From NCBI GenBank assembly GCA_965203485.1, contig OZ241892.1, forward strand, positions 1,344,001 to 1,408,000: a stretch of DNA of 64,000 bases, in the 5' to 3' direction. Of the stretch, positions 1 to 64,000 are shown piece by piece. This DNA is from Longimicrobiales bacterium. GTDB taxonomy: Bacteria; Gemmatimonadota; Gemmatimonadetes; Longimicrobiales; Gaopeijiaceae. The notes under the pieces were generated by a model that saw only the letters and a program-made list of their open reading frames with translations, was not told where the DNA came from and ran no database searches. Position 1 is the stretch's first letter. Each line of letters opens with the position of its first letter. A program made the position numbers and the translations under genes.

Positions 1-324
1 CTCCGGGGCGGCGTCGCCGCGGCCCGCCCGCGCGACGGCGTACACTCGTATCTCGGCGGATTCGGGGAGTCCTTCCAGCGCATCAATCACCCTGGGCGCC
101 GCCGACAGTTGCTGCACGCCGCTCAACTCGTCCGACGGATCCAGCAGAACGACGGCCTGGGCCGCCGGCTGAGCGCCGACGAGGCAGTGGTCGTCGTCCT
201 TCGCCGCGTCCTGGCTCTGGCCCAGCACGACCAAGGTCAGGAGGACCAAGCCACCCGCGATCGCCGTCGCAACGCCCCACCGGGTCTTGCGGCGTTCCCT
301 GCGCCGGCGCGCCTGCCTGCTCAC
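1..324 (-). CDS. Membrane-anchored hypothetical protein with VWA-like start (runs off the window's left edge)
   Basis: Manual translation from GTG 324: [35 protein letters not shown]...HCLVGAQPAAQAVVLLDPSDELS. Basic N-terminus, one TM helix, then a beta-strand plus DxSD motif. Starts 12 nt after the upstream gene's stop. Not in the ORF track. Confidence 0.7.
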   Translation of the reverse strand, partial: MSRQARRRRERRKTRWGVATAIAGGLVLLTLVVLGQSQDAAKDDDHCLVGAQPAAQAVVLLDPSDELSGVQQLSAAPRVIDALEGLPESAEIRVYAVARAGRGDAAPE

Positions 325-336
325 GAAGCCCTTCCG

Positions 337-1731
337 CTACTCATGATGCAGCGCCGTGACGCGCTCCACCTCGGCCTCGCACTTCTTGAAGCACCCCTGC
401 AGTTCCCGGATGCGGGCATCCAGCGCGTCCTTGGCAGCCTGGCTGCGCCTTGCCGCCTCGGTTTCGTCGCCGATGTCCGCAGGCGGGGGCGGCTCGGGCA
501 GTTCCCATTCGACCTCCAGCTTGCCCTCCAGCGGAACGTTCCACGCTTCGGGCGCCGGTTCGCTTCGGGCGCCGCGGTTCTCCGCCCGGTAGGCGCCGAC
601 GGCGCCCGAGCACGCCTTCCTCAGGTCGGACGAGAAGCGGCAGAACTCGTCGTGGAGCCCTTGCAGTTCGGCGGCCGCTTCCTGGCCGCGCTTCCACAAG
701 TCGGTCGGATCGGCAAACTCCTTGCGTTGCTGCAGAACAGCCTCGTCGAACTGGTCCCTGAGCCGGTCGAGCACTTCGCGCTCTTCCTCCAGGACGACGT
801 TCTCCGCGCCGCGCCGGGCCGAGACCACCTTGCCGTATCCGGGATACGGATCGGTCATGCGCGACCACTCCCATGCGGCCGCGCCGCACATCGCCAAGCC
901 GAGCAACAGCAGCATGTAGGACTGAAAGCCCTGAAGCGAGAAGCCTTGGGCGGCGAACAGGCAGACGGCCTCGCCGTCCGCCGCCGCTTCGTCGTCGCCT
1001 CGCCAGCAGCTCTCGCTGCCGGCTTGAGCCCCGGCCGACTCGCCCGGCGGCCCGCCCAGCATGCCGTCGTCCTGCACCACGGCGGAGCCCGGTTCCGGGG
1101 GATAGTCGGGCGCCAAGGCTTCCCGGTAATGCGCCACAGCCAGGTTCCAGCCGACCGCGCCCGCGACCACCACGGTCACCAGGATGCATCCGACGAACTT
1201 GCGCAACTGGTCGCGGTGCAGTACTTGGCGGCCGAACCAAGTTGCGAGCAGGCCGACCACCCCGACGTTGATGACGCTGATCAACGCGGCGTACGTGAGT
1301 CCCCCGACCAGGCTTCCCTCGAGGTTGGCGCCGAAGAAGAGTCCGTTGACTACGGTCTCGACGACAACGAGCCCGACCAGGACGCCCATCGACCAAGACC
1401 GGTTCTCGGGCAGCCGTGCCGCGCGCTCGAGGCGGTGGTCGTCCTTGAACTTCTTGACCTCGTCGATCGCCTCTTGGGCCGACCGCGCGAGGCGCTGCAG
1501 TTCGTGGCGCTCGCCGGCGACCATGCGGTCCATGGCGTTGCACGCCTCCTTGACGCGCGCGCCGGGGTCGGCGTCGCTCTTCGGGTCCACGCTCGAGTCG
1601 ATGCGGTCCTCGAGCACCCGGCGCTGTCTGGCGTACGCCCGGCGCTCGCTTGTGAAGCGCCCGGTGCAGTCGCTGACCACTTCCGTCTCGACCGCGTCCG
1701 GCCCTGGCTGCGTTGCCGGCGGCATGTTCAT
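337..1731 (-). CDS. Multi-pass membrane protein with flanking coiled coils, function unknown
   Basis: ORF 337..2109. About four hydrophobic segments (e.g. VLVGLVVVETVVNGLFFG) with helical charged N- and C-regions. Start uncertain (ATG 1731 or 1806). Confidence 0.75.
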   Translation of the reverse strand: MNMPPATQPGPDAVETEVVSDCTGRFTSERRAYARQRRVLEDRIDSSVDPKSDADPGARVKEACNAMDRMVAGERHELQRLARSAQEAIDEVKKFKDDHRLERAARLPENRSWSMGVLVGLVVVETVVNGLFFGANLEGSLVGGLTYAALISVINVGVVGLLATWFGRQVLHRDQLRKFVGCILVTVVVAGAVGWNLAVAHYREALAPDYPPEPGSAVVQDDGMLGGPPGESAGAQAGSESCWRGDDEAAADGEAVCLFAAQGFSLQGFQSYMLLLLGLAMCGAAAWEWSRMTDPYPGYGKVVSARRGAENVVLEEEREVLDRLRDQFDEAVLQQRKEFADPTDLWKRGQEAAAELQGLHDEFCRFSSDLRKACSGAVGAYRAENRGARSEPAPEAWNVPLEGKLEVEWELPEPPPPADIGDETEAARRSQAAKDALDARIRELQGCFKKCEAEVERVTALHHE

Positions 1732-2107
1732 TTTGCCCCGCTCGCGCCCTTTGGCGACCAGCCGGTGGCGGGAGACCAGCGACTGCACGTCGGGAACCCT
1801 TGTCATGTCCGACGGGGCGGGGGAGTCGGCCGTGGCGTGGTCAATGCGGGTTCCGTCGCGGAGGGAATGGGCGTTCTTGGCGAAGAAAGCTGGCGGGGGC
1901 GGGCCGCCTGGGACTCGCCAGCTGCCCTTTGGCGGCGTCTCCGGCGCCCGGCCTATGTTGTCCGGCGTCGCGTCGCCGGGTGGGCGCGTCGCCCTCGCAG
2001 GCCGCTCTCCGGCTCCGCGAGCCCGGCGGCCCCGGACGCGAAACATCCGTGCGCGAGTGTTGCCCGAAGGGCTCCTACGCCGCCCAATTCTACGGAGTTT
2101 CGCCCCC

Positions 2108-4201
2108 ATGCGTCCAGCCCTGAAGCGCGCTCTCGGCTCTTGGGCGCTGGCGACGTGGGCCGTGCCCGCGGCGGCGGGAACGATCGCGGGCGACCATTCG
2201 GCGGAGGCGCGGGCTCCTGCGGGCGCGCCGGCCGGGGCCGCCTCGGCCAGGCTGTGGCGCGGCTGCCCTGCTCGGGCGCCGATTCCCGCGCGGGCGTACC
2301 CGACGAGCGCCTGTCCCGGCGCCCGGAAACATGCGGCGGCTCGGCAGGCGGCCGATCCTCAGGTCTCCCGTGCCCGACGGCTCGCCGAACGCGACTCCGC
2401 CCGCGCCCACGACCGCGCCCGCCGCCTCCAGGCCGGCTTCGAGAGACGGCGCCTGCACCGGAGCCCGCGCGCGTCCGGCGGCTCCCGCCGGTGCGATGAA
2501 GTCGTGGGCCGGCTCTGCGTTTGGCACGGCGACGAGCCCGACTCGCTGCCCCCGGAGCCGGTTGCGGTCGGCGCGGCCCGAGCGGGCCTCCTCGCAGACC
2601 TGGATTCGCTTGCCGGCCTGGCCCCCGGCGACCACTGGATCTTCGGCCAGCGAATTCGCTACATGGCGGAGGCGGGCCACCTCGCCGCCGCCGCCCGGCT
2701 GGCTCGCGCATGCGGACTTCCGGAACCTTGGCGCTGCACGGCGTATCTCGGCTTCGTCCACCACGAGGCCGGCGACGCGCAGTCCGCGGAAGCGGCGTTT
2801 CGCGCGGCGCTGGCAACCATGCCGGCCGGCCGAGCCGCGCAATGGGCCGACCCTTCGCCGGTCCTGGACCCCGGCCTTCGCCGCTGGCTCGAGTCGCGCC
2901 CGGACTCCGCGGCCGCCGCGGCCCACCTCTGGACGCTGGCCGACCCTCTCTTTCTTTCCAAGGGCAACGAACGCTGGGCCGGGCACCTGAGCCGTTGGAC
3001 CTACGCCATGAGCGCGGAGCGGTCTTGGAGCCCTCATCAGATGCGCTGGGGCGACGACCTGACGGAGGTCGTCGTGCGCTACGGCTGGCCGGCCGCGTGG
3101 GAGCAGTCCTGGCCCTCGGCGGGCGAGGCGACCGGCGCCGCGGTCGGGCGCGAGCCGCCCGGAGCGCGCCGCGCCTTTCCCCCTCGCGCCGTGCTCGAGC
3201 CCGGCCTGGGGCGCGCGGAGCCCTGGCCGCCCCCGTCCGCGGGGGGACAGGCCATCTACGTCCCGCCGTTCCTCGACTCCATCGGCGTCCTCGCCGCGCA
3301 GGTCGGCCGCTTCTGGAGGCCCGGCGGCGTCCTGGTGGTCGCGGCGGCCGAGGTGCCGGACCTGCCCGTCCCGAAGCGCGAGAGCCCGGCGGGCGCCGGC
3401 ATGGAGCAGGCGACGCTCGACGCAGGCCGGGCAGGGTCCGGACGGCCCGTTCCGGCCGCCATGGCCGGACTCTTCCTCGCGCGCGACGGCGAGATCGCGA
3501 TGGAGGCTTGGCGCGCCGCTCGCCCGGGCACGACCGTCCGCTTTGCAAGCTCGGCGCCCGTCCGCGGCGCCGGCGTGGTCAGCGTGGAGACGTGGATTCC
3601 CGCCGGGCGCGTCGCCCATCGAGTGCGCGTCGGCATGGCGCTTCCGGCGCTCGTGCCCGGGTTGCTCGCCATGTCCGACTTGGCGCTCCTGGAGGCGTCG
3701 GCCGAGCCCCGCGACGCCCTCGAGGCGGCCGGTGCCCTCAGGACGGGCGCGGCCTACCGGGGCGCCGACTCCATCAATCTGGCGTTCGAGGTGTACGGCG
3801 CGGGCGGCACGCAGGCGACGGTCTCGTTCGCCGCTTGGGTGGAGAGCAGGGAAGGCCTGCTCACGCGCCTAGCGCGACGACTCGGCCTCGCCGGACCCCG
3901 GCGCGCGGCCTTCGTCGAATGGGCCGAGCCTGGGCCGCCTGCCTCCGCGCCGCTGTTTCGCACCCTGCGAATTCGCTTGCCCGCGCTCGCACCCGGCGCG
4001 TATCGGTTGACGGTTGAGGCGTCGGCGCAAGGCAAGCTGCCCGCCCGCCGCAGCCGCCGCTTCACGGTCGACTCCCCGGCGCGGAGGCGAAAGAACTGGC
4101 GCGCCCAGCCCTCCGTGGCCAAGTTGCCCCGCAGGAGAGCCGTTCGGCCCCCGGTCGGCTCCCAGCCCGGTCCGCCTTCCCGCCCAACCAAGGAGAATCC
4201 C
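2108..4201 (+). CDS. Secreted hypothetical protein (TPR-like helices, WGDDL..RYGWP motif, beta-rich C-terminus); no stop before the next gene
   Basis: Part of ORF 1184..5995. ATG 2108 gives a signal-like MRPALKRALGSWALATWAVPAAAG. The C-terminal beta domain ends near RRFTVD, but the frame stays open into the next gene. Confidence 0.6.
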
Positions 4202-5995
4202 GTGAAGACGCGTTTCGCCGTTGCGGTTGTCTCCGTCCTTGCCTCGGCGCCGTCCACTGCCGCGCCGCAGCTCTCCCAATTGCCGGCCGGCGCCGAGTAC
4301 GGAAGCCACGCCGTGGGACTGGCCGCGGGCTTCGCCGTGGACTCCCGGCACCGCTTCGATCCTTGGAACGCGCACTACGGAAGGGCGCCGTACCGCGCCA
4401 TGCTGCGGCGGGTCGAGGCGTCAGGGCAACGCCGCGCGGTCGCCTTCCATCTCTGGTATCCGGCGGCGCCGGCGCCCGGAGGGGAACGGCTGGTCGGCCT
4501 TCGCTCGCCCTTTCCGGCCGCGAGCGGACGGCGCGCCGTTTACCCGGACCTTTTCTTTCAGGACTCGGCCGCCGCCGCCGCCGCTGTAGCGGGAGAACTC
4601 GAGGCCGGCATGATCCATTCCGCCGACGAAGGCGAGCTGGATCTCGGCGTGCACCAAGCCGCCGTGAGCCGGCTGGCCGCGACGATGGTCGGCCAGCCTC
4701 TGGGCGCTTGGTGGAACGCCCGGCCCGCGGACGGCGCCTTTCCCTTGGTGCTCCTCGCGCACGGACTGGGAGGCAACTCGGCCATGTGGGCCTCCCTGGG
4801 CGAGTTCCTCGCGTCCCACGGCTACGTCGTGGCCGCGCCCACCTTCGTGTCGGACGGCTCGCCCGCCCTGGTCTTCCACGACGAGGACTCGCCCTACGCG
4901 GACCGGGCGTCTCCGGCCGAGCTGAGGCGGGCGTACGGCTTGCTCGCGGGCGAACCCAAGGTCGTCCCGTACTTCTACCGGTTCTTGTTCGGCCGCGAAG
5001 TCGGCGAAGGACCCGGCTCGCTGGACGTGGTCGACGTGGGTTCCGTGAGCCTCGTGCCCGGCGGCGTGGAGCGCGCGACGACGATGATGCGCAATCTGTT
5101 TCGGCAACGCGTGTCGGACTTCGGCTTGCTTCTCGGCACCGTCCGCCTGCTGGGCGAGGAACGCGGCACGTGCTCGGTCGCGCTTTCGTCGATGGGGGCC
5201 ACGAGCGCGGCCCGCGATCTCTGCGGGCTGCTGGAGGGCCGCCTGGACGATCGGCCGGCCGGCGCGGCCGGGCACTCCCTGGGCTCGATGACGGCGCAGC
5301 TCGCGGCCAACCACCTGCCGGGCGTGGCGGCGGCCGCCGGCTTCAACAACGGGCCTCCCTTCACGTGGACCCCCGAGGAGATGCTGGGCGGCCGGGAAGC
5401 CGAGGACGGACTGCCGGGAGGGATAGAGAAGCCTCTGCTGCTGATGATCGGCGACGAGGACGCCTTCGTGCAGTCCGTGTTCGTCGGCCTGTTCCAGTCG
5501 ATGGTTTCCCGAGCGGGCGGCGACCCCGCCGCGGCGTTTCCGCTGGCGCCGGAACGGGCCCTGCCCGAGCGCGACGACAATCCCCAGCCGGTGGCGCTCA
5601 GCACGTGGCGCCGGGCCGGCGCAGCCCGCATGCTGGTCACGGTGCGCGACGTCGACCACGGCATTCTCGTGGTCGACTTGCCCCGCGTCTTCTCGTGGAC
5701 GGCCTTCCAGCGCGGCGAGGCGGCCTTCGGCTTCGCTCCGATGCGCCGGCGCAAGCCCACCGGAACGGACGCGCTGGCCCGCAGTCCCGCGCCGGGCGAG
5801 CCGTTCGACCTGCTGGGCTGGGCCTCCGCGGGCGCTTCGGGCGAGGTCTACATGCCCCACGTGGTGCGCGACTGGTACCTGCACGCTTGGTTCGACTGGC
5901 ATCTCAAGGACGACGAGGAAGCCCGCGCGCGCCTTGCCGGCGACGATCCGTTCGGCGGCATGACCCACGCGCGCAAGGATCTTTCCCGGCCGTGA
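4202..5995 (+). CDS. Secreted alpha/beta-hydrolase (PAF-acetylhydrolase/dienelactone-hydrolase-like)
   Basis: AAGGAG RBS then GTG 4202 and a signal peptide. Motifs WYPA, FPLVLLAHGLGG, LASHGYVV, nucleophile GHSLG, candidate Asp (GDED) and His (VDHG). Confidence 0.8.
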   Translation: MKTRFAVAVVSVLASAPSTAAPQLSQLPAGAEYGSHAVGLAAGFAVDSRHRFDPWNAHYGRAPYRAMLRRVEASGQRRAVAFHLWYPAAPAPGGERLVGLRSPFPAASGRRAVYPDLFFQDSAAAAAAVAGELEAGMIHSADEGELDLGVHQAAVSRLAATMVGQPLGAWWNARPADGAFPLVLLAHGLGGNSAMWASLGEFLASHGYVVAAPTFVSDGSPALVFHDEDSPYADRASPAELRRAYGLLAGEPKVVPYFYRFLFGREVGEGPGSLDVVDVGSVSLVPGGVERATTMMRNLFRQRVSDFGLLLGTVRLLGEERGTCSVALSSMGATSAARDLCGLLEGRLDDRPAGAAGHSLGSMTAQLAANHLPGVAAAAGFNNGPPFTWTPEEMLGGREAEDGLPGGIEKPLLLMIGDEDAFVQSVFVGLFQSMVSRAGGDPAAAFPLAPERALPERDDNPQPVALSTWRRAGAARMLVTVRDVDHGILVVDLPRVFSWTAFQRGEAAFGFAPMRRRKPTGTDALARSPAPGEPFDLLGWASAGASGEVYMPHVVRDWYLHAWFDWHLKDDEEARARLAGDDPFGGMTHARKDLSRP

Positions 5996-7854
5996 AGCCG
6001 GCTCCACCGCGTTGCGCTCGGTCCGCGATTCGACGTGGGCGCTTCGGGCCGCGCGCGGTCGTTCTTGCGGTCGTTCTCGCCGCTCCGGCCGTGCCCTCGG
6101 CGTCCTCCGCATCCCAGTCCCACAGCCTCGTCTCGCCGTCCGGCCAAGTCGACTGGAACCGCTTCTACACGGCCGCCGAGACCGACCAGATCCTCCGAGA
6201 GTTCCATGTCCTCTACCCGGGCCTCGCCGAGCTCCACGAGATTGGCCGAAGCTACCGCGGGCGGCCGCTCATGGTGATCGAGATCACCAACGAAGCCACG
6301 GGCCCTGCGGCCGAGAAGCCCGCTCTTTACGTGGACGGCGGCATCCACGCCGGGGAACTCACGGCCTCCGCCGTCGCGACGCATTTGGTCGGCCACCTCC
6401 TGAACGGCTTCGGCCGCGACCCCCGCGTCACCGCGCTCTTGGATGCGCGAGCCTTCTACGTGCGACCCAAGTTCAATCCGGACGGCTCGGACTTGGCGCT
6501 CGTCCACGACCAGTTCCTGCGCAGCACGACCCGCCCCGTCGACGAAGACGAAGACGGGAGCGCCGACGAAGATCCGCCCGAGGACCTGAACGGGGACGGA
6601 TGGATCACGCAGATGCGCGTCCCCGATCCCCAAGGAGACTGGGTGGCCGACCCCGATGACGAGCGCATTCTGGTGCGCGACCCCGAACAGCAGGGGGCCG
6701 CCTCTGCCGGCGCCCGCGCCTCCGCCCGATGCCCGCGCGGGGCCGTACCCGCCAGTTGCCGCTACTCCCTCTTCCGCGAGGGTCTGGACAACGACGGAGA
6801 CGGCGCCGTCAACGAGGACGGAATCGGCGGCATCGACATGAACCGCAACTTCCCGCGCAACTGGGAGCGCCGCCATCTGCAGGCGGGCGCGGGCGACTAC
6901 CCGCTCTCGGAGCCCGAGACTCGCGCCGCCGCGGAGTTCGTCAACGCGCGCCGCAACATCACGGGCATCGTCCACGGCCACACGTCGGGCGGCTTCGTCT
7001 ACCGGCTCCCGTCCGCCTCGGCGCCTTCGCTGTTCCCCAAGGACGACCTGGCGCTGATCCTCCACTTGGGCGAGGAGTACACGCGGACGACCGGCCGGCC
7101 CGTTGCGCCGAGCGCCACCCATCCCACCGAGCACCGCTACGGCACGTTCATATCGTGGGGCTACTGGGACCACGGCGTGATCGGCTGGGTGCCCGAGTTC
7201 TCGCCGGGGCCGGAGGCGTGGGTCACCGACTACGACGGCGACGGCGAAGCGAGCGCCGCCGAGCAGCACCGGTTCAACGACGAAGAGCTGGGCGGACGCT
7301 ACTTCGCGGACTGGACCCCCTACGAACATCCGCAGCTGGGCGCCGTGGAGATCGGGGGCTGGCGCTCCAAATTCTGGGGCCAGAATCCTCCGCCGGAGTT
7401 CCTTGAGGAGGAGACGGCGGCGCAGTTGCCGTGGATTCTCTACTTGGCGGAGCAGAGTCCCTTGCTGGCCGTGACGGAGACGCGGGTCGAACCGCTGGAC
7501 GAAGACGGCCTGTTTCGCGTGAGCGCGACCGTCTCCAACGAAGGATTCCTGCCGACGAGCGCGACGGGGCGGGGCGCCGTGGGCCGCGAGCGCCCGGACG
7601 GCGGCGTGGACCGGCAGGTGGTGCGCCCGCCCGCTGTCGCCTTGGAGCGCCGCGGCTTGGAGATCGTGTCCGGCGGCGCCCGGATCGCCCTAGGGCATTT
7701 GGCGGGCGCCAACGCGTTCCTGGCCACGGGCGCCGGCCGCGAGGCGACGGTCTCGTGGACCGTGCGCAAGACGGCCGCAGAGGCGCGCGTGCGCGTGGTG
7801 GCCTCGTCGGACAAGGGCGGCGTGGCCCGCTCCGGCTGGACCGACGTGCCCTGA
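5992..7854 (+). CDS. M14 family zinc carboxypeptidase, secreted
   Basis: GGIHAGE (HxxE), NPDG, DMNRNF, SEPET and DxDxDG Ca-binding-like loops. GTGA overlap with the previous stop. Confidence 0.9.
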   Translation: MKPAPPRCARSAIRRGRFGPRAVVLAVVLAAPAVPSASSASQSHSLVSPSGQVDWNRFYTAAETDQILREFHVLYPGLAELHEIGRSYRGRPLMVIEITNEATGPAAEKPALYVDGGIHAGELTASAVATHLVGHLLNGFGRDPRVTALLDARAFYVRPKFNPDGSDLALVHDQFLRSTTRPVDEDEDGSADEDPPEDLNGDGWITQMRVPDPQGDWVADPDDERILVRDPEQQGAASAGARASARCPRGAVPASCRYSLFREGLDNDGDGAVNEDGIGGIDMNRNFPRNWERRHLQAGAGDYPLSEPETRAAAEFVNARRNITGIVHGHTSGGFVYRLPSASAPSLFPKDDLALILHLGEEYTRTTGRPVAPSATHPTEHRYGTFISWGYWDHGVIGWVPEFSPGPEAWVTDYDGDGEASAAEQHRFNDEELGGRYFADWTPYEHPQLGAVEIGGWRSKFWGQNPPPEFLEEETAAQLPWILYLAEQSPLLAVTETRVEPLDEDGLFRVSATVSNEGFLPTSATGRGAVGRERPDGGVDRQVVRPPAVALERRGLEIVSGGARIALGHLAGANAFLATGAGREATVSWTVRKTAAEARVRVVASSDKGGVARSGWTDVP

Positions 7855-7899
7855 GCCGGACGAGACCGAGCCTCGAACCGTCGCCTTGTTGCGCGTTCA

Positions 7900-7943
7900 T
7901 GCCTTAATCCGGAACAAGGCACATGCTTATTCCAGATTGGGCA
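7900..7943. repeat. AT-rich imperfect inverted repeat upstream of prs
   Basis: TGCCTTAATCCGGAACAAGGC-ACAT-GCTTATTCCAGATTGGGCA. The right arm reverse-complements to TGCCCAATCTGGAATAAGC. Confidence 0.55.
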
Positions 7944-8086
7944 ACGAAGACTGAATAACGGAGGCCTTCGGGGCGCGCCCGCGCGGTCCCGTCCGCCGCT
8001 TGACGCCCGCGCCCGGCCTTGCGATCATCATCGGCTGTCCCGCAACTGCCTTCCCCCGCCTCCCCGTCCCCGTCGCGTGCTCGGCC

Positions 8087-9076
8087 ATGGACGACACCTA
8101 CAAGCGCGGACCGCTCCTGATGCTGGCGGGGCGGGCCAACCTTCCGCTGGCTCGCGAAATCGCGGGCGAGCTGGGCACGTCGATCGACAACGCCGTCGTC
8201 TACGACTTCGAGGACGGCGAGATCTTCGTGCGCATCGTGCGCAACGCGCGCGGCCGCGACGTCTTCATCGTGCAGCCGACGGTGGCGGGGGCCGACAACA
8301 TCATGGAGCTGCTCCTGCTGGTGGACGCCGCCAAGCGCGCGTCGGCGGCCCGCGTGTCCGCCGTCGTGCCGTACTTCGGCTACGGCCGCCAGGACCGCAA
8401 GGACCAGCCTCGCGTCGCCATCGGTGCGAAGCTCATGGCCAACCTGATCGTCGCGGCGGGCGCGGACCGCGTGGTGAGCATCGACTTCCACCAGCACCAG
8501 ATCCAGGGCTTCTTCGACATTCCGGTGGACCACCTCTACGCCGCCCCGGTCTTCACGCACTACTTCCGCGAGAAGCAGTTGCGCGATCCGGTCGTGGTGG
8601 CGCCCGACGTGGGGTCGGCCCGCATGGCCAGGGGCTTCGCCCGGCGGCTGGGCGCCACGTTCGCGATCATCGACAAGCGGCGGCCCGCCCCCAACGTGGC
8701 CGAGGTGCTCAACGTAGTCGGCGAAGTGAAGGACCGGACGTGCCTCGTGACCGACGACATGATCGACACCGGCGGCACCATCGCCCAGGCGGTCCAGGCC
8801 CTGATGGACCGGGGCGCGGGCGCCGTCTACGTGGCGGCGACGCACGCGCTGTTGTCGGGCGAGGCGGTGGCCAAGCTGTCGGCAGCGCCCCTGAAGGAGC
8901 TGGTGGTCACCAACAGCATCGATGTTCCCGAACCGAAGCGCTTCGAGCGTCTCAAGGTGCTTTCCGTGGCTCCGTTGCTGGCTCGCGCGATCCGCTACAT
9001 CCATTCGAACGAGTCGGTGAGCCAGCTCTTCGAGATTTCGAGCCGCGAGGCCCCGCCCAAGGTGGCGCTGGCCTGA
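8087..9076 (+). CDS. prs: Ribose-phosphate pyrophosphokinase
   Basis: FEDGEI, PYFGYGRQDRK, VVAPDVG, DDMIDTGGT motifs. Confidence 0.97.
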   Translation: MDDTYKRGPLLMLAGRANLPLAREIAGELGTSIDNAVVYDFEDGEIFVRIVRNARGRDVFIVQPTVAGADNIMELLLLVDAAKRASAARVSAVVPYFGYGRQDRKDQPRVAIGAKLMANLIVAAGADRVVSIDFHQHQIQGFFDIPVDHLYAAPVFTHYFREKQLRDPVVVAPDVGSARMARGFARRLGATFAIIDKRRPAPNVAEVLNVVGEVKDRTCLVTDDMIDTGGTIAQAVQALMDRGAGAVYVAATHALLSGEAVAKLSAAPLKELVVTNSIDVPEPKRFERLKVLSVAPLLARAIRYIHSNESVSQLFEISSREAPPKVALA

Positions 9077-9152
9077 ATCCCCCGCATGCGGCGGCGCCAG
9101 CGCCGTCCCGCCACGAGCGCAACGAGAACTTCCAGACCGATTCCGAATCCCA

Positions 9153-9809
9153 ATGGAAACGACACTGAACCTTCAGTCGCGCGCCGAGTCCGGCAAAGGG
9201 GCCGCGCGCAGGCTTCGCCGGGCGGGCCGCGTGCCCGGAGTGCTCTACGGGGGCGACGCGGCCCCGGTCCTGGTTTCGGCCGAAGCCCACGAAGCGTGGC
9301 GCCTCTTCAACGCGATCTCGGTGGAGAACACGATCCTCCACTTGGTCGTGGACGGCGGCAAGGCCGAACGCGCCTTGGTGCGCGAGATACAGACGCATCC
9401 CTTCCAGCCGCAGTTGCTCCACGTCGACTTCCTGCGCGTGCAACGGGGCAAGCCGATCGAGGTGCAGGTGCCGATTGTGTTCGAGGGCCTGGCCGAGGGC
9501 GTGCGCAACGAGGGCGGGCTCTTGGACCAAGTCGTGCACGACTTGGCGGTCAAGTGCGTGCCCTCGAAGATCCCCGAGGCGATCAGGGCGGACGTGACCG
9601 AGCTGAAGGTCGGCGACGTGATGCGCGCGGGCGACCTGGAGATGCCCGAGGGCGTCGAGAACTTGGTCGACCCGCAACGCACGATTTGCTCGGTGGCGCC
9701 GCCCAGAGTGATCGAGGACGAGGAGGCCGCGCCCGAGGACGGCGAGGAGGCCGCGCCCGAGGAGCAGGATCCGGACGCGGCTGGCCAGTCCGGCGGGACC
9801 GCTGCCTGA
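9153..9809 (+). CDS. rplY: 50S ribosomal protein bL25 (Ctc form)
   Basis: GKGAARRLRRAGRVPGVLYG and HVDF; prs-rplY-pth order. Confidence 0.96.
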   Translation: METTLNLQSRAESGKGAARRLRRAGRVPGVLYGGDAAPVLVSAEAHEAWRLFNAISVENTILHLVVDGGKAERALVREIQTHPFQPQLLHVDFLRVQRGKPIEVQVPIVFEGLAEGVRNEGGLLDQVVHDLAVKCVPSKIPEAIRADVTELKVGDVMRAGDLEMPEGVENLVDPQRTICSVAPPRVIEDEEAAPEDGEEAAPEEQDPDAAGQSGGTAA

Positions 9810-9849
9810 CGGCTCGGGGCCGGACGCCGGGCCTTCCGTCAAGATCGTC

Positions 9850-10401
9850 GTGGGCATCGGCAACCCCGGCCCCGAGTACGAGGCCACGCGCCACAACGTG
9901 GGCTGGTGGGTGCTCGACCGCTTTGCGCGCGACCGCGGGATCGGGCCGTTCGAACGGCGGAGCAGGGGGTGGGAAGCGTCCGGCGAAGTCGAGGGACGGG
10001 CGGTGCGGCTGCTCAAGCCTCGCACGTACGTGAACCGCACGGGCTTGGCGCTGGGCGGCCTGTGGCGCGAAGCCGGCTTCGAGGCGAAGCGCGACCTGCT
10101 GGTCGTGGCCGACGACGCGAACTTGCCGGTCGGCCGAATCAGGATGCGGCCCGGCGGCGGAGCGGGGGGCCACAACGGCCTCAAGTCCGTGAGCGGCGCG
10201 CTGGGTACGCAGGAGTACGCCCGGCTGCGCGTCGGCGTGGGCGAGCGGCCGCCGGGGACGGACTTGGCCGACTGGGTGCTGTCGCCCATGCCGGCCGAAG
10301 ACGAGGACGCGGTGGCCGAGCTGCTGCCCGACCTCAGCGAGGCCGTGGCCACGTGGGCGCGCGAGGGACCGGCCGCGGCCATGAACCGATTCAACCGATG
10401 A
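9850..10401 (+). CDS. pth: Peptidyl-tRNA hydrolase (true start probably upstream)
   Basis: [36 protein letters not shown]. Confidence 0.95.
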
Positions 10402-10456
10402 CATCCAGCGGGCCGGCGCGCCGGCGCCCGCGGAACCGAAAGCAAGGAACCGAGAC

Positions 10457-12502
<2,046 letters not shown>

Positions 12503-12903
12503 GGCTTTCCGCGCCTGCCCCGGCGTAGGTTGCGCGCGTGCGCGCGCTCACGTGGCCGACAGCGTGGTGGTCCGCCATGGTCTCGGCGTAGTCGCGCGCG
12601 CGGGCACTCAGCTTGACGGCGCATGCTCGAGCGATGCCTCGGCTGTCGCAAGATGGTTCGTGCTTGACCGCAGGGCCGTGGCGTGCACCGATTCGGCGAA
12701 TCGGGGGCCGATGGGCTGATCGTTCGGCCTTGTGCGCCCAGCGGAGCGCGCGTCGTGGACCGCCCAGCGATGGGCGTCGCAGGGCCGCCGTCCATTTCCT
12801 ACATTCCAAGTTCTCTTCCAGCGACCGTTGTTCTCTTCGGCGCAGACGGCCCGGCGCGCATCCGTCCGAGTTCGCCGCCCCGAGCGCGACCCCAGCGTCC
12901 CAA

Positions 12904-14178
12904 ATGACTCCATCCTTCGACGCCGCGCTTGCGTTCGCCCAGGATCTCATCCGGCTTCCGTCCCTTCCCGGCGAGGAGGAGGACGTGGCCCGGCGCGTCC
13001 TGCGGGAGATGGAGTCGCTGAGGTACGACGAGGCGTACGTGGACGAACTCGGCAACGTGGTTGGCGTCCTGCACGGCGGCGCCGGTCCGTCGGTCATGCT
13101 CAGTTGCCATTTGGACATGGTGGCCGCCGGGGACGAGGCCGAATGGGAGGTCCCGCCCTTCGGCGGCGTGATCGAGGGAGGGTTCCTGCACGGTCGCGGC
13201 GCAATGGACATCAAGGGGCCTCTGGCCCTCCAGACGCATGCGGCGGCGGCGCTCAAGGGCAAGACGGAGGGGGACGTGATCGTGGCTCACACGGTCTTCG
13301 AGGAACGGGGCGGGTGGGGCATGGACCATCTGACGCGACCGGATGGGGGATTGGCTCCCGCAGCCGTGGTCATCGGCGAGTCGACCAACGGCGACATCGC
13401 GATCGGACACCGCGGCCGGGCGGAAGTGGAGATCGTCGCCCGCGGCTTGGCGGCCCACGCATCCGCACCGGAGCGGGCCCGCAACGCGCTCGACCTGGTG
13501 CCGCCCGTCCTGCGGGGCGTCGAAGACCTGGCCGCGGATCAAGAATCGGCGGACGTGCTCGAGAGCGCGTCGCTCGTCGCCACCGACGTCCGCGCGTCCC
13601 CGGCCAGCCGCAACGTTGTGCCCGACCAAGCCGTCGTCGTGCTCGACTGGCGCATTCTCCCGTCCGACACCGAGGAGAGCCTGCTGGCAAGGGTCCGCGA
13701 CGCCGTCGCCCCCCGTCTCGACCGATGGGCGGCCCGCCAGCCGTCCGGCGGCCGTGCCGACAATGCATCGCCGTCCTCCGGCGACCCACCCGCCGAGCTT
13801 GCGCATGCCGCGGCCCCGCAGGTCGAATGCCGCATCGCCTCCGAATTGCAACGCGCCTACACCGGCGTCGAGCAGCGCCGAGGCATCCTGACGCCCGGCT
13901 TCCTCATGGACGCCGACAGTCCCGTGGCCGTTGCCGCCGCCCGAGCCGTCGGCCGTCGCCGCGCCCCTGGCCCCGCGCTAATCCGCCCCTGGCAGTTCGC
14001 CACCGACGGCGGCTGGACGCGCGGCGTGCGCGGCATTCCCACCGTCGGCTTCGCCCCCGGCGAAGAGCGCCACGCCCACACCAACACCGAACGCCTCCGT
14101 CTCGACGACGCCCGCTGGGCCTACGGCAAGTACCTGGATCTGGTTCCGGCGGTACAGGCGGCAGTTCGGCGCGCTTGA
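12904..14178 (+). CDS. M20/M25/M40 family metallohydrolase (DapE/YgeY-like)
   Basis: SCHLDMV, HGRGAMDIKG, FEERGG, FATDG, HAHTNTE. Confidence 0.9.
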   Translation: MTPSFDAALAFAQDLIRLPSLPGEEEDVARRVLREMESLRYDEAYVDELGNVVGVLHGGAGPSVMLSCHLDMVAAGDEAEWEVPPFGGVIEGGFLHGRGAMDIKGPLALQTHAAAALKGKTEGDVIVAHTVFEERGGWGMDHLTRPDGGLAPAAVVIGESTNGDIAIGHRGRAEVEIVARGLAAHASAPERARNALDLVPPVLRGVEDLAADQESADVLESASLVATDVRASPASRNVVPDQAVVVLDWRILPSDTEESLLARVRDAVAPRLDRWAARQPSGGRADNASPSSGDPPAELAHAAAPQVECRIASELQRAYTGVEQRRGILTPGFLMDADSPVAVAAARAVGRRRAPGPALIRPWQFATDGGWTRGVRGIPTVGFAPGEERHAHTNTERLRLDDARWAYGKYLDLVPAVQAAVRRA

Positions 14179-14310
14179 AATAGCGGCGCAGGGCAACGGC
14201 GCCGTGGACGCCACGGCAACGGGCGAACCCGGCGTCGCGACGGCGAGGAGCAACGCGTCCCAGCACGATCCGCGCGACATGGTCCCGAGCGTCCTGCTCG
14301 ACCAATCGCG

Positions 14311-14877
14311 CTAATGCCGCGCTTCGCCCGCGTCCGAAGCTGCCAAGACCAGCTCCAGAGCGACGCGGTGAGCAAACTCAGCCTCGTCGGCTGGCCGGCG
14401 CCCGCGTCGAGACGACCTCGATTGCTCCCCGAGGCCGTGACCCCGCCTTATCCGCACCACCGCCTCGCGGCAACAGTGCGTCTCGACGCGGGCGAGGACG
14501 CCGAGCACGAACTCCGTCCCGCCCGCAGCCGTGTGCGCCTTGCCTTCCCGCAGACGAGCGTCCAGCAAGTCGCCCGTCTCCGCACGCCCGCTGGCCGCCA
14601 GCCGCAACGCCGGATCGTCCCGCAACGCCGTCGCGTCGTCGTGGTCCCGCCGGCCCTGCGCCGCCAGCACGCAGACCGCGCGCACCAGCTCCGCCAGCGA
14701 ATGGCGAATCCGGCGCGGGTCCCGAGCGTCGTCGATGCGCTCGCTCATCCAACGATCCACGCCGCTCCCGCTCAACGCCTCCCGGCACAGCGCCGCGCCC
14801 GCGTCGCCCGTCACCTTGTCCGGCCGAACCTCGAGGCGCACCGACTTGCTGCCGAAACAGCCCCTTGTTATCTTCAC
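14311..14877 (-). mobile_element. IS1380-family transposase remnant (internally deleted pseudogene)
   Basis: KSVRLEVRPDKVTGDAGA..RE, DARDPRRIRHSLAEL, DHDDATALRDDPALRLA join directly to ETGDLLDARLREGKAHTA. The intervening catalytic region is missing and the 3' part is degraded. Family recognised from memory of IS1380 motifs. Confidence 0.8.
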
Positions 14878-15011
14878 CTCGGCGTTGCGCGCGGCGGGCC
14901 ACCGGTTCTCGGCCGAACACCTTGAACCTACTGGCCTCGCCGCCGCACGCCACCCCTTCACCACGCTCCCTCGTGAATAAGGCGGGCGTCTGGACGAGAG
15001 AGGATCGGTCC

Positions 15012-15449
15012 ATGCCCACGAAGAACTTCACGCGCCTCGCCGTCGCGCTGGCGGCGACTTCCGTTGTTGCGGTTTCGGCTTGCTCGGAGGTCGTCAGCCC
15101 GATCACCGACGCGGAGCCGTTGTCGCTTCCGGAGCCGGACACGTATGTCGCTCGCGATCGCGAGGGCGCCGTTCTGGCAACCGGAAGAATCTCGCACTCG
15201 CCGGCAACGGAGCGGATAAGCTGGGCGTTCTCCCACGCCTTGCCCGTACGGGGGGGCTTGATGGCCCGCATAGCGAGTTACTCCGGTCCGGACCCCGAGT
15301 GCCTCTCGAGCGTCTACGCCTCGGAGGAAGAGCTCGCCGAATGGGCAAAGTGCGTCAACAGGTTGTTTGAAGAAGACGCGGGGTGCGAAGTGGTCGTGAC
15401 GGAGTACTTCAGGAAGACAGGCGAACTCCACGCACACTGCATGGAATAG
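15012..15449 (+). CDS. Hypothetical lipoprotein
   Basis: GAGAGGA RBS, ATG 15012, signal peptide with lipobox VSA-C, four further Cys. Confidence 0.7.
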   Translation: MPTKNFTRLAVALAATSVVAVSACSEVVSPITDAEPLSLPEPDTYVARDREGAVLATGRISHSPATERISWAFSHALPVRGGLMARIASYSGPDPECLSSVYASEEELAEWAKCVNRLFEEDAGCEVVVTEYFRKTGELHAHCME

Positions 15450-15496
15450 CAGGAGGAGAGCCGGTCTGGCCTAGCGGCGCCGTCGCTCCACGACGC

Positions 15497-15600
15497 GTCT
15501 TCGCATCGTGCGCTCGCGCCCGCGCGGCCACGTCGCCGCCGGCACGGTGCGCAAGCTGGGCTTCGAGCGCCTGCTGGACCGCAGGCGCGAAGAACCCGCT
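15497..15600 (+). pseudogene. Probable IS1634-family transposase fragment
   Basis: Manual translation LRIVRSRPRGHVAAGTVRKLGFERLLDRR resembles the IS1634 N-terminal motif (IVRS.PHGHVAAVLGT.RKLGL..LL). No start codon and no continuation. Confidence 0.6.
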
Positions 15601-15662
15601 CGCTGGCGGTGTGCCGACGTGATCTCGGCGTACTTCGAGGGCCGGCATTGCCCGCCGGCGAC

Positions 15663-17408
15663 TCACTTGATCCACGGTTCGTATTGAAGGATCGCCGCCT
15701 TGGCAAGGACCTCGGGAATGCGGATCAACAGCGCGGTTCCGGCAGCGTCCGTCACGTGCAGCCCCTCGCCCGGCGCGAAGGCCACCGGTTGATCCGCGCC
15801 CTGGTTGATCGTGGCGCCGGAGACGTAGAGGCTGGTTCTGTCGTGCGCGTCGCGGACGGGATTGAGCCGTGCTCGGAGTCCCGGCACTTCGCCGGCGCCG
15901 TCAGCGAAGACGACGGAACCGCCGCCTCGAAGGGCGGCAAGTTCAAGGTCGATCGAGAACCCGTTCCGCATCGGCACCCATTCCCGGACGACGCGCGCGG
16001 CGAAGCCGGGGGCCGCCGCAAAGAGCGTAATGGGAAGGTGCGTCGAGTGCAGGTCGGCGAAGGCCGCGCCCTCCACGTTGGTCGCGGCACGTCGGTACGC
16101 GCCGTCGGGGAAGATCAAGAGGAGATCGGCGTCGGCGACCGGTCGCCCTTTCGACAGGACCGTCAAGGCAACGTGGCCGGGAGTCCAACCAAGGGGCGCG
16201 GCGGGAATCGTGAGGCGCAGTTCGGCGGCGCCGATCAACTCGTAGGACGGGGGCTTGGCGCCGAGAGCCTCCGTCTCCCGACGGATGATGCCCACGCCGT
16301 CGCCGCGCTTCTCCATGAAGTACTGGCGGTCGCCGGAGCCCTTGACGCCGGTGCAGCTCATGCGCGCCAACGCGGAGGCCAGGATCTCGTTCCGCGTGGC
16401 CTGCTGGCTGTCCATGATGTCGACCCTGAGGCCGTTGGCCAGCGGGCCGGGCGACTGAATCTCCACCCTGTCCTCGAACACCGACACTCGAATTCGGCGT
16501 TCGGAAATCGAGTAGTCGCGGTGCGCCACCGCGTTGACCACGGCCTCGAATACGGCTCTGTCGCCGTACTGCGGGAGGTCGATCCGGCCGGGCTCCTTGC
16601 GGGCCGCGATGCGCATGTTGCGCAGGACGAAGGCCACCGTGGCGCCGATCTGCTTGTCCAGCGGCCCGCAAATCGTCTCGGCGTCGACTTGCATGGAGGC
16701 GCGGTCCGTCCCTCGATAGCAGGTCGCCGTCACGCATGCATGGCCGAGCCACGTTTCCGGCGCTTGGGCACACAGCAACAGGCCGGCCACGGACGCCCTG
16801 AGGGCTCCCCGCTCGTCCCGCGCCAGCAGTCCCATCTTCTCCAGCGCGACTTCGGGGTCCGCCATGCCGTGCACGCTCACGAGGCGCTTCCACAGAGTCT
16901 CGTCCAAGCTCTGGAAACCCGTGTCGGGCACAGCGGCCTTGTCCAACCATGTGAAGCGCGACATGGCGCGCTCCTGGGCAAGCCGCAACCGCTGGTCGCC
17001 GGTCATCTTGATCTTCGACGACCCGATGCGGTGGTAGCTGCCGCCCGGACTGTCGTGTTGCGAGCGTCCCCTGGGCACCGCAACGACCATGACGTGCTTC
17101 CCCTCGAGATCTCGCCGATGAATCTGCACGGGCAAGGGAGGCTCGATGGACTGGGTGCAGACCTCCACCAGCACGCGGTCCAAGGCGTCCATCTGCTCGC
17201 GCGTCATTCCTTGGACGTCCCCTTGATCGGTAGCGCCGAACACGACGACGCCGCCTTGGCTGTTGGCGTAGGCCGCGATCTCGTCCGCGATGTCGTTTCG
17301 CTTGGGGGCCTTGAGACGGGCGCCTCCGAAACGCACCTCCTTGAACTCCCACCCGCCGTCCTCGCCGGCCTTCAGACGGGACAGAAGCTCTTCCGGAGGG
17401 TACTTCAT
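15663..17408 (-). CDS. Schlafen/AlbA_2 + HATPase_c_4 (RecG C-terminal-like) protein with beta-rich C-terminal extension
   Basis: GEDGGWEFKE and IAAYANSQGGVVVFG (AlbA_2); EAVVNAVAHRDYS, FEDRVEIQSPG, RNEILA, EKRGDG (HATPase_c_4). Confidence 0.88.
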   Translation of the reverse strand: MKYPPEELLSRLKAGEDGGWEFKEVRFGGARLKAPKRNDIADEIAAYANSQGGVVVFGATDQGDVQGMTREQMDALDRVLVEVCTQSIEPPLPVQIHRRDLEGKHVMVVAVPRGRSQHDSPGGSYHRIGSSKIKMTGDQRLRLAQERAMSRFTWLDKAAVPDTGFQSLDETLWKRLVSVHGMADPEVALEKMGLLARDERGALRASVAGLLLCAQAPETWLGHACVTATCYRGTDRASMQVDAETICGPLDKQIGATVAFVLRNMRIAARKEPGRIDLPQYGDRAVFEAVVNAVAHRDYSISERRIRVSVFEDRVEIQSPGPLANGLRVDIMDSQQATRNEILASALARMSCTGVKGSGDRQYFMEKRGDGVGIIRRETEALGAKPPSYELIGAAELRLTIPAAPLGWTPGHVALTVLSKGRPVADADLLLIFPDGAYRRAATNVEGAAFADLHSTHLPITLFAAAPGFAARVVREWVPMRNGFSIDLELAALRGGGSVVFADGAGEVPGLRARLNPVRDAHDRTSLYVSGATINQGADQPVAFAPGEGLHVTDAAGTALLIRIPEVLAKAAILQYEPWIK

Positions 17409-17596
17409 GGCGACAACGCTACCCCACTCGTGCAGTCCGCAAGGGCAACTCGCGTCGTGGCCCACCGAAGTCGCCTGGCGCATCGGCCCAGGCCGCAAGT
17501 CGGGAGCGGAATCGGTCGGCCGCGCTCGTCACGGAGTCCTCCACTTCGCTGTTGGCTTGGCGACCGCGCGGAAACGGCCCGCTTGCCGCCCCTTCC

Positions 17597-18679
17597 TCAG
17601 CCCATCGGCACGGTCGGCAGGATCTTTCCCTCGATCCGCTCGAAGATCTCGTCCAGGGTTTCGCCCGTGATCGTCAGGCCGTGGTTCTTGAGCCCCACCA
17701 CGCACCGAACGGGATCGTCGGCCTCCCGCACGATGTCCGCCACCGCCTGCCCCAGCTCGCGGGTGCCGCACGGGAAGTTGAACTCGGTGCTGGGGACGCC
17801 GTCCATCCAGCCGTGGACGTGCACGATGGCGCCGACGCGGGGGTGCTCGCGGTAGATCATCCAGTGCTCGATGGCGTCGACCGAGACGCGGCGAGGCTCC
17901 ACGCCGGGCGGATGGGCCACGCGCATTCCGTTGCGGTCGGCATCGTAGTCCTTCACCATCAGGAAGTCGCGCCCGACCGTTCGCAGGTTCGACTTGTCGA
18001 CGCCGCTGGCGCTCATCCAGAACCACTCGTCGTCGTAGCGGGCCGACAAGTTGCCGTACGACAGGCCGCCGATTCCGAAGAGGCGCTTCATGTGCCGAAA
18101 GTCCCTCTCGGGCAGCAGCTCGTCCATGGGGAACGGGGCCGGGAGCAGGTCGAGCAGGTCGAGCTTCTTGCCGGCCCGGCGCAAGGACGCGGTGAGTTCG
18201 TCGCCCTCCCAGAGGCGCTCGGGCAAGTCGGGCTCGAAGAAGTTCTCGATCACGAGCGTGGACGAGGCGAGCGGATGAATCCGCTCGTAGACGCGTCGGA
18301 AGTACGCGTCGTGCCCCGAGTTGTCCGCCACCGTGTAGTGCCCCTGCTCCGGCGTCAGGAAGTGGGCCTCGTGGCGTCCGTTGCTCGACGGCACCAAACC
18401 GACCACTAGGTTGGCGAGGGCGCGCACCAGCGTCGGATAGCCTTGGGGGACGGGATTGTTGAACGGGTCCGGGAATTCGGTAACGGCGCACACGAACACG
18501 GCTTGGGCGTGCCGCCGCACGGGCTTGGGCCGCCCTTCGGGAAAGAAGTTCACGACGAGCTTGGCATCGTCCGAGTCGGCCACGAACCGGTGGCCGTTCG
18601 ATTCCATAACGGTCCGGAGCCCCTGGGAGAACCAGGAAAACGGAGCCGCACCGGCGTCGCCGGCGAAAGTGAAGTCCAT
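17597..18679 (-). CDS. Class II aldolase/adducin family protein with N-terminal extension
   Basis: GNLSAR, SASGVDK, IEHWMIY, IVHVH, LKNHG. Confidence 0.85.
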   Translation of the reverse strand: MDFTFAGDAGAAPFSWFSQGLRTVMESNGHRFVADSDDAKLVVNFFPEGRPKPVRRHAQAVFVCAVTEFPDPFNNPVPQGYPTLVRALANLVVGLVPSSNGRHEAHFLTPEQGHYTVADNSGHDAYFRRVYERIHPLASSTLVIENFFEPDLPERLWEGDELTASLRRAGKKLDLLDLLPAPFPMDELLPERDFRHMKRLFGIGGLSYGNLSARYDDEWFWMSASGVDKSNLRTVGRDFLMVKDYDADRNGMRVAHPPGVEPRRVSVDAIEHWMIYREHPRVGAIVHVHGWMDGVPSTEFNFPCGTRELGQAVADIVREADDPVRCVVGLKNHGLTITGETLDEIFERIEGKILPTVPMG

Positions 18680-18821
18680 AACGTGTGGAACACCTCGGTG
18701 GTTTGGCGTCGGTCCAGTCAACATATAAGGTCGCATCTTCGGGCGAGAAGCAAGCCGGGCGGCCCGCCCGGACCGCTTCCAGCCTCCGCCTTGCCGGGCC
18801 GCGCACTCCGTGCTCCCTGCC

Positions 18822-18850
18822 TTACGTGCCGCCGCTGGGTTGGCTACATT
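18822..18850 (+). promoter_or_regulatory. Candidate sigma70 promoter of the rpsF operon
   Basis: TTACGT-N17-TACATT about 70 nt upstream of the ATG, followed by a hairpin-forming leader. Confidence 0.35.
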
Positions 18851-18920
18851 TCGGGCTCCCGCTCCGCTTGGACGGCGGAGCCCGTATGCCAGACTTGCGG
18901 ACCGAGGGACTCCGAATCCG

Positions 18921-19808
18921 ATGAGACCGTACGAGATCGTCTACGTTCTGGATGCCTCGCTGGACCGGGACGCCGCCGCCGAGAAGATCGACGGCTTCCA
19001 CGAAGTTCTGGGCGGCGAAGTCGAAGCCGTCGACCACTGGGGCGTACGCCGGCTGGCCTACCCGATCGCGAAGGCCCGCTTGGCGTACTACGCGGTCGCG
19101 CACGTGAAGGCGGAGCCGTCCGCGTTGCCCGAGTTCGAGCGCCGGCTGAGGCTCGACGAACAGGTCGTCCGCTACTTGCTGGTGCTCAACGAGGGCCAGC
19201 CGACGTCCGGGGACTCGATCTTCGCGCAGGCGGCGAAGGCGGCCGAGGAGGACGCCGGCGGAGACGAGGGAACGCCCGGCAAGAACGGCGGCGACCCGAG
19301 CGCCGCGCCTGCCGAGACCGACGAGAACGGCGGTGGCGAGAGCCCCTCGACGGCGGAAGGCGGCGCCGATTCGGGAGACGAGACGCCCGCGCCCGCGGAG
19401 GCGCCGGGCGAGCCGGATGCCGGAGCGGCGGAGAGCGGCGAAGGGTCGAGCGGCTCGGGCGGCGGAACTGGGCCCGCCGCCGAGACCGGCGAGACCGCCT
19501 CGGGGCCGGGCGACGGAGCCGAGGCCGCGCGAGGCGAAGAGGGCGAGAGCGAACGGACGGCTCCCGTCCACGGCCCCCCGGAGTTTTCGGGCGCGCGAGG
19601 CCGAGGCCGCCGCCACGACGCGCCCCGCATCCTGCTCCTCGACTACAAGGACGTGGCGACGCTGTCCCACTTCGTGAGCGAGCAGGGCAAGATCCTGCCG
19701 AAGCGCACCACCAAGGTGACTGCCCGCTTCCAGCGCCGGCTCGGCACGGCCGTGAAGCGCGCCCGCTACCTCGCCTTGCTGCCCTACGTCCGCGACCACG
19801 GGAGCTGA
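18921..19808 (+). CDS. rpsF-rpsR: Fused 30S ribosomal protein bS6-bS18 (295 aa)
   Basis: Residues 1-91 are S6 ([20 protein letters not shown]). The last 77 aa are S18 ([37 protein letters not shown]). One open frame; rplI follows. Confidence 0.93.
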
Positions 19809-19812
19809 TCCC

Positions 19813-20268
19813 ATGAAAGTCGTCTTGCGCAAGCGCGTGGCCAAGCTGGGCGACGCCGGCGACGTGCTCAGCGTCAAGCCCGGCTTCGCCCGCAACTACT
19901 TGGTCCCGCAGGGGCTGGCCTACGCCGCGTCGCCCGCCGCCGTCCGCGCCATCGAGGAGGAACGGCGGCGCAGCGCCGAGGAGGCGCGCAAGAACTACCT
20001 CGAGGCCAGGCGGCGCGCGGCCCGGCTGGAGGGCGTCGTCGTCACCGTCGCGGCCAAGGCCGGCGAGGCCGGGCGGCTCTTCGGGTCGGTGGGTCCCAGG
20101 GACGTGCTCGACGCGGTGCACGCGTCCGGCATCGACTTCCGCCTGGAGCTGCGGACGCTGCAGCTGGCCGATCCGATCAAGGCGGTGGGCGAGCACCGAG
20201 TCGGCGTTCGCCTGCACGCGGACGTGACGGCCGAGATCGGCGTCGTCGTGGAGGCCGAAGCGGATTGA
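19813..20268 (+). CDS. rplI: 50S ribosomal protein bL9
   Basis: MKVVL...LG..GD...VKPGFARNYLVPQG and GRLFGSV. Confidence 0.97.
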   Translation: MKVVLRKRVAKLGDAGDVLSVKPGFARNYLVPQGLAYAASPAAVRAIEEERRRSAEEARKNYLEARRRAARLEGVVVTVAAKAGEAGRLFGSVGPRDVLDAVHASGIDFRLELRTLQLADPIKAVGEHRVGVRLHADVTAEIGVVVEAEAD

Positions 20269-20292
20269 TTCCGGTGCGAAGGACATCCGCGC

Positions 20293-20658
20293 GTGCCTGA
20301 AGACCAGCAGCTCGCGATGATGCCGTCGGTGCGGCGGGCCGTCCGTTGCGCGATCGAGCGAAAGGCGCGGGACGTGACGGTCATGGACCTGCGCAAGCTG
20401 TCGTCCGTCACCGACTTCTTCGTGATCGCCACGGGCCGCTCCGACGTCCATGCGCGCACCATCGCCGAGCACGTCATCGACTCGTCCAAGCGCGACGGCA
20501 GGGGACCGGAGACGGTCGAGGGCCTGGACCAGGGACGCTGGGTCCTCGTGGACTACATCGACTACGTGGTCCACGTCTTTCAGCCGTCCGTGCGGGAGTA
20601 CTACCAGCTGGAACTTCTGTGGGGGGACGCGAAGACCGTCGTCGTGGAAGACGCTTGA
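20293..20658 (+). CDS. rsfS: Ribosome silencing factor
   Basis: TDFFVIATG, WVLVDY, VVHVF, REYYQLELLW. Confidence 0.95.
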   Translation: MPEDQQLAMMPSVRRAVRCAIERKARDVTVMDLRKLSSVTDFFVIATGRSDVHARTIAEHVIDSSKRDGRGPETVEGLDQGRWVLVDYIDYVVHVFQPSVREYYQLELLWGDAKTVVVEDA

Positions 20659-20722
20659 GCGCCGGGTCCGCTGGCAACCGGCCCGGGGCCTTGCGGGCCG
20701 TGCCGGTCCGGCGGGAGGTCTC

Positions 20723-23700
20723 GTGAAGCTCAAGTCCCTGAAGATGCAGGGCTTCAAGTCGTTCCCAGAATCGACGCGGGTGGAGTTCCACGAGGGCATC
20801 ACGGCCGTGGTGGGGCCGAACGGATGCGGCAAGTCGAACATCGCCGACGCGGTTCGCTGGGTTCTGGGCGAACAGCGTCCGACCGCGATCCGCGGGGCGC
20901 GCATGGAGGAGGCGATCTTCCAGGGGACGGTTTCGCGCAGGCCGGTGGGCAGGGCCTCCGTCTCGCTTCTGGTGTCCAACGAGGATGGCACGCTTCCCGT
21001 GCCCTTCGAGGAGGTCGAGCTCTCTCGCGCAGTCTACCGCGACGGCGGCAGCGAGTACCGGCTCAACCGGACGCCGTGCCGGTTGCGCGACGTGGTGGAC
21101 CTGTGCCGCGACACGGGCCTGGGAGCGAGCGGGTACTCGGTCATCGAAGCTCGAATGATCGACGCCATCTTGTCGGGCCGGGCCGAGGAGAGGCGAGCTC
21201 TCTTCGAGGAGGCCGCGGGCATAGGCAAGTACAAGGACCGCCGCCGAACGGCGCTGCGCCGCTTGGATGCGTCCGAGATCGACCTGCAGCGGGTCGAGAC
21301 CGTCGTCGAGGAGGTGCGCTCGAAGGTCCGTTCGCTCGCGCGGCAACGGGGCAAGGCGCAGCGATGGAAGGATCTTCGGGCCCGCCGGCTGGTGGTGGAG
21401 CTCGCGGTGGCGCGCCACCGGACTGCCGGTCTCGAGGAGCGCTTGGCGCGCATCGACGCCGAACTCCGGTCGGGACGGAGCGAGGGCGCGGCGGACGAAG
21501 CGCGGCTGGCGGCGGCGGAGGCCGACCTGGAGCGCGCGCGGCTCGGGCGGGTCGAAGCCGAGAAGACGCGCGCTGAGGCCGCCCAGGCGCTGGACCAGGC
21601 AGGCGCGCGGCTGGCGAGCATCGAGAAGGAGAGCGCGGTGGCGGCCGTTCAGATCGAAGCGGGACAGCGGCGCTTGGACCAGATCGCCGAGGAGGAGGCG
21701 AATCTGGAGGAGGTGCGGGGACGCTCGTCCACCGAGCTGGCGGGGCTACGGGAGGAACTCGCGGCGCAGAGGTCGTCGCTGGAGGCCGCCGCCGCGGAGT
21801 TGGCCGGGCGCCGCGCCGCGTCCGCCGAAGCGGCGAGTCGGCTGGAAGGCGCCCGCGGCGCCGCGGGCGAGCTCGAGGCGCGGCGAGGAGAGCTGGCCCG
21901 GCGTCTCGCGCAGTTGCGAGGCGACCGCGAAAGCGCCCGGACCCGGGCCGCCGAGCTCGAGCGGCGCCATGCGCAGCTGACGGAGGACTCGGAACGCGGC
22001 GCCGCGGCATTGCGGGACTTGCGGACCCAGGGCGACTTGTTCTCGGAGCGGAGCGCGGAGATGGCCCGCAAGGCCGCCGAGGCGGCCGAGGTTGCGGACG
22101 ACGCCCGCCGCGGCTCGGCAAAGGCGCGCGAACGCTTGGCGGAGGCGCGCGAACGCGAGATGGGGTTCGAGTCGCAGATCGCGGGCCTCGCGGCCGAAGC
22201 CGCCGGGTTGCGGAGGGCCGCGGAAGCAGGCGGCGACCTGGAAGCGATGGCGCGTGCCGCGCAGGCAGCCTTTCCGGACCGGGTGCGCGGGCTCCTGGCG
22301 GACTTCGTGAGCGCCCGGCCCGGCGACGAGAAGGTCGTGGACGACGCGCTGGGCGCGCTCGGCTTCGCGTTGCTGGTCGGCGCCCCCGAGGACGCCGACG
22401 CCGTTGCGGACTGGTACTTGGCCGAACCCGGACGCGAGGCGGGGCTGGCGTTGCTGCCCGTCGGCACGGCCCCGGCCCCCGCCGGCCCGCTTCCGCCGGG
22501 GGTCTCGGCGAGCGGGCAGGGCGCGGCCTGGGCGGAGGCGGTGCTCGGCGGCATCAGCGTTCGAGGCGCCGGGCCGCGGGCCGAGGCCGGGGCGGCGTCG
22601 GCCGGATCGCTCGATTTCGCCGGGTCGGGGTGGACGGACTCGTTCGGGGCAGTCCACTTGGTGCCCGAGCGCGGGGTTGCCGGGCCCGTCGAGAGAGCCG
22701 CCCACATGGATGCCCTGGAGTCGCAGCTCCAGCGGCTTCGCGTTGATCTAGAAACTGCTGTAAGTGAGCGTACACAAGCCGAGGAAGAACAATCACTTAG
22801 AGACGCGTCTTCCGACGCGGCCGCGGAGCGTCTTCTCAAGGCGCGCGACGACGCCCGCTCGGCTCAGGCCGAGGCCGCCGCCCGCTCCGACGAGCACGAG
22901 CGGCTGAGCCGCCACCAGGCCGAGACGGCCCAGCGCGTGGAGTCGACGAAGGCCGCTCGCGCCGAGGCGGCCGAGCGTGAGCGGGCGGCAGGCCGCGAGA
23001 TCGAGGCCTCTGCCGACGAGGAGAGCGCGCTGGCCTCGAAGACGGACGACTGTCGGACGAAGCTTCAGGACGCGGAGAGAGCGTGGGAGGCGGCGCGCGA
23101 GACGCAGTCGGAAGCCGCGGTTCGAGCTACCCGCGTCGAGAGCGCGTGCGAGCGCCTCGACGGGCGCGTGTCGGACGGCGTCGCCTCGGTGGACGGCGCG
23201 ACCGCCAGGATCGGCGAACTCCAAGCCGAGGCCGCCGCCTTGGAAGCGGAAGGCGCGCGGCTCAAGACGGCGGCGCAGGAGGCCGAGGCGCAGCTGGAGG
23301 GGCTCTTCGGCCGACGCGACGACGCCCGCGCGGCTCTGTCGGCCCGGGATCGTGTTCTCGACGAGGCCCGCGAGGCCGAGGGCGAACTGGAACGCCGCGT
23401 CCGCGAAGTTCGCGCCGCCGAGCGCAAGTCGGCCGAGCGCAGGCACGAGCTGGAACTGGACCGCCAAGACTTGGCCAACCAGCTCGGCCGCGTCGCCGAG
23501 CGCATCGAGGCCGAGTGGGGCCGCGCGCTGGACGCGCTCCTGGCCGAGACGAAGCCGGCCGACGGCGGCCTGGAGGAACTGGAGGCCGAGCTGGCCGACA
23601 TCGTGCACCGGCAGGGCCGCATGGGTCCCGTCAACATGCTCGCCGTCGAGGAGCACGCGGAGGAAAAGGAGCGGCTGGAATTCTTGGAGCGCCAGCGCCG

Positions 23701-24244
23701 GGACCTGGCCGCCGCCCGCGACGACCTGCGTTCCGCCGTGCGCGGCATCAACGCCAGAGCCACGGAGCTGTTCACGAGCACGTTCGAGGCGGTGCGCGAG
23801 CACTTTCGGCGAACGTTCATGCGCCTCTTCAGCGGCGGCGAGGCCGACCTCTGGCTGGCGGATCCCGACGACCCGCTGGAGTCTCCGGTCGAGATTCACG
23901 CCGCGCCGAGAGGCAAGCGGACGCAGCGCATCGACCTGCTCTCGGGCGGCGAGCGCGCGCTGACGGCATTGTCCCTCTTGTTCGGCATTTATCTCTACAA
24001 GCCCAGTCCGTTCTGCTTTCTCGACGAGGTGGACGCCCCTCTCGACGAGGCCAACATCGCGCGCTTCGTTCGCCTGCTCGATGCCTTCAAGGCCGAGACT
24101 CAGTTCGTGGTGATCACCCACAACCCCCGCACGATCGAGGCGGCCGACTGGATATACGGGGTAACCATGGAGGAGCCGGGCGTGTCCTCGATCGTCGGCG
24201 TGCAGCTGGAGCAGGCGGCGGAAGCGCGGGGGACGGCCGCATGA
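20723..24244 (+). CDS. smc: Chromosome segregation protein SMC
   Basis: GGGAGG RBS then GTG 20723. GFKSF, Walker A GPNGCGKSN, long coiled coils, LSGGE, LDEVDAPLD, VITH. Confidence 0.96.
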   Translation: MKLKSLKMQGFKSFPESTRVEFHEGITAVVGPNGCGKSNIADAVRWVLGEQRPTAIRGARMEEAIFQGTVSRRPVGRASVSLLVSNEDGTLPVPFEEVELSRAVYRDGGSEYRLNRTPCRLRDVVDLCRDTGLGASGYSVIEARMIDAILSGRAEERRALFEEAAGIGKYKDRRRTALRRLDASEIDLQRVETVVEEVRSKVRSLARQRGKAQRWKDLRARRLVVELAVARHRTAGLEERLARIDAELRSGRSEGAADEARLAAAEADLERARLGRVEAEKTRAEAAQALDQAGARLASIEKESAVAAVQIEAGQRRLDQIAEEEANLEEVRGRSSTELAGLREELAAQRSSLEAAAAELAGRRAASAEAASRLEGARGAAGELEARRGELARRLAQLRGDRESARTRAAELERRHAQLTEDSERGAAALRDLRTQGDLFSERSAEMARKAAEAAEVADDARRGSAKARERLAEAREREMGFESQIAGLAAEAAGLRRAAEAGGDLEAMARAAQAAFPDRVRGLLADFVSARPGDEKVVDDALGALGFALLVGAPEDADAVADWYLAEPGREAGLALLPVGTAPAPAGPLPPGVSASGQGAAWAEAVLGGISVRGAGPRAEAGAASAGSLDFAGSGWTDSFGAVHLVPERGVAGPVERAAHMDALESQLQRLRVDLETAVSERTQAEEEQSLRDASSDAAAERLLKARDDARSAQAEAAARSDEHERLSRHQAETAQRVESTKAARAEAAERERAAGREIEASADEESALASKTDDCRTKLQDAERAWEAARETQSEAAVRATRVESACERLDGRVSDGVASVDGATARIGELQAEAAALEAEGARLKTAAQEAEAQLEGLFGRRDDARAALSARDRVLDEAREAEGELERRVREVRAAERKSAERRHELELDRQDLANQLGRVAERIEAEWGRALDALLAETKPADGGLEELEAELADIVHRQGRMGPVNMLAVEEHAEEKERLEFLERQRRDLAAARDDLRSAVRGINARATELFTSTFEAVREHFRRTFMRLFSGGEADLWLADPDDPLESPVEIHAAPRGKRTQRIDLLSGGERALTALSLLFGIYLYKPSPFCFLDEVDAPLDEANIARFVRLLDAFKAETQFVVITHNPRTIEAADWIYGVTMEEPGVSSIVGVQLEQAAEARGTAA

Positions 24245-24284
24245 ACGGTGGGCAGCTGGCGGTCCGAGCGAACGGAGCGGGGCC

Positions 24285-25331
24285 GTGCTGATCGTCATGG
24301 ACCACCGGGCCACGTCCGGCGACATCCAGCGCGTCGTCGACACGATCGGCGCCATGGGCTACGGCGCGAAGCCGATACCCGGCCGCCAGCGGACGGCGAT
24401 CGGCTTGGTGGGCAACGACGGCCGCATCGATTCGGCGCGGCTCGAAGGGCTCCCGGGCGTGCGCGAGGTCATCAAGGTGAGCAAGCCCTACAAGCAGGTG
24501 TCCCGCGAGTGGAGGGAAGAGGACACCCTGATCGAGCTGGGCAACGGCGTCGTGCTGGGCGGCCCCGAAGTGGTCGTCATGGCGGGCCCGTGCGCCGTCG
24601 AGAGCCGGGAGCAGATACTCGAGGTGGCGGACCAAGTGCGCGACTTGGGCGCAACCGTGCTGAGGGGCGGGGCGTTCAAGCCCAGGACGTCGCCGTATTC
24701 GTTCCAGGGGCTCGGGGCCGAGGCGCTCGAGCACATGGCGGAGGCGCGGGAGCGCACGGGACTGGCGATCGTCACCGAAGCGGTCGACTCGGAGAGCGCG
24801 GAGCAGGTGGCCGAGCATGCCGACGTGATCCAGATTGGCGCGCGCAACATGCAGAACTACCGGCTGCTGCGTTGCGCGGGCCGCGCGGGCAAGCCCGTAC
24901 TGCTGAAGCGCGGCATGTCCGCCACGATCACCGAGCTGCTGCTTGCCGCCGAGTACCTGCTGAGCGAAGGGAACGCGGCGGTCGCGCTCTGCGAGCGAGG
25001 AGTGCGCAGCTTCGACCAGTCGACCCGCAACCTGCTCGACCTTACGGCCGTCCCGCTCGTCAAGTCCCTCACCCACTTGCCGATCGTCGCCGACCCCAGC
25101 CACGGCACCGGGGTGCGCACCAAGGTCACGCCGATGGCGAGGGCCGCCGTGGCCGCCGGCGCCGACGGCCTGATCGTCGAAGTGCACCCGGACCCGCCCG
25201 AGGCCCTCTCCGACGGCGCCCAGAGCCTCTATCCGGCCCAGTTCGCCGAACTGGTGGCCCAGTGCGGCTCCATCGCCGCGGCGATCGACCGGTCGCTGGC
25301 CGTTCTGCCCGGCGCCCGCCCCCCACGCTAG
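24285..25331 (+). CDS. aroF: DAHP synthase type I-beta with N-terminal regulatory domain
   Basis: MAGPCAVES, GGAFKPRTSPYSFQG, QIGARNMQN, DPSHGTG, LSDG.QSL. Confidence 0.95.
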   Translation: MLIVMDHRATSGDIQRVVDTIGAMGYGAKPIPGRQRTAIGLVGNDGRIDSARLEGLPGVREVIKVSKPYKQVSREWREEDTLIELGNGVVLGGPEVVVMAGPCAVESREQILEVADQVRDLGATVLRGGAFKPRTSPYSFQGLGAEALEHMAEARERTGLAIVTEAVDSESAEQVAEHADVIQIGARNMQNYRLLRCAGRAGKPVLLKRGMSATITELLLAAEYLLSEGNAAVALCERGVRSFDQSTRNLLDLTAVPLVKSLTHLPIVADPSHGTGVRTKVTPMARAAVAAGADGLIVEVHPDPPEALSDGAQSLYPAQFAELVAQCGSIAAAIDRSLAVLPGARPPR

Positions 25332-25425
25332 CCCGCCGCGGCCGCGGTTGGGCGCCGCCCGGCATGCCCTTCGCCGACCCGTTTGGCCATGCCGTCGTCC
25401 CGCTTCGCGCGCCATCTTTTCGTTC

Positions 25426-25791
25426 ATGGCGGAGGCTTGGACGACAGGACGGCGCGGCGAAGACCTGGCGGCGGAGCACTTGGAGAAGCGCGGATGGGAG
25501 GTGCTCGCCCGAAACTACCGAGCCGGCCCGAAGGAGATCGACTTGATCGCGGCTCGCGACGGAGTGGTGGCGTTCGTAGAGGTGAAGACGCGGTCCACCC
25601 CTTCCGGCGGCACGCCGCTGGAGCCGATCGGCCGCTCCAAGCGACGGTCGGTCGAGGCGGCGGCGCGCCATTGGGTTCGAGCCCACGGACCGGCCGGCGC
25701 GGCATACCGCTTCGACGCGCTGGCCGTCACCACGCTCGGGGGCCGGGTTCGCGTCGAGCACGTGCCCGACGCCTGGCGGCCGGGCACGTAG
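25426..25791 (+). CDS. yraN: YraN family (UPF0102) protein
   Basis: G..GE..A..HL, RNYR, EIDLIA, FVEVKTR, YRFD. Confidence 0.92.
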   Translation: MAEAWTTGRRGEDLAAEHLEKRGWEVLARNYRAGPKEIDLIAARDGVVAFVEVKTRSTPSGGTPLEPIGRSKRRSVEAAARHWVRAHGPAGAAYRFDALAVTTLGGRVRVEHVPDAWRPGT

Positions 25792-25995
25792 AGGCGGCGG
25801 CCGCGGATCGCCGGGCCCTTGCGGCGCCGCCGCGGCTCGGCCGCCGCAACGTGTTCCCCCGCTCCCGCGCGGCTCGGTCGGCCCGCTTGCGTCCGCGTCC
25901 TTGATCGTCGCCCGTTCGCCGCCGCGCGGTCCGGTCGGCGAAGCGCGGCCGGAGCGCGGTTCGCTTGCGCGTCCCGGGTTGCGTTAGCTTCCGGT

Positions 25996-26095
25996 GCGCC
26001 CCAGGTCCGCGGGACGGGAGCCCACGAACCCCGTCAGGACCTTGCCGGTAGCAGCGGTAAGTGCGGCGAGCGTTGTCGCGGAGTGCCTGGGGCGC
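25996..26095 (+). ncRNA. ffs: Signal recognition particle RNA (4.5S, small bacterial type) with atypical apical loop
   Basis: Terminal helix GCGCCCCAGG/CCTGGGGCGC; domain IV core CCGTCAGG-ACC..GGT-AGCAGCGG; -10-like TAGCTT at 25985-25990; usual position before dnaX. Confidence 0.9.
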
Positions 26096-26150
26096 TTCGC
26101 CTCCCGTCGGCCGTCCGCGTCGTCAAGCTCCGTTGCTCCGAGAGGGCGCC

Positions 26151-27944
26151 GTGTCGCATCTCGCCCTAGCCCGCAAGTACAGGCCGCGCCGGTTCGGCGA
26201 AGTGGCGACCCAAGAGCACGTCTCGGAGACGCTCCGCCGCGCCGTGTCGGGCGAACGCGTGGGCCACGCCTACCTCTTCTGCGGCCCGCGCGGCGTCGGC
26301 AAGACCACGTTGGCCCGCGTCTTGGCGATGGCGCTCAACTGCGGGAAGCGGACCGAAGACGGGGAGCCCTGCGGCGAGTGCGGAGACTGCGAGCGGATCT
26401 GGGGCGGCCACACGTCGCTGGACGTCGTGGAGATCGACGCGGCATCCAACCGGGGGGTCGACGACGCCCGCGACCTTCGCCTGCGTGCCATGTTCGCTCC
26501 TTCGGAGGAAGGCCGGCACAAGGTCTACATCCTCGACGAGGCGCACATGCTGACGCGCGAGGCGTGGAACGCGCTGCTGAAGATATTGGAGGAGCCTCCG
26601 CCGAGGGTCGTCTTCGTCTTCGCCACCACGGAAGTGCGCAAGATCGAGCAGACGGCCGCGCCGATTCTCTCGCGTTGCCAGCGGTTCGACTTCAGGCGCA
26701 TCGGCACGTCCGACATCGTCGCCCGCCTGCGCGAGGTCCTCGGCGCCGAGAAGGTCGGGTACGCGGAAGAGGCGCTGAGCGCCATCGCGCGCCGGGCGAA
26801 CGGCGGGATGCGCGACGGGCTCTCGTTGCTCGACCAAGTGCTCGCGCTGTCGGACGGCGAGCTGGCCGCCCAGACCGTCGTGCGGGTGCTGGGCGTGGTT
26901 CCCGAGGAACGGTACCTGGCGTTGCTCGACGTGGTCTCCGAGCGCAAGCACGGCGAAGTCTTCGGATTCATGGACCGTCTGATCGACGAGGGATACGATC
27001 CGGTCGAGCTGTACCGGGGGCTTTCCGAGAGGATTCGGCTGCTGCTCCAACTGTCGGTGGGCGCGGCGCGCCAAGCCGGCGACGGGATGGACGGGGAGTC
27101 GCTCGCCAAGTACGGCGACGTGGCGGCGCGGTTCTCTCCGGGAGACCTGCTGCGGATGCTCGCCATGGCCACCGACCTGGAGACGGACGGCAGCCTGCGG
27201 CGCACCGGGCAGCCCCGCCTGCTCGTCGAGATGCTGCTGTTGCGGATGAGCTACATGGACCGGACGGTGGAACTCGAGGAGGTGATCCGGGCGCTGGGAG
27301 GCGGCATGCCTGCCTCGGGGAAAGCGTCGGCCGCCGCGTCCAGGTCCGACGATCGCCGCGCGAACGCGTCCGTCCAGGACTCTCGAAGCGGCGCAGCCAC
27401 GCCGTCGGCCGCGCCACGCCGTCCGCCCCGGGGCTCGTCGGCCGCCTCGGGTCCGGAGCCGCGCCGTCCCGTCGCCCGCCCGTCCACGGTCTCTCGCACG
27501 CCGCCGCCGGGCGAGGCTCCTCCGCCCGACAAGCGCCGCGAGACGGTTGCCGGAGCCGCGTCGGCCGTCGCAAGGCCGCTTGCGGAGGCGTGGCACGACG
27601 TCGTGAGGAGCCGCGGCGCGTTGCCGGGCGGGCTCTCGACCTTTCTGCACGGCGCGTCCGTCGCCGAGAAGGAGGGCCGCTTGGAGGTTGCGGTCCCGCC
27701 GGGCATGGGCCTGGACAGGCTCGAAGACCCCGGCGTGCGCCGAACGCTCGGGGAGGCGTTGGCCCGCAGCTCCGGGCGCGAGTCCGTTGAAGTTACCTTC
27801 ACAGTGGACGGCGACGCGACGCGCCCCGGCGAACCGCCGAGCGGCGGCGGGACGAGACGCGATCTGCGGATGCGGGAAGCGATCGAGCAGACGCCCGCTC
27901 TGGAGTGGGCCGTCGACCAGTTGGACCTGGATTTCGTGGACTGA
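26151..27944 (+). CDS. dnaX: DNA polymerase III subunit gamma/tau
   Basis: LARKYRP, GPRGVGKTT, Zn-binding Cys cluster, EIDAASN, LDEAHML, SRCQ. Confidence 0.97.
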   Translation: MSHLALARKYRPRRFGEVATQEHVSETLRRAVSGERVGHAYLFCGPRGVGKTTLARVLAMALNCGKRTEDGEPCGECGDCERIWGGHTSLDVVEIDAASNRGVDDARDLRLRAMFAPSEEGRHKVYILDEAHMLTREAWNALLKILEEPPPRVVFVFATTEVRKIEQTAAPILSRCQRFDFRRIGTSDIVARLREVLGAEKVGYAEEALSAIARRANGGMRDGLSLLDQVLALSDGELAAQTVVRVLGVVPEERYLALLDVVSERKHGEVFGFMDRLIDEGYDPVELYRGLSERIRLLLQLSVGAARQAGDGMDGESLAKYGDVAARFSPGDLLRMLAMATDLETDGSLRRTGQPRLLVEMLLLRMSYMDRTVELEEVIRALGGGMPASGKASAAASRSDDRRANASVQDSRSGAATPSAAPRRPPRGSSAASGPEPRRPVARPSTVSRTPPPGEAPPPDKRRETVAGAASAVARPLAEAWHDVVRSRGALPGGLSTFLHGASVAEKEGRLEVAVPPGMGLDRLEDPGVRRTLGEALARSSGRESVEVTFTVDGDATRPGEPPSGGGTRRDLRMREAIEQTPALEWAVDQLDLDFVD

Positions 27945-28011
27945 CGGACGACGATCCCCGCATGCGCCGTTCGAGTCCTGTGAGGCTTACCTCGTAACAC
28001 GGGCAAGCGAA

Positions 28012-28347
28012 ATGACCAACATCCAGCAACTAATGAACATCCAACAGCTGATGAAGATGGGGCAGTCCTTCCAGGATCGGATCAAGCAGGTTCAGGACAG
28101 CCTGGAGTCCGAAGTGCTGGAAGCGTCCGCGGGCGGCGGCATGGTCACGGCGCGAGTTACCGGAAAGGGCGACCTGACCGAACTCGTCATCGACCCGGCG
28201 GCGATCGATCCCGAGGACGCGGAGATGCTCGAGGACTTGGTCGTGGCGGCGGTGGCCGCGGCGCAGAAGAAGGCCAAGGGCTTCTCGGAAGAGCACATGC
28301 GGCGGGCGGCCGGCCAACTTCCGCTGGGGTTGTCCGGCCTGCTGTAG
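28012..28347 (+). CDS. ybaB: YbaB/EbfC nucleoid-associated protein
   Basis: SAGGGMV and EMLEDLVVAA; lies between dnaX and recR. Confidence 0.95.
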   Translation: MTNIQQLMNIQQLMKMGQSFQDRIKQVQDSLESEVLEASAGGGMVTARVTGKGDLTELVIDPAAIDPEDAEMLEDLVVAAVAAAQKKAKGFSEEHMRRAAGQLPLGLSGLL

Positions 28348-28363
28348 GCGACTCGGGCGGTTC

Positions 28364-28966
28364 GTGTCGTCGATCGACAGCCTCGCGCAGGAGTTGCGCC
28401 GATTGCCTGGGATCGGCGCCAAGACCGCCTACCGCTTGACCTTCCATCTGGTCAAGGGGCCGTCCGAGCACCTGAGGCGCCTTGCGTCCGCGTTGCGCCA
28501 AGTGGCCGAACGGGTGCGGCCGTGCCCGGTCTGCGGCAACTATTGCGAAGACGAGACGTGCTCGGTGTGCGCCGATCCCCGGCGGGACCGCAGCGTGATC
28601 TGCGTCGTGGAGGAAGCGTACGAGGTGGGCGCCATCGAGCGAACCGGCCGGTACAAGGGACTTTTTCATGTCCTGGGCGGCCGCCTTTCGCCGCTCGACG
28701 GCGTTGGGCCCGAGTCGCTCTCGTTCGATCGGCTGCTGAGCCGCGTCGAGAGCGCCGGGGGCGAGCATGCCGAGGTCATCCTGGCCACGAACGCGAGCGT
28801 GGAGGGCGAAGCCACGGCAGTGTACCTGGAGGAGCTGCTCCGCTCGTTTCCGGTACGGGTGACGCGCCTCGCTCGGGGGATCCCGATCGGAAGCGACCTG
28901 GAGTACGTGGACGAGACGACGATTGCCGAAGCCCTGGCGGGGCGCCGGGAAATGCAGGTCTCGTGA
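28364..28966 (+). CDS. recR: Recombination mediator RecR
   Basis: LPGIGAKTA, C4 zinc finger, HVLGG.LSPLDG, VEGEAT, LEYVD. Confidence 0.97.
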   Translation: MSSIDSLAQELRRLPGIGAKTAYRLTFHLVKGPSEHLRRLASALRQVAERVRPCPVCGNYCEDETCSVCADPRRDRSVICVVEEAYEVGAIERTGRYKGLFHVLGGRLSPLDGVGPESLSFDRLLSRVESAGGEHAEVILATNASVEGEATAVYLEELLRSFPVRVTRLARGIPIGSDLEYVDETTIAEALAGRREMQVS

Positions 28967-29262
28967 GCCCGAAGTTGCGACGGGCGGGCCTGTTCCTGGC
29001 GGGGGCCGCCGTCGCGGGCCTGCTGGCGACGTACTTGGTGAAGGACCAGTTGCGCAGACAGAGGCGCAACCTGTTCAGCGCCAACGTGTTTCGGCGAATG
29101 GCTGCTCTGCGCCACTTGGCCGGCGAGCCGGCTACGGTGGATGCGATCAACCTCGTGCGCGACTTCGCCGCCTGGGAGCCGCGGCGCCTTCTGCGCAGGA
29201 CCGCATGGGCGGTGGTCGAGCGCATGGAGCAGGAAGTGCGCCAAAGGACCGGGAGCGCTTGA
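28963..29262 (+). CDS. Small hypothetical membrane-anchored protein
   Basis: Four-nt overlaps with both recR and pgsA; N-terminal TM helix followed by a helical region. Confidence 0.75.
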   Translation: MSPKLRRAGLFLAGAAVAGLLATYLVKDQLRRQRRNLFSANVFRRMAALRHLAGEPATVDAINLVRDFAAWEPRRLLRRTAWAVVERMEQEVRQRTGSA

Positions 29263-29882
29263 ACCTCCCGAACGCGATCACCTTGGCGCGCGTGGCCGTT
29301 TGCCCGGCCATCTTTCTTCTCGCTCTGTCGTCCTCGACCGCCCTGCGCTACGCCGCGTTCGGCCTCTTTCTCCTGGCGGCCTTCTCCGACGTCTGGGACG
29401 GGCACCTGGCCCGCAAGCACGGTCTGATCACCGACGCCGGCAAGCTTCTGGACCCCATCGCCGACAAGCTCCTGCTGGCGAGCACCCTGGTGCCCTTCTA
29501 TCTCATTGGCCAGCGAGCCGACGAGCTGGAGCGGATGCCCTGGTGGGGCGCCTTTCCGTTCTGGGCGCTGCTGGTCGTGTTCGGACGCGAGTTGCTGGTG
29601 ACGCTGTTCCGCGGCTACGCGGTGCGCCGCGGCGTGGTCATCCAGGCGGGCAAGTCGGGCAAGCACAAGGCGTTGGCCCAGAATCTGTTCATCGGCGGAC
29701 TCCTGCTCTGGCATCCCCTGGTGCGGACCAGCGCGAGCGCGGACTGGTCCGGCGTCGCCTGGGGAGCGTGGCGAGCCTTCCACAGCACGTGGATCGCCGT
29801 CTTGTTCGCGGCCGCGCTGGTTCTCACGGTCTACTCCATGCTCGACTATTTCTGGAGCTACCGGGCCGTCGGGCGGAGGTAG
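29259..29882 (+). CDS. pgsA: CDP-diacylglycerol--glycerol-3-phosphate 3-phosphatidyltransferase
   Basis: NLPNAIT and D.WDGHLAR...ITDAGKLLDPIADK. Confidence 0.9.
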   Translation: MNLPNAITLARVAVCPAIFLLALSSSTALRYAAFGLFLLAAFSDVWDGHLARKHGLITDAGKLLDPIADKLLLASTLVPFYLIGQRADELERMPWWGAFPFWALLVVFGRELLVTLFRGYAVRRGVVIQAGKSGKHKALAQNLFIGGLLLWHPLVRTSASADWSGVAWGAWRAFHSTWIAVLFAAALVLTVYSMLDYFWSYRAVGRR

Positions 29883-29885
29883 CGG

Positions 29886-30452
29886 GTGGCCGATCCAGCG
29901 GATCGCCCGGAGCCAATGGCGGCGCCGGGCCGCTGGGCGCGGGGCCCGGCCGAGGACGTCCCCGCGCTGGCCCGGCGTCTAGCTGAAGCGGCGACGGCCG
30001 CTGGGCTCGCGGTGGCCACTGCCGAAAGCTGCACCGGCGGGCGCTTGGCGGCGGCGGTCACCGCGGCGGCGGGGGCGTCGTCGTTCTACGTGGGCGGGGT
30101 GGTGGCGTACGCCGACGAGGCCAAGGCGGGGCAACTGCAGGTCGACCCGGACGAGATGCAGGTTCACGGTGCGGTTTCGCGAGAGGTCGCCCTGGCGATG
30201 GCCGCCGGAGCGCTTGCGCAGTTCGACGCGGGCTTGGCGATGGCGGTGACGGGAATTGCGGGGCCGGGCGGGGGCACGCCGGAGAAGCCCGTGGGCACCG
30301 TGTGGGTCGCCGCCGCAGCGCGGGGCCGCTCCGAAGCGCGCCGCAGCCGGTTCCGGGGCGGCAGGCGCGCCGTGCAGGACCAGAGCGTCGCGCAGGCGTT
30401 GGCCATGGGCGTCCAACTCGCCCGCGCGCAAGCGCTCCCCGATTATCTTTGA
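29886..30452 (+). CDS. cinA: CinA C-terminal domain protein (NMN deamidase, PncC-like)
   Basis: AESCTGG, HGAVS, TGIAGPGGG..EKPVGTV. Confidence 0.9.
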   Translation: MADPADRPEPMAAPGRWARGPAEDVPALARRLAEAATAAGLAVATAESCTGGRLAAAVTAAAGASSFYVGGVVAYADEAKAGQLQVDPDEMQVHGAVSREVALAMAAGALAQFDAGLAMAVTGIAGPGGGTPEKPVGTVWVAAAARGRSEARRSRFRGGRRAVQDQSVAQALAMGVQLARAQALPDYL

Positions 30453-30511
30453 TCTCCCGGCCGGGCTTCGAGATTTCCCGGACCCGTTTCTTCGCCAACC
30501 TTGCGCCATCC

Positions 30512-31264
30512 GTGACCGAAGCAACCCCCGCAAGCGACTCGGCCGGCTCGGAGCCGTCCCCCTGCTCCGAACCGCAAGAAGCCGTGGGCGTGGACGGCGG
30601 AGACCCGGCGCCCGCCGAAGAGGCGGCTGACCGGGATGCGCCGGCGAGCGTCGCCGCGTCCGCCGGGGAGGCCGGGACGACGGGCGGGCAGGCGTCCGCC
30701 GACCAGACGGAGACGGAGTTCGCCGGTGCGCCGCCGGACCAAGGCGCGGCGGCTCCGTCCGAGGACGAAGGGGCCGAGGCGTCTCCGGATGCCGCGGCCG
30801 CACCGGTCCAGGACGACGACGTCCTGCGCGCCGAACTGGAACAGGTGCAGGACCAGCGGATCCGGCTGGCGGCCGATTTCGACAACTACCGCAAGCGCAG
30901 CGAGGAGCGCCTGCGCGCGCGGTGGACTCACGCCCAGGCCGACCTGCTGACGCGCCTGCTCGACCCGCTGGACGATCTTCGCCGAGTCGCGGAGTGCGAT
31001 CCGGACACCGCCACCGCGGAATCGCTCGTGGAGGGGGTCGTCTTGGTCGAGCGGAAGTTTGCGCGCCTCCTCGAAGAGGCCGGCGTCGAAGTCGTGGACC
31101 CGCGCGACCAGCCGTTCGATCCCGCGACGATGGAAGCGATCATGCGCGTTCCGGCGGAAGCCGAGGACATGGACGACATGGTGGAGCGGGTGGTTCAGCG
31201 CGGCTTCACGCTGAAGGGACGCCTCCTTCGCCCCGCGCGGGTGGCCGTCTACAAGGCCGGGTAG
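30512..31264 (+). CDS. grpE: Nucleotide exchange factor GrpE with long acidic N-terminus
   Basis: ADFDNYRKR, PFDP, QRGF...GRLLRPARVAV. Start approximate. Confidence 0.92.
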   Translation: MTEATPASDSAGSEPSPCSEPQEAVGVDGGDPAPAEEAADRDAPASVAASAGEAGTTGGQASADQTETEFAGAPPDQGAAAPSEDEGAEASPDAAAAPVQDDDVLRAELEQVQDQRIRLAADFDNYRKRSEERLRARWTHAQADLLTRLLDPLDDLRRVAECDPDTATAESLVEGVVLVERKFARLLEEAGVEVVDPRDQPFDPATMEAIMRVPAEAEDMDDMVERVVQRGFTLKGRLLRPARVAVYKAG

Positions 31265-31278
31265 GGCCGCCGTCCGCT

Positions 31279-32391
31279 GTGGCGCGCACCGGCAAGGACT
31301 ACTACCGGACGCTTGGCGTGGCGGAGAACGCCGGCCCCGACGCGATAAAGGAAGCGTACCGAAAGCTCGCCAAGCGCTACCACCCGGACGCCAATCCGGG
31401 CGATCCCGGCGCCGCCGAGCGATTCAAGGAAGTCGGCGAAGCCAACGCCGTGTTGTCCAATCCGGCGAAGCGCAAGAAGTACGACCAGATGCGCAAGCTG
31501 GGCGCGTTCGGCTTGGGCGGCGCGCGGGGAGCGCCTAAGACGGGCACGGCCGCCGGTTCTGCGGCCTTTTCCTTCGAGGACTTCGGCGGTCTCGGCGGCT
31601 TCTCCGACTTGTTCTCGTCGATCTTCGACCGGGGACGCGAGCAGCGGAGCCGGCGGCCGGGCAGTCCGAGCAAGGGCCGCAACGTGGAGTACAGCGTGGA
31701 CGTGTCGTTCGAGACGGCCGCGAAGGGCGGGAGGATTGCGCTCTCCGTGCCGATCACGGAAAAGTGCGCCCGCTGCAAGGGGACGGGCGGGACCGAAGGA
31801 GCGGCGTGGAAGCGGTGCGCGGAGTGCGGCGGGTCGGGCAGCGTCTCCTTCGGGCAGGGCACTTTCGCGGTGCCCCGGCCTTGCCCGGCGTGCGCGGCGC
31901 GCGGACGCGTGTCCGCCAAGCCCTGCGAAGCCTGCGACGGAGCCGGCAAGCTGCGGCAGGCCCGAAAGATCAACGTGTCGGTTCCGGCCGGTGCGCGCAC
32001 GGGCTCCAAGGTTCGCATTCCGGGACAGGGCGAGAGCGGCAACGGCGGGGGCCCGCCCGGCGACCTCCTCGTGGCCTTCAAGGTGCAGCCGCACCGCTTC
32101 CTGCGCCGCGAAGGCGCCGACATTCACGCCAGCGTCTCGGTCAACCTCGCCCAGGCCACGCTCGGCTCGACGATTCGCGTCCCGACGCTTTCCGGCAAGA
32201 AGGCGGAACTCCGCATCCCGCCGGGCACGCAGCCCGGCACCCGCTTTCGCATCAGGGGCCACGGAATCCGCCGCGACGGCAAGGTGGGCGACCAAGTAGT
32301 CGAAGTGAACGTGAAGGTCCCCAAGTCGCTGGACCCCGAGGGGCAGAAGCGCATGAAGGAGTTCGCCGCGCTCTCCGACATGAAGTGGTAG
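31279..32391 (+). CDS. dnaJ: Chaperone DnaJ
   Basis: KDYY..LGV, HPD, G/F region, four CxxC repeats. Confidence 0.96.
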   Translation: MARTGKDYYRTLGVAENAGPDAIKEAYRKLAKRYHPDANPGDPGAAERFKEVGEANAVLSNPAKRKKYDQMRKLGAFGLGGARGAPKTGTAAGSAAFSFEDFGGLGGFSDLFSSIFDRGREQRSRRPGSPSKGRNVEYSVDVSFETAAKGGRIALSVPITEKCARCKGTGGTEGAAWKRCAECGGSGSVSFGQGTFAVPRPCPACAARGRVSAKPCEACDGAGKLRQARKINVSVPAGARTGSKVRIPGQGESGNGGGPPGDLLVAFKVQPHRFLRREGADIHASVSVNLAQATLGSTIRVPTLSGKKAELRIPPGTQPGTRFRIRGHGIRRDGKVGDQVVEVNVKVPKSLDPEGQKRMKEFAALSDMKW

Positions 32392-32521
32392 CTTCGCGGG
32401 CCGGCGCGGCCGAGCCCAGCCGGCCGCTTCCCGAGGCAACGGCGCGTCGCTAACATTTTCGGGTTGCGTTGCAGCCTTGCTCGGCCCGTCGCAACCGATC
32501 CCTCCCGCCTCGCCTTCGTCC

Positions 32522-33655
32522 ATGGACCTCTACGAGCACCAAGCCACGGAACTGTTCGCCGCTGCCGGCATGAGGGTGAACCGGGGCTCCGTCGCGGACT
32601 CGCCGAGCGCCGCGCGAGCAGCCGCGGAGAGCATCGGATGCCCGGTGGTCGTGAAGGCCCAAGTTCACACCGGAGGCCGCGGAAAGGCCGGGGGCGTCAA
32701 GCTTGCGCGGGATCCCGCCGAGGCGTTCGAGCGGGCCGGCGCCATTATCGGGCTCGACATCAAGGGACACCGGGTCCGCAGGGTGCTCGTGGCGCCCGTC
32801 GAGGAGATTCGGTCCGAAGCGTACGCCGGCGTACTAGTGGACCGGGAGACGCAGAGCCCGGTCGTGATGGTTTCCGCCGAGGGCGGCGTGGACATAGAGG
32901 AAGTGGCCGCCCGGAATCCCGCCGCGATCCACAAGGTGCGCGTGGATCCGCGCTACGGTCTGCTCGCGCACCAAGCCCGCGGGCTGGCCGCCCGGCTGTA
33001 CTCGGAACCGTCGCTGGCGAAGCAGGGCGCGAGGGCGATCGCGCAGCTGTACGCCGCCTTCGCGAACAACGGCGCTTCGATGGCGGAGATCAATCCGCTC
33101 GTGGCCAACGGCTCGGGCGAGGTCGTGGCGCTCGACGCCAAGATGAGCATCGACGACAACGAACTCTTCCGCCGTCCGGAGATCGCGGCCCTGCGGGACC
33201 CCGGGGCCGAGGGAGCGGCGGAGCGGCGCGCTCGGGAGGCCGGACTCAGTTTCGTCAAGCTGTCCGGCGCGGTGGGTTGCTGCGTGAACGGGGCCGGCCT
33301 CGCGATGGCGACGATGGACTTGGTCAAGCACTACGGGGGCGAGCCCGCCAACTTCCTGGACATCGGCGGCTCCTCGTCGCCCGACAAGGTCGTCGCCGCG
33401 CTCGAGATCATCACGGCGGACCCCGACGTGAGGTCCGTTCTCTTCAACATCTTCGGCGGCATCACGCGTTGCGACGACGTCGCGCGAGGGATCGTCGAAG
33501 CGACCGGCCGAATCGACTTGGGCGTCCCCCTGGTGATTCGCCTGACGGGCACGAACGAGGCTCTCGCGAAGGAGATGCTGGACGAAGCGGGCTTCGCGTT
33601 CGCGTCGTCCATGGACGAAGTGGTCGAGCGGGCGGTGAGCTTGGCCGGCGGCTGA
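32522..33655 (+). CDS. sucC: Succinyl-CoA synthetase beta subunit
   Basis: LYEHQA, KAQVHTGGRGKAGGV, NGAGLAMAT, NIFGGI. Confidence 0.97.
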   Translation: MDLYEHQATELFAAAGMRVNRGSVADSPSAARAAAESIGCPVVVKAQVHTGGRGKAGGVKLARDPAEAFERAGAIIGLDIKGHRVRRVLVAPVEEIRSEAYAGVLVDRETQSPVVMVSAEGGVDIEEVAARNPAAIHKVRVDPRYGLLAHQARGLAARLYSEPSLAKQGARAIAQLYAAFANNGASMAEINPLVANGSGEVVALDAKMSIDDNELFRRPEIAALRDPGAEGAAERRAREAGLSFVKLSGAVGCCVNGAGLAMATMDLVKHYGGEPANFLDIGGSSSPDKVVAALEIITADPDVRSVLFNIFGGITRCDDVARGIVEATGRIDLGVPLVIRLTGTNEALAKEMLDEAGFAFASSMDEVVERAVSLAGG

Positions 33656-33683
33656 GGACCAGTCTGCCCAATCCGGAACGGAC

Positions 33684-34571
33684 ATGCCGATATTCGTTGA
33701 CCGCACCACCAAGGTTGTCGTGCAGGGGATCACGGGACGCGACGGATCGTTTCATGCGCGTCAGATGATGGAGTACGGAACCGCGATCGTGGCGGGCGTG
33801 ACGCCGGGCAAGGGCGGACGGCTGTTCGAGGGCCCGCAGGGCCGCGGCGTGCCCGTCTTCGACACGGTGGGCGAGGCGGTGGACGCCACGGGCGCCGGCG
33901 CGTCGGTGATCTACGTGCCCCCGGCGGCCGCGGCCGGAGCGATCATGGAGGCCGCCGACGCGGGCATCGGCTTCGTCGTGTGCGTGACCGAGGGCATTCC
34001 GGTCCTGGACATGACGCGCGCCCACGCCTTCGCCCGAGACCGGGGGACGAGGGTGCTCGGCCCCAACTGTCCCGGCATCATCTGTCCGGGCGAGACGAAG
34101 CTGGGCATCATTCCGGCCGAGATCGCGGCACCGGGTCCGGTGGGCCTGGTTTCGCGCTCGGGCACGCTGACCTACGAGGCGGTCTACCACTTGACTGCCG
34201 CCGGGCTGGGTCAGACTGCGTGCGTCGGCATCGGCGGAGACCCGCTGGTCGGCACGAGCTTCGTGGACTGCCTGGAGGCGTTCGCGCAGGACGAGCGGAC
34301 CGAAGCGGTGGTGATGATCGGAGAGATCGGGGGCACGGCGGAGCAGGACGCGGCGGCGTGGGCCGGCGAGCGCTTGAAGGTGCCGGCCGTGGGGTTCGTG
34401 GCGGGCCGGACCGCTCCGCCGGGCACGAAGATGGGCCATGCAGGCGCCATCATCAGCGGGTCTGCCGGCACGGCGGAGGAAAAGACGCGGGCCTTCGAGG
34501 AGAACGGCGTTCGGGTCGCGGAGCGGCCCGTCGACATCGTGGCGCTCGTGAAGGAGTCGCTGGGCCGGTAG
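33684..34571 (+). CDS. sucD: Succinyl-CoA synthetase alpha subunit
   Basis: [26 protein letters not shown]. Confidence 0.97.
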
Positions 34572-34609
34572 GCAAGCCATTAGCCCTCGTCGCGGGCCGG
34601 GAAGAACGC

Positions 34610-35440
34610 ATGACGCTCCATCAACTGCTGGCGGAGCCCCGCTGGGTCCGGGGCGCGGGCGGCGGCGACGCCGAGGCGTTGCGGGCGGCGTTGCGCGGCC
34701 TCCCCGGGGAGTCCGCGTTGAGCGAAGCGGTCCGGCTTGGCGAGACTGGCGAGTCCATCCGCCATGGCGCGATCGGCGGTCGCACCGGCATCCTCGACCT
34801 GGGCCGCGAGGCGGGCGGCCCCGGACTCGCGCTGGGCCTGCCGTCGTCCTCCGCGACCGGCGGCCAGGGCGAAGTCACTTGGATCGTGTGGGGCTTGGAG
34901 CGGCCGGCCGTCAATCTGTTCCTGGCGCCGGCGCTTCGCGGCTTCGCCTCGGCGGTGCGCGCCGGCGCCCGGGACGGCGACCTCGCGCCCGTCTTCGACT
35001 CGCCCGGCTTCCGCGAGACCGAGATCGTGACGGACGTCCGCGTCGCCCACGTGCTGACGCCGCTGTCCTACCGCGTCTATCCGGACACGCCAGTGTCGGA
35101 AGTCCAGAACCTCATGTTGCGCCGAGGCGTCTCGGCGGTGCCCGTCGTCGGCGAGAGCCTGGAGGTGATGGGCCTGATCACGGCCAGCGACATCCTCCCT
35201 CACGCTGTGCCGGGTGCGCTCGGTCCCGTCCGCGTCCGGGCGGCGGCGGCGCGCGAGGTCATGACCCGCTCGGTATTCTGCGTCTCGGACGCCGAGAGCA
35301 TCGTCGAGGCCGGCCGCGCCCTCGTGGCCCGCAACGTGGCCCAGCTTCCGGTCGTCAGGGAAGGGGAGATCGTGGGCTTTCTCGAGCGCGCCACGGTCAT
35401 GCGCGCATTCTTCGCACCCTCGACGGAGCAACCGAAATGA
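34610..35440 (+). CDS. CBS-domain-pair protein with divergent N-terminal domain
   Basis: Two C-terminal CBS motifs (AVPVV..MGLIT..DI; QLPVV..IVG). Confidence 0.8.
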
Positions 35441-35874
35441 GCCGCACGCTCGCCATCGTCAAGCCCGACGCCGTCGCGAACGGCCAAGCGGGCCGCATCC
35501 TCGCCCACGCGGAAGGCGCGGGCTTCACGCTCGTCGCGATCAAGATGCTCGCCTTGAGCCCGGCCCGCGCCCGAACGTTCTACGCCGTCCACCGCGAGCG
35601 GCCGTTCTTCGATTCTCTGGTGGCCTTCATGACGTCGGGGCCGTGCGTGCCGATGGCGCTCGAAGCGCCCGAGGCCGTGGCCGCGTTTCGCCGCCTCATC
35701 GGCGCGACCGATCCGGCCGAGGCCGCCGAGGGCACCGTGCGCCGCATGTACGCGGAATCCAAGGAGCGGAACGCGGTGCACGGGTCCGATTCCGACGAGA
35801 ACGCCGCAAGGGAGATCAAGTTCTTCTTCCCGGAGCTGGACGCCCTCGCGCCGGGCGGCCGCGAGGAAGGCTGA
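35437..35874 (+). CDS. ndk: Nucleoside-diphosphate kinase
   Basis: [24 protein letters not shown]. Confidence 0.97.
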
Positions 35875-36032
35875 CCCGGGGTGACCGAGCGCCCTCGCGC
35901 CGGGCCCGCGCCGGCCGGACGGCGCCGCGGAGGGTTGCGCGGCGACGCGTCGGCGGTCGGGCGCAACGAAGTTTCCGCACTTGCTTGCGAGCGCATTGCC
36001 GTCCGCGGCCAGGGCCGCCTGCCGGGGCCCGC

Positions 36033-36578
36033 GTGACCAAGCGACTTCGCTCGAAGCGGAGCAGCTTGCTGATCGGGCTGGCCGGGTTGCGTCCGGGCGG
36101 CAAGCTGCCCGTGAAGGGCGTTGTCGGACGAGACGCGGCGTTCTGGGAAGGGGCCGGCCTCGCCTTCGAGGACGGCGTGAAGTTCTCCGGCGTTGCCGAA
36201 GTCGCGGCCGACGGCGCCTTGATCGTGCGCGGTTCGTGGTCGGCTCGGGCGGCGTACGAATGCGCGCGTTGCCTGGAGCCGCTGACGGTGCCGATGCGCA
36301 AGACGTTGGTTCTCTTCTACGGCCTCGGCGACGAGTGGGGACGCGGCGATCCGGACGCGCGCACCATTGACGCCGGGGCCGCGGAGGCCGACCTTGAAGA
36401 GGCGATAAGGGAAGAAGTGGTGCTCGAGACGCCTCGCTACTACATGCCGGAGGCGGACGACGACGGATGTTGCGCCGAGTGCGGCGCATCCGCCTCTCTT
36501 CCCGCCGACACTTCCGGCGGCCAAGGCCGCCCCGATCCCCGGTGGGCTGCGTTGGAAGCCCTGAAGACCGACCACTAG
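36033..36578 (+). CDS. yceD: DUF177/YceD family protein
   Basis: ECARCL and C-terminal DPRWAALEALK; upstream of rpmF. Confidence 0.88.
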   Translation: MTKRLRSKRSSLLIGLAGLRPGGKLPVKGVVGRDAAFWEGAGLAFEDGVKFSGVAEVAADGALIVRGSWSARAAYECARCLEPLTVPMRKTLVLFYGLGDEWGRGDPDARTIDAGAAEADLEEAIREEVVLETPRYYMPEADDDGCCAECGASASLPADTSGGQGRPDPRWAALEALKTDH

Positions 36579-36589
36579 GAAAGACGACC

Positions 36590-36772
36590 ATGGCCGTCCC
36601 GAAGAGGCGAACGTCCAAGCAGCGGAAGCGCAAGCGCCGCACGCACTACAAGGCCAAGCCCGCCACGTTGGGCACCTGCTCGACGACGGGCGACCCGGCG
36701 TTGCGCCACCGCGTGTGCCCCACTTCGGGCATGTACCGCGGCAAGACGGTCCTGGAAGTGGACCGAGACTAG
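36590..36772 (+). CDS. rpmF: 50S ribosomal protein bL32
   Basis: MAVPKRRTSKQRKRKRRTH...HRVC...G.YRG. Confidence 0.96.
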   Translation: MAVPKRRTSKQRKRKRRTHYKAKPATLGTCSTTGDPALRHRVCPTSGMYRGKTVLEVDRD

Positions 36773-36808
36773 CCCAGCCACCGCGCTCCGGGCGCTTCGT
36801 CGCCAACC

Positions 36809-37792
36809 ATGCGTATCGCTCTCGACGCGATGGGCACCGACCACGCGCCCGCCAGCGAAGTCGAAGGCGCGATCGCCGCCGTCCAGGCGGATTCCGAGTT
36901 GCACGTGCTGCTCGTGGGCGACGAGGCCGCCATTGGCGCGCAGTTGCGCCGTCGCCGCGGACGGCCGCGCGTCTCGGTGGTCCACGCACCCGACCGGATC
37001 ACGTCGTCGGACGCCCCCGCGTCCGCCCTCCGCCGAAGGCCTCGCTCGTCGATGGGCGTGGCGCTCAGGCTCCACGACGAAGGCGAAGCCGACGCTTTCG
37101 TGTCTGCGGGGCCTACCGGCGCAGCCATGGCGGGCTCCCTTCTGGCGCTTGGGGCCCTGCCGGGAGTGGACCGGCCCACGGTTGCTGCGCTGTTGCCCAC
37201 CTCGGGCGGGGCCACGCTCCTGGCCGACGCCGGCGCCAACATCGAATGCAAGCCCCGGCACCTCGTCCAGTTTGCTCGGTTGGGAACCGTGTACATGCAG
37301 GATCTGCGCGGCGTGAGCGCACCGCGGGTGGGCCTGCTCAATGTGGGATCCGAGGCCGTGAAGGGCACGGAAGTCGTGCAGGAAGCGTACAGGCGGCTCG
37401 AAGGCAGCGGACTCAACTTCGTCGGCAACGTCGAGGGGCGCGACATCATTCACGGCGCATGCGACGTGCTGGTCTGCGACGGCTTTGCAGGCAACGTGCT
37501 TCTCAAGTTCTACGAATCGGTGGCCGGCTTTCTGGTCGACAACCTGCGCTCGCGGCTGGGCGAACGTCAGCTGGAGCCCGAAGTCGAGGAGGTGTTTCGC
37601 GTCTTGGACTACGAGGAATACGGCGGCGCGCCCCTGCTGGGAGTGGACGGAGTGAGCGTGATTTGCCACGGAAGTTCGTCGCCGCGCGCAATCCGCGCGG
37701 CCCTCGCCGTAGCGTCCGGTGCAGTGCGCAGCGGCGTGGCTTCGCACATCGCCCGAGACCTCTCGCCGCGTCGCAAGGAGCCCGCGTTGTGA
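36809..37792 (+). CDS. plsX: Phosphate acyltransferase
   Basis: IALDAMGTD, DRP, GNVEG.D, DGFAGNVLLK, CHG. Confidence 0.96.
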   Translation: MRIALDAMGTDHAPASEVEGAIAAVQADSELHVLLVGDEAAIGAQLRRRRGRPRVSVVHAPDRITSSDAPASALRRRPRSSMGVALRLHDEGEADAFVSAGPTGAAMAGSLLALGALPGVDRPTVAALLPTSGGATLLADAGANIECKPRHLVQFARLGTVYMQDLRGVSAPRVGLLNVGSEAVKGTEVVQEAYRRLEGSGLNFVGNVEGRDIIHGACDVLVCDGFAGNVLLKFYESVAGFLVDNLRSRLGERQLEPEVEEVFRVLDYEEYGGAPLLGVDGVSVICHGSSSPRAIRAALAVASGAVRSGVASHIARDLSPRRKEPAL

Positions 37793-38787
37793 GGAAGAAG
37801 CCCGGACCCTCGGTGCGCATTGCGGCCACGGCGCGGTACCTGCCCGAGAGGGTGCTGGCCAACGCCGACCTGGAGCGCATGGTGGACACCACCGACGCCT
37901 GGATTCGAGAGCGCACCGGCATCCTCGAACGGCGCATCGCACCCAAGGAGACGACGGCGGCCGACATGGGCGAGCGCGCGGCCCTTGCGGTCATGGAGAA
38001 GGCGGGCGTCGAGCCGTCCGACATCGACCTGATCGTGGTCACGACGGCGACGCCGGACCGCTGGTTGCCGTCCACGGCGTGCGAAGTGCAGTCGCGCATC
38101 GGAGCGTCGCGGACGTCGTTCGCGTTCGATCTGCACGCCGCCTGCACGGGCTTTCTCTACGCCCTTTCCGTGGCCGAAGGACACGTCGTCGCCGGCCAGT
38201 GCGAGACGGTGCTGGTCGTGTCGACCGAGAAGATGTCTTCGATCATCGACTGGCAGGACCGCTCCACCTGCATCCTCTTCGGCGACGGAGCCGGCGCCGC
38301 CGTCGTGGTCCCCAGCGAGGACGACAGAGGCATCCTGTCCAGCTACCACCGCTCCGACGGCGACATGGCGCTCTTGCTGCAACGGCCCGCGGGGGGCGCC
38401 GCGCAACCCATCGACGAGCGCGCGCTGCGCAACCGAGATCACCTGCTTCGCATGTCGGGCCGCGAGGTGTTCAAGTCGGCCGTGCAGTCCATGGCCCGCG
38501 GGGGATTCCAAGCGCTCGAGGACGCGGGCAGGACGTGCGACGAAGTGGACTTGATGGTTCCGCACCAAGCCAACGTGCGCATCATCGAGGCCACCGCGCG
38601 CTACGCGGGCATTCCCGTCGAGAAGGTGTTCGTGAACCTGCACCGCTACGGGAACATCTCGTCGGCGACCATTCCCGTCGCCCTGGACGAGGCCGCCGAA
38701 CAGGGACGCCTGCAGGCCGGCGCCTTGGTGCTTCTGACGGCGTTCGGCGCAGGCCTCACCTGGGGCGCCATGACCATGCGCTGGTAG
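37789..38787 (+). CDS. fabH: 3-oxoacyl-ACP synthase III
   Basis: WIRERTGI, AACTGF, FGDGAGA, PHQAN, YGN.S, GAGLTWG. Confidence 0.96.
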   Translation: MRKKPGPSVRIAATARYLPERVLANADLERMVDTTDAWIRERTGILERRIAPKETTAADMGERAALAVMEKAGVEPSDIDLIVVTTATPDRWLPSTACEVQSRIGASRTSFAFDLHAACTGFLYALSVAEGHVVAGQCETVLVVSTEKMSSIIDWQDRSTCILFGDGAGAAVVVPSEDDRGILSSYHRSDGDMALLLQRPAGGAAQPIDERALRNRDHLLRMSGREVFKSAVQSMARGGFQALEDAGRTCDEVDLMVPHQANVRIIEATARYAGIPVEKVFVNLHRYGNISSATIPVALDEAAEQGRLQAGALVLLTAFGAGLTWGAMTMRW

Positions 38788-38801
38788 GGGTCGGCGCGGC
38801 C

Positions 38802-39713
38802 GTGGCGGTTGGGCTCCTGTTTCCGGGACAGGGTTCGCAGCACGTCGGCATGGGCAAGATCCTGGCGGAGCGCTTCCCTGCGGCGCGCGCGACGTTCGAG
38901 GAAGCCGACGACGTGCTGGGGCTTCGTCTCTCGCGCTTGGCGTGGGAAGGGCCGGAAGACGCCTTGCAGGCCACCGAGAACGCGCAGCCGGCGCTGTACG
39001 CGCATTCCCTGGCGGTCTACCGGGCCGCCAAGGAGGGCCTGGGCGGCGTGGCCGTCGCCGCCGGACACTCGCTGGGCGAGCTCTCCGCGCATGCGGCGGC
39101 CGGCACGTTCTCGTTCGCGGACGGACTCCGCGCGGTGCGCAAGCGTGGCGAGCTCATGGCCCGCGCCGGAGATTCGGCTCCTGGCGCCATGGCCGCCGTG
39201 CTGGGCCTCGACCTTGACGCCGTTCGGGAGCTGTGCCGCCAAGTGGGCGAAGCGGGCTTCACTGTGGTGCCGGCCAACGTCAACGCGCCCGGCCAGGTCG
39301 TGGTCAGCGGCGATGTCGAGGGCGTGGAGCGGCTGGGGTGGGCCGCGTCCGGGCGCGGCGCGCGGCGCGTGACCCGGCTGAAGGTGTCGGCCGCCTTCCA
39401 TTCTCCCTCGATGGCCCCGGCCGCCGATGCGTTCCGCGAGCACTTGGCCGGGATGCGCTTCGAGCGTCCCGCGTTCCCGGTCGTCTCCAACGTGACGGCG
39501 CGGGAGACGGCCGACTCCGAGCGCGTGCGCGAACTTCTGGTGCGCCAGCTGACGGCGCCGGTGCGCTGGATCGATTGCGTGTCCCGGATGCTCGCCTTGG
39601 GCGCCGAGCGGTTCGCCGAGCTGGGGCCCGGTCGGGTCTTGGCGGGGTTGAGCCGGCGAAACGCGCCGGGCGTGCCGGTCGAAGCGCTCGGCGACGGGGG
39701 CACCGCCGCGTGA
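38802..39713 (+). CDS. fabD: Malonyl-CoA:ACP transacylase
   Basis: FPGQGSQ, GHSLGE, AFHS, PVRW. Confidence 0.96.
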
Positions 39714-40585
39714 CCGGCGCCGAACGTTCGGGCGCGCCCGGGGCCATTCCTGCCGGCTTGGAGCGCCGCGGCGGGCCGCGCGCTTCTTCGCCGTCGAAGG
39801 CCGGCGGCGGGACCGGCTTGGCGGAACAGGAAGGGCAAGCGTCCGGCGACGGTCCGTTGTCCGGCGGCGCAGCGCTCGTGACGGGCGGGTCGCGGGGCAT
39901 CGGGCTGGGAATCGCGCAGGCGCTGGCCCGCGACGGCGCGCGGGTCGTCCTGGCGGCCCGCGACGGCGAGCGAGCGTCCACCGCCGCTTCCACGCTTCCC
40001 GGCGAAGGGCACTTCGGGATCGCCTGCGACGTGTCGAGCGCCGACGAATGCAAGGCCGCCGTCGCCGCCGCCGCTGCCCGCCTGGGTCCCGTCTCGATCC
40101 TGGTCAACAACGCCGGCATCACCCGCGACAACGTCCTCGTGCGGCTCCGCGACGACGACTGGACCGACGTGCTGGCGACCAATCTGGGAGGCGCGTTCAA
40201 CATGATCCGCGCCGCCGCTCGCGGCATGATGCGGAGCCGCGCCGGATCGATCGTCAACGTTAGTTCGGTGATCGGCTTGACGGGCAACGCGGGACAGGCG
40301 AACTACGCCGCGTCCAAGGCGGGCATCCACGGCCTCACGAAGTCGGCGGCGCGCGAGTTGGCGCCCAGGGGCGTGCGCTGCAACGCCGTGGCTCCGGGAT
40401 TCATCGAGACCGACATGACGGCGGCGCTCGGCGAAACCCGCGTGAACGAGTTGCTGGAAAGGATTCCGCTGGGCCGCCTCGGCCAGCCCGCGGACGTGGC
40501 GGGGTTGGTCGCGTTCCTTGCGGGACCGGCGGCGCGTTACATTACCGGACAGGTCTTCGCGGTGGACGGAGGCATGACCATGTAG
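39710..40585 (+). CDS. fabG: 3-oxoacyl-ACP reductase
   Basis: [21 protein letters not shown]. Start uncertain (long N-terminal extension). Confidence 0.95.
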
Positions 40586-40694
40586 GCTCGGCGTCCTCGT
40601 CGGGCCGCTTGGCGCCTCCCCAGCGTGCCGCAATCCCTTCAGGCTCCACACTACTTCCCACCAAAGCCCCGCGACGGGCGGAGAAAAAGCGAAC

Positions 40695-40934
40695 ATGTCC
40701 GACACTCCGGAAGCCAAGGTCAAGGAGATCATCATCAACGAACTCGGCGTGGAGCCCGACAAGGTTGTTGCGGAAGCGTCCTTCGTCGACGACCTGGGCG
40801 CCGATTCGCTCGACACCGTCGAACTCGTCATGGCGTTCGAAGAGGAGTTCGACATCGACATCCCGGACGAGGACGCCGAGCAGATGCGCACCGTGGGGGA
40901 CGCGATCTCCTACATCGAGAAGCACGCGGAGTAG
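40695..40934 (+). CDS. acpP: Acyl carrier protein
   Basis: [20 protein letters not shown]. Confidence 0.98.
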
Positions 40935-40987
40935 CCGGGCCGGCGGCGGGCCGTCCGGGGGCGACACTCTCCCCGGAACTAGAGCCA

Positions 40988-42253
40988 ATGCACGAGGTGC
41001 GCGAGCGACGGCGGGTAGCAGTGACCGGGCTGGGCTTGGTGAGCCCCGTGGGCCTCGACGCCGAGTCGACGTGGGCCGCCTTGCTCGACGGCAAGCCGGG
41101 CGGCGGGCCGATCACTCTCTTCGACGCCCACGAGGGATTCGCCACGCGGATCGCCTGCGAGGTCAAGGGCTTCGATCCCCTGCGGCACATGGATCGCAAG
41201 GAGTCGCGCCGCTACGACCGGTTTGCCCAGCTCGCACTGGCCGCGGCGGACGAGGCGATGCGCTCCGCCGGGCTGGACGGACCGCCTGCGGGTTGCAGCG
41301 CGTCCGCGTTCGGCGTGATCTGCGGGAGCGGGATCGGGGGGATCGACACGTTCGAGAAGAATTGCGAGGCGTTGCTCTCGAAGGGTCCCGCGCGCGTGAG
41401 CCCGTTCTTCGTCCCCATGTACATACCGGACATCGCGCCGGGGCTGATCTCGATCCGCTACGGGCTCAAGGGCCCGAACTACGCCACGGTGTCGGCCTGC
41501 GCCTCCAGCGCGCACGCCATCGGCGCGGCGGCCCGCTACATCGAGCGCGGCGACGCCGATCTGATGCTGGCGGGCGGCACGGAAGCATCCGTCACTCCGC
41601 TCACGATCGGCGGGTTCGCGGCGATGAAGGCGATGTCCACGCGCAACGACGATCCGAAGCGGGCCAGCCGTCCGTTCGACGCCACCCGCGACGGCTTCGT
41701 CATCGGCGAGGGGGCAGGTTGCCTCATCCTGGAGGGACTGGATCACGCGCTGAGCCGGGACGCCGAGATCCTGGGCGAGATCGCGGGCTACGGTCTGTCG
41801 AGCGACGCTCATCACATCACCGCGCCGCCGGACGACGGGGAGGGCGCCCAGCGCGCAATGCGCATGGCCATGGACGACGCGGGCATCGGCCCGGAGCACG
41901 TAGCGTACGTGAACGCCCACGGCACTTCCACTCCTCTCAACGACGCCACCGAGACCGAGGCGATCAAGTCCGTCTTCGGAGCGCGCGCCTACGATCTCGT
42001 CGTCGGCTCGACCAAGTCCATGACCGGCCACCTTCTGGGCGCCGCGGGGGCCGTGGAGGCCGCCTTCTGCCTGTTGGCGTGCCGCAACGGCAAGGTTCCT
42101 CCGACGATCAACTTCGTCGAACGCGACGACGCGTGCGATCTGGAGTACGCGCACGGCGGCGTGGTCGAGCGGCCCGTCGAGTACGCGCTGAGCAACTCTT
42201 TCGGGTTCGGCGGCCACAACGTTTGCCTCGTCTTGCGCAGATACGAGAAGTAG
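40988..42253 (+). CDS. fabF: 3-oxoacyl-ACP synthase II
   Basis: SACAS, NAHGTST, GHLLGAAG, SNSFGFGGHN. Confidence 0.97.
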   Translation: MHEVRERRRVAVTGLGLVSPVGLDAESTWAALLDGKPGGGPITLFDAHEGFATRIACEVKGFDPLRHMDRKESRRYDRFAQLALAAADEAMRSAGLDGPPAGCSASAFGVICGSGIGGIDTFEKNCEALLSKGPARVSPFFVPMYIPDIAPGLISIRYGLKGPNYATVSACASSAHAIGAAARYIERGDADLMLAGGTEASVTPLTIGGFAAMKAMSTRNDDPKRASRPFDATRDGFVIGEGAGCLILEGLDHALSRDAEILGEIAGYGLSSDAHHITAPPDDGEGAQRAMRMAMDDAGIGPEHVAYVNAHGTSTPLNDATETEAIKSVFGARAYDLVVGSTKSMTGHLLGAAGAVEAAFCLLACRNGKVPPTINFVERDDACDLEYAHGGVVERPVEYALSNSFGFGGHNVCLVLRRYEK

Positions 42254-42256
42254 CGG

Positions 42257-42766
42257 ATGGCGGGCCCTCCGCCGCTTCGGGTCGGCGCTGGATACGATTC
42301 GCATCGCTTCGACCCCGGGCGGCCCCTCGTGCTGGGCGGCGTGCGCTTTCCGGAGTCGGCGGGACTGGCGGGGTTCTCGGACGGAGACGCAGTCGCGCAC
42401 GCGGTGATCGACGCGTTGCTGGGCGCCGCGGCGCTGGGCGACGTGGGGCGGCATTTTCCGCCGGGCGACTCGCGGTGGCGCGACGCCGACTCGATGGAGC
42501 TGCTTGGCCGGGTGGTCCGGATGGTTCGGGAAGAATCGTGGGAAGTCGGCAACGTCGACTTGACGGTCGTGTGCGAGCATCCGAGGATCGGGCCGCGCGC
42601 CGCGGAGATGACGGAGGCGCTGGCCGGGCGCTTGGGCGTGGGACGCCGTTGCGTCTCGGTGAAGGCGAAGACGAACGAGGGCATGGGATGGATCGGCCGC
42701 CGGGAGGGCGTGGCGGTTCACGCGGTGGCGCTTCTGGTGCGGACGACGGTCCCGCCGTCGGGTTGA
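42257..42766 (+). CDS. ispF: 2-C-methyl-D-erythritol 2,4-cyclodiphosphate synthase
   Basis: RVGAGYDSH, SDGD...HA..DALLGA, KAKTNE. Confidence 0.95.
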   Translation: MAGPPPLRVGAGYDSHRFDPGRPLVLGGVRFPESAGLAGFSDGDAVAHAVIDALLGAAALGDVGRHFPPGDSRWRDADSMELLGRVVRMVREESWEVGNVDLTVVCEHPRIGPRAAEMTEALAGRLGVGRRCVSVKAKTNEGMGWIGRREGVAVHAVALLVRTTVPPSG

Positions 42767-42775
42767 GTTCCGGTC

Positions 42776-43573
42776 GTGAACGAGGCCCTGGCCTTCCTCG
42801 ACGGCCTTCCGCCTTGGCTCGTCTACGCGGCGCTGGCCGGGGGAGCGGCAGTCGAGAACGTGTTGCCCATGGTGCCGGCCGACACCTTCATCGCCGCGGG
42901 GGGCTTCTTGGCGGGACGCGGAGCGATCGGCGTCGCGGGCGCGTTCCTGGTGGTCTGGGGATTCAACGCCGGGGGTGCGCTGGCCGTCTACGGCCTGGGG
43001 CGCAGGCACGGTCCCGGGTTCTTCCGCACGAAACTGGGCCGCCGGGTCGCCACGGAGGACCAGATGGAGGCGCTGGGTCGCTTTTACGGACGCTGGGGAG
43101 TGGCGGCGATCTTCGCCTCGCGGTTCCTGCCCGGGTTCAGGGCGCTGGCGCCGGTGTTCGCGGGCGCGACCGGCCAGGCCGTGTTGCGAGTGGCGCCGCC
43201 GGTGCTGGTCGCTTCCGCTCTTTGGTACGGCGCACTGTTGCGGTTGGGCTACCTGGCGGGCGAGAACATGGGAGAAGTCGCGGCCGTCCTGGGCCGGACG
43301 AATCGAGGCCTGCTGGCGGCGTCGGCGGTCTTGGCCGTCTGCTTGGCCGCTTGGTGGTGGCGCGCGCGCCGGGCGGCAAGGCGAGGGACGGCCGGTCGCG
43401 GGCCGGCGCGGCCGGAGGAGACGAACGGCGGGCCCAGGGACGGCGCGCGGGGAGAGCCGGGTTCCGTCGCCTGCGCCGCGGAACTCGGCGCTGGGGCGGA
43501 CGCCGGGCGGGGGAAGGGGGCCGCGGAAGCGCCGGACGAGGCCGAGCGGGAGCGCGCAGGGAGCCCTGCGTGA
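42776..43573 (+). CDS. DedA family membrane protein
   Basis: EN..P.VP.D, Y.LGR..G, SRFLPGFR; low-complexity tail. Confidence 0.9.
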   Translation: MNEALAFLDGLPPWLVYAALAGGAAVENVLPMVPADTFIAAGGFLAGRGAIGVAGAFLVVWGFNAGGALAVYGLGRRHGPGFFRTKLGRRVATEDQMEALGRFYGRWGVAAIFASRFLPGFRALAPVFAGATGQAVLRVAPPVLVASALWYGALLRLGYLAGENMGEVAAVLGRTNRGLLAASAVLAVCLAAWWWRARRAARRGTAGRGPARPEETNGGPRDGARGEPGSVACAAELGAGADAGRGKGAAEAPDEAERERAGSPA

Positions 43574-43744
43574 CCCGGCCCGCGAGATGTCGGCGGGCCC
43601 ATGTGGGCGAGGCGCCCGTAAGCGGAGGGTCCGCGCTGGGCGTCCCGGCCTTCGCGGAGGCGCGCGCGCGTTGCATGGCGATGCCGTCGCCTCGGGCGGC
43701 GTCGCGGGCCGCTCGTCGCGCGGGCGTGCGCATGTGTTGCGAAC

Positions 43745-44668
43745 ATGCGTAGGGAGGCCGGGGAGGACGCCTACCAACGCCGGTTCTTCCTGGAACCGTT
43801 CGTGGACTTTCTCGAGCTGGAGAGGGGCCTGCGGGCGGGAACCGTCGCCGCATACAGGAACGACCTGGCACGCTTTCTGCGGTTCGCCCGGGAGACCGCC
43901 GTGGAGGCGCCCCGCCATCTCACCGACCGCGTCCTTCACGCCTATGTGGCGGCGATGGGCGAAGAGGGGATGGCCCCCGCGTCGATCCGCAGGACGCAGT
44001 CGGCGTTGCGCGCGTACTTCGCCTTTCTCTCGGGCGAAGGCGTCCTGGCCGAGAATCCGTCGGACCGCATGGACTCGCCGAAGAATCGGGGTGCGTTGCC
44101 GGAATTCCTTACCCAGGACGAAGCGGCGCGGCTCGTCGGCGCCGTGGACCCGGACTCGCCGGCCCACTGGCGCGACCGGGCCGTGCTGGAGCTGCTCTAT
44201 GCGACGGGGATGCGGGTGAGCGAGCTGGTCGGCCTCAAGGTTTCGATGCTCGACCTCGACCAAGGCGACTGCCTGGTGCTGGGCAAGGGCGGCAAGGAGC
44301 GCTTGGCGCCGGTTGGCCGGATCGCCTGCAACGCGCTGGACCGCTACCTCCGGAGCGTTCGTCCGCGCCTGGACAAGGGACGGAGCGGGGGGGCCGTGTT
44401 CTTGAACCAAAGGGGCGGTCCGCTCACCCGCGCTTCGGTATGGACCATCGTGCGGCGGGCGGCGGCCAGGGCGGGCATCCAGCGCAAGGTGTCGCCGCAC
44501 ACGCTCCGCCATACCTGCGCCACCCATTTGCTGGAAGGTGGCGCCGACTTGGCCGCCGTCCAGGAACTGCTGGGCCACGCGAGCATCGCCACCACCCAGA
44601 TATACACGCACCTCGACCGCGAGCACCTTCGCCGCGCGCACGGCAAGTACCATCCGCGCGGCGGCTGA
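43745..44668 (+). CDS. xerD: Tyrosine recombinase XerD
   Basis: LELLYATGMRVSEL, GKGGKER, SPHTLRH..ATHLL, LGH...TTQIYTH; housekeeping context. Confidence 0.92.
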   Translation: MRREAGEDAYQRRFFLEPFVDFLELERGLRAGTVAAYRNDLARFLRFARETAVEAPRHLTDRVLHAYVAAMGEEGMAPASIRRTQSALRAYFAFLSGEGVLAENPSDRMDSPKNRGALPEFLTQDEAARLVGAVDPDSPAHWRDRAVLELLYATGMRVSELVGLKVSMLDLDQGDCLVLGKGGKERLAPVGRIACNALDRYLRSVRPRLDKGRSGGAVFLNQRGGPLTRASVWTIVRRAAARAGIQRKVSPHTLRHTCATHLLEGGADLAAVQELLGHASIATTQIYTHLDREHLRRAHGKYHPRGG

Positions 44669-44782
44669 CTTCCGGCCGCGAGCGACTCGACGAAAGCCGC
44701 GGTGCGTCCGGCATGGGCGCCCGCGTCGCGGATCGGCGGCGCATGACGCCGGTCCGTCAGGCCGGTTGCACCGTGTTCCGCG

Positions 44783-45493
44783 TTACGGCGGACTCAACTC
44801 TTCGAGCGGGACGTAGTACTTGGCGTAGCGGCGTCCGTTGCTGTACGGCTGGCCGGCGGGATCGGCAACGAGAACCGTGGCGCGCTTTGTCACGCGGTTG
44901 ACGCGGCCCGTCAGGCGGACGCCGTCGCATTCGAACGCGACGCGCGAGCCCACGACGATTCCCGCGCGCGCGGCGCGGGCGCGGCGAGTCAGGAGTTCGT
45001 GCGTGAAGCGGCGGTGGCCGAAGAGCGCTTTGGCCATCTGCTGAAACGGTCGTCGGTTGCAGTGGCTGTCGTTCGTGGCCGCGTACTCCACGACGTGCAC
45101 GAACTCGTGCTCGACGATGCGTTGCAGCGCTTCGAGGCGACTGGCGCAGGGCAGGCCGGCGACGGTCGCAGGGGGATCGTCGTCGCCGAAGCCGTCGAAG
45201 AGCAGGAAAGCGGACACGGCGACCTCGAAGTCGGGCGCGCCCCGCGCGCGGGCCAGCCGCGCGGCGGTTCCGGCGGTCCGCGTCATCCGCGTCGAGAGCC
45301 GAAAACGGATTTCTCCGGGCGCCACGGCGCGCCGGCACAAGCCTCCCAGGAAGACCCGGTCGCATTCGTCGAAGATGAACGCCACGTCGTCGGCTTGGAG
45401 GCGCTCGACGCCGGCGCTCCCCATGTGCGGAGACTTGGCGAGCGCCGCGTCGCGAATCTGCTTCTGCAGGGAGCGCACGTTGCCGGGCGCCAA
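44783..45493 (-). CDS. SprT-like zinc metalloprotease
   Basis: STRMTRTAG, HEFVH (HExxH) with a downstream His, C-terminal SH3-like RVNRVTKRATVLV. Start uncertain. Confidence 0.75.
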   Translation of the reverse strand: MAPGNVRSLQKQIRDAALAKSPHMGSAGVERLQADDVAFIFDECDRVFLGGLCRRAVAPGEIRFRLSTRMTRTAGTAARLARARGAPDFEVAVSAFLLFDGFGDDDPPATVAGLPCASRLEALQRIVEHEFVHVVEYAATNDSHCNRRPFQQMAKALFGHRRFTHELLTRRARAARAGIVVGSRVAFECDGVRLTGRVNRVTKRATVLVADPAGQPYSNGRRYAKYYVPLEELSPP

Positions 45494-45569
45494 CCCCGGC
45501 GAGAGGGCGCGGGCCAGCAGCTCGGAGCGGAGCGATGCGGGCGCCTGCGCGGCCGGCCGGTCGCGCGCC

Positions 45570-47402
45570 TCAGCGCTCGGGGCCAGCGGCGCCCCGCCTT
45601 GCTGTGACGGCGAACAGCTCTTCTTGGGTCATGGCCGAGCGCGCAAGCTCCAGGGCCGCGGCGAGCACGTCGTCCCGCTCCGCCTGCACTTCCAGCGCCA
45701 GGTGACGGGCTCCGGCCCGGTTCAGATACCGCACTTGCGCGCGCCAGCGCAGGTAGTCGCGGACGACGGGGTCGTGCACGACCGAGTCCGGAATCCCGGC
45801 CTCGACCAAGCTTGTTGCGACCTCGTCCAGTCGTCCGGCGGGCAGGGGCTCGACGCGATCCGATGCGCGTCGGGCTTGCTTGGCGAGTTCGAAGGCGTGC
45901 TCCTCGATCAGCACGAACAGCGAGGCCCCGGCACGGCCGGCGGCGGCGATCAACTCGCGTTCCTCCGGCTTCAGCAGGGCGTCTTCCACCGCCACGTCCG
46001 GGAACACGCCTCCGCCGGACTGCAACGACCGGCCCGAGGCGGTCGTGCGCGCCTGCGCCTTGGCGTCCTCGGGCGCGAGCGTGCCGTCGCGTTGCCGAAG
46101 GCGGTGCAGCGAGCGGCCCAGCGGCGTGTACCACGAGCCCGTCGTCACGCTGATCTGGCGTCCGGCCGGCAACGGAAACACGGTCTGCACCAAGCCCTTG
46201 CCGAAAGTGCGTTCGCCGACCACCACGGCCCTGTCGTGGTCCTGAAGCGCGCCGGCGATGATCTCCGCCGCCGACGCCGTGTACTCGTCGACGAGCACGA
46301 GCAACGGCTTCTCCGGGTTGCGGGCGGGCGATCTCGCCCTCCATGCGTTGCGATTGACCGCGCCGTTGCCCGCGCGCGCGTCGGCGCTGGCCAGGGTCTG
46401 GCCGGGAGCCAGGAACAGGTCGGCGGACTGCAACGCCTCGTCGAGAAAGCCGCCGGGGTTGCCGCGGAAGTCCAGGACGACCGCGCGCGCGTCCGCGGCG
46501 TCGTCGAGCGCCGCGGCGAGCTCGTCGGCGGCCCCGCGGGCGATCCGGTCCACGAGCAAGTAGACGACGCCGTCCTCGAAGCGCGCCGGCGCGACGGCTG
46601 CCACGTGCACGGTGTCTCGCTCGATTGCCATCGCGATCGCGCCCGAAACGCCGTCGCGCTCGACCTTCAGCTTCACGACCGACCCCGGAGGTCCGCGAAT
46701 GGCGTCGCGCGCCTGGTCGAGGGACCACTCGGTCGCGTCTTCTTCCTCAACTCGCACGATCCTGTCGCCGACGATCATGCCGGCCCGCTCGGCCGGGGTC
46801 TCGCGAAAGACGGCCGTGACCGTCACGCGCTCCCGCAGGTGGGTGATCTGCACGCCGATGCCGGCGTAGTTGCCGGTGTTTCGCTCCTCGAAGCGCCCGT
46901 ACTCGGCCGGAGTGAAGACGTTGGAATAGGGATCGTCCAGCTGGTCGAGAAGCGCATCGATCGCCCGCTCCCAGAGCGTCGAGTCGGCCGGGACCGGATC
47001 GCCCGCCTGGGACGCGGCGAGCAGCGCGTCCACGAACGGGCGCGCTTCCGGACTCTCGAACGGGTCGAGCCGAGCGTCGCCGATCGCGAGCGCCGGCGCG
47101 GAGCCGTTCGAGTCTGCCGCCGGATGGTGGAGGAGCGCGAGCGAAGCGGTGTCCAGTTGCTCCAGGAGCCCTTCGGCGGCGCCGTGCCACAGCGCGGAAT
47201 CGCCGAGCGCCGACGCATGGTGCCGCGAGAGCGCCTGGAGCGCAGCCAGAAAGACGCGCGCTCCGTCGTCGTCGAAGGGACGGCTGGTTGCCTGATCGCG
47301 CGCAACGGGCGGGGCGTCGAGGCGCTGGCCGAGCGCCGTGCCGGGAAAGGCGAGGACGGAGCCTGCGAGGCCGAGAACAAGTGCACGGGCGCTGGGGAAC
47401 AT
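45570..47402 (-). CDS. S41 family C-terminal processing peptidase (CtpA-like, with PDZ)
   Basis: Signal peptide, YAGIG (PDZ), DFRGNPGG, TASAAEI (Ser), TFGKG (Lys). Confidence 0.93.
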   Translation of the reverse strand: MFPSARALVLGLAGSVLAFPGTALGQRLDAPPVARDQATSRPFDDDGARVFLAALQALSRHHASALGDSALWHGAAEGLLEQLDTASLALLHHPAADSNGSAPALAIGDARLDPFESPEARPFVDALLAASQAGDPVPADSTLWERAIDALLDQLDDPYSNVFTPAEYGRFEERNTGNYAGIGVQITHLRERVTVTAVFRETPAERAGMIVGDRIVRVEEEDATEWSLDQARDAIRGPPGSVVKLKVERDGVSGAIAMAIERDTVHVAAVAPARFEDGVVYLLVDRIARGAADELAAALDDAADARAVVLDFRGNPGGFLDEALQSADLFLAPGQTLASADARAGNGAVNRNAWRARSPARNPEKPLLVLVDEYTASAAEIIAGALQDHDRAVVVGERTFGKGLVQTVFPLPAGRQISVTTGSWYTPLGRSLHRLRQRDGTLAPEDAKAQARTTASGRSLQSGGGVFPDVAVEDALLKPEERELIAAAGRAGASLFVLIEEHAFELAKQARRASDRVEPLPAGRLDEVATSLVEAGIPDSVVHDPVVRDYLRWRAQVRYLNRAGARHLALEVQAERDDVLAAALELARSAMTQEELFAVTARRGAAGPER

Positions 47403-47516
47403 GAGCTTCCTTCAAGTGGGGTCGCGGCGGCCTTAAGATAATCGCATGGTCGGCCGGCCGCGCCGGGCCGCGAAAGAGAGCTGGATTGTGCTCCGGGCCT
47501 TGCAAAGGAGAGGGCG

Positions 47517-49460
47517 ATGAACCACCGCGCGGTGCGCGTGCAGCTGTCGCAGATCAAGCCCGTCAAGGGCGACGTGCAGGCCAACGCGTCGGCAGTCCGC
47601 GAAGCGCTGGCGCCTGATGCCGATTTGGCCGTCTTCCCGGAGACCGTGCTTTCGGGATACTTCGTCGAGGGCGCCGTGCGCGAGGTCGCGATCTCGGCCG
47701 GCGAACTCGTCCGGACGCTCGGCGCTCCGCCGCCCGAATGCCGGTGCGACGTGGCGCTGGGCTTCTACGAGCAGTACCGGCGCGGCGTCTACAACAGCAT
47801 GGCGTACCTGTCGCCGGCGGGCGCCCGCTACGAGGTCGTGCACGTGCACCGCAAGGTGTTCCTGCCCACGTACGGCCTGTTCGAGGAGCGGAGGTTCGTG
47901 TCTCCGGGACACGACTTTCGCGCGTTCGACACGCGTTTCGGGCGCGTGGGCATGCTCGTCTGCGAGGACATGTGGCATTCCTTGCCCGCTTCGGCGCTGG
48001 CGCTGGACGGGGCCGAGGTCGTGTTGTGCGGCGCGGCGTCGCCGGCACGCGGATTCGGGCGAGACTCGGCGCGCCCGGGCAACCTCGAGACGTGGGATCG
48101 AATCGGGGCGCGCACCGCCGAGGAACACGGCCTCTTTGTGCTGGTCGCGCATCTGGTGGGTTCGGAAGGCGGCAAGCTCTTTGCCGGCGGGTCGGCCGCA
48201 TGGGGGCCGGCGGGGGCGTTGCTGGCTCGCGGGCCCTTGTTCGGAGAGGGCGGCGTTCCGGTCTCGGTCGCGTTGGACGACATCGGCAGGGTGAGGGTCC
48301 AGCAGCCGCTCCTTTCGGACTTGAGCGCGGCGCTGCCGCTGTTGCGCCGCTCGCTCGACCGCGCCTGGGCAGCCGAGGCCGATGGAAGCGGACGCGGCGC
48401 CGGAGTCGCTTCTCATGCCGGCGCCGCCGGGGCGGACGGACGTGGGGATGGCGCCGGAATCGTTTCTCCGCCGGGGTCGGCCGACGACGCCGAGCCGGGA
48501 GGCCGCAACGGCCTCTCTCCGCGCGAGGTCGCGCGGGACCGGCGGCGGACTGCCGGGCCTGCGGCCGATGCGGCCGAACCGATCGAGACTGGAGTACGCT
48601 CGGAGGCGGCCGCGACGACGTCCGAGCGTCCGGCCGCGGAGGACTACGACGCGCTGGCGATCAATCCGGGCCTAGTGGAGGCGGCTCTGATCGAGTTCAT
48701 CCGCGAGGAGACTTCGCGACGAGGGTTCTCGCGGGTCGTGGTGGGCGTTTCGGGCGGAATGGACTCGGCCGTGTCGCTGTTCCTGGCCTGCAGCGCGCTG
48801 GGCCCGGGCAACGTCTACGCGTTTTGCCTGCCGTACGCGACGTCCAGCCCGGACGCGCTCGCCCATGCCGGCTTGGCCTTGAAGGCGACCGGAGCCCGCG
48901 CCCGAACGGTCTCCGTCAGCCCCGCGGTGGACGCCTACGTGGACGAGCACGAGCCGTCCGTGTCTCCGGAGCGGCGGGGGAACCTGGCCGCGCGGTTCCG
49001 CTCGGTGGTCCTGTTCGACCAGGCGGCCAAGCTCGGCGCGCTGCCGCTCGGCACGGGCAACAAGAGCGAGCGCCTGCTCGGCTACTACACTTGGCACGCC
49101 GACGACTCGCCGCCGATCAACCCTTTGGGCGACTTGTTCAAGCTCCAAGTCGCCGAACTCGCCGAGCACCTGGGCGTTCCCGCCGAGATCGTCGGCAAGC
49201 CGCCCAGCGCTGACCTGGTCGAGGACGTGCACGACGAAGACGAGCTCGGGATCGCCTACGACCGCGCGGACCCCATCCTTCGCCGCCTGCTCGACGGACA
49301 CTCGCCGGACGCGCTCGTGGCGGCCGGCTTCCGAGGCGATGAAGTGCGGACCGTCTGGACGCGCCTGTCTTCCACGCACTGGAAGCGCGAACTGCCGACC
49401 GTCGCGCTCCTGTCGAACACGGCCATCGGCGAGTCGTATCTCCGTCCGGTCGACTACTAG
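47517..49460 (+). CDS. nadE: Glutamine-dependent NAD+ synthetase (nitrilase-type glutaminase + NadE)
   Basis: FPE/HRK/CED triad, about 100-aa low-complexity linker, SGGMDS, GTGNKSE, KPPSADL. Confidence 0.93.
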   Translation: MNHRAVRVQLSQIKPVKGDVQANASAVREALAPDADLAVFPETVLSGYFVEGAVREVAISAGELVRTLGAPPPECRCDVALGFYEQYRRGVYNSMAYLSPAGARYEVVHVHRKVFLPTYGLFEERRFVSPGHDFRAFDTRFGRVGMLVCEDMWHSLPASALALDGAEVVLCGAASPARGFGRDSARPGNLETWDRIGARTAEEHGLFVLVAHLVGSEGGKLFAGGSAAWGPAGALLARGPLFGEGGVPVSVALDDIGRVRVQQPLLSDLSAALPLLRRSLDRAWAAEADGSGRGAGVASHAGAAGADGRGDGAGIVSPPGSADDAEPGGRNGLSPREVARDRRRTAGPAADAAEPIETGVRSEAAATTSERPAAEDYDALAINPGLVEAALIEFIREETSRRGFSRVVVGVSGGMDSAVSLFLACSALGPGNVYAFCLPYATSSPDALAHAGLALKATGARARTVSVSPAVDAYVDEHEPSVSPERRGNLAARFRSVVLFDQAAKLGALPLGTGNKSERLLGYYTWHADDSPPINPLGDLFKLQVAELAEHLGVPAEIVGKPPSADLVEDVHDEDELGIAYDRADPILRRLLDGHSPDALVAAGFRGDEVRTVWTRLSSTHWKRELPTVALLSNTAIGESYLRPVDY

Positions 49461-49467
49461 CGACCCG

Positions 49468-50154
49468 GTGGCAGAAGACCCTCGCCCTCCGAGATCGCAC
49501 GTCTTCGGCACGGCCGCCTCCCGGGCGAACGGCCCCGGCGGGGCCGCCCGGACACGCCGGCCGGACGGCGGCTTGGCGTCCGCGACGACGGCCGCGCCCG
49601 AACTTCGCATCCATGCGGACGAGTCCTGCTTGGGCAACCAGTTCGCCGGGCGCCGGCGGCCTGGAGGGGCGGGCGCGCTCGTGGAGGCGTGGACCGGCGA
49701 CCACTGGACGCGCCAGGACCTTTGGCTGAGCTCGCCCGACACGACCAACAACCGCATGGCCCTCGCGATCGCCATCCGTTTGCTGGAGACGCTTGGCCGG
49801 CCTAGCCGCGCAGTCTTCGTCTCGGACTCGCAGTACTTGGTCAAGGGAGCGTCGCAGTGGATGCAGGCATGGAAGAGGAAGGGATGGAAACGCAAGGGCG
49901 GCCCGATCGAGAACGTGGAGATGTGGCGCCGGCTCGACGCGGCGCTGGCGAAGCACGAAGTGCGATGGGAATGGGTCAGGGGTCACGCGGGAAATCCCCG
50001 CAACGAGTACGCGGACCACTTGGCCACGCGCGCGGCCCGCGAGCAGTACGCGTCCTCCGGCCTCGTGCCGTCGGCGTTTCCGGACTGGCTGGAGGAGCAG
50101 CGCGGCACGCGGGGGCGGTTCCTGGACTTCTGCGAACGTGCCCCCCCGAACTAG
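49468..50154 (+). CDS. rnhA: Ribonuclease HI
   Basis: HADESC.GN, TTNNRM, SDSQY, WVRGHAG...NE.AD. Start uncertain. Confidence 0.92.
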   Translation: MAEDPRPPRSHVFGTAASRANGPGGAARTRRPDGGLASATTAAPELRIHADESCLGNQFAGRRRPGGAGALVEAWTGDHWTRQDLWLSSPDTTNNRMALAIAIRLLETLGRPSRAVFVSDSQYLVKGASQWMQAWKRKGWKRKGGPIENVEMWRRLDAALAKHEVRWEWVRGHAGNPRNEYADHLATRAAREQYASSGLVPSAFPDWLEEQRGTRGRFLDFCERAPPN

Positions 50155-50327
50155 GCGGCTTGCTGGGCGGCTGGAGCCGGGCCGCGCCGCGTCTCGGCGC
50201 GTGCGCGCTGGCGGTCGCGATCGGCGTAGGGCCACAACGCCGGCGTGGTTGACGAACAGGTTGCTCTTGGCGGTGCGCGGTCCGGTTGCGACTCGACGGG
50301 CAGGGAGGGTACGCGCTGGTCGGCCGG

Positions 50328-51911
50328 CTAGCGTCGGCCGGCGTCCGCGCCCCAGCCGAGCCACTCGGTGAACAGCGACGCGGGCGGCGGGGCGCCGCGC
50401 TCCCGCCACAGCCTGAAGAGAAGAAGGCCGAGCGCGGGAGCGGCGATGCCGGTCGGATCGGACAAGTGGCCGGCGAGCAGGCGCGAGGCATCGCGGCTCG
50501 GCGCGCCCGTCGTCGCCAGGCGCTCTAAGGCGTCGCGCGGACCAATGCGGCCGAGGTGCACGAGCGCGGCGAGGCGGGCCGCCTCCGCCTCCGCGAGCGC
50601 GGCGCCGGCGCCTCCCCCTGTTTCGCCGGACGCGCGCGAGACCGTCGCCATCGCGAGCCAGCGGGCGGCTGGCGCCAAGCCGTCCCATGCGACGATCAAG
50701 CGTACGGCCGCGCGCGGGTCGCGGCGGTCGCCGCCGCCCGTGGCAGCTTCGGCAGGCGAGTCTGCCGCGGAGAAGAGCCACGCTGGCGCGGCGGCCTCGG
50801 CAAGGGCCGCCTCGACAAGCTGGTCCGCGGCGCCGTCCTCCGCGACGTAGATGCGCGCAAGGCCTCCCGACGACCGCGCCGACCCCGGCCGCCAGGCCGC
50901 CACGACCGGTCCCCGGCCCGCGATCCCTGGGCCGAACGACGCCGCGACGGCGGGCGCCGGGTCCGACCCGGGCCACCGGGCCGCGACGGCGCGGCCCAGG
51001 GAGACGTCGGCGTCCGGACGGAGCGGGCTGGCCAGGCGCGCCGCCGCGTCGCCCGTCGCCCGCCCGCCGCCCGCCCGCATCTCCGCGACCGCCGCCTCCA
51101 GGGTCTCGACGAGATGGTAGGCGCCGTCGAATCCGTAGTTGCGCGCGATCTCGGACAGGACTTCCTCGCCAAGGCCGGGCGCGCCGTTGCTGCGCGACGG
51201 CGCATCCTCTTCCAGCCGGTCGAGGAAAGCGCGAAGCGCGGCGGCCGCGGCGTCCAGCGCTTGGGCGAGGGCCCATTTCTGGCGCCCTTCGGGGATTTGG
51301 GCGGTCCGCGCGGCCAGCGCGCCGATCCACCGGTCGAGGATACGGCCCTCGAACAGCGCCTGGCGCGCGAGAAGGCGCGGCGGGTTGACTAGCGCCGCGG
51401 CCGCGGCATCCAGCACGTACGGCGCTTGCCGGGCCCGTTCCGTCAGCGCTCGCCGGCGCTCGGGACCGTCCAGGCCGGGATCGATCTCCACGGCCGCCAG
51501 CGCCTCGGCAACGCCGCGCACGTAGTAGAGCGGCGACCTCGCCCACGCTCGAACGCGGTGGAACTCGGCGACGCGCCGGTCGAGAAAGCGGTGTGGATCG
51601 AGCGCGGCGTCCAGCTCGTCGGGCGCGTTGGGGAACAGCAACGGCCCCGCCGCCGCCGACCGAAGCCGCTGGTATCCCCTCGCCCGCGCCGCCAAGCCTT
51701 CTTCGGCGAAGTCGCTGACGCGTCCGGTCTCGGCCGAGAGTCCCAGGAGAGCGGCGGTCTCCGGCTCGAAGAACGTGGCGAATCCTGCGAAGCGCTCGTA
51801 GGGCCGCGACTCCTGGGCCGCCGCCGGGCCGGCGGCGAAGACGATCGCGACGCCGGCCGGAAGCAGCGGCCGGCGCAACACGCCGGCGCGGCGCACGCGG
51901 CTCGCCTTCAT
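50328..51911 (-). CDS. Secreted hypothetical protein, degenerate DUF885-like
   Basis: Signal peptide ending AAA-QE; PETAALLG and NPPRL segments recall DUF885; four-nt overlap with the upstream gene. Confidence 0.6.
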   Translation of the reverse strand: MKASRVRRAGVLRRPLLPAGVAIVFAAGPAAAQESRPYERFAGFATFFEPETAALLGLSAETGRVSDFAEEGLAARARGYQRLRSAAAGPLLFPNAPDELDAALDPHRFLDRRVAEFHRVRAWARSPLYYVRGVAEALAAVEIDPGLDGPERRRALTERARQAPYVLDAAAAALVNPPRLLARQALFEGRILDRWIGALAARTAQIPEGRQKWALAQALDAAAAALRAFLDRLEEDAPSRSNGAPGLGEEVLSEIARNYGFDGAYHLVETLEAAVAEMRAGGGRATGDAAARLASPLRPDADVSLGRAVAARWPGSDPAPAVAASFGPGIAGRGPVVAAWRPGSARSSGGLARIYVAEDGAADQLVEAALAEAAAPAWLFSAADSPAEAATGGGDRRDPRAAVRLIVAWDGLAPAARWLAMATVSRASGETGGGAGAALAEAEAARLAALVHLGRIGPRDALERLATTGAPSRDASRLLAGHLSDPTGIAAPALGLLLFRLWRERGAPPPASLFTEWLGWGADAGRR

Positions 51912-52957
51912 CGCGCCGTTTCCGATCCGCTCGCGCGGGGCGCCCCGGAAGGGAGCGCAGGGCGAACGGAAACGGGCGTCAGCTCGCCGTCGATGATCTC
52001 CGCCAACGCTTCTTCCTTTCGCCAATGCGCTTCGAGTTCGGCCAGCTCCATCTCGAGCAGGCGCTTCTCGCGCTCCTCGTGCACAGCGATCTCGAGCGCG
52101 ATGCGGCCGATGCGCCCCAGGTCGCCGAACGCCCGCGAACTCGGCACGATCTTCGACGCGATCCGCTCGGGACCGCCGCCGACCTCGATCAGCCTCGACG
52201 CCTCCTCCACGCGGCGACTCGACGCGCCGGAGAAGTGATGGTACGCGAGAGCCCGGCCCAACGCACGCGCGCCCTCGCGGCCGGTCAGCGCCAAGCCGGA
52301 TTCTCCCCGCGGCTCCCGCCTCGCGCACCACGGGCACGGAATCGTCACCGCGAGACCACCCTCTCGCGCGGACAGCACGAGCTGCTTCCGGTCCTTGAAG
52401 GACAACGAATCCATGCGGAGGCCGCAACGCGGACAGCGCCCCCGCCCGCGCCATGCCACGCGGCCGAACCGCAGCCATCGAGCCGCCCCGACCACGGCGT
52501 CCGGCAAGCGGTCCCACAAGAGCCACGCCGTGAAGAAGCTCATTCCGCCGGTCGCGACCGAACCGAGGCCGGCGGCCGCGGCGCCCACCGCGGCCGCCGT
52601 CGTGAGCTTCTTGTGGCGGTCGCGGCGTTCGCGCAGCTCCCGGCCGTAGCGCCACCACGCTTCCTCGGCCAGGCCCGCGCGCCCGACGCGGACGATTTCG
52701 ATCCCGCCAGCCCGCAGGAGCGCGACGTTGTCGGTCTCGGCCAGCAGACGCGCCCGGTCGGCGACGAGCCGCTCCAATGCATCCAGCGCCTCCCACCGCG
52801 ACTCGATCGGAGCCAGCGACCACCGCTTGCAGGTCCGGCAGATCGCCCAGAGGCGTCCGCGCAACGGATCGTACGCCACGCGGTTGCCGGTCGCCACGCC
52901 CTCCAGCGCCTCGGCGCGCTCGAACGGCCTGTTGCAGATCAGGCACTTGTCGTACAT
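51908..52957 (-). CDS. Hypothetical protein with four CxxC motifs and a central hydrophobic segment
   Basis: MYDKCLIC, AYDP.RGRLWAICRTC.RW.L.P.E.RWEA, CPRC, CPWC, helical C-terminus. Confidence 0.8.
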   Translation of the reverse strand: MYDKCLICNRPFERAEALEGVATGNRVAYDPLRGRLWAICRTCKRWSLAPIESRWEALDALERLVADRARLLAETDNVALLRAGGIEIVRVGRAGLAEEAWWRYGRELRERRDRHKKLTTAAAVGAAAAGLGSVATGGMSFFTAWLLWDRLPDAVVGAARWLRFGRVAWRGRGRCPRCGLRMDSLSFKDRKQLVLSAREGGLAVTIPCPWCARREPRGESGLALTGREGARALGRALAYHHFSGASSRRVEEASRLIEVGGGPERIASKIVPSSRAFGDLGRIGRIALEIAVHEEREKRLLEMELAELEAHWRKEEALAEIIDGELTPVSVRPALPSGAPRASGSETAR

Positions 52958-53030
52958 GCTTCGGGCCGACTCCCGTCTTGCCTCCGCCGGCTTCCCGTTC
53001 TCCCGGCCACCCGCCGGCCCCCGGCACGCC

Positions 53031-53627
53031 ATGCTCGCAGTCATCGACAACTACGACTCCTTCACGTGGAACCTAGTGCAGGCGTTCGGCGGCCTGGGCC
53101 AGCAACCGCGGGTCTTTCGCAACGACGCCGTTGCGGTTGCCGACTTGCTGGAAGCGGGCGTCGACCGGTTGGTGGTCTCGCCCGGGCCGTGCACGCCTGC
53201 GGAGGCGGGCGTCAGCGTGGAGGCGGTCCGCGAACTCGGCCCCCGCGTTCCCACCCTGGGCGTCTGCCTGGGGCACCAGGCCATCGGCGAAGCCTATGGA
53301 GGAAGGACCGTTCCCGCCGCGCGCTGCGTGCACGGAAAGGTCGGCGCCGTCGAGCACGCCGGCGACGCGCTCTTCGCCGGACTGCCGTCGCCGCTTCGCG
53401 TGGCCCGCTACCACTCTCTGGTCGCGTCGCCCGACCTGCCGCCCGGCTTGGAGCCCATCGCTTGGAGCGCCGAAGCCGCCGACCGGGGCGAGGTGCAGGC
53501 GATGCGGCACCGGGAGCACCCCGTGTGGGGCGTCCAGTTTCATCCCGAATCCTGGTTCACGGAGGGCGGGACGCGCATTCTGCGGAACTTCCTGGCAATG
53601 CGGCCCTCGGGAGACGCTGGGCCGTGA
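53031..53627 (+). CDS. Anthranilate/aminodeoxychorismate synthase glutamine amidotransferase (TrpG/PabA)
   Basis: IDNYDSFT.NL, SPGP, GVCLGHQ, RYHSL, QFHPES. Confidence 0.95.
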   Translation: MLAVIDNYDSFTWNLVQAFGGLGQQPRVFRNDAVAVADLLEAGVDRLVVSPGPCTPAEAGVSVEAVRELGPRVPTLGVCLGHQAIGEAYGGRTVPAARCVHGKVGAVEHAGDALFAGLPSPLRVARYHSLVASPDLPPGLEPIAWSAEAADRGEVQAMRHREHPVWGVQFHPESWFTEGGTRILRNFLAMRPSGDAGP

Positions 53628-54385
53628 CGCGCGTCCTGGGCGTGATTCCAGCACGGATCGGATCGACCCGCCTGCCGCGCAAGCCGCTTCGCCTTCTCTG
53701 CGGCCAGCCGATGATCGTGCGCGTCTGGCGCCGGGCGCGGGGGCTCGTCGAACGCTTGGTGGTGGCCACCGACTCGGACGAGATTCGCCGCGTGTGCGCC
53801 GACGCCGGGGCCGAGGTCGTGATGACGGACGCCGGTCACCCGTCGGGGACCGACCGCGTGGCCGCCGCCGTCGCCGCATGCGGGACGGAGTGCGACGTCG
53901 TCGTCAACGTCCAGGGCGACGAACCCCTCCTGGAGCCCGGCGCCGTGCGGACGGCCGTGGCCATGGTCGAAGCGGGATTCGCAGTGGGCACGTGCGCCAC
54001 TCCGGTGCGCGACGAGGCCGAACTCGGCGACCCGTCGGTGGTCAAGGTCGCGGCGACGAAGGAGGGCAGGGCGTTATACTTCTCGAGAGCGCCGATACCC
54101 CATTGTCGCGAAGGCTTCGGACCGCACCGCGCTCGGCGACCGGGTCTTCACCTGCGGCACGTCGGGACCTACGCCTACCGTCTTGAGTCCTTGATGCAGT
54201 TCGTCCGCTTCGGCCCTTCGCCGCTGGAAGCCGCGGAGGGCCTCGAGCAATTGCGCGCCTTGGAGAACGGAATCGAGATCGGCGTGGGCGTGATCCCGAG
54301 CGCCGAACCGGGCGTGGACACCGAGGAGGACCTGCGCCGCGCGGAACGGCGGATTGGGGCGCTGGCGAGGGCGGCCGCGCGGTGA
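53624..54385 (+). CDS. kdsB: 3-deoxy-manno-octulosonate cytidylyltransferase
   Basis: IPAR..STRLP.KPL, SGTDR, NVQGDEP, YFSRAPIP, LEQLRALE. Confidence 0.96.
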   Translation: MTRVLGVIPARIGSTRLPRKPLRLLCGQPMIVRVWRRARGLVERLVVATDSDEIRRVCADAGAEVVMTDAGHPSGTDRVAAAVAACGTECDVVVNVQGDEPLLEPGAVRTAVAMVEAGFAVGTCATPVRDEAELGDPSVVKVAATKEGRALYFSRAPIPHCREGFGPHRARRPGLHLRHVGTYAYRLESLMQFVRFGPSPLEAAEGLEQLRALENGIEIGVGVIPSAEPGVDTEEDLRRAERRIGALARAAAR

Positions 54386-56112
54386 GAGGCGCAACGAGGG
54401 CCGCTTCGGACGGCGCCAAGTTCGTATTCGTCACCGGCGGAGTCGTTTCGTCGCTGGGCAAGGGGATCGCAGCCGCTTCCTTGGGGCTTCTCCTCAAGGA
54501 GCGCGGATTGCGCGTGACGCTCCAGAAGCTCGACCCCTACATCAACGTCGATCCGGGCACGCTCTCGCCTCTGCAGCACGGCGAGGTCTTCGTCACCGAC
54601 GACGGCGCCGAGACGGACCTGGACCTGGGGCACTACGAGCGCTTCGTGGACGCCAGCCTGTCGCAGGCCAACAACGCCACCACGGGCAGCGTCTACCGCA
54701 CGGTCATCGAGCGCGAGCGGCGGGGCGACTATCTGGGCCGGACCGTGCAGGTAGTCCCCCACATCACGGACGAGATCAAGCGTTGCGTGCACGCGGTCGC
54801 CGACGGCCACGACGTCGTCATCTCGGAGGTGGGCGGCACCGTGGGCGACATCGAGAGCTTGCCGTTCCTGGAAGCGATCCGGCAGTTCCGCCAGGAAGTC
54901 GGGCCCCGCAACGCGCTCCACGTGCACCTCACGCTCGTGCCCTACATCGGAGCCGCGGGCGAGCTCAAGACCAAGCCGACGCAGCACTCGGTCCGCGAGC
55001 TGATGCAGACGGGGATACAGCCGGCCGTGCTGGTCTGCCGCACGGAGCATCCGCTGGGCGAGGCCACGAAGGCCAAGATCGCCGGTTTCACCAACGTCGA
55101 CCCGGCGGGCGTCGTCGAAGCCCGCGACGTCGAGACCATCTACGAGGTGCCGCTCGAGTTTCGGCGCCAGCGGCTCGACGACTTCGTGCTGTCCTGGTTC
55201 GGCGTGCAGGCGCCCGCGCCCGACTTGGCGCCGTGGACGCGCATCGTCGAGCGCATCAAGTCTCCTTCCGGGGGCCGGGCGCGCATCGCGGTGGTCGGCA
55301 AGTACACGAAGTTGGTCGACGCCTACAAGTCCGTCGAGCAAGCGCTGGTTCACGGAGGCGTCCGCAACGACGCCCAGGTCGAGATCGGCTGGATCTCGAG
55401 CGAGGATCTGGAGGAGGACCTCGATCCCGACTTCCTGGCCGAGTACGACGGCCTGCTGGTGCCCGGCGGATTCGGCGACCGGGGCATCGAGGGCATGATC
55501 CGGGCGGTCGGCTGGGCGCGGGGCAACGGACTGCCCTTCCTGGGCATCTGCCTGGGCCTCCAGTGCGCGGTGATCGAGTTCGCGCGCAACGTCTGCGGCA
55601 TGGACCGGGCCGACTCCTTCGAATTCGATCCGTCGTCGCCGCACCCGGTCATCTGCCTGATGGACGCGCAGCGCAACGTCACCACGAAGGGAGGCACCAT
55701 GCGGTTGGGCGCCTATCGGGCCAAGCTGGCGCCCGGTTCCACGGCGGCGCGCGTCTACGGCTCGGACGCGGTCGACGAGCGCCATCGCCACCGCTACGAG
55801 GTCAACAACGACTATCGGGCCTTGCTTGCGGAGCGGGGGATGCGCTTCTGCGCCACGTCGCTGGACGACAAGCTGGTGGAGATGATCGAATTGCCGGGCC
55901 ACCCGTGGTTTGTTGCCGGTCAGTTTCATCCGGAGCTGAAGAGCCGGCCCACCCGCGCCCACCCGCTGTTCGCGGCGTTTGTCGAAGCGGCGTGCGCGCG
56001 ACGGGCCGCGGGCGGCGGCGGCGCTGCAGGGGCGGCGCCGGGGTGCGCGGAGGATCCCGGTCCCGCCCTCGCGGAAGGCGCCGCTCGCGGGACGGCGTTG
56101 TTGCCGGGCTGA
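54382..56112 (+). CDS. pyrG: CTP synthase
   Basis: FVTGGVVSSLGKG, KTKPTQHSV, GICLG, ERHRHRYE, QFHPE. Confidence 0.98.
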   Translation: MRGATRAASDGAKFVFVTGGVVSSLGKGIAAASLGLLLKERGLRVTLQKLDPYINVDPGTLSPLQHGEVFVTDDGAETDLDLGHYERFVDASLSQANNATTGSVYRTVIERERRGDYLGRTVQVVPHITDEIKRCVHAVADGHDVVISEVGGTVGDIESLPFLEAIRQFRQEVGPRNALHVHLTLVPYIGAAGELKTKPTQHSVRELMQTGIQPAVLVCRTEHPLGEATKAKIAGFTNVDPAGVVEARDVETIYEVPLEFRRQRLDDFVLSWFGVQAPAPDLAPWTRIVERIKSPSGGRARIAVVGKYTKLVDAYKSVEQALVHGGVRNDAQVEIGWISSEDLEEDLDPDFLAEYDGLLVPGGFGDRGIEGMIRAVGWARGNGLPFLGICLGLQCAVIEFARNVCGMDRADSFEFDPSSPHPVICLMDAQRNVTTKGGTMRLGAYRAKLAPGSTAARVYGSDAVDERHRHRYEVNNDYRALLAERGMRFCATSLDDKLVEMIELPGHPWFVAGQFHPELKSRPTRAHPLFAAFVEAACARRAAGGGGAAGAAPGCAEDPGPALAEGAARGTALLPG

Positions 56113-56140
56113 GGACCCGGGATTCCGGCCAGTGTTTCTG

Positions 56141-56941
56141 ATGGACGGCTTCGCGTTGTTCGCGGGACCCTGCGTGCTGGAAGACGAGGCGCTCAACTTG
56201 CGCGTGGCCGAGGGCGTGCGGGACGCGGCGGCCGACGCCGGGTTGCCCGTCGTGTTCAAGGCGTCGTTCGACAAGGCGAACCGGTCGCGCTCGGCCTCGG
56301 CCCGGGGTCCGGGGCTGGCCGCCGGGTTGCCGTTGCTGCGCGCCGTGCGCGAGACGACCGGGATGCCCGTGCTGACCGACGTTCACGAGGTCGCGCAGGC
56401 CGAGCCGGCGGCGGAAGTGGCCGACGTCTTGCAAGTGCCCGCCTTTCTCTGCCGCCAGACCGACCTGCTGCGGGCCGCCGGGCGCACAGGGAAGGTGGTG
56501 AACTTGAAGAAAGGGCAGTGGATGTCGCCCGAGGCGATGGCGGGCGCCGTGGAGAAGGTCCTCGAGGCGGGTGCGGCGCAAGCGCTGGTCACCGAGCGCG
56601 GCACGGCCTTTGGCTACGGCGATCTGGTGGTGGACATGCGCTCGTTCGGACGCATTCGCCGGGTTGCCGATGCCCCGGTGATCTTCGACGGGACGCATTC
56701 GGTCCAGCGGCCGGGGCGCGGGCGGGACGGCTCCTCGGGCGGGACGCCCGAGCATGTCGGCCCGCTGGTTCGCGCGGCCGTGGCGGCGGGTTGCGACGGA
56801 CTGTTCCTGGAAGCGCACCCGGCTCCGGACCGCGCCCCCTCCGACGGCGCCACCATGTTGCCTTTGCACGAGTTGCCCGCGCTCTTGCGCTCGGTCGCGG
56901 CAATCCGGGCCGCGCTGGCGCCGGGCCCGGAGGCGGCGTGA
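56141..56941 (+). CDS. kdsA: KDO8P synthase
   Basis: AGPCVLE, KASFDKANRS, PAFLCRQTD, KKGQ, DGTHSVQ.PG. Confidence 0.96.
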   Translation: MDGFALFAGPCVLEDEALNLRVAEGVRDAAADAGLPVVFKASFDKANRSRSASARGPGLAAGLPLLRAVRETTGMPVLTDVHEVAQAEPAAEVADVLQVPAFLCRQTDLLRAAGRTGKVVNLKKGQWMSPEAMAGAVEKVLEAGAAQALVTERGTAFGYGDLVVDMRSFGRIRRVADAPVIFDGTHSVQRPGRGRDGSSGGTPEHVGPLVRAAVAAGCDGLFLEAHPAPDRAPSDGATMLPLHELPALLRSVAAIRAALAPGPEAA

Positions 56942-56982
56942 CGGGGGCGCCGACAGTTGCCAAGGAGGGTGGGCTAGGCGCC

Positions 56983-57534
56983 ATGCCGATCGCCGCCGAG
57001 TTGGCCCGCCGGGTTCGCCTCGTGATGTTGGATGTGGACGGCGTGCTCACGGACGGAGGTATCTACATTGGTGCTATGCAATATGATACACCAATCGAGT
57101 TAAAGCGCTTTCACGTCGAGGACGGGATTGCCGTTCGCATGCTCCGGAAGGTGGGCATCCATGTCGCCATCGTGTCGGGCCGGGTGTCGGAAGCGACCAA
57201 CCTGCGGGCCCGGGAGCTGGAGATCGCCGACGTGATTCAGGACGGCAACGCGTGCAAGCTGCCCGCCGTCGAGAGACTGCTGGAGCGGTTGGGCGTGGAC
57301 TGGTCCGAGACGGCTCACCTGGGCGACGACTTGGCGGACCTTCCGTTGCTTCGCCGCGTCGGCTTGCCGGCTACCGTGGCCAACGGCGTGCCGGAAATCC
57401 GCCGTCTCGCTGTCTGGCAGGGCTTGCGGCGAGGAGGACAGGGCGCGGCCAGGGAGTTCGCGGAGGCGATTCTCACAGCGCGAGGCGACTGGGACAGGCT
57501 GGTCGATGAGTACTGCCGCGAGCGTGGCGACTAG
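56983..57534 (+). CDS. kdsC: KDO8P phosphatase (HAD family)
   Basis: LDVDGVLTDG, GDDLAD, GG.GAARE. Alternative start GTG 56938. Confidence 0.94.
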   Translation: MPIAAELARRVRLVMLDVDGVLTDGGIYIGAMQYDTPIELKRFHVEDGIAVRMLRKVGIHVAIVSGRVSEATNLRARELEIADVIQDGNACKLPAVERLLERLGVDWSETAHLGDDLADLPLLRRVGLPATVANGVPEIRRLAVWQGLRRGGQGAAREFAEAILTARGDWDRLVDEYCRERGD

Positions 57535-58495
57535 CGTCGGCGGAGGTGCGCTGGCTGAAGGCGTCCGGGTCCTGCGAATGGAGGCCGCGGCGGTGGACGC
57601 GCTGGCCGGGCGGATCGGGCCGGAGTTCGAACGGGCCGTGGAGCTGGTGGCGGAGACGGAAGGGCGCGTGGTCGTGTCGGGCGTCGGCAAGTCGGGGATC
57701 GTCGCGCGCAAGGTCGCGGCGACCCTGACCTCGACGGGCACGCCGGCCGTCTTCGTGCATCCGGTGGACGCGTTGCACGGCGACTTGGGGCTCGTGGGAG
57801 CCGGCGACGTGATGGTGGTGCTTTCGAAGAGCGGCGCGACGGCCGAGCTGCACGGCCTGCTCGAGTTCGCAGAGGCGCGCCGCGTCCCTGTCGTCGCTTT
57901 CGCGGGGGACGCTCGCTCGCCGCTTGCCCGGCAGGCTGCCGCGACGCTCGACTGCGGCGTCGCCGAAGAGGCGTGCCCGATGGGCTTGGCTCCCACGTCG
58001 TCCACGACGGCGGCGCTGGCGATGGGCGACGCCCTGGCGGTGGCCGTCCTGGCCCGGCGTGGATTCGGGGCCGACGACTTCGCCGGCATCCACCCCGGCG
58101 GCGCCTTGGGCAGGCGGCTCAAGTTGCGCGTGCGCGACGTGATGGAGGCGGGAGACTATCCTGCGGCCGCTCCGGACGCGTGCGCCCGGGACGTGATCGT
58201 GCCCCTTGCGCGGATGCGGGGCACGGTGCCGGTGATCGACGCGGCTCGCTCCGTAGTCGGGGTCGTGACCGCCGGAGATCTGACGCGGCTCATGGAGCGC
58301 GCGAAGGACTTCCTCGACGTGCCAGTCTCCGAGTTCATGGCCCGCGCGCCGAAGGTGGCCGCCCCGGAGGAGCGCGCCGCGGCGGCCGTTCGCCGCATGG
58401 AGGAGCACGGCGTCATGGCGTTGCCGGTGGTCGGAGACGACGGCCTCGAGGGCATCGTGCACCTGCACGACCTGTTGCGGGCGGGCGCGGCGTGA
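57506..58495 (+). CDS. kdsD: Arabinose-5-phosphate isomerase (KpsF/GutQ, SIS + CBS)
   Basis: GVGKSG, HGDLG, EACP..LAPTSST, HPGGALG. Confidence 0.95.
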   Translation: MSTAASVATSVGGGALAEGVRVLRMEAAAVDALAGRIGPEFERAVELVAETEGRVVVSGVGKSGIVARKVAATLTSTGTPAVFVHPVDALHGDLGLVGAGDVMVVLSKSGATAELHGLLEFAEARRVPVVAFAGDARSPLARQAAATLDCGVAEEACPMGLAPTSSTTAALAMGDALAVAVLARRGFGADDFAGIHPGGALGRRLKLRVRDVMEAGDYPAAAPDACARDVIVPLARMRGTVPVIDAARSVVGVVTAGDLTRLMERAKDFLDVPVSEFMARAPKVAAPEERAAAAVRRMEEHGVMALPVVGDDGLEGIVHLHDLLRAGAA

Positions 58496-59166
58496 CGCGA
58501 GCCGCGCGGCGCTTCGGGCTCGCGGGCGCCCGGACGGACGGACACGGAGCCTGGGCGAGCCGCGCGGCGGCCGCCGCCCTGCCGCGGCATGGGGCGACGG
58601 CCTCCGGGTTCACGCCGCGGCTTTCGCTCGTCGCAACGGCGGCCCGGTCCCGGCCGCCCTGGGTCTTGGCCGCCGTCGTGGCGGCCTGCGGGCCCGATGC
58701 GGCCGAACGAACGGGGCCGGGCGGGCTCGCGCCGACGTCGGCCGATGAAGTCACGTTCGACGTCACGCACGTGGTCTCGGTCGACGGCGTCAGAGAAGCG
58801 CGCCTGCGGGCCGACAGCATGCTGGCCTGGCGGGACTCGGCCCATGTCGTGCTCGGACGCATGGAGCTGGCGATCTTCGACGAGCAGGGCAGGGCGCGCG
58901 CCACAATCACCGCCGATTCCGGGCGTCTGCTTCGTCGGACCGACGAGCTGACCGCCATGGGCAATGCCCGGCTGGTGGTCGCGGCCGAGGACCTCGAGAT
59001 ATCGAGTTCCATTTTGCGCTTCGCGCCCGCGTCCGACCGGGTGTGGAGCGACAGCGCCGTCGTGATGCGCAAGGAGCAGTGCCGAGTGGAAGGGGATCGC
59101 TTCGAGGCCGACTTGAACTTCGACGACGTGACGATCGGCGGCACGCAGGAGCGAGGGTGCGGATGA
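58492..59166 (+). CDS. lptC: LPS export protein LptC-like
   Basis: Position between kdsD and lptA/B; lipobox-like VAAC; beta-jellyroll-like ITADSG, WSDSAV. Start uncertain. Confidence 0.75.
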   Translation: MTRAARRFGLAGARTDGHGAWASRAAAAALPRHGATASGFTPRLSLVATAARSRPPWVLAAVVAACGPDAAERTGPGGLAPTSADEVTFDVTHVVSVDGVREARLRADSMLAWRDSAHVVLGRMELAIFDEQGRARATITADSGRLLRRTDELTAMGNARLVVAAEDLEISSSILRFAPASDRVWSDSAVVMRKEQCRVEGDRFEADLNFDDVTIGGTQERGCG

Positions 59167-60836
59167 TCCGGTCGCGGGTTCTGCCCGGCCGCCGGGCCGC
59201 CGGGCGCGGAGCGCGGTCGCGGCGGTCGGCAAGCTGGGTTCCGCGACCCGGCAGACCGCTCTTGGCTTGGACGCCGTTGGTCCTCGGCTCGCCGCTAGGC
59301 CAGGACGCGCCCCAGGACGCCGACTGCCGACTCCACGGAGTGGGCGCCTATTCGCGGAGCGTGCGCATTTCCGGCTCCGACAACTACCGGCATCACGGAT
59401 CGGGCGGCATCGACTACCGTTGCGACGACGGCGTGCGGATCCGGGGCGATTCGGCCGTCGTCTTCGAGGCCGACAACCAGATACACCTTTTTGGAAGCGT
59501 GCGGTTCGCCGACCGGAGCAGCGAGCTGGAAGCCGACAGCGCGTTCTACTTCGGCGCGGACAAGCAGCTGCGCGCTTGGGGCGACATCAGGGTCGAGGAT
59601 CACGCGAGCGGAGCGATCATCACCGGCCAGACGCTCAACTACTTTCGCGGATCCGCAATCCGCGCGCTCGACCGGCTGGACGTGTACGAGGGACGGCCCC
59701 ACGCCACGGTGCGCCCGCCGCGGCCGCTCCAGCCCGGCGGCGCCCGCGCGGACCCCGATTCGGCGCGCGCGGGAGCGTCCGGCGAAGCCGCGGCCGAGGA
59801 TCCCGAAGCGAGCGCCGCCGTCCCCTACGAGATCGACGCCGATCACTTCGTGCTCGAAGGAAGACGCTTCTTTCGGGCGCGAGACAACGTGGTCGTCGTT
59901 AGGGACTCGATCAGAATCACCGGCGACACGCTCGTCTACGACCTCGAGGGCGGCCTGATGACCGTTTCCGGCAACGCCCGCGTGGAAGAACAGGACTTCG
60001 TGCTGACGGCGCCGTCGCTGACCGCGCGGCCGGCCGGGCGCGGCGACGTGGTCCTGGCGCGCGGAGGCGCTCAACTGACGGGCCGAAGCATGCTGATGCT
60101 GGCCCCGGCCATCCGGGTCTTTCTCGCCGGAGGCGCCGCCGACCGCCTGTTGGCGCTGAGTCGCGTGCCGGCCTCCGAGCCGGTGTCCGCGCTGTCGCCC
60201 GACGACATGGTGGGGCTTTCGCCGGGCGACCAAGCACGCCTGCGGAGCCTCGTCCAGCGCGATGCGGACGCGGATGCCTCCGCAGCCCCGCCCGTCCAGC
60301 CTTCCGTCTCGACCACGGCCTTCAACCTGTGGGCCGACTCCATCGAGGTCGTTGCACCCGCCCAGGCGCTGGACGTCGTCAACGCGGTGGGCGCCGCCCG
60401 CGCGGAGACGCTGTCCAACCAGGCGGCCGCCGACTGGAACGCGCCGGAAGTTGCGGCCAAGGACTGGATGAAGGGGGACACGATCATCGCCCGGTTCGCC
60501 CCTGGCGAGCCCGCGGCGCCCGGCGAGCCGCCGTCCGCCCGGTTGGAGACCCTGACGGCTTCGGGCGGCGCCACGAGCTTCTACCGGTTGGCGCCGTCCG
60601 ACACGCTGGAGTCCGCCGGGGCCGCGCCGTCCCCCGCGCTCCACTATGTTGCGGGCGACCGCATCACGGTGCTGCTCGAGGGAGGCGAAGTGGTCCAAAT
60701 GGACGTGGAGGGCGCGACGGTGGGCCATCACTGGGAGCCCGCGCCGCCCGTGGCGGACACGGCCGCGCCGCCGCCCGACACCACCGGCCGAGGCGGCGCC
60801 GCGCCCGCGCTCGCTGGACGACGCCCGTGGACGTAG
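59163..60836 (+). CDS. Large OstA/LptA-like beta-jellyroll protein
   Basis: Repeated (A/G)D(S/T) beta motifs (RGDSA, EADSA, TGDTL, WADSI, KGDTI, AGDRI); directly upstream of lptB. Confidence 0.7.
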   Translation: MIRSRVLPGRRAAGRGARSRRSASWVPRPGRPLLAWTPLVLGSPLGQDAPQDADCRLHGVGAYSRSVRISGSDNYRHHGSGGIDYRCDDGVRIRGDSAVVFEADNQIHLFGSVRFADRSSELEADSAFYFGADKQLRAWGDIRVEDHASGAIITGQTLNYFRGSAIRALDRLDVYEGRPHATVRPPRPLQPGGARADPDSARAGASGEAAAEDPEASAAVPYEIDADHFVLEGRRFFRARDNVVVVRDSIRITGDTLVYDLEGGLMTVSGNARVEEQDFVLTAPSLTARPAGRGDVVLARGGAQLTGRSMLMLAPAIRVFLAGGAADRLLALSRVPASEPVSALSPDDMVGLSPGDQARLRSLVQRDADADASAAPPVQPSVSTTAFNLWADSIEVVAPAQALDVVNAVGAARAETLSNQAAADWNAPEVAAKDWMKGDTIIARFAPGEPAAPGEPPSARLETLTASGGATSFYRLAPSDTLESAGAAPSPALHYVAGDRITVLLEGGEVVQMDVEGATVGHHWEPAPPVADTAAPPPDTTGRGGAAPALAGRRPWT

Positions 60837-61681
60837 CGCGCTCCGCAGGCAGGACCGCCGCGCCCGCGCCGCACGCTCTCGGGGTCGCGGGCTCGTCCTC
60901 CGTCTCTCCCGGCGCAGGGCAGGCCCCTGCGCGATTGCGCGGCGAACGCCTCACGAAGATCTACCGCAAGACGGCCGTAGTGTCCGAGGTGGACATCTCG
61001 GTCCGCCAGCGCGAGATCGTCGGCCTTCTGGGGCCGAACGGCGCAGGCAAGACCACCCTCTTCTACATGCTGGTGGGCCTGATCCCTCCGAACGGCGGCC
61101 GAGTCTTTCTGGACGGCCGGGAACTCACCAGCGTGCCGATGTACAAGCGCGCCCGCCTGGGTGTGGGCTACCTGTCGCAGGAGCCCTCGGTGTTTCGCAA
61201 GCTCACGGTGGCGCAGAACGTGATGGCCATCCTCGAGACGCTGGACCTTTCGCGCAGGGAGCGTGCCGAGCGCCTGGACCGGCTCCTCGACGAACTCTCG
61301 ATCGGCCACCTCCGCGCGGCGAAGGCGTACACGCTGTCGGGAGGCGAGCGCCGCCGGCTGGAGATCACGCGCGCGCTCGTGCAGCGCCCCAAGTTCATGC
61401 TCCTCGACGAGCCGTTCGCGGGAATCGACCCCATCGCCGTCAACGACATCCAGGAAATCGTGTCGCGGCTGAGGACGCGCGACATCGGGGTCATCGTCTC
61501 GGACCACAACGTCGAGCAGACGCTCGACATCGTGGACAGGGCGTTCATCATGTACGAGGGCCGGATCAGGTGCAGCGGCACTGTACCGGAGCTCGTGTGG
61601 AACGACGAGGTGGCCGATCTCTACTTGGGCCCGAGCCTCACTGCGCGCATGAGGACGAGGTTCCCTCCTTCTGGGGCCTGA
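60827..61681 (+). CDS. lptB: LPS export ABC transporter ATP-binding protein
   Basis: GPNGAGKTT, YLSQEPSVFRKL, LSGGERRR, LDEPFAGIDP, DHNV. Confidence 0.96.
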   Translation: MDVARSAGRTAAPAPHALGVAGSSSVSPGAGQAPARLRGERLTKIYRKTAVVSEVDISVRQREIVGLLGPNGAGKTTLFYMLVGLIPPNGGRVFLDGRELTSVPMYKRARLGVGYLSQEPSVFRKLTVAQNVMAILETLDLSRRERAERLDRLLDELSIGHLRAAKAYTLSGGERRRLEITRALVQRPKFMLLDEPFAGIDPIAVNDIQEIVSRLRTRDIGVIVSDHNVEQTLDIVDRAFIMYEGRIRCSGTVPELVWNDEVADLYLGPSLTARMRTRFPPSGA

Positions 61682-61690
61682 CGGCCCGCG

Positions 61691-63202
61691 ATGAGCGCCG
61701 TGAGGTCGCCGGGCCAAGGCATGACGGGCCGGGCCGAGCACCAGCCCGGCCCGCGCCTGTACGAGGCGATGAACATCCTGGCGATGCCCATGGAGGAGGT
61801 GGAGGCTCGCGTTCAAGATGAGCTGTCGGCCAATCCGCTGCTCGAGGCCGAGGACGCCGGAGACGAGTACGACGAAGAGGAGAGGGACGACGACGAGGAC
61901 GAGGAGATCGAGGATCCGGAGGACGAGACGTTCGACTGGGACGACGCCTTCTTCGACGATGCGGACGCGCCGCCCGAGCGCGGGGTCCACGAGGCTCCCG
62001 ACTACCGGCAGTCCACGGTGGCCGTGACGCGAGGACTCCACGATCACCTGGAAGACCAGATCGGCCTGTTGCGCCTTGACGACCGGCAGACTGCGGTCGC
62101 GGGGGAGATCGTCGGCAACATCGACGACGACGGTTTTCTCGTCTGCACGGTCGGAGTCGTGGCGGACAGCTTGGCCGACCTGTTCCAGCCGGAGAGTGTG
62201 CAGGCATTGGAGCGCCGGGAGGGCGGGAAGGACGGCGCCTGCTCGGAGACGGAGACGGACCGCTTGGCGTTTGCGTTGGCCGAGGAGGCGTGCGAGGAGG
62301 TCGAGTCGGTCCTGCGGATCGTGCAGTCGCTCGACCCGGCCGGGGTGGGTGCGCGCGACCTGCCGGAGTGCCTAAGCATTCAATTGCGCCGGTCCGGCGC
62401 CGCGGGAACGCTGGCCGCCACGATCGTCGACCGGCGCTTCGACGCGTTCGTGGAGCGGCGTTGGACCGAGATTGCGGCGTCGCTCGGGGTCCCCCTCGCG
62501 GAAGTTGAGGAAGCAGCCCGCGAAATCGCCAAGCTGGAGCCCAAGCCGGGTAGGCGGCACGACGCCGGGGCGGAGCGCTACGTCGTGCCCGACCTCGTGC
62601 TGGAGCATGCCGCCGGCGAGTACCGGGTCTACGCCAACGATGCCGGCCGTCCGCGTCTTCGCCTGGCCCGCTCGTACGTGGAGGCGGCGGAGCAGGGCCG
62701 CCTGACGGACGAGAACAAGGAGTTCGTGGCGGAGAGGATGGCGGCGGCGACCTGGTTCCTCCAGGCCATCGAGCAACGGCGCAGGACCATCATCGAGCTG
62801 ATGGAGTTCATCGTCGACCGGCAACGCGCCTTCTTCGACAAGGGCGTTCGGCATCTGGCGCCGCTCACCATGCGCGAAGCAGCGGACGGGATCGGCGTGG
62901 CGGAGTCGACGATCTCGCGCGCGGTCAACGGAAAGTACGTTCAGTCGCCTTCGGGCGTGCACTCCCTTCGGTATTTTTTCTCCGGCGGCTTCAAGACGAT
63001 CTCCGGCGAGCCCGTGTCCGGTCGCGCGATCGAGGCCTGCATCGAGAAGCTGGTGGAGGACGAGGACCCCAAGCGCCCCTTGACCGACGAGGCAATCATG
63101 ACGCTCCTGAAGAGCGAAGGGATCAAGATCGCCCGCCGCACCGTGGCGAAGTACAGGGACTCGCTCGGCATCGCGAGCGCCCGCATGCGCGAACGCCCGT
63201 AG
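61691..63202 (+). CDS. rpoN: RNA polymerase sigma-54 factor
   Basis: NPLLE, DPAGVGAR.L.ECL, ESTISRA, RpoN box ARRTVAKYR. Confidence 0.96.
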   Translation: MSAVRSPGQGMTGRAEHQPGPRLYEAMNILAMPMEEVEARVQDELSANPLLEAEDAGDEYDEEERDDDEDEEIEDPEDETFDWDDAFFDDADAPPERGVHEAPDYRQSTVAVTRGLHDHLEDQIGLLRLDDRQTAVAGEIVGNIDDDGFLVCTVGVVADSLADLFQPESVQALERREGGKDGACSETETDRLAFALAEEACEEVESVLRIVQSLDPAGVGARDLPECLSIQLRRSGAAGTLAATIVDRRFDAFVERRWTEIAASLGVPLAEVEEAAREIAKLEPKPGRRHDAGAERYVVPDLVLEHAAGEYRVYANDAGRPRLRLARSYVEAAEQGRLTDENKEFVAERMAAATWFLQAIEQRRRTIIELMEFIVDRQRAFFDKGVRHLAPLTMREAADGIGVAESTISRAVNGKYVQSPSGVHSLRYFFSGGFKTISGEPVSGRAIEACIEKLVEDEDPKRPLTDEAIMTLLKSEGIKIARRTVAKYRDSLGIASARMRERP

Positions 63203-63246
63203 CGCTGGACCAGCCCTCGGAGACCCGCCGCCCCTTGCTTGTTCGC

Positions 63247-64000
63247 ATGCCCGCCGAGAACGCCCCGGACCGTGCCGGCGGCGCCGGCGCCCGGGAGGTT
63301 CCGGCGCGTCGGGCCTACGACGACTTCGCTCTCGTGGTGCCCGCCTACGACGAAGAGCCGAACATGGCCGAGCTGATACGCCAGCTCCGGGCAACGTTCG
63401 CCGAGTTCCGGTTGGGCGGCGACGTGATCATCGTCGACGACGGGTCCACGGACGGCACGGCCCGGCGCGCGGAAGAAGTCTCTGCGGGCTGGGCCAGGCT
63501 GCGGGTCCTGCGCCATCGCGCCAACATGGGCAAGACCGAAGCTCTGCTCACGGCCGCCGCCGCGACCGACAAGAAGTATATCGTGCTCTTCGACGCCGAT
63601 CTTCAGCACCTTCCGCAAGAGATCCCTCGTTTTCTCGACAAGCTCGACGAGGGCTGGGACATCGTCACGGCGCGCAAGGTGGGCGCGTACGACAAGCGGG
63701 CCGTCTCTTCGATCTACAACGCGCTGAGCCGCCGCGTCTTTGCGGTGCCCGTGAGCGACCTCAACTCGATGAAGGCGTTTCGGGCGGACATTCTGGACAT
63801 GGTGCGGCTCCGCCACGACTGGCACCGCTTCTTCGTGGTGATGGCCTACGCGGCCGGCTGCAGCGCGACGGAGATCGACGTCGACCTGCATCCGCGGATG
63901 GCCGGCAAGTCGAAGTACTCCGGCACGGGACGCATCTTCGTCGGCCTGCTGGACTTGGCGGCGGTCTGGTTCCAGGTCCGGCTGTCCCGCAAGCCGATGC
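63247..64000 (+). CDS. Glycosyltransferase family 2 (DPM/ArnC-like), truncated by the window edge
   Basis: Manual translation: VVPAYDEE, IVDDGSTDGT, FDADLQH, HPR.AG.SKY. Confidence 0.9.
   Translation, partial: MPAENAPDRAGGAGAREVPARRAYDDFALVVPAYDEEPNMAELIRQLRATFAEFRLGGDVIIVDDGSTDGTARRAEEVSAGWARLRVLRHRANMGKTEALLTAAAATDKKYIVLFDADLQHLPQEIPRFLDKLDEGWDIVTARKVGAYDKRAVSSIYNALSRRVFAVPVSDLNSMKAFRADILDMVRLRHDWHRFFVVMAYAAGCSATEIDVDLHPRMAGKSKYSGTGRIFVGLLDLAAVWFQVRLSRKPM

Follow-up and report, generated by a model that had tools for sequence, protein, structure and literature searches.

The 64,000-nucleotide stretch of Gemmatimonadota DNA analyzed here (the window) carries a single open reading frame on its forward strand that encodes both of the ribosomal proteins bS6 and bS18, joined by a long acidic linker and followed in the operon by the gene for bL9. 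The coding features are as follows.

18921..19808, + strand: fused rpsF–rpsR ORF; 295 aa, about 30.8 kDa, calculated pI 4.9, stop codon TGA at 19806–19808
18921..19226, + strand: bS6 module, aa 1–102; the S6 fold (aa 1–90) and a conserved C-terminal motif of 13 residues
19227..19574, + strand: hypervariable acidic linker, aa 103–218; 116 aa, net charge −23, corresponding to the ancestral S6 tail in expanded form
19575..19616, + strand: junction motif of 14 residues, aa 219–232; PPEF, then the Arg-rich S18 N-terminal tail
19617..19805, + strand: bS18 core, aa 233–295, of the cysteine-free (C−) type; Pfam match at aa 240–287, PDB S18 chains matching aa 228–294
19813..20268, + strand: rplI (bL9), the next gene of the operon; Pfam Ribosomal_L9_N and Ribosomal_L9_C

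An initial annotation had read this region as one stop-free frame running from S6 through a linker to S18, with no canonical start codon between S6 and the S18 core and no ssb or priB between the two domains. All three statements hold. The HMM scan proposed alongside them places Ribosomal_S6 (PF01250) at aa 4–88 (E 2.4e-22; 79.4 bits, against a curated cut-off of 27) and Ribosomal_S18 (PF01084) at aa 240–287 (E 1.2e-20; 73.8 bits, against a cut-off of 21) of the product of the 18921–19808 frame; since that frame is continuous, there is no ssb or priB between the domains. Nor does it contain any ATG, GTG, or TTG between codons 88 and 245. The flanking in-frame starts are a GTG at codon 88 (19182), before the linker, and a GTG at codon 245 (19653), within the S18 core (DYKDV); between them, near-start codons are limited to ATC (codons 100 and 237) and CTG (codon 238). 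The fused ORF is the sole match to PF01250 and the sole match to PF01084 in the 3.56-Mb single-contig genome, and the search for a second rpsR, also proposed at the outset, returned none: the genome has no second S6 or S18 gene detectable by Pfam profile search, and no bS18 with its own gene and its own start codon.

Distribution of the fused gene

The survey of related genomes that the initial annotation had recommended searched stop-to-stop ORFs with our own HMMs for S6 and S18. It finds both domains in one ORF in 31/31 relatives from the same Longimicrobiales family, whereas all 31 genomes checked from 10 other Gemmatimonadota families are unfused. In this set the fusion is shared by every family member and by none of the relatives outside the family. 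In the sister family f3, S6 and S18 lie in different frames in each of the five genomes checked; in another unfused genome (G111), the stop-to-stop check recovers 149 aa, a stop, and then 73 aa in the same frame. A collection of species genomes, which overlaps the set of 31 family relatives, yields fused genes at 78 of the best 80 loci, and at one locus from a MAG (L102) S6 and S18 are in different frames. The best 120 protein clusters (90% identity) all contain both PF01250 and PF01084, with lengths of 219–345 aa.

Because the genome is 69% G+C, both remaining forward frames are also free of stops over the linker, and an open frame by itself is weak evidence for a fusion. The weight for the fusion comes from its conservation across genomes and from separately built contigs. 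Assembled contigs across the linker show neither stop nor indel: four Logan contig sets, all of a single study with no more than two samples and possibly the source of this DNA, each contain one contig that spans 18700–19900 with 0 differences and 0 gaps.

Two-domain S6–S18 proteins also occur outside the family. In a 50%-identity library, 39 of 42 candidate representatives score above both Pfam cut-offs, with lengths of 149–238 aa and with short linkers or none. Many of these occur just once, on a single contig, and have close relatives without the fusion, and some may for that reason be artifacts; the S6 half of one of them (P0167) is 94–99% identical to unfused S6 clusters, two of which are named Prevotella sp. 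by NCBI. What distinguishes the Longimicrobiales form is that its acidic loop is long, that the zinc motif has been lost, and that the fusion is fixed throughout a family.

Modules, linker, and junction

An AlphaFold2 model of the protein recovers the beta-alpha-beta-beta-alpha-beta order of S6 (strands at aa 2–11, 33–49, 52–64, and 82–89; helices at aa 16–30 and 66–78) with pLDDT 83–96 over aa 1–90. Foldseek comparison of this module with PDB S6 chains gives 8cwo_F as the best match (TMt 0.88, rmsd 1.4), and 1g1x_A is also matched. The C-terminal motif of the S6 module is kept across the 120 clusters, in which two of the S18-contact positions of the motif RRLAYPI, R43 and Y47, are invariant and the third, P48, is at least 90% conserved. 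By motif position, we take these three residues to be the counterparts of E. coli S6 R44, Y48, and P49. The S18 module is modeled with a pLDDT of only 59–76; the pTM of the whole model is 0.48, and the two modules are not docked in it. Five S18 residues (Y242 and K243 in DYKD; K279, R280, and R282 in KRARYL) are invariant in the 120 clusters, and they presumably correspond to E. coli S18 Y23, K24, K60, R61, and R63, again by motif position. In E. coli, the interface between the two proteins includes S6 R44, Y48, and P49 and S18 Y23 and K24, and S18 binds RNA through K60, R61, and R63 (PMC4647458).

The initial annotation described a 127-aa linker that was acidic and disordered, and in character the description stands. 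Residues 93–230 are dominated by glycine (32), alanine (25), glutamate (20), proline (14), and serine (13), and the variable part, aa 103–218, has 27 D/E, 4 K/R, and one hydrophobic residue. Most of the linker has pLDDT below 50 and no secondary structure in the AlphaFold2 model, and it is accordingly predicted to be disordered. It does not stand as a new insert: unfused S6 proteins of other Gemmatimonadota already carry an acidic C-terminal tail, and the linker is this ancestral tail, expanded in this genus. Tandem repeats within it amount to two weak 9-nt arrays of 2.2–2.6 copies, so the expansion is not a simple repeat. Among the 117 of 120 clusters in which it could be measured, the variable part ranges from 40 to 166 aa (median 61) and its net charge from −6 to −44; comparison of the clusters indicates that both frame and acidity are kept through these large changes in length.

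Directly after the linker, P219, G224, G227, R228, R230, and R231 are invariant in the 120 clusters. Among the proteins examined, PPEF is confined to fused forms: it is found in none of 31 unfused S18 ORFs, which begin M..R[KR].C..CE or similarly. The S18 half had been noted at the outset to lack the Zn-binding cysteines, and this is confirmed. The 295-aa protein contains no cysteine at all, as is true of 77 of the 78 fused proteins from the species-genome loci, and all four ligand positions of the CxxC...CxxH zinc motif, which 17 of 20 unfused Gemmatimonadota S18 proteins retain, are replaced in fused S18. The corresponding CX2C...CX2H motif has been described for bacterial bS18 (PMC11791143). 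Fusion is not required for loss of the motif, since it is also missing in three of the seven unfused genomes of one other family (f4).

A putative autoregulatory leader

Upstream of the fused gene lies a candidate RNA structure with the following elements.

18857..18909, + strand: structured 5′ leader that resembles the published rpsF_leader (MFE fold, conservation, covariation)
18857–18860 pairing with 18906–18909, + strand: leader helix H1, containing the Shine–Dalgarno sequence GAGGGA (18904–18909)
18861–18867 pairing with 18875–18881, + strand: leader hairpin H2 (MFE fold)
18882–18885 pairing with 18897–18900, + strand: small leader helix (MFE fold)
18845..18850, + strand: −10-like box TACATT upstream of the leader, a weak lead read from the sequence

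The published rpsF_leader is an autoregulatory RNA responsive to S6:S18 (Matelska 2013 and Fu 2014, as cited in PMC4647458). By description, the leader found here resembles it in its place 5′ of rpsF, in the Shine–Dalgarno sequence within the outer helix, in the conserved inner hairpin, and in the cytosines that follow (PMC4647458). A difference is that the effector here would be one chain. An Rfam scan of 18300–20400 at E ≤ 10 recovered no ribosomal leader, the matches being HIV-1_SD (E 6.2) and CcsR1 (E 7.6), both at chance level.

The predicted fold is no better than that of shuffled sequences (MFE z-score −0.73), and what support the structure has is conservation and covariation. When 40 leaders are aligned, pairing is seen in 95% of cells, against 37–51% when the partners are slid; this count used the very sequences that had served to define the helices. 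Covarying pairs in the same alignment are 7–65 (CG 31, UA 6, UG 3), 14–31, and 41–56. Of 129 leaders, 114 match a loose regular expression for the hairpin's 5′ arm and 76 match a stricter pattern that demands both arms. CCCGU follows the hairpin in nearly all leaders of the family; the published motif has a conserved CC pair that mimics C719/C720.

Of the 114 leaders with the hairpin motif, 69 have a TAnnnT box within the 32 nt that precede the hairpin; a sigma-70 consensus scan recovered no promoter in 18700–20700, and the one terminator-like site in the same interval is on the minus strand, no more than is found in shuffled sequence. As for translation, the 16S 3′ end carries CCTCC and bS21 is present in the genome. 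SD-like 4-mers precede 19% of 4544 ORFs against 14% at a control position, and 5-mers 5.4% against 3.0%, in a crude test that took ORFs of at least 200 aa and their first ATG as the start, too rough a way of calling starts at 69% G+C.

A probable single-chain bS6–bS18 protein

We consider it likely, with a probability of about 0.72, that the product of this gene is a genuine single-chain bS6–bS18 ribosomal protein that arose and works as follows. Adjacent rpsF and rpsR genes would have merged into one frame in the ancestor of one Longimicrobiales family, and the pre-existing acidic C-terminal tail of S6 would have become an internal loop upon merger. The whole chain would be translated from the S6 start, and its two modules would dock with one another via the usual S6:S18 interface and bind the S15–16S rRNA platform, as the heterodimer does elsewhere. 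S6 and S18 must heterodimerize before platform binding, in a classic model of cooperative 30S assembly (PMC4647458). The covalent link would make 1:1 stoichiometry and dimer formation automatic, and automatic dimer formation may in turn have permitted loss of the S18 zinc knuckle. The disordered polyanionic loop (40–166 aa in the family, 116 aa here) would project into solvent beside the 16S rRNA 3′ end; in Flavobacterium johnsoniae this end sits in a groove that bS6 and bS18 form, and its last nucleotides are touched by an extension at the bS6 C-terminus (PMC7797042). The fused chain probably represses its own mRNA via the conserved leader, the outer helix of which would hide the Shine–Dalgarno sequence. 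Three elements of this account, namely that the chain stays uncleaved, the position of the loop on the ribosome, and autoregulation, are what we infer.

It is possible, though we think it unlikely, that the product is instead a polyprotein: one chain would be translated and then cut in or next to the linker, the mature ribosome would contain separate S6 and S18, and the fusion would serve co-expression and co-folding only. The strongly conserved segment PPEF[ST]G, exactly where the linker gives way to S18, might be a site of processing. Across the 120 clusters PPEF.G.RGRRRR varies little or not at all, directly following hypervariable sequence; PPEF is absent from the 31 unfused S18 ORFs; and proteases would have access to a linker that is disordered, as this one is predicted to be. 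However, neither a protease nor a cleavage signature was identified, and the junction motif could equally be a docking segment or a contact with rRNA. The retention of acidity over large changes in length suggests, moreover, that the linker is used in the mature protein, and the unfused relatives already retain an acidic tail on mature S6.

A further alternative, that translation of S18 begins also or solely at an internal start, either within the linker or at the N-terminus of S18, and that the long frame is incidental read-through, appears very improbable. Some in-frame ATG, GTG, or TTG does occur in the linker of 20 of 25 fused ORFs; and the residue after RRRR in the 78 fused loci is M in 31 (with H in 39, L in 2, I in 1, F in 1, and 4 unscored), and in several of the 25 ORFs it is V, encoded by GTG. 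In these genomes a truncated S18 could thus arise from an internal start. But five of the 25, and the genome studied here between codons 88 and 245, offer no such start, and the M/V position is 3′ of the conserved Arg-rich tail, so that a product begun there would lack the tail. The conservation of PPEFSG.RGRRRR at the protein level implies that this segment is translated in the present frame, and the two domains are in frame and without a stop in all 31 family genomes, as against the different frames of the five f3 genomes. The last alternative, that an error of sequencing or assembly or a lost stop in one MAG has joined two ordinary genes, is what a metagenome-type assembly with all frames open and the frame break of L102 might suggest, but it is effectively refuted by the family-wide fusion, seen in genomes, loci, and protein clusters from several data sources, and by the identical contigs, even if these may come from the source sample, and this genome has no start codon for a separate S18.

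The single-chain protein is a variation on components that are already known and not something new in kind. It resembles the canonical bS6:bS18 heterodimer (the S15–S6–S18–rRNA structure 1G1X; the 30S subunits of E. coli and T. thermophilus) in both Pfam domains, in the S6 fold, and in having rplI next, and the equivalents of the interface and RNA-binding residues given in PMC4647458 are conserved in it; it differs in being one polypeptide, with no rpsR start and with the S6 tail internal, where the canonical proteins are separate chains. No fused chain is found among the best 60 of 131 matched PDB chains, each of which covers one half of the query. The mitoribosomal pair bS18m–bS6m also ties S18 to S6, via the region of S18 that bears CX2C...CX2H in bacteria, but there the tie is a [2Fe–2S] cluster shared by two chains and here it is the peptide chain (PMC11791143). 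The mycobacterial S18-2 is likewise a C− form without the CxxC cysteines; it is, however, a second, Zur-regulated paralogue (PMC5912738), whereas the fused S18 is the sole S18 of its genome and is joined to S6.

Additions after the S6 fold have also been described. The C-terminal helix of bS6 in Bacteroidia is an extra segment at the platform beside the 16S 3′ end (PMC7797042), as the loop here would be, and RimK polyglutamylation of RpsF makes an acidic addition after the fold (PMC11957791), although the fused protein presents no free C-terminus of S6 for an addition of the RimK type. Compared with these bS6 extensions, that of the fused protein is far longer; it is also predicted to lack order, and S18 closes it into a loop.

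More speculatively, the fusion might replace metal with peptide, such that the zinc knuckle is dispensable and platform assembly is independent of zinc, and the loop might mimic mRNA or work as a tunable electrostatic gate; we regard this combined proposal as doubtful. Were it true, a loop held at both ends beside the 16S 3′ tail would modulate Shine–Dalgarno pairing or the binding of initiation factors or hibernation factors, and the rapid change of loop length between genera would reflect selection and not drift.

The initial annotation had held that novelty would fall if the fusion were already documented across the lineage, and this applies in part. The fusion is indeed lineage-wide, two-domain proteins exist outside the family, and public databases already hold hundreds of such proteins, one ESM Atlas cluster being automatically named 'Multifunctional fusion protein'. 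No paper describing an S6–S18 fusion was found, however, in literature searches covering sources other than subscription journals, and Yutin et al. 2012 (PMC3353972) do not use the words 'fusion', 'fused', or 'S18' in their main text.

As a sole-copy single chain that is fixed in a family, the fused protein shows that the S6:S18 pair tolerates permanent tethering. It is also a ready-made construct for studies of assembly and autoregulation, with one effector instead of two, and it offers a natural comparison of three ways of holding S18 in place, by a zinc knuckle, by a metal cluster that S18 of mitoribosomes shares with S6, or by a peptide link. The acidic loop, if placed near the mRNA exit and the anti-Shine–Dalgarno sequence as proposed, could interest studies of initiation in a poorly studied phylum. 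A more practical consequence concerns genome annotation: in database clusters, annotators name the fused genes either 'S6' or 'S18', so that one of two universal marker proteins can seem to be absent.

Evidence for a single S6–S18 frame

The initial annotation described ribosomal proteins bS6 and bS18 joined in one reading frame. A Pfam scan confirms both domains in the 295 codons of this single open frame: Ribosomal_S6 matches aa 4-88 (79.4 bits against a cut-off of 27) and Ribosomal_S18 matches aa 240-287 (73.8 bits against a cut-off of 21). The fused protein has a calculated mass of 30.8 kDa and pI of 4.9, with values of about 4.05 for the linker alone and 11.4 for the S18 part. Across the genome, scanned as one 3.56 Mb contig of estimated 95% completeness, PF01250 and PF01084 each match once, both inside this ORF; a check for a second rpsR thus returned nothing outside it. 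The locus is arranged as follows:

18921-19808 (+): fused rpsF-rpsR ORF
from 19813, directly after the fused ORF: rplI
next after rplI: rsfS
upstream of the fused ORF, divergent: class II aldolase gene

The genome has a G+C content of 69%, and both remaining forward frames across the linker are likewise free of stops, so the open frame alone is little proof of a fusion. Spurious, very long ORFs overlap real genes in several frames and on both strands of 15609-21621 in the window (for example, 18443-19816, +, 457 aa; 19186-20991, -, 601 aa); these are typical of a genome with 69% G+C, where open frames weigh little by themselves. A stop or indel in the linker, raised at the outset as a way in which the fusion might fail, did not appear: one contig in each of four Logan contig sets (depth 42-503) spans 18700-19900 without a single differing letter or gap. 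All four sets belong to one study, with two samples at most, possibly the source of this assembly, and therefore support the sequence without being fully independent of it.

Comparative evidence is the stronger argument against an artefact. HMMs for S6 and S18, built from the alignment of the host's own Longimicrobiales family and applied to stop-to-stop ORFs of fetched loci, place both domains in one ORF in 24/24 relatives from the first genome search and in 7 more family genomes from the phylum sample; the proposed survey of related genomes thus finds the fusion in 31/31. Family genomes of the first search gave no S6 or S18 match besides the fused ORF. In a species-genome collection, at least 591 loci (591 of the 599 pattern matches listed) encode a relative; the best 80, a set that overlaps the 31 relatives, comprise 78 fused loci, one truncated at the end of its contig and one with its domains in different frames. 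All loci from this collection are MAGs, titled 'Longimicrobiales bacterium' or 'Gemmatimonadota bacterium'. The best 120 protein clusters (90% identity) all contain both Pfam domains, at lengths of 219-345 aa, and are named by NCBI as 'S18' in some cases and 'S6' in others. Judged from these sequence comparisons, the fusion is no assembly artefact. The one exception, L102:395-1088 on a Gemmatimonadota bacterium MAG scaffold, is the sole complete locus among the best 80 with fused-type S6 and S18 in different frames; the MAG may contain a frameshift error here, or the break may be genuine.

Outside the family, S6 and S18 are separate genes in 31/31 genomes, adjacent in all 31 and with no ssb between them. 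These genomes represent other Gemmatimonadota families (f2, 2; f3, 5; f4, 7; f5, 4; f6, 1; f7, 5; f8, 1; f9, 1; f10, 2; f11, 1; f12, 2). All fused and unfused counts rest on stop-to-stop ORFs rather than on open-frame lengths from the wider genome searches (41 and 121 genomes, the unpublished G025 and G094 among them), because such a length can span a stop: the f7 genome G111 has equal open-frame values (223) and seems fused by that measure, but a stop separates its S6 (149 aa) from its S18 (73 aa).

Origin of the linker and loss of the zinc motif

The modules themselves are ordinary S6 and S18; the protein stands apart in being covalently linked, in carrying a polyanionic loop internally and in having lost the zinc motif. 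Throughout the 120 clusters, the S6 fold is followed by NEG[QE]PTSG.S[IV]LA, a hypervariable acidic stretch, a conserved junction motif ([SG]PPEF[ST]G.RGRRRR[HMV]EGPP) and the S18 core. Both motifs flanking the acidic stretch could be located in 117/120 clusters; in these, the stretch measures 40-166 aa (median 61), D+E account for a median of 33% of its residues, and its net charge runs from -6 to -44. At 116 aa, that of the window is among the longest. Its linker (aa 103-218) includes 27 D/E, 4 K/R and one hydrophobic residue, and the composition count agrees with its earlier description as rich in Gly, Ala, Glu, Pro and Ser. No substantial tandem repeat underlies it, and the S6 and S18 domain models are separated by 114, 139 or 189 aa in members of the genus. 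An AlphaFold2 model from the 120-sequence alignment (pTM 0.48 overall) assigns pLDDT of 83-96 to aa 1-90, 59-76 to the S18 module and mostly <50 to the linker, which has no predicted secondary structure. The S6 module compares with solved S6 chains at TMt up to 0.88; in a sequence search of the PDB, none of the 60 chains listed (131 matched) spans both halves, each covering only one.

An acidic C-terminal tail is already present on S6 where the gene is unfused in this phylum; it measures about 10 to about 130 aa, and among the proteins examined only the f11 example is without it. The linker thus corresponds to this old tail of S6 rather than to a new insert. The maximum occurs in g64, a genus of f7. 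At three of its loci (L034, L035 and L036, from genomes G118, G135 and G095), an S6 with a tail of about 130 aa ends in a stop codon that directly precedes the in-frame ATG of an S18 retaining the zinc motif CxxC...CxxH. As read from sequence, this arrangement is one substitution short of fusion. The two genes share a frame in 5/5 f7 genomes; in G111 (L033) and G122 (L037) the S6 stop and the S18 start are separated by one or two codons.

S18 is described in zinc-binding and zinc-independent forms (PMC5912738). The CX2CXnCX2H motif of bS18 is reported from diverse bacterial phyla, and in human bS18m this region binds a [2Fe-2S] cluster common to bS18m and bS6m (PMC11791143). As the initial annotation noted, the window's S18 lacks these cysteines; indeed, the whole fused protein has 0. 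Among the 78 fused proteins, 77 lack cysteine and all four ligand positions are replaced, such that fusion and motif loss coincide in the family. The motif C-x2-C ... C-x2-H is present in 17/20 unfused S18 genes in a sample covering f2, f4-f6 and f8-f12, and the S18 genes of f3 and f7 also carry it. The three without it are all from f4, where the motif is lost without fusion in 3/7 genomes; loss of the zinc site has thus occurred repeatedly within the phylum. These f4 proteins (L123, L124 and L134, from G144, G061 and G132) share the N-terminus M..KKGDP..E.., then SG[IV][ST]ARHQR, and the other four f4 genomes keep the motif.

No paper on an S6-S18 fusion was found in a literature search with subscription journals and supplements outside its scope. 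Fused proteins are nonetheless plentiful in databases: two-stretch matches are numerous in a profile search of 1.84 billion representatives, and 39/42 of those scanned contain both Pfam domains (149-238 aa). One, P0167, has two domains in 149 aa without a linker. Over its S6 half it shares 94-99% identity with abundant unfused S6 clusters of 114 aa, of which NCBI names two as Prevotella sp., and its relatives include about 65 more two-domain clusters (140-253 aa), nearly all single sequences. These fused relatives are mostly on single contigs, some of 113-428 kb, and some may be artefacts. In another representative, P0181 (189 aa), Pfam detects two stretches of Ribosomal_S6 (158.9 bits) but no S18; it may represent a tandem S6-S6 protein or an erroneously called ORF.

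One chain or two products

In E. coli, S18 K60, R61 and R63 are given as RNA contacts, and the S6:S18 interface as S18 Y23 and K24 with S6 R44, Y48 and P49 (PMC4647458). The equivalents in the fused protein, matched by motif position rather than by E. coli alignment, are K279/R280/R282, Y242/K243 and R43/Y47/P48. All are invariant in the 120 clusters save P48 (>=90%), and this conservation argues that both modules still pair and bind RNA in the usual way.

The chain might be cleaved after translation, an alternative that the conserved junction motif keeps alive. Production of S18 from its own internal start is unlikely in this genome, although possible in some relatives. A codon scan upheld the reported lack of in-frame ATG, GTG or TTG between S6 and the S18 core: GTG at codon 88 is the final one ahead of the linker and GTG at codon 245, within the core, is the following one, with only ATC (100, 237) and CTG (238) between, leaving no canonical start for a separate S18. 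Of the 25 fused ORFs compared (24 from relatives, plus that of the window), 5 lack any such codon between the S6 end and DYKD; the rest have scattered starts that recur at only two sites, the Met of 'SGMS' inside the S6 C-terminal motif and the residue right after RRRR. At the latter site, the 78 fused loci among the best 80 have H (39), M (31), L (2), I (1) or F (1), with 4 unscored. A start there would drop the Arg-rich tail, which is conserved at the protein level along with the preceding PPEF motif.

Leader and proposed position of the loop on the ribosome

A conserved element occupies the 5' UTRs of 129 distinct loci. It has no Rfam match; a strict pattern with both hairpin arms fits 76/129 leaders, and a looser one with the 5' arm alone fits 114/129. 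In the window it comprises:

18857-18860 with 18906-18909 (+): outer helix, UCCC with GGGA, including the Shine-Dalgarno GAGGGA
18861-18881 (+): hairpin, GCUCCGC with GCGGAGC
18882-18900 (+): small helix, CCGU with GCGG

The MFE fold yields all three helices, but is no better than shuffled sequence (z -0.73). Across 40 aligned leaders, 95% of cells are paired, against 37-51% with partners slid, figures flattered by deriving the structure from the sequences scored. Three pairs show compensatory changes; pair 7-65, for instance, is CG in 31, UA in 6 and UG in 3. The layout resembles that described for rpsF_leader, the S6:S18-responsive RNA, whose outer helix contains the Shine-Dalgarno and which also has a conserved inner hairpin and cytosine pair (PMC4647458). 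The fused chain may use this element to repress its own translation.

In F. johnsoniae, bS6 and bS18 are described as forming a groove in which the 16S rRNA 3' end lies, its last nucleotides touched by a C-terminal extension of bS6 (PMC7797042). By analogy, a loop leaving the S6 C-terminus would emerge near the anti-Shine-Dalgarno, and any effect on initiation is speculation. The anti-Shine-Dalgarno CCTCC is kept in the window's genome, and bS21 is present. The bS21 match, outside the window at G000:C1:420032-420196 (-), lies in a 200-aa open frame far beyond the 55-position domain, which is either an extended bS21 or an open frame arising from high G+C.
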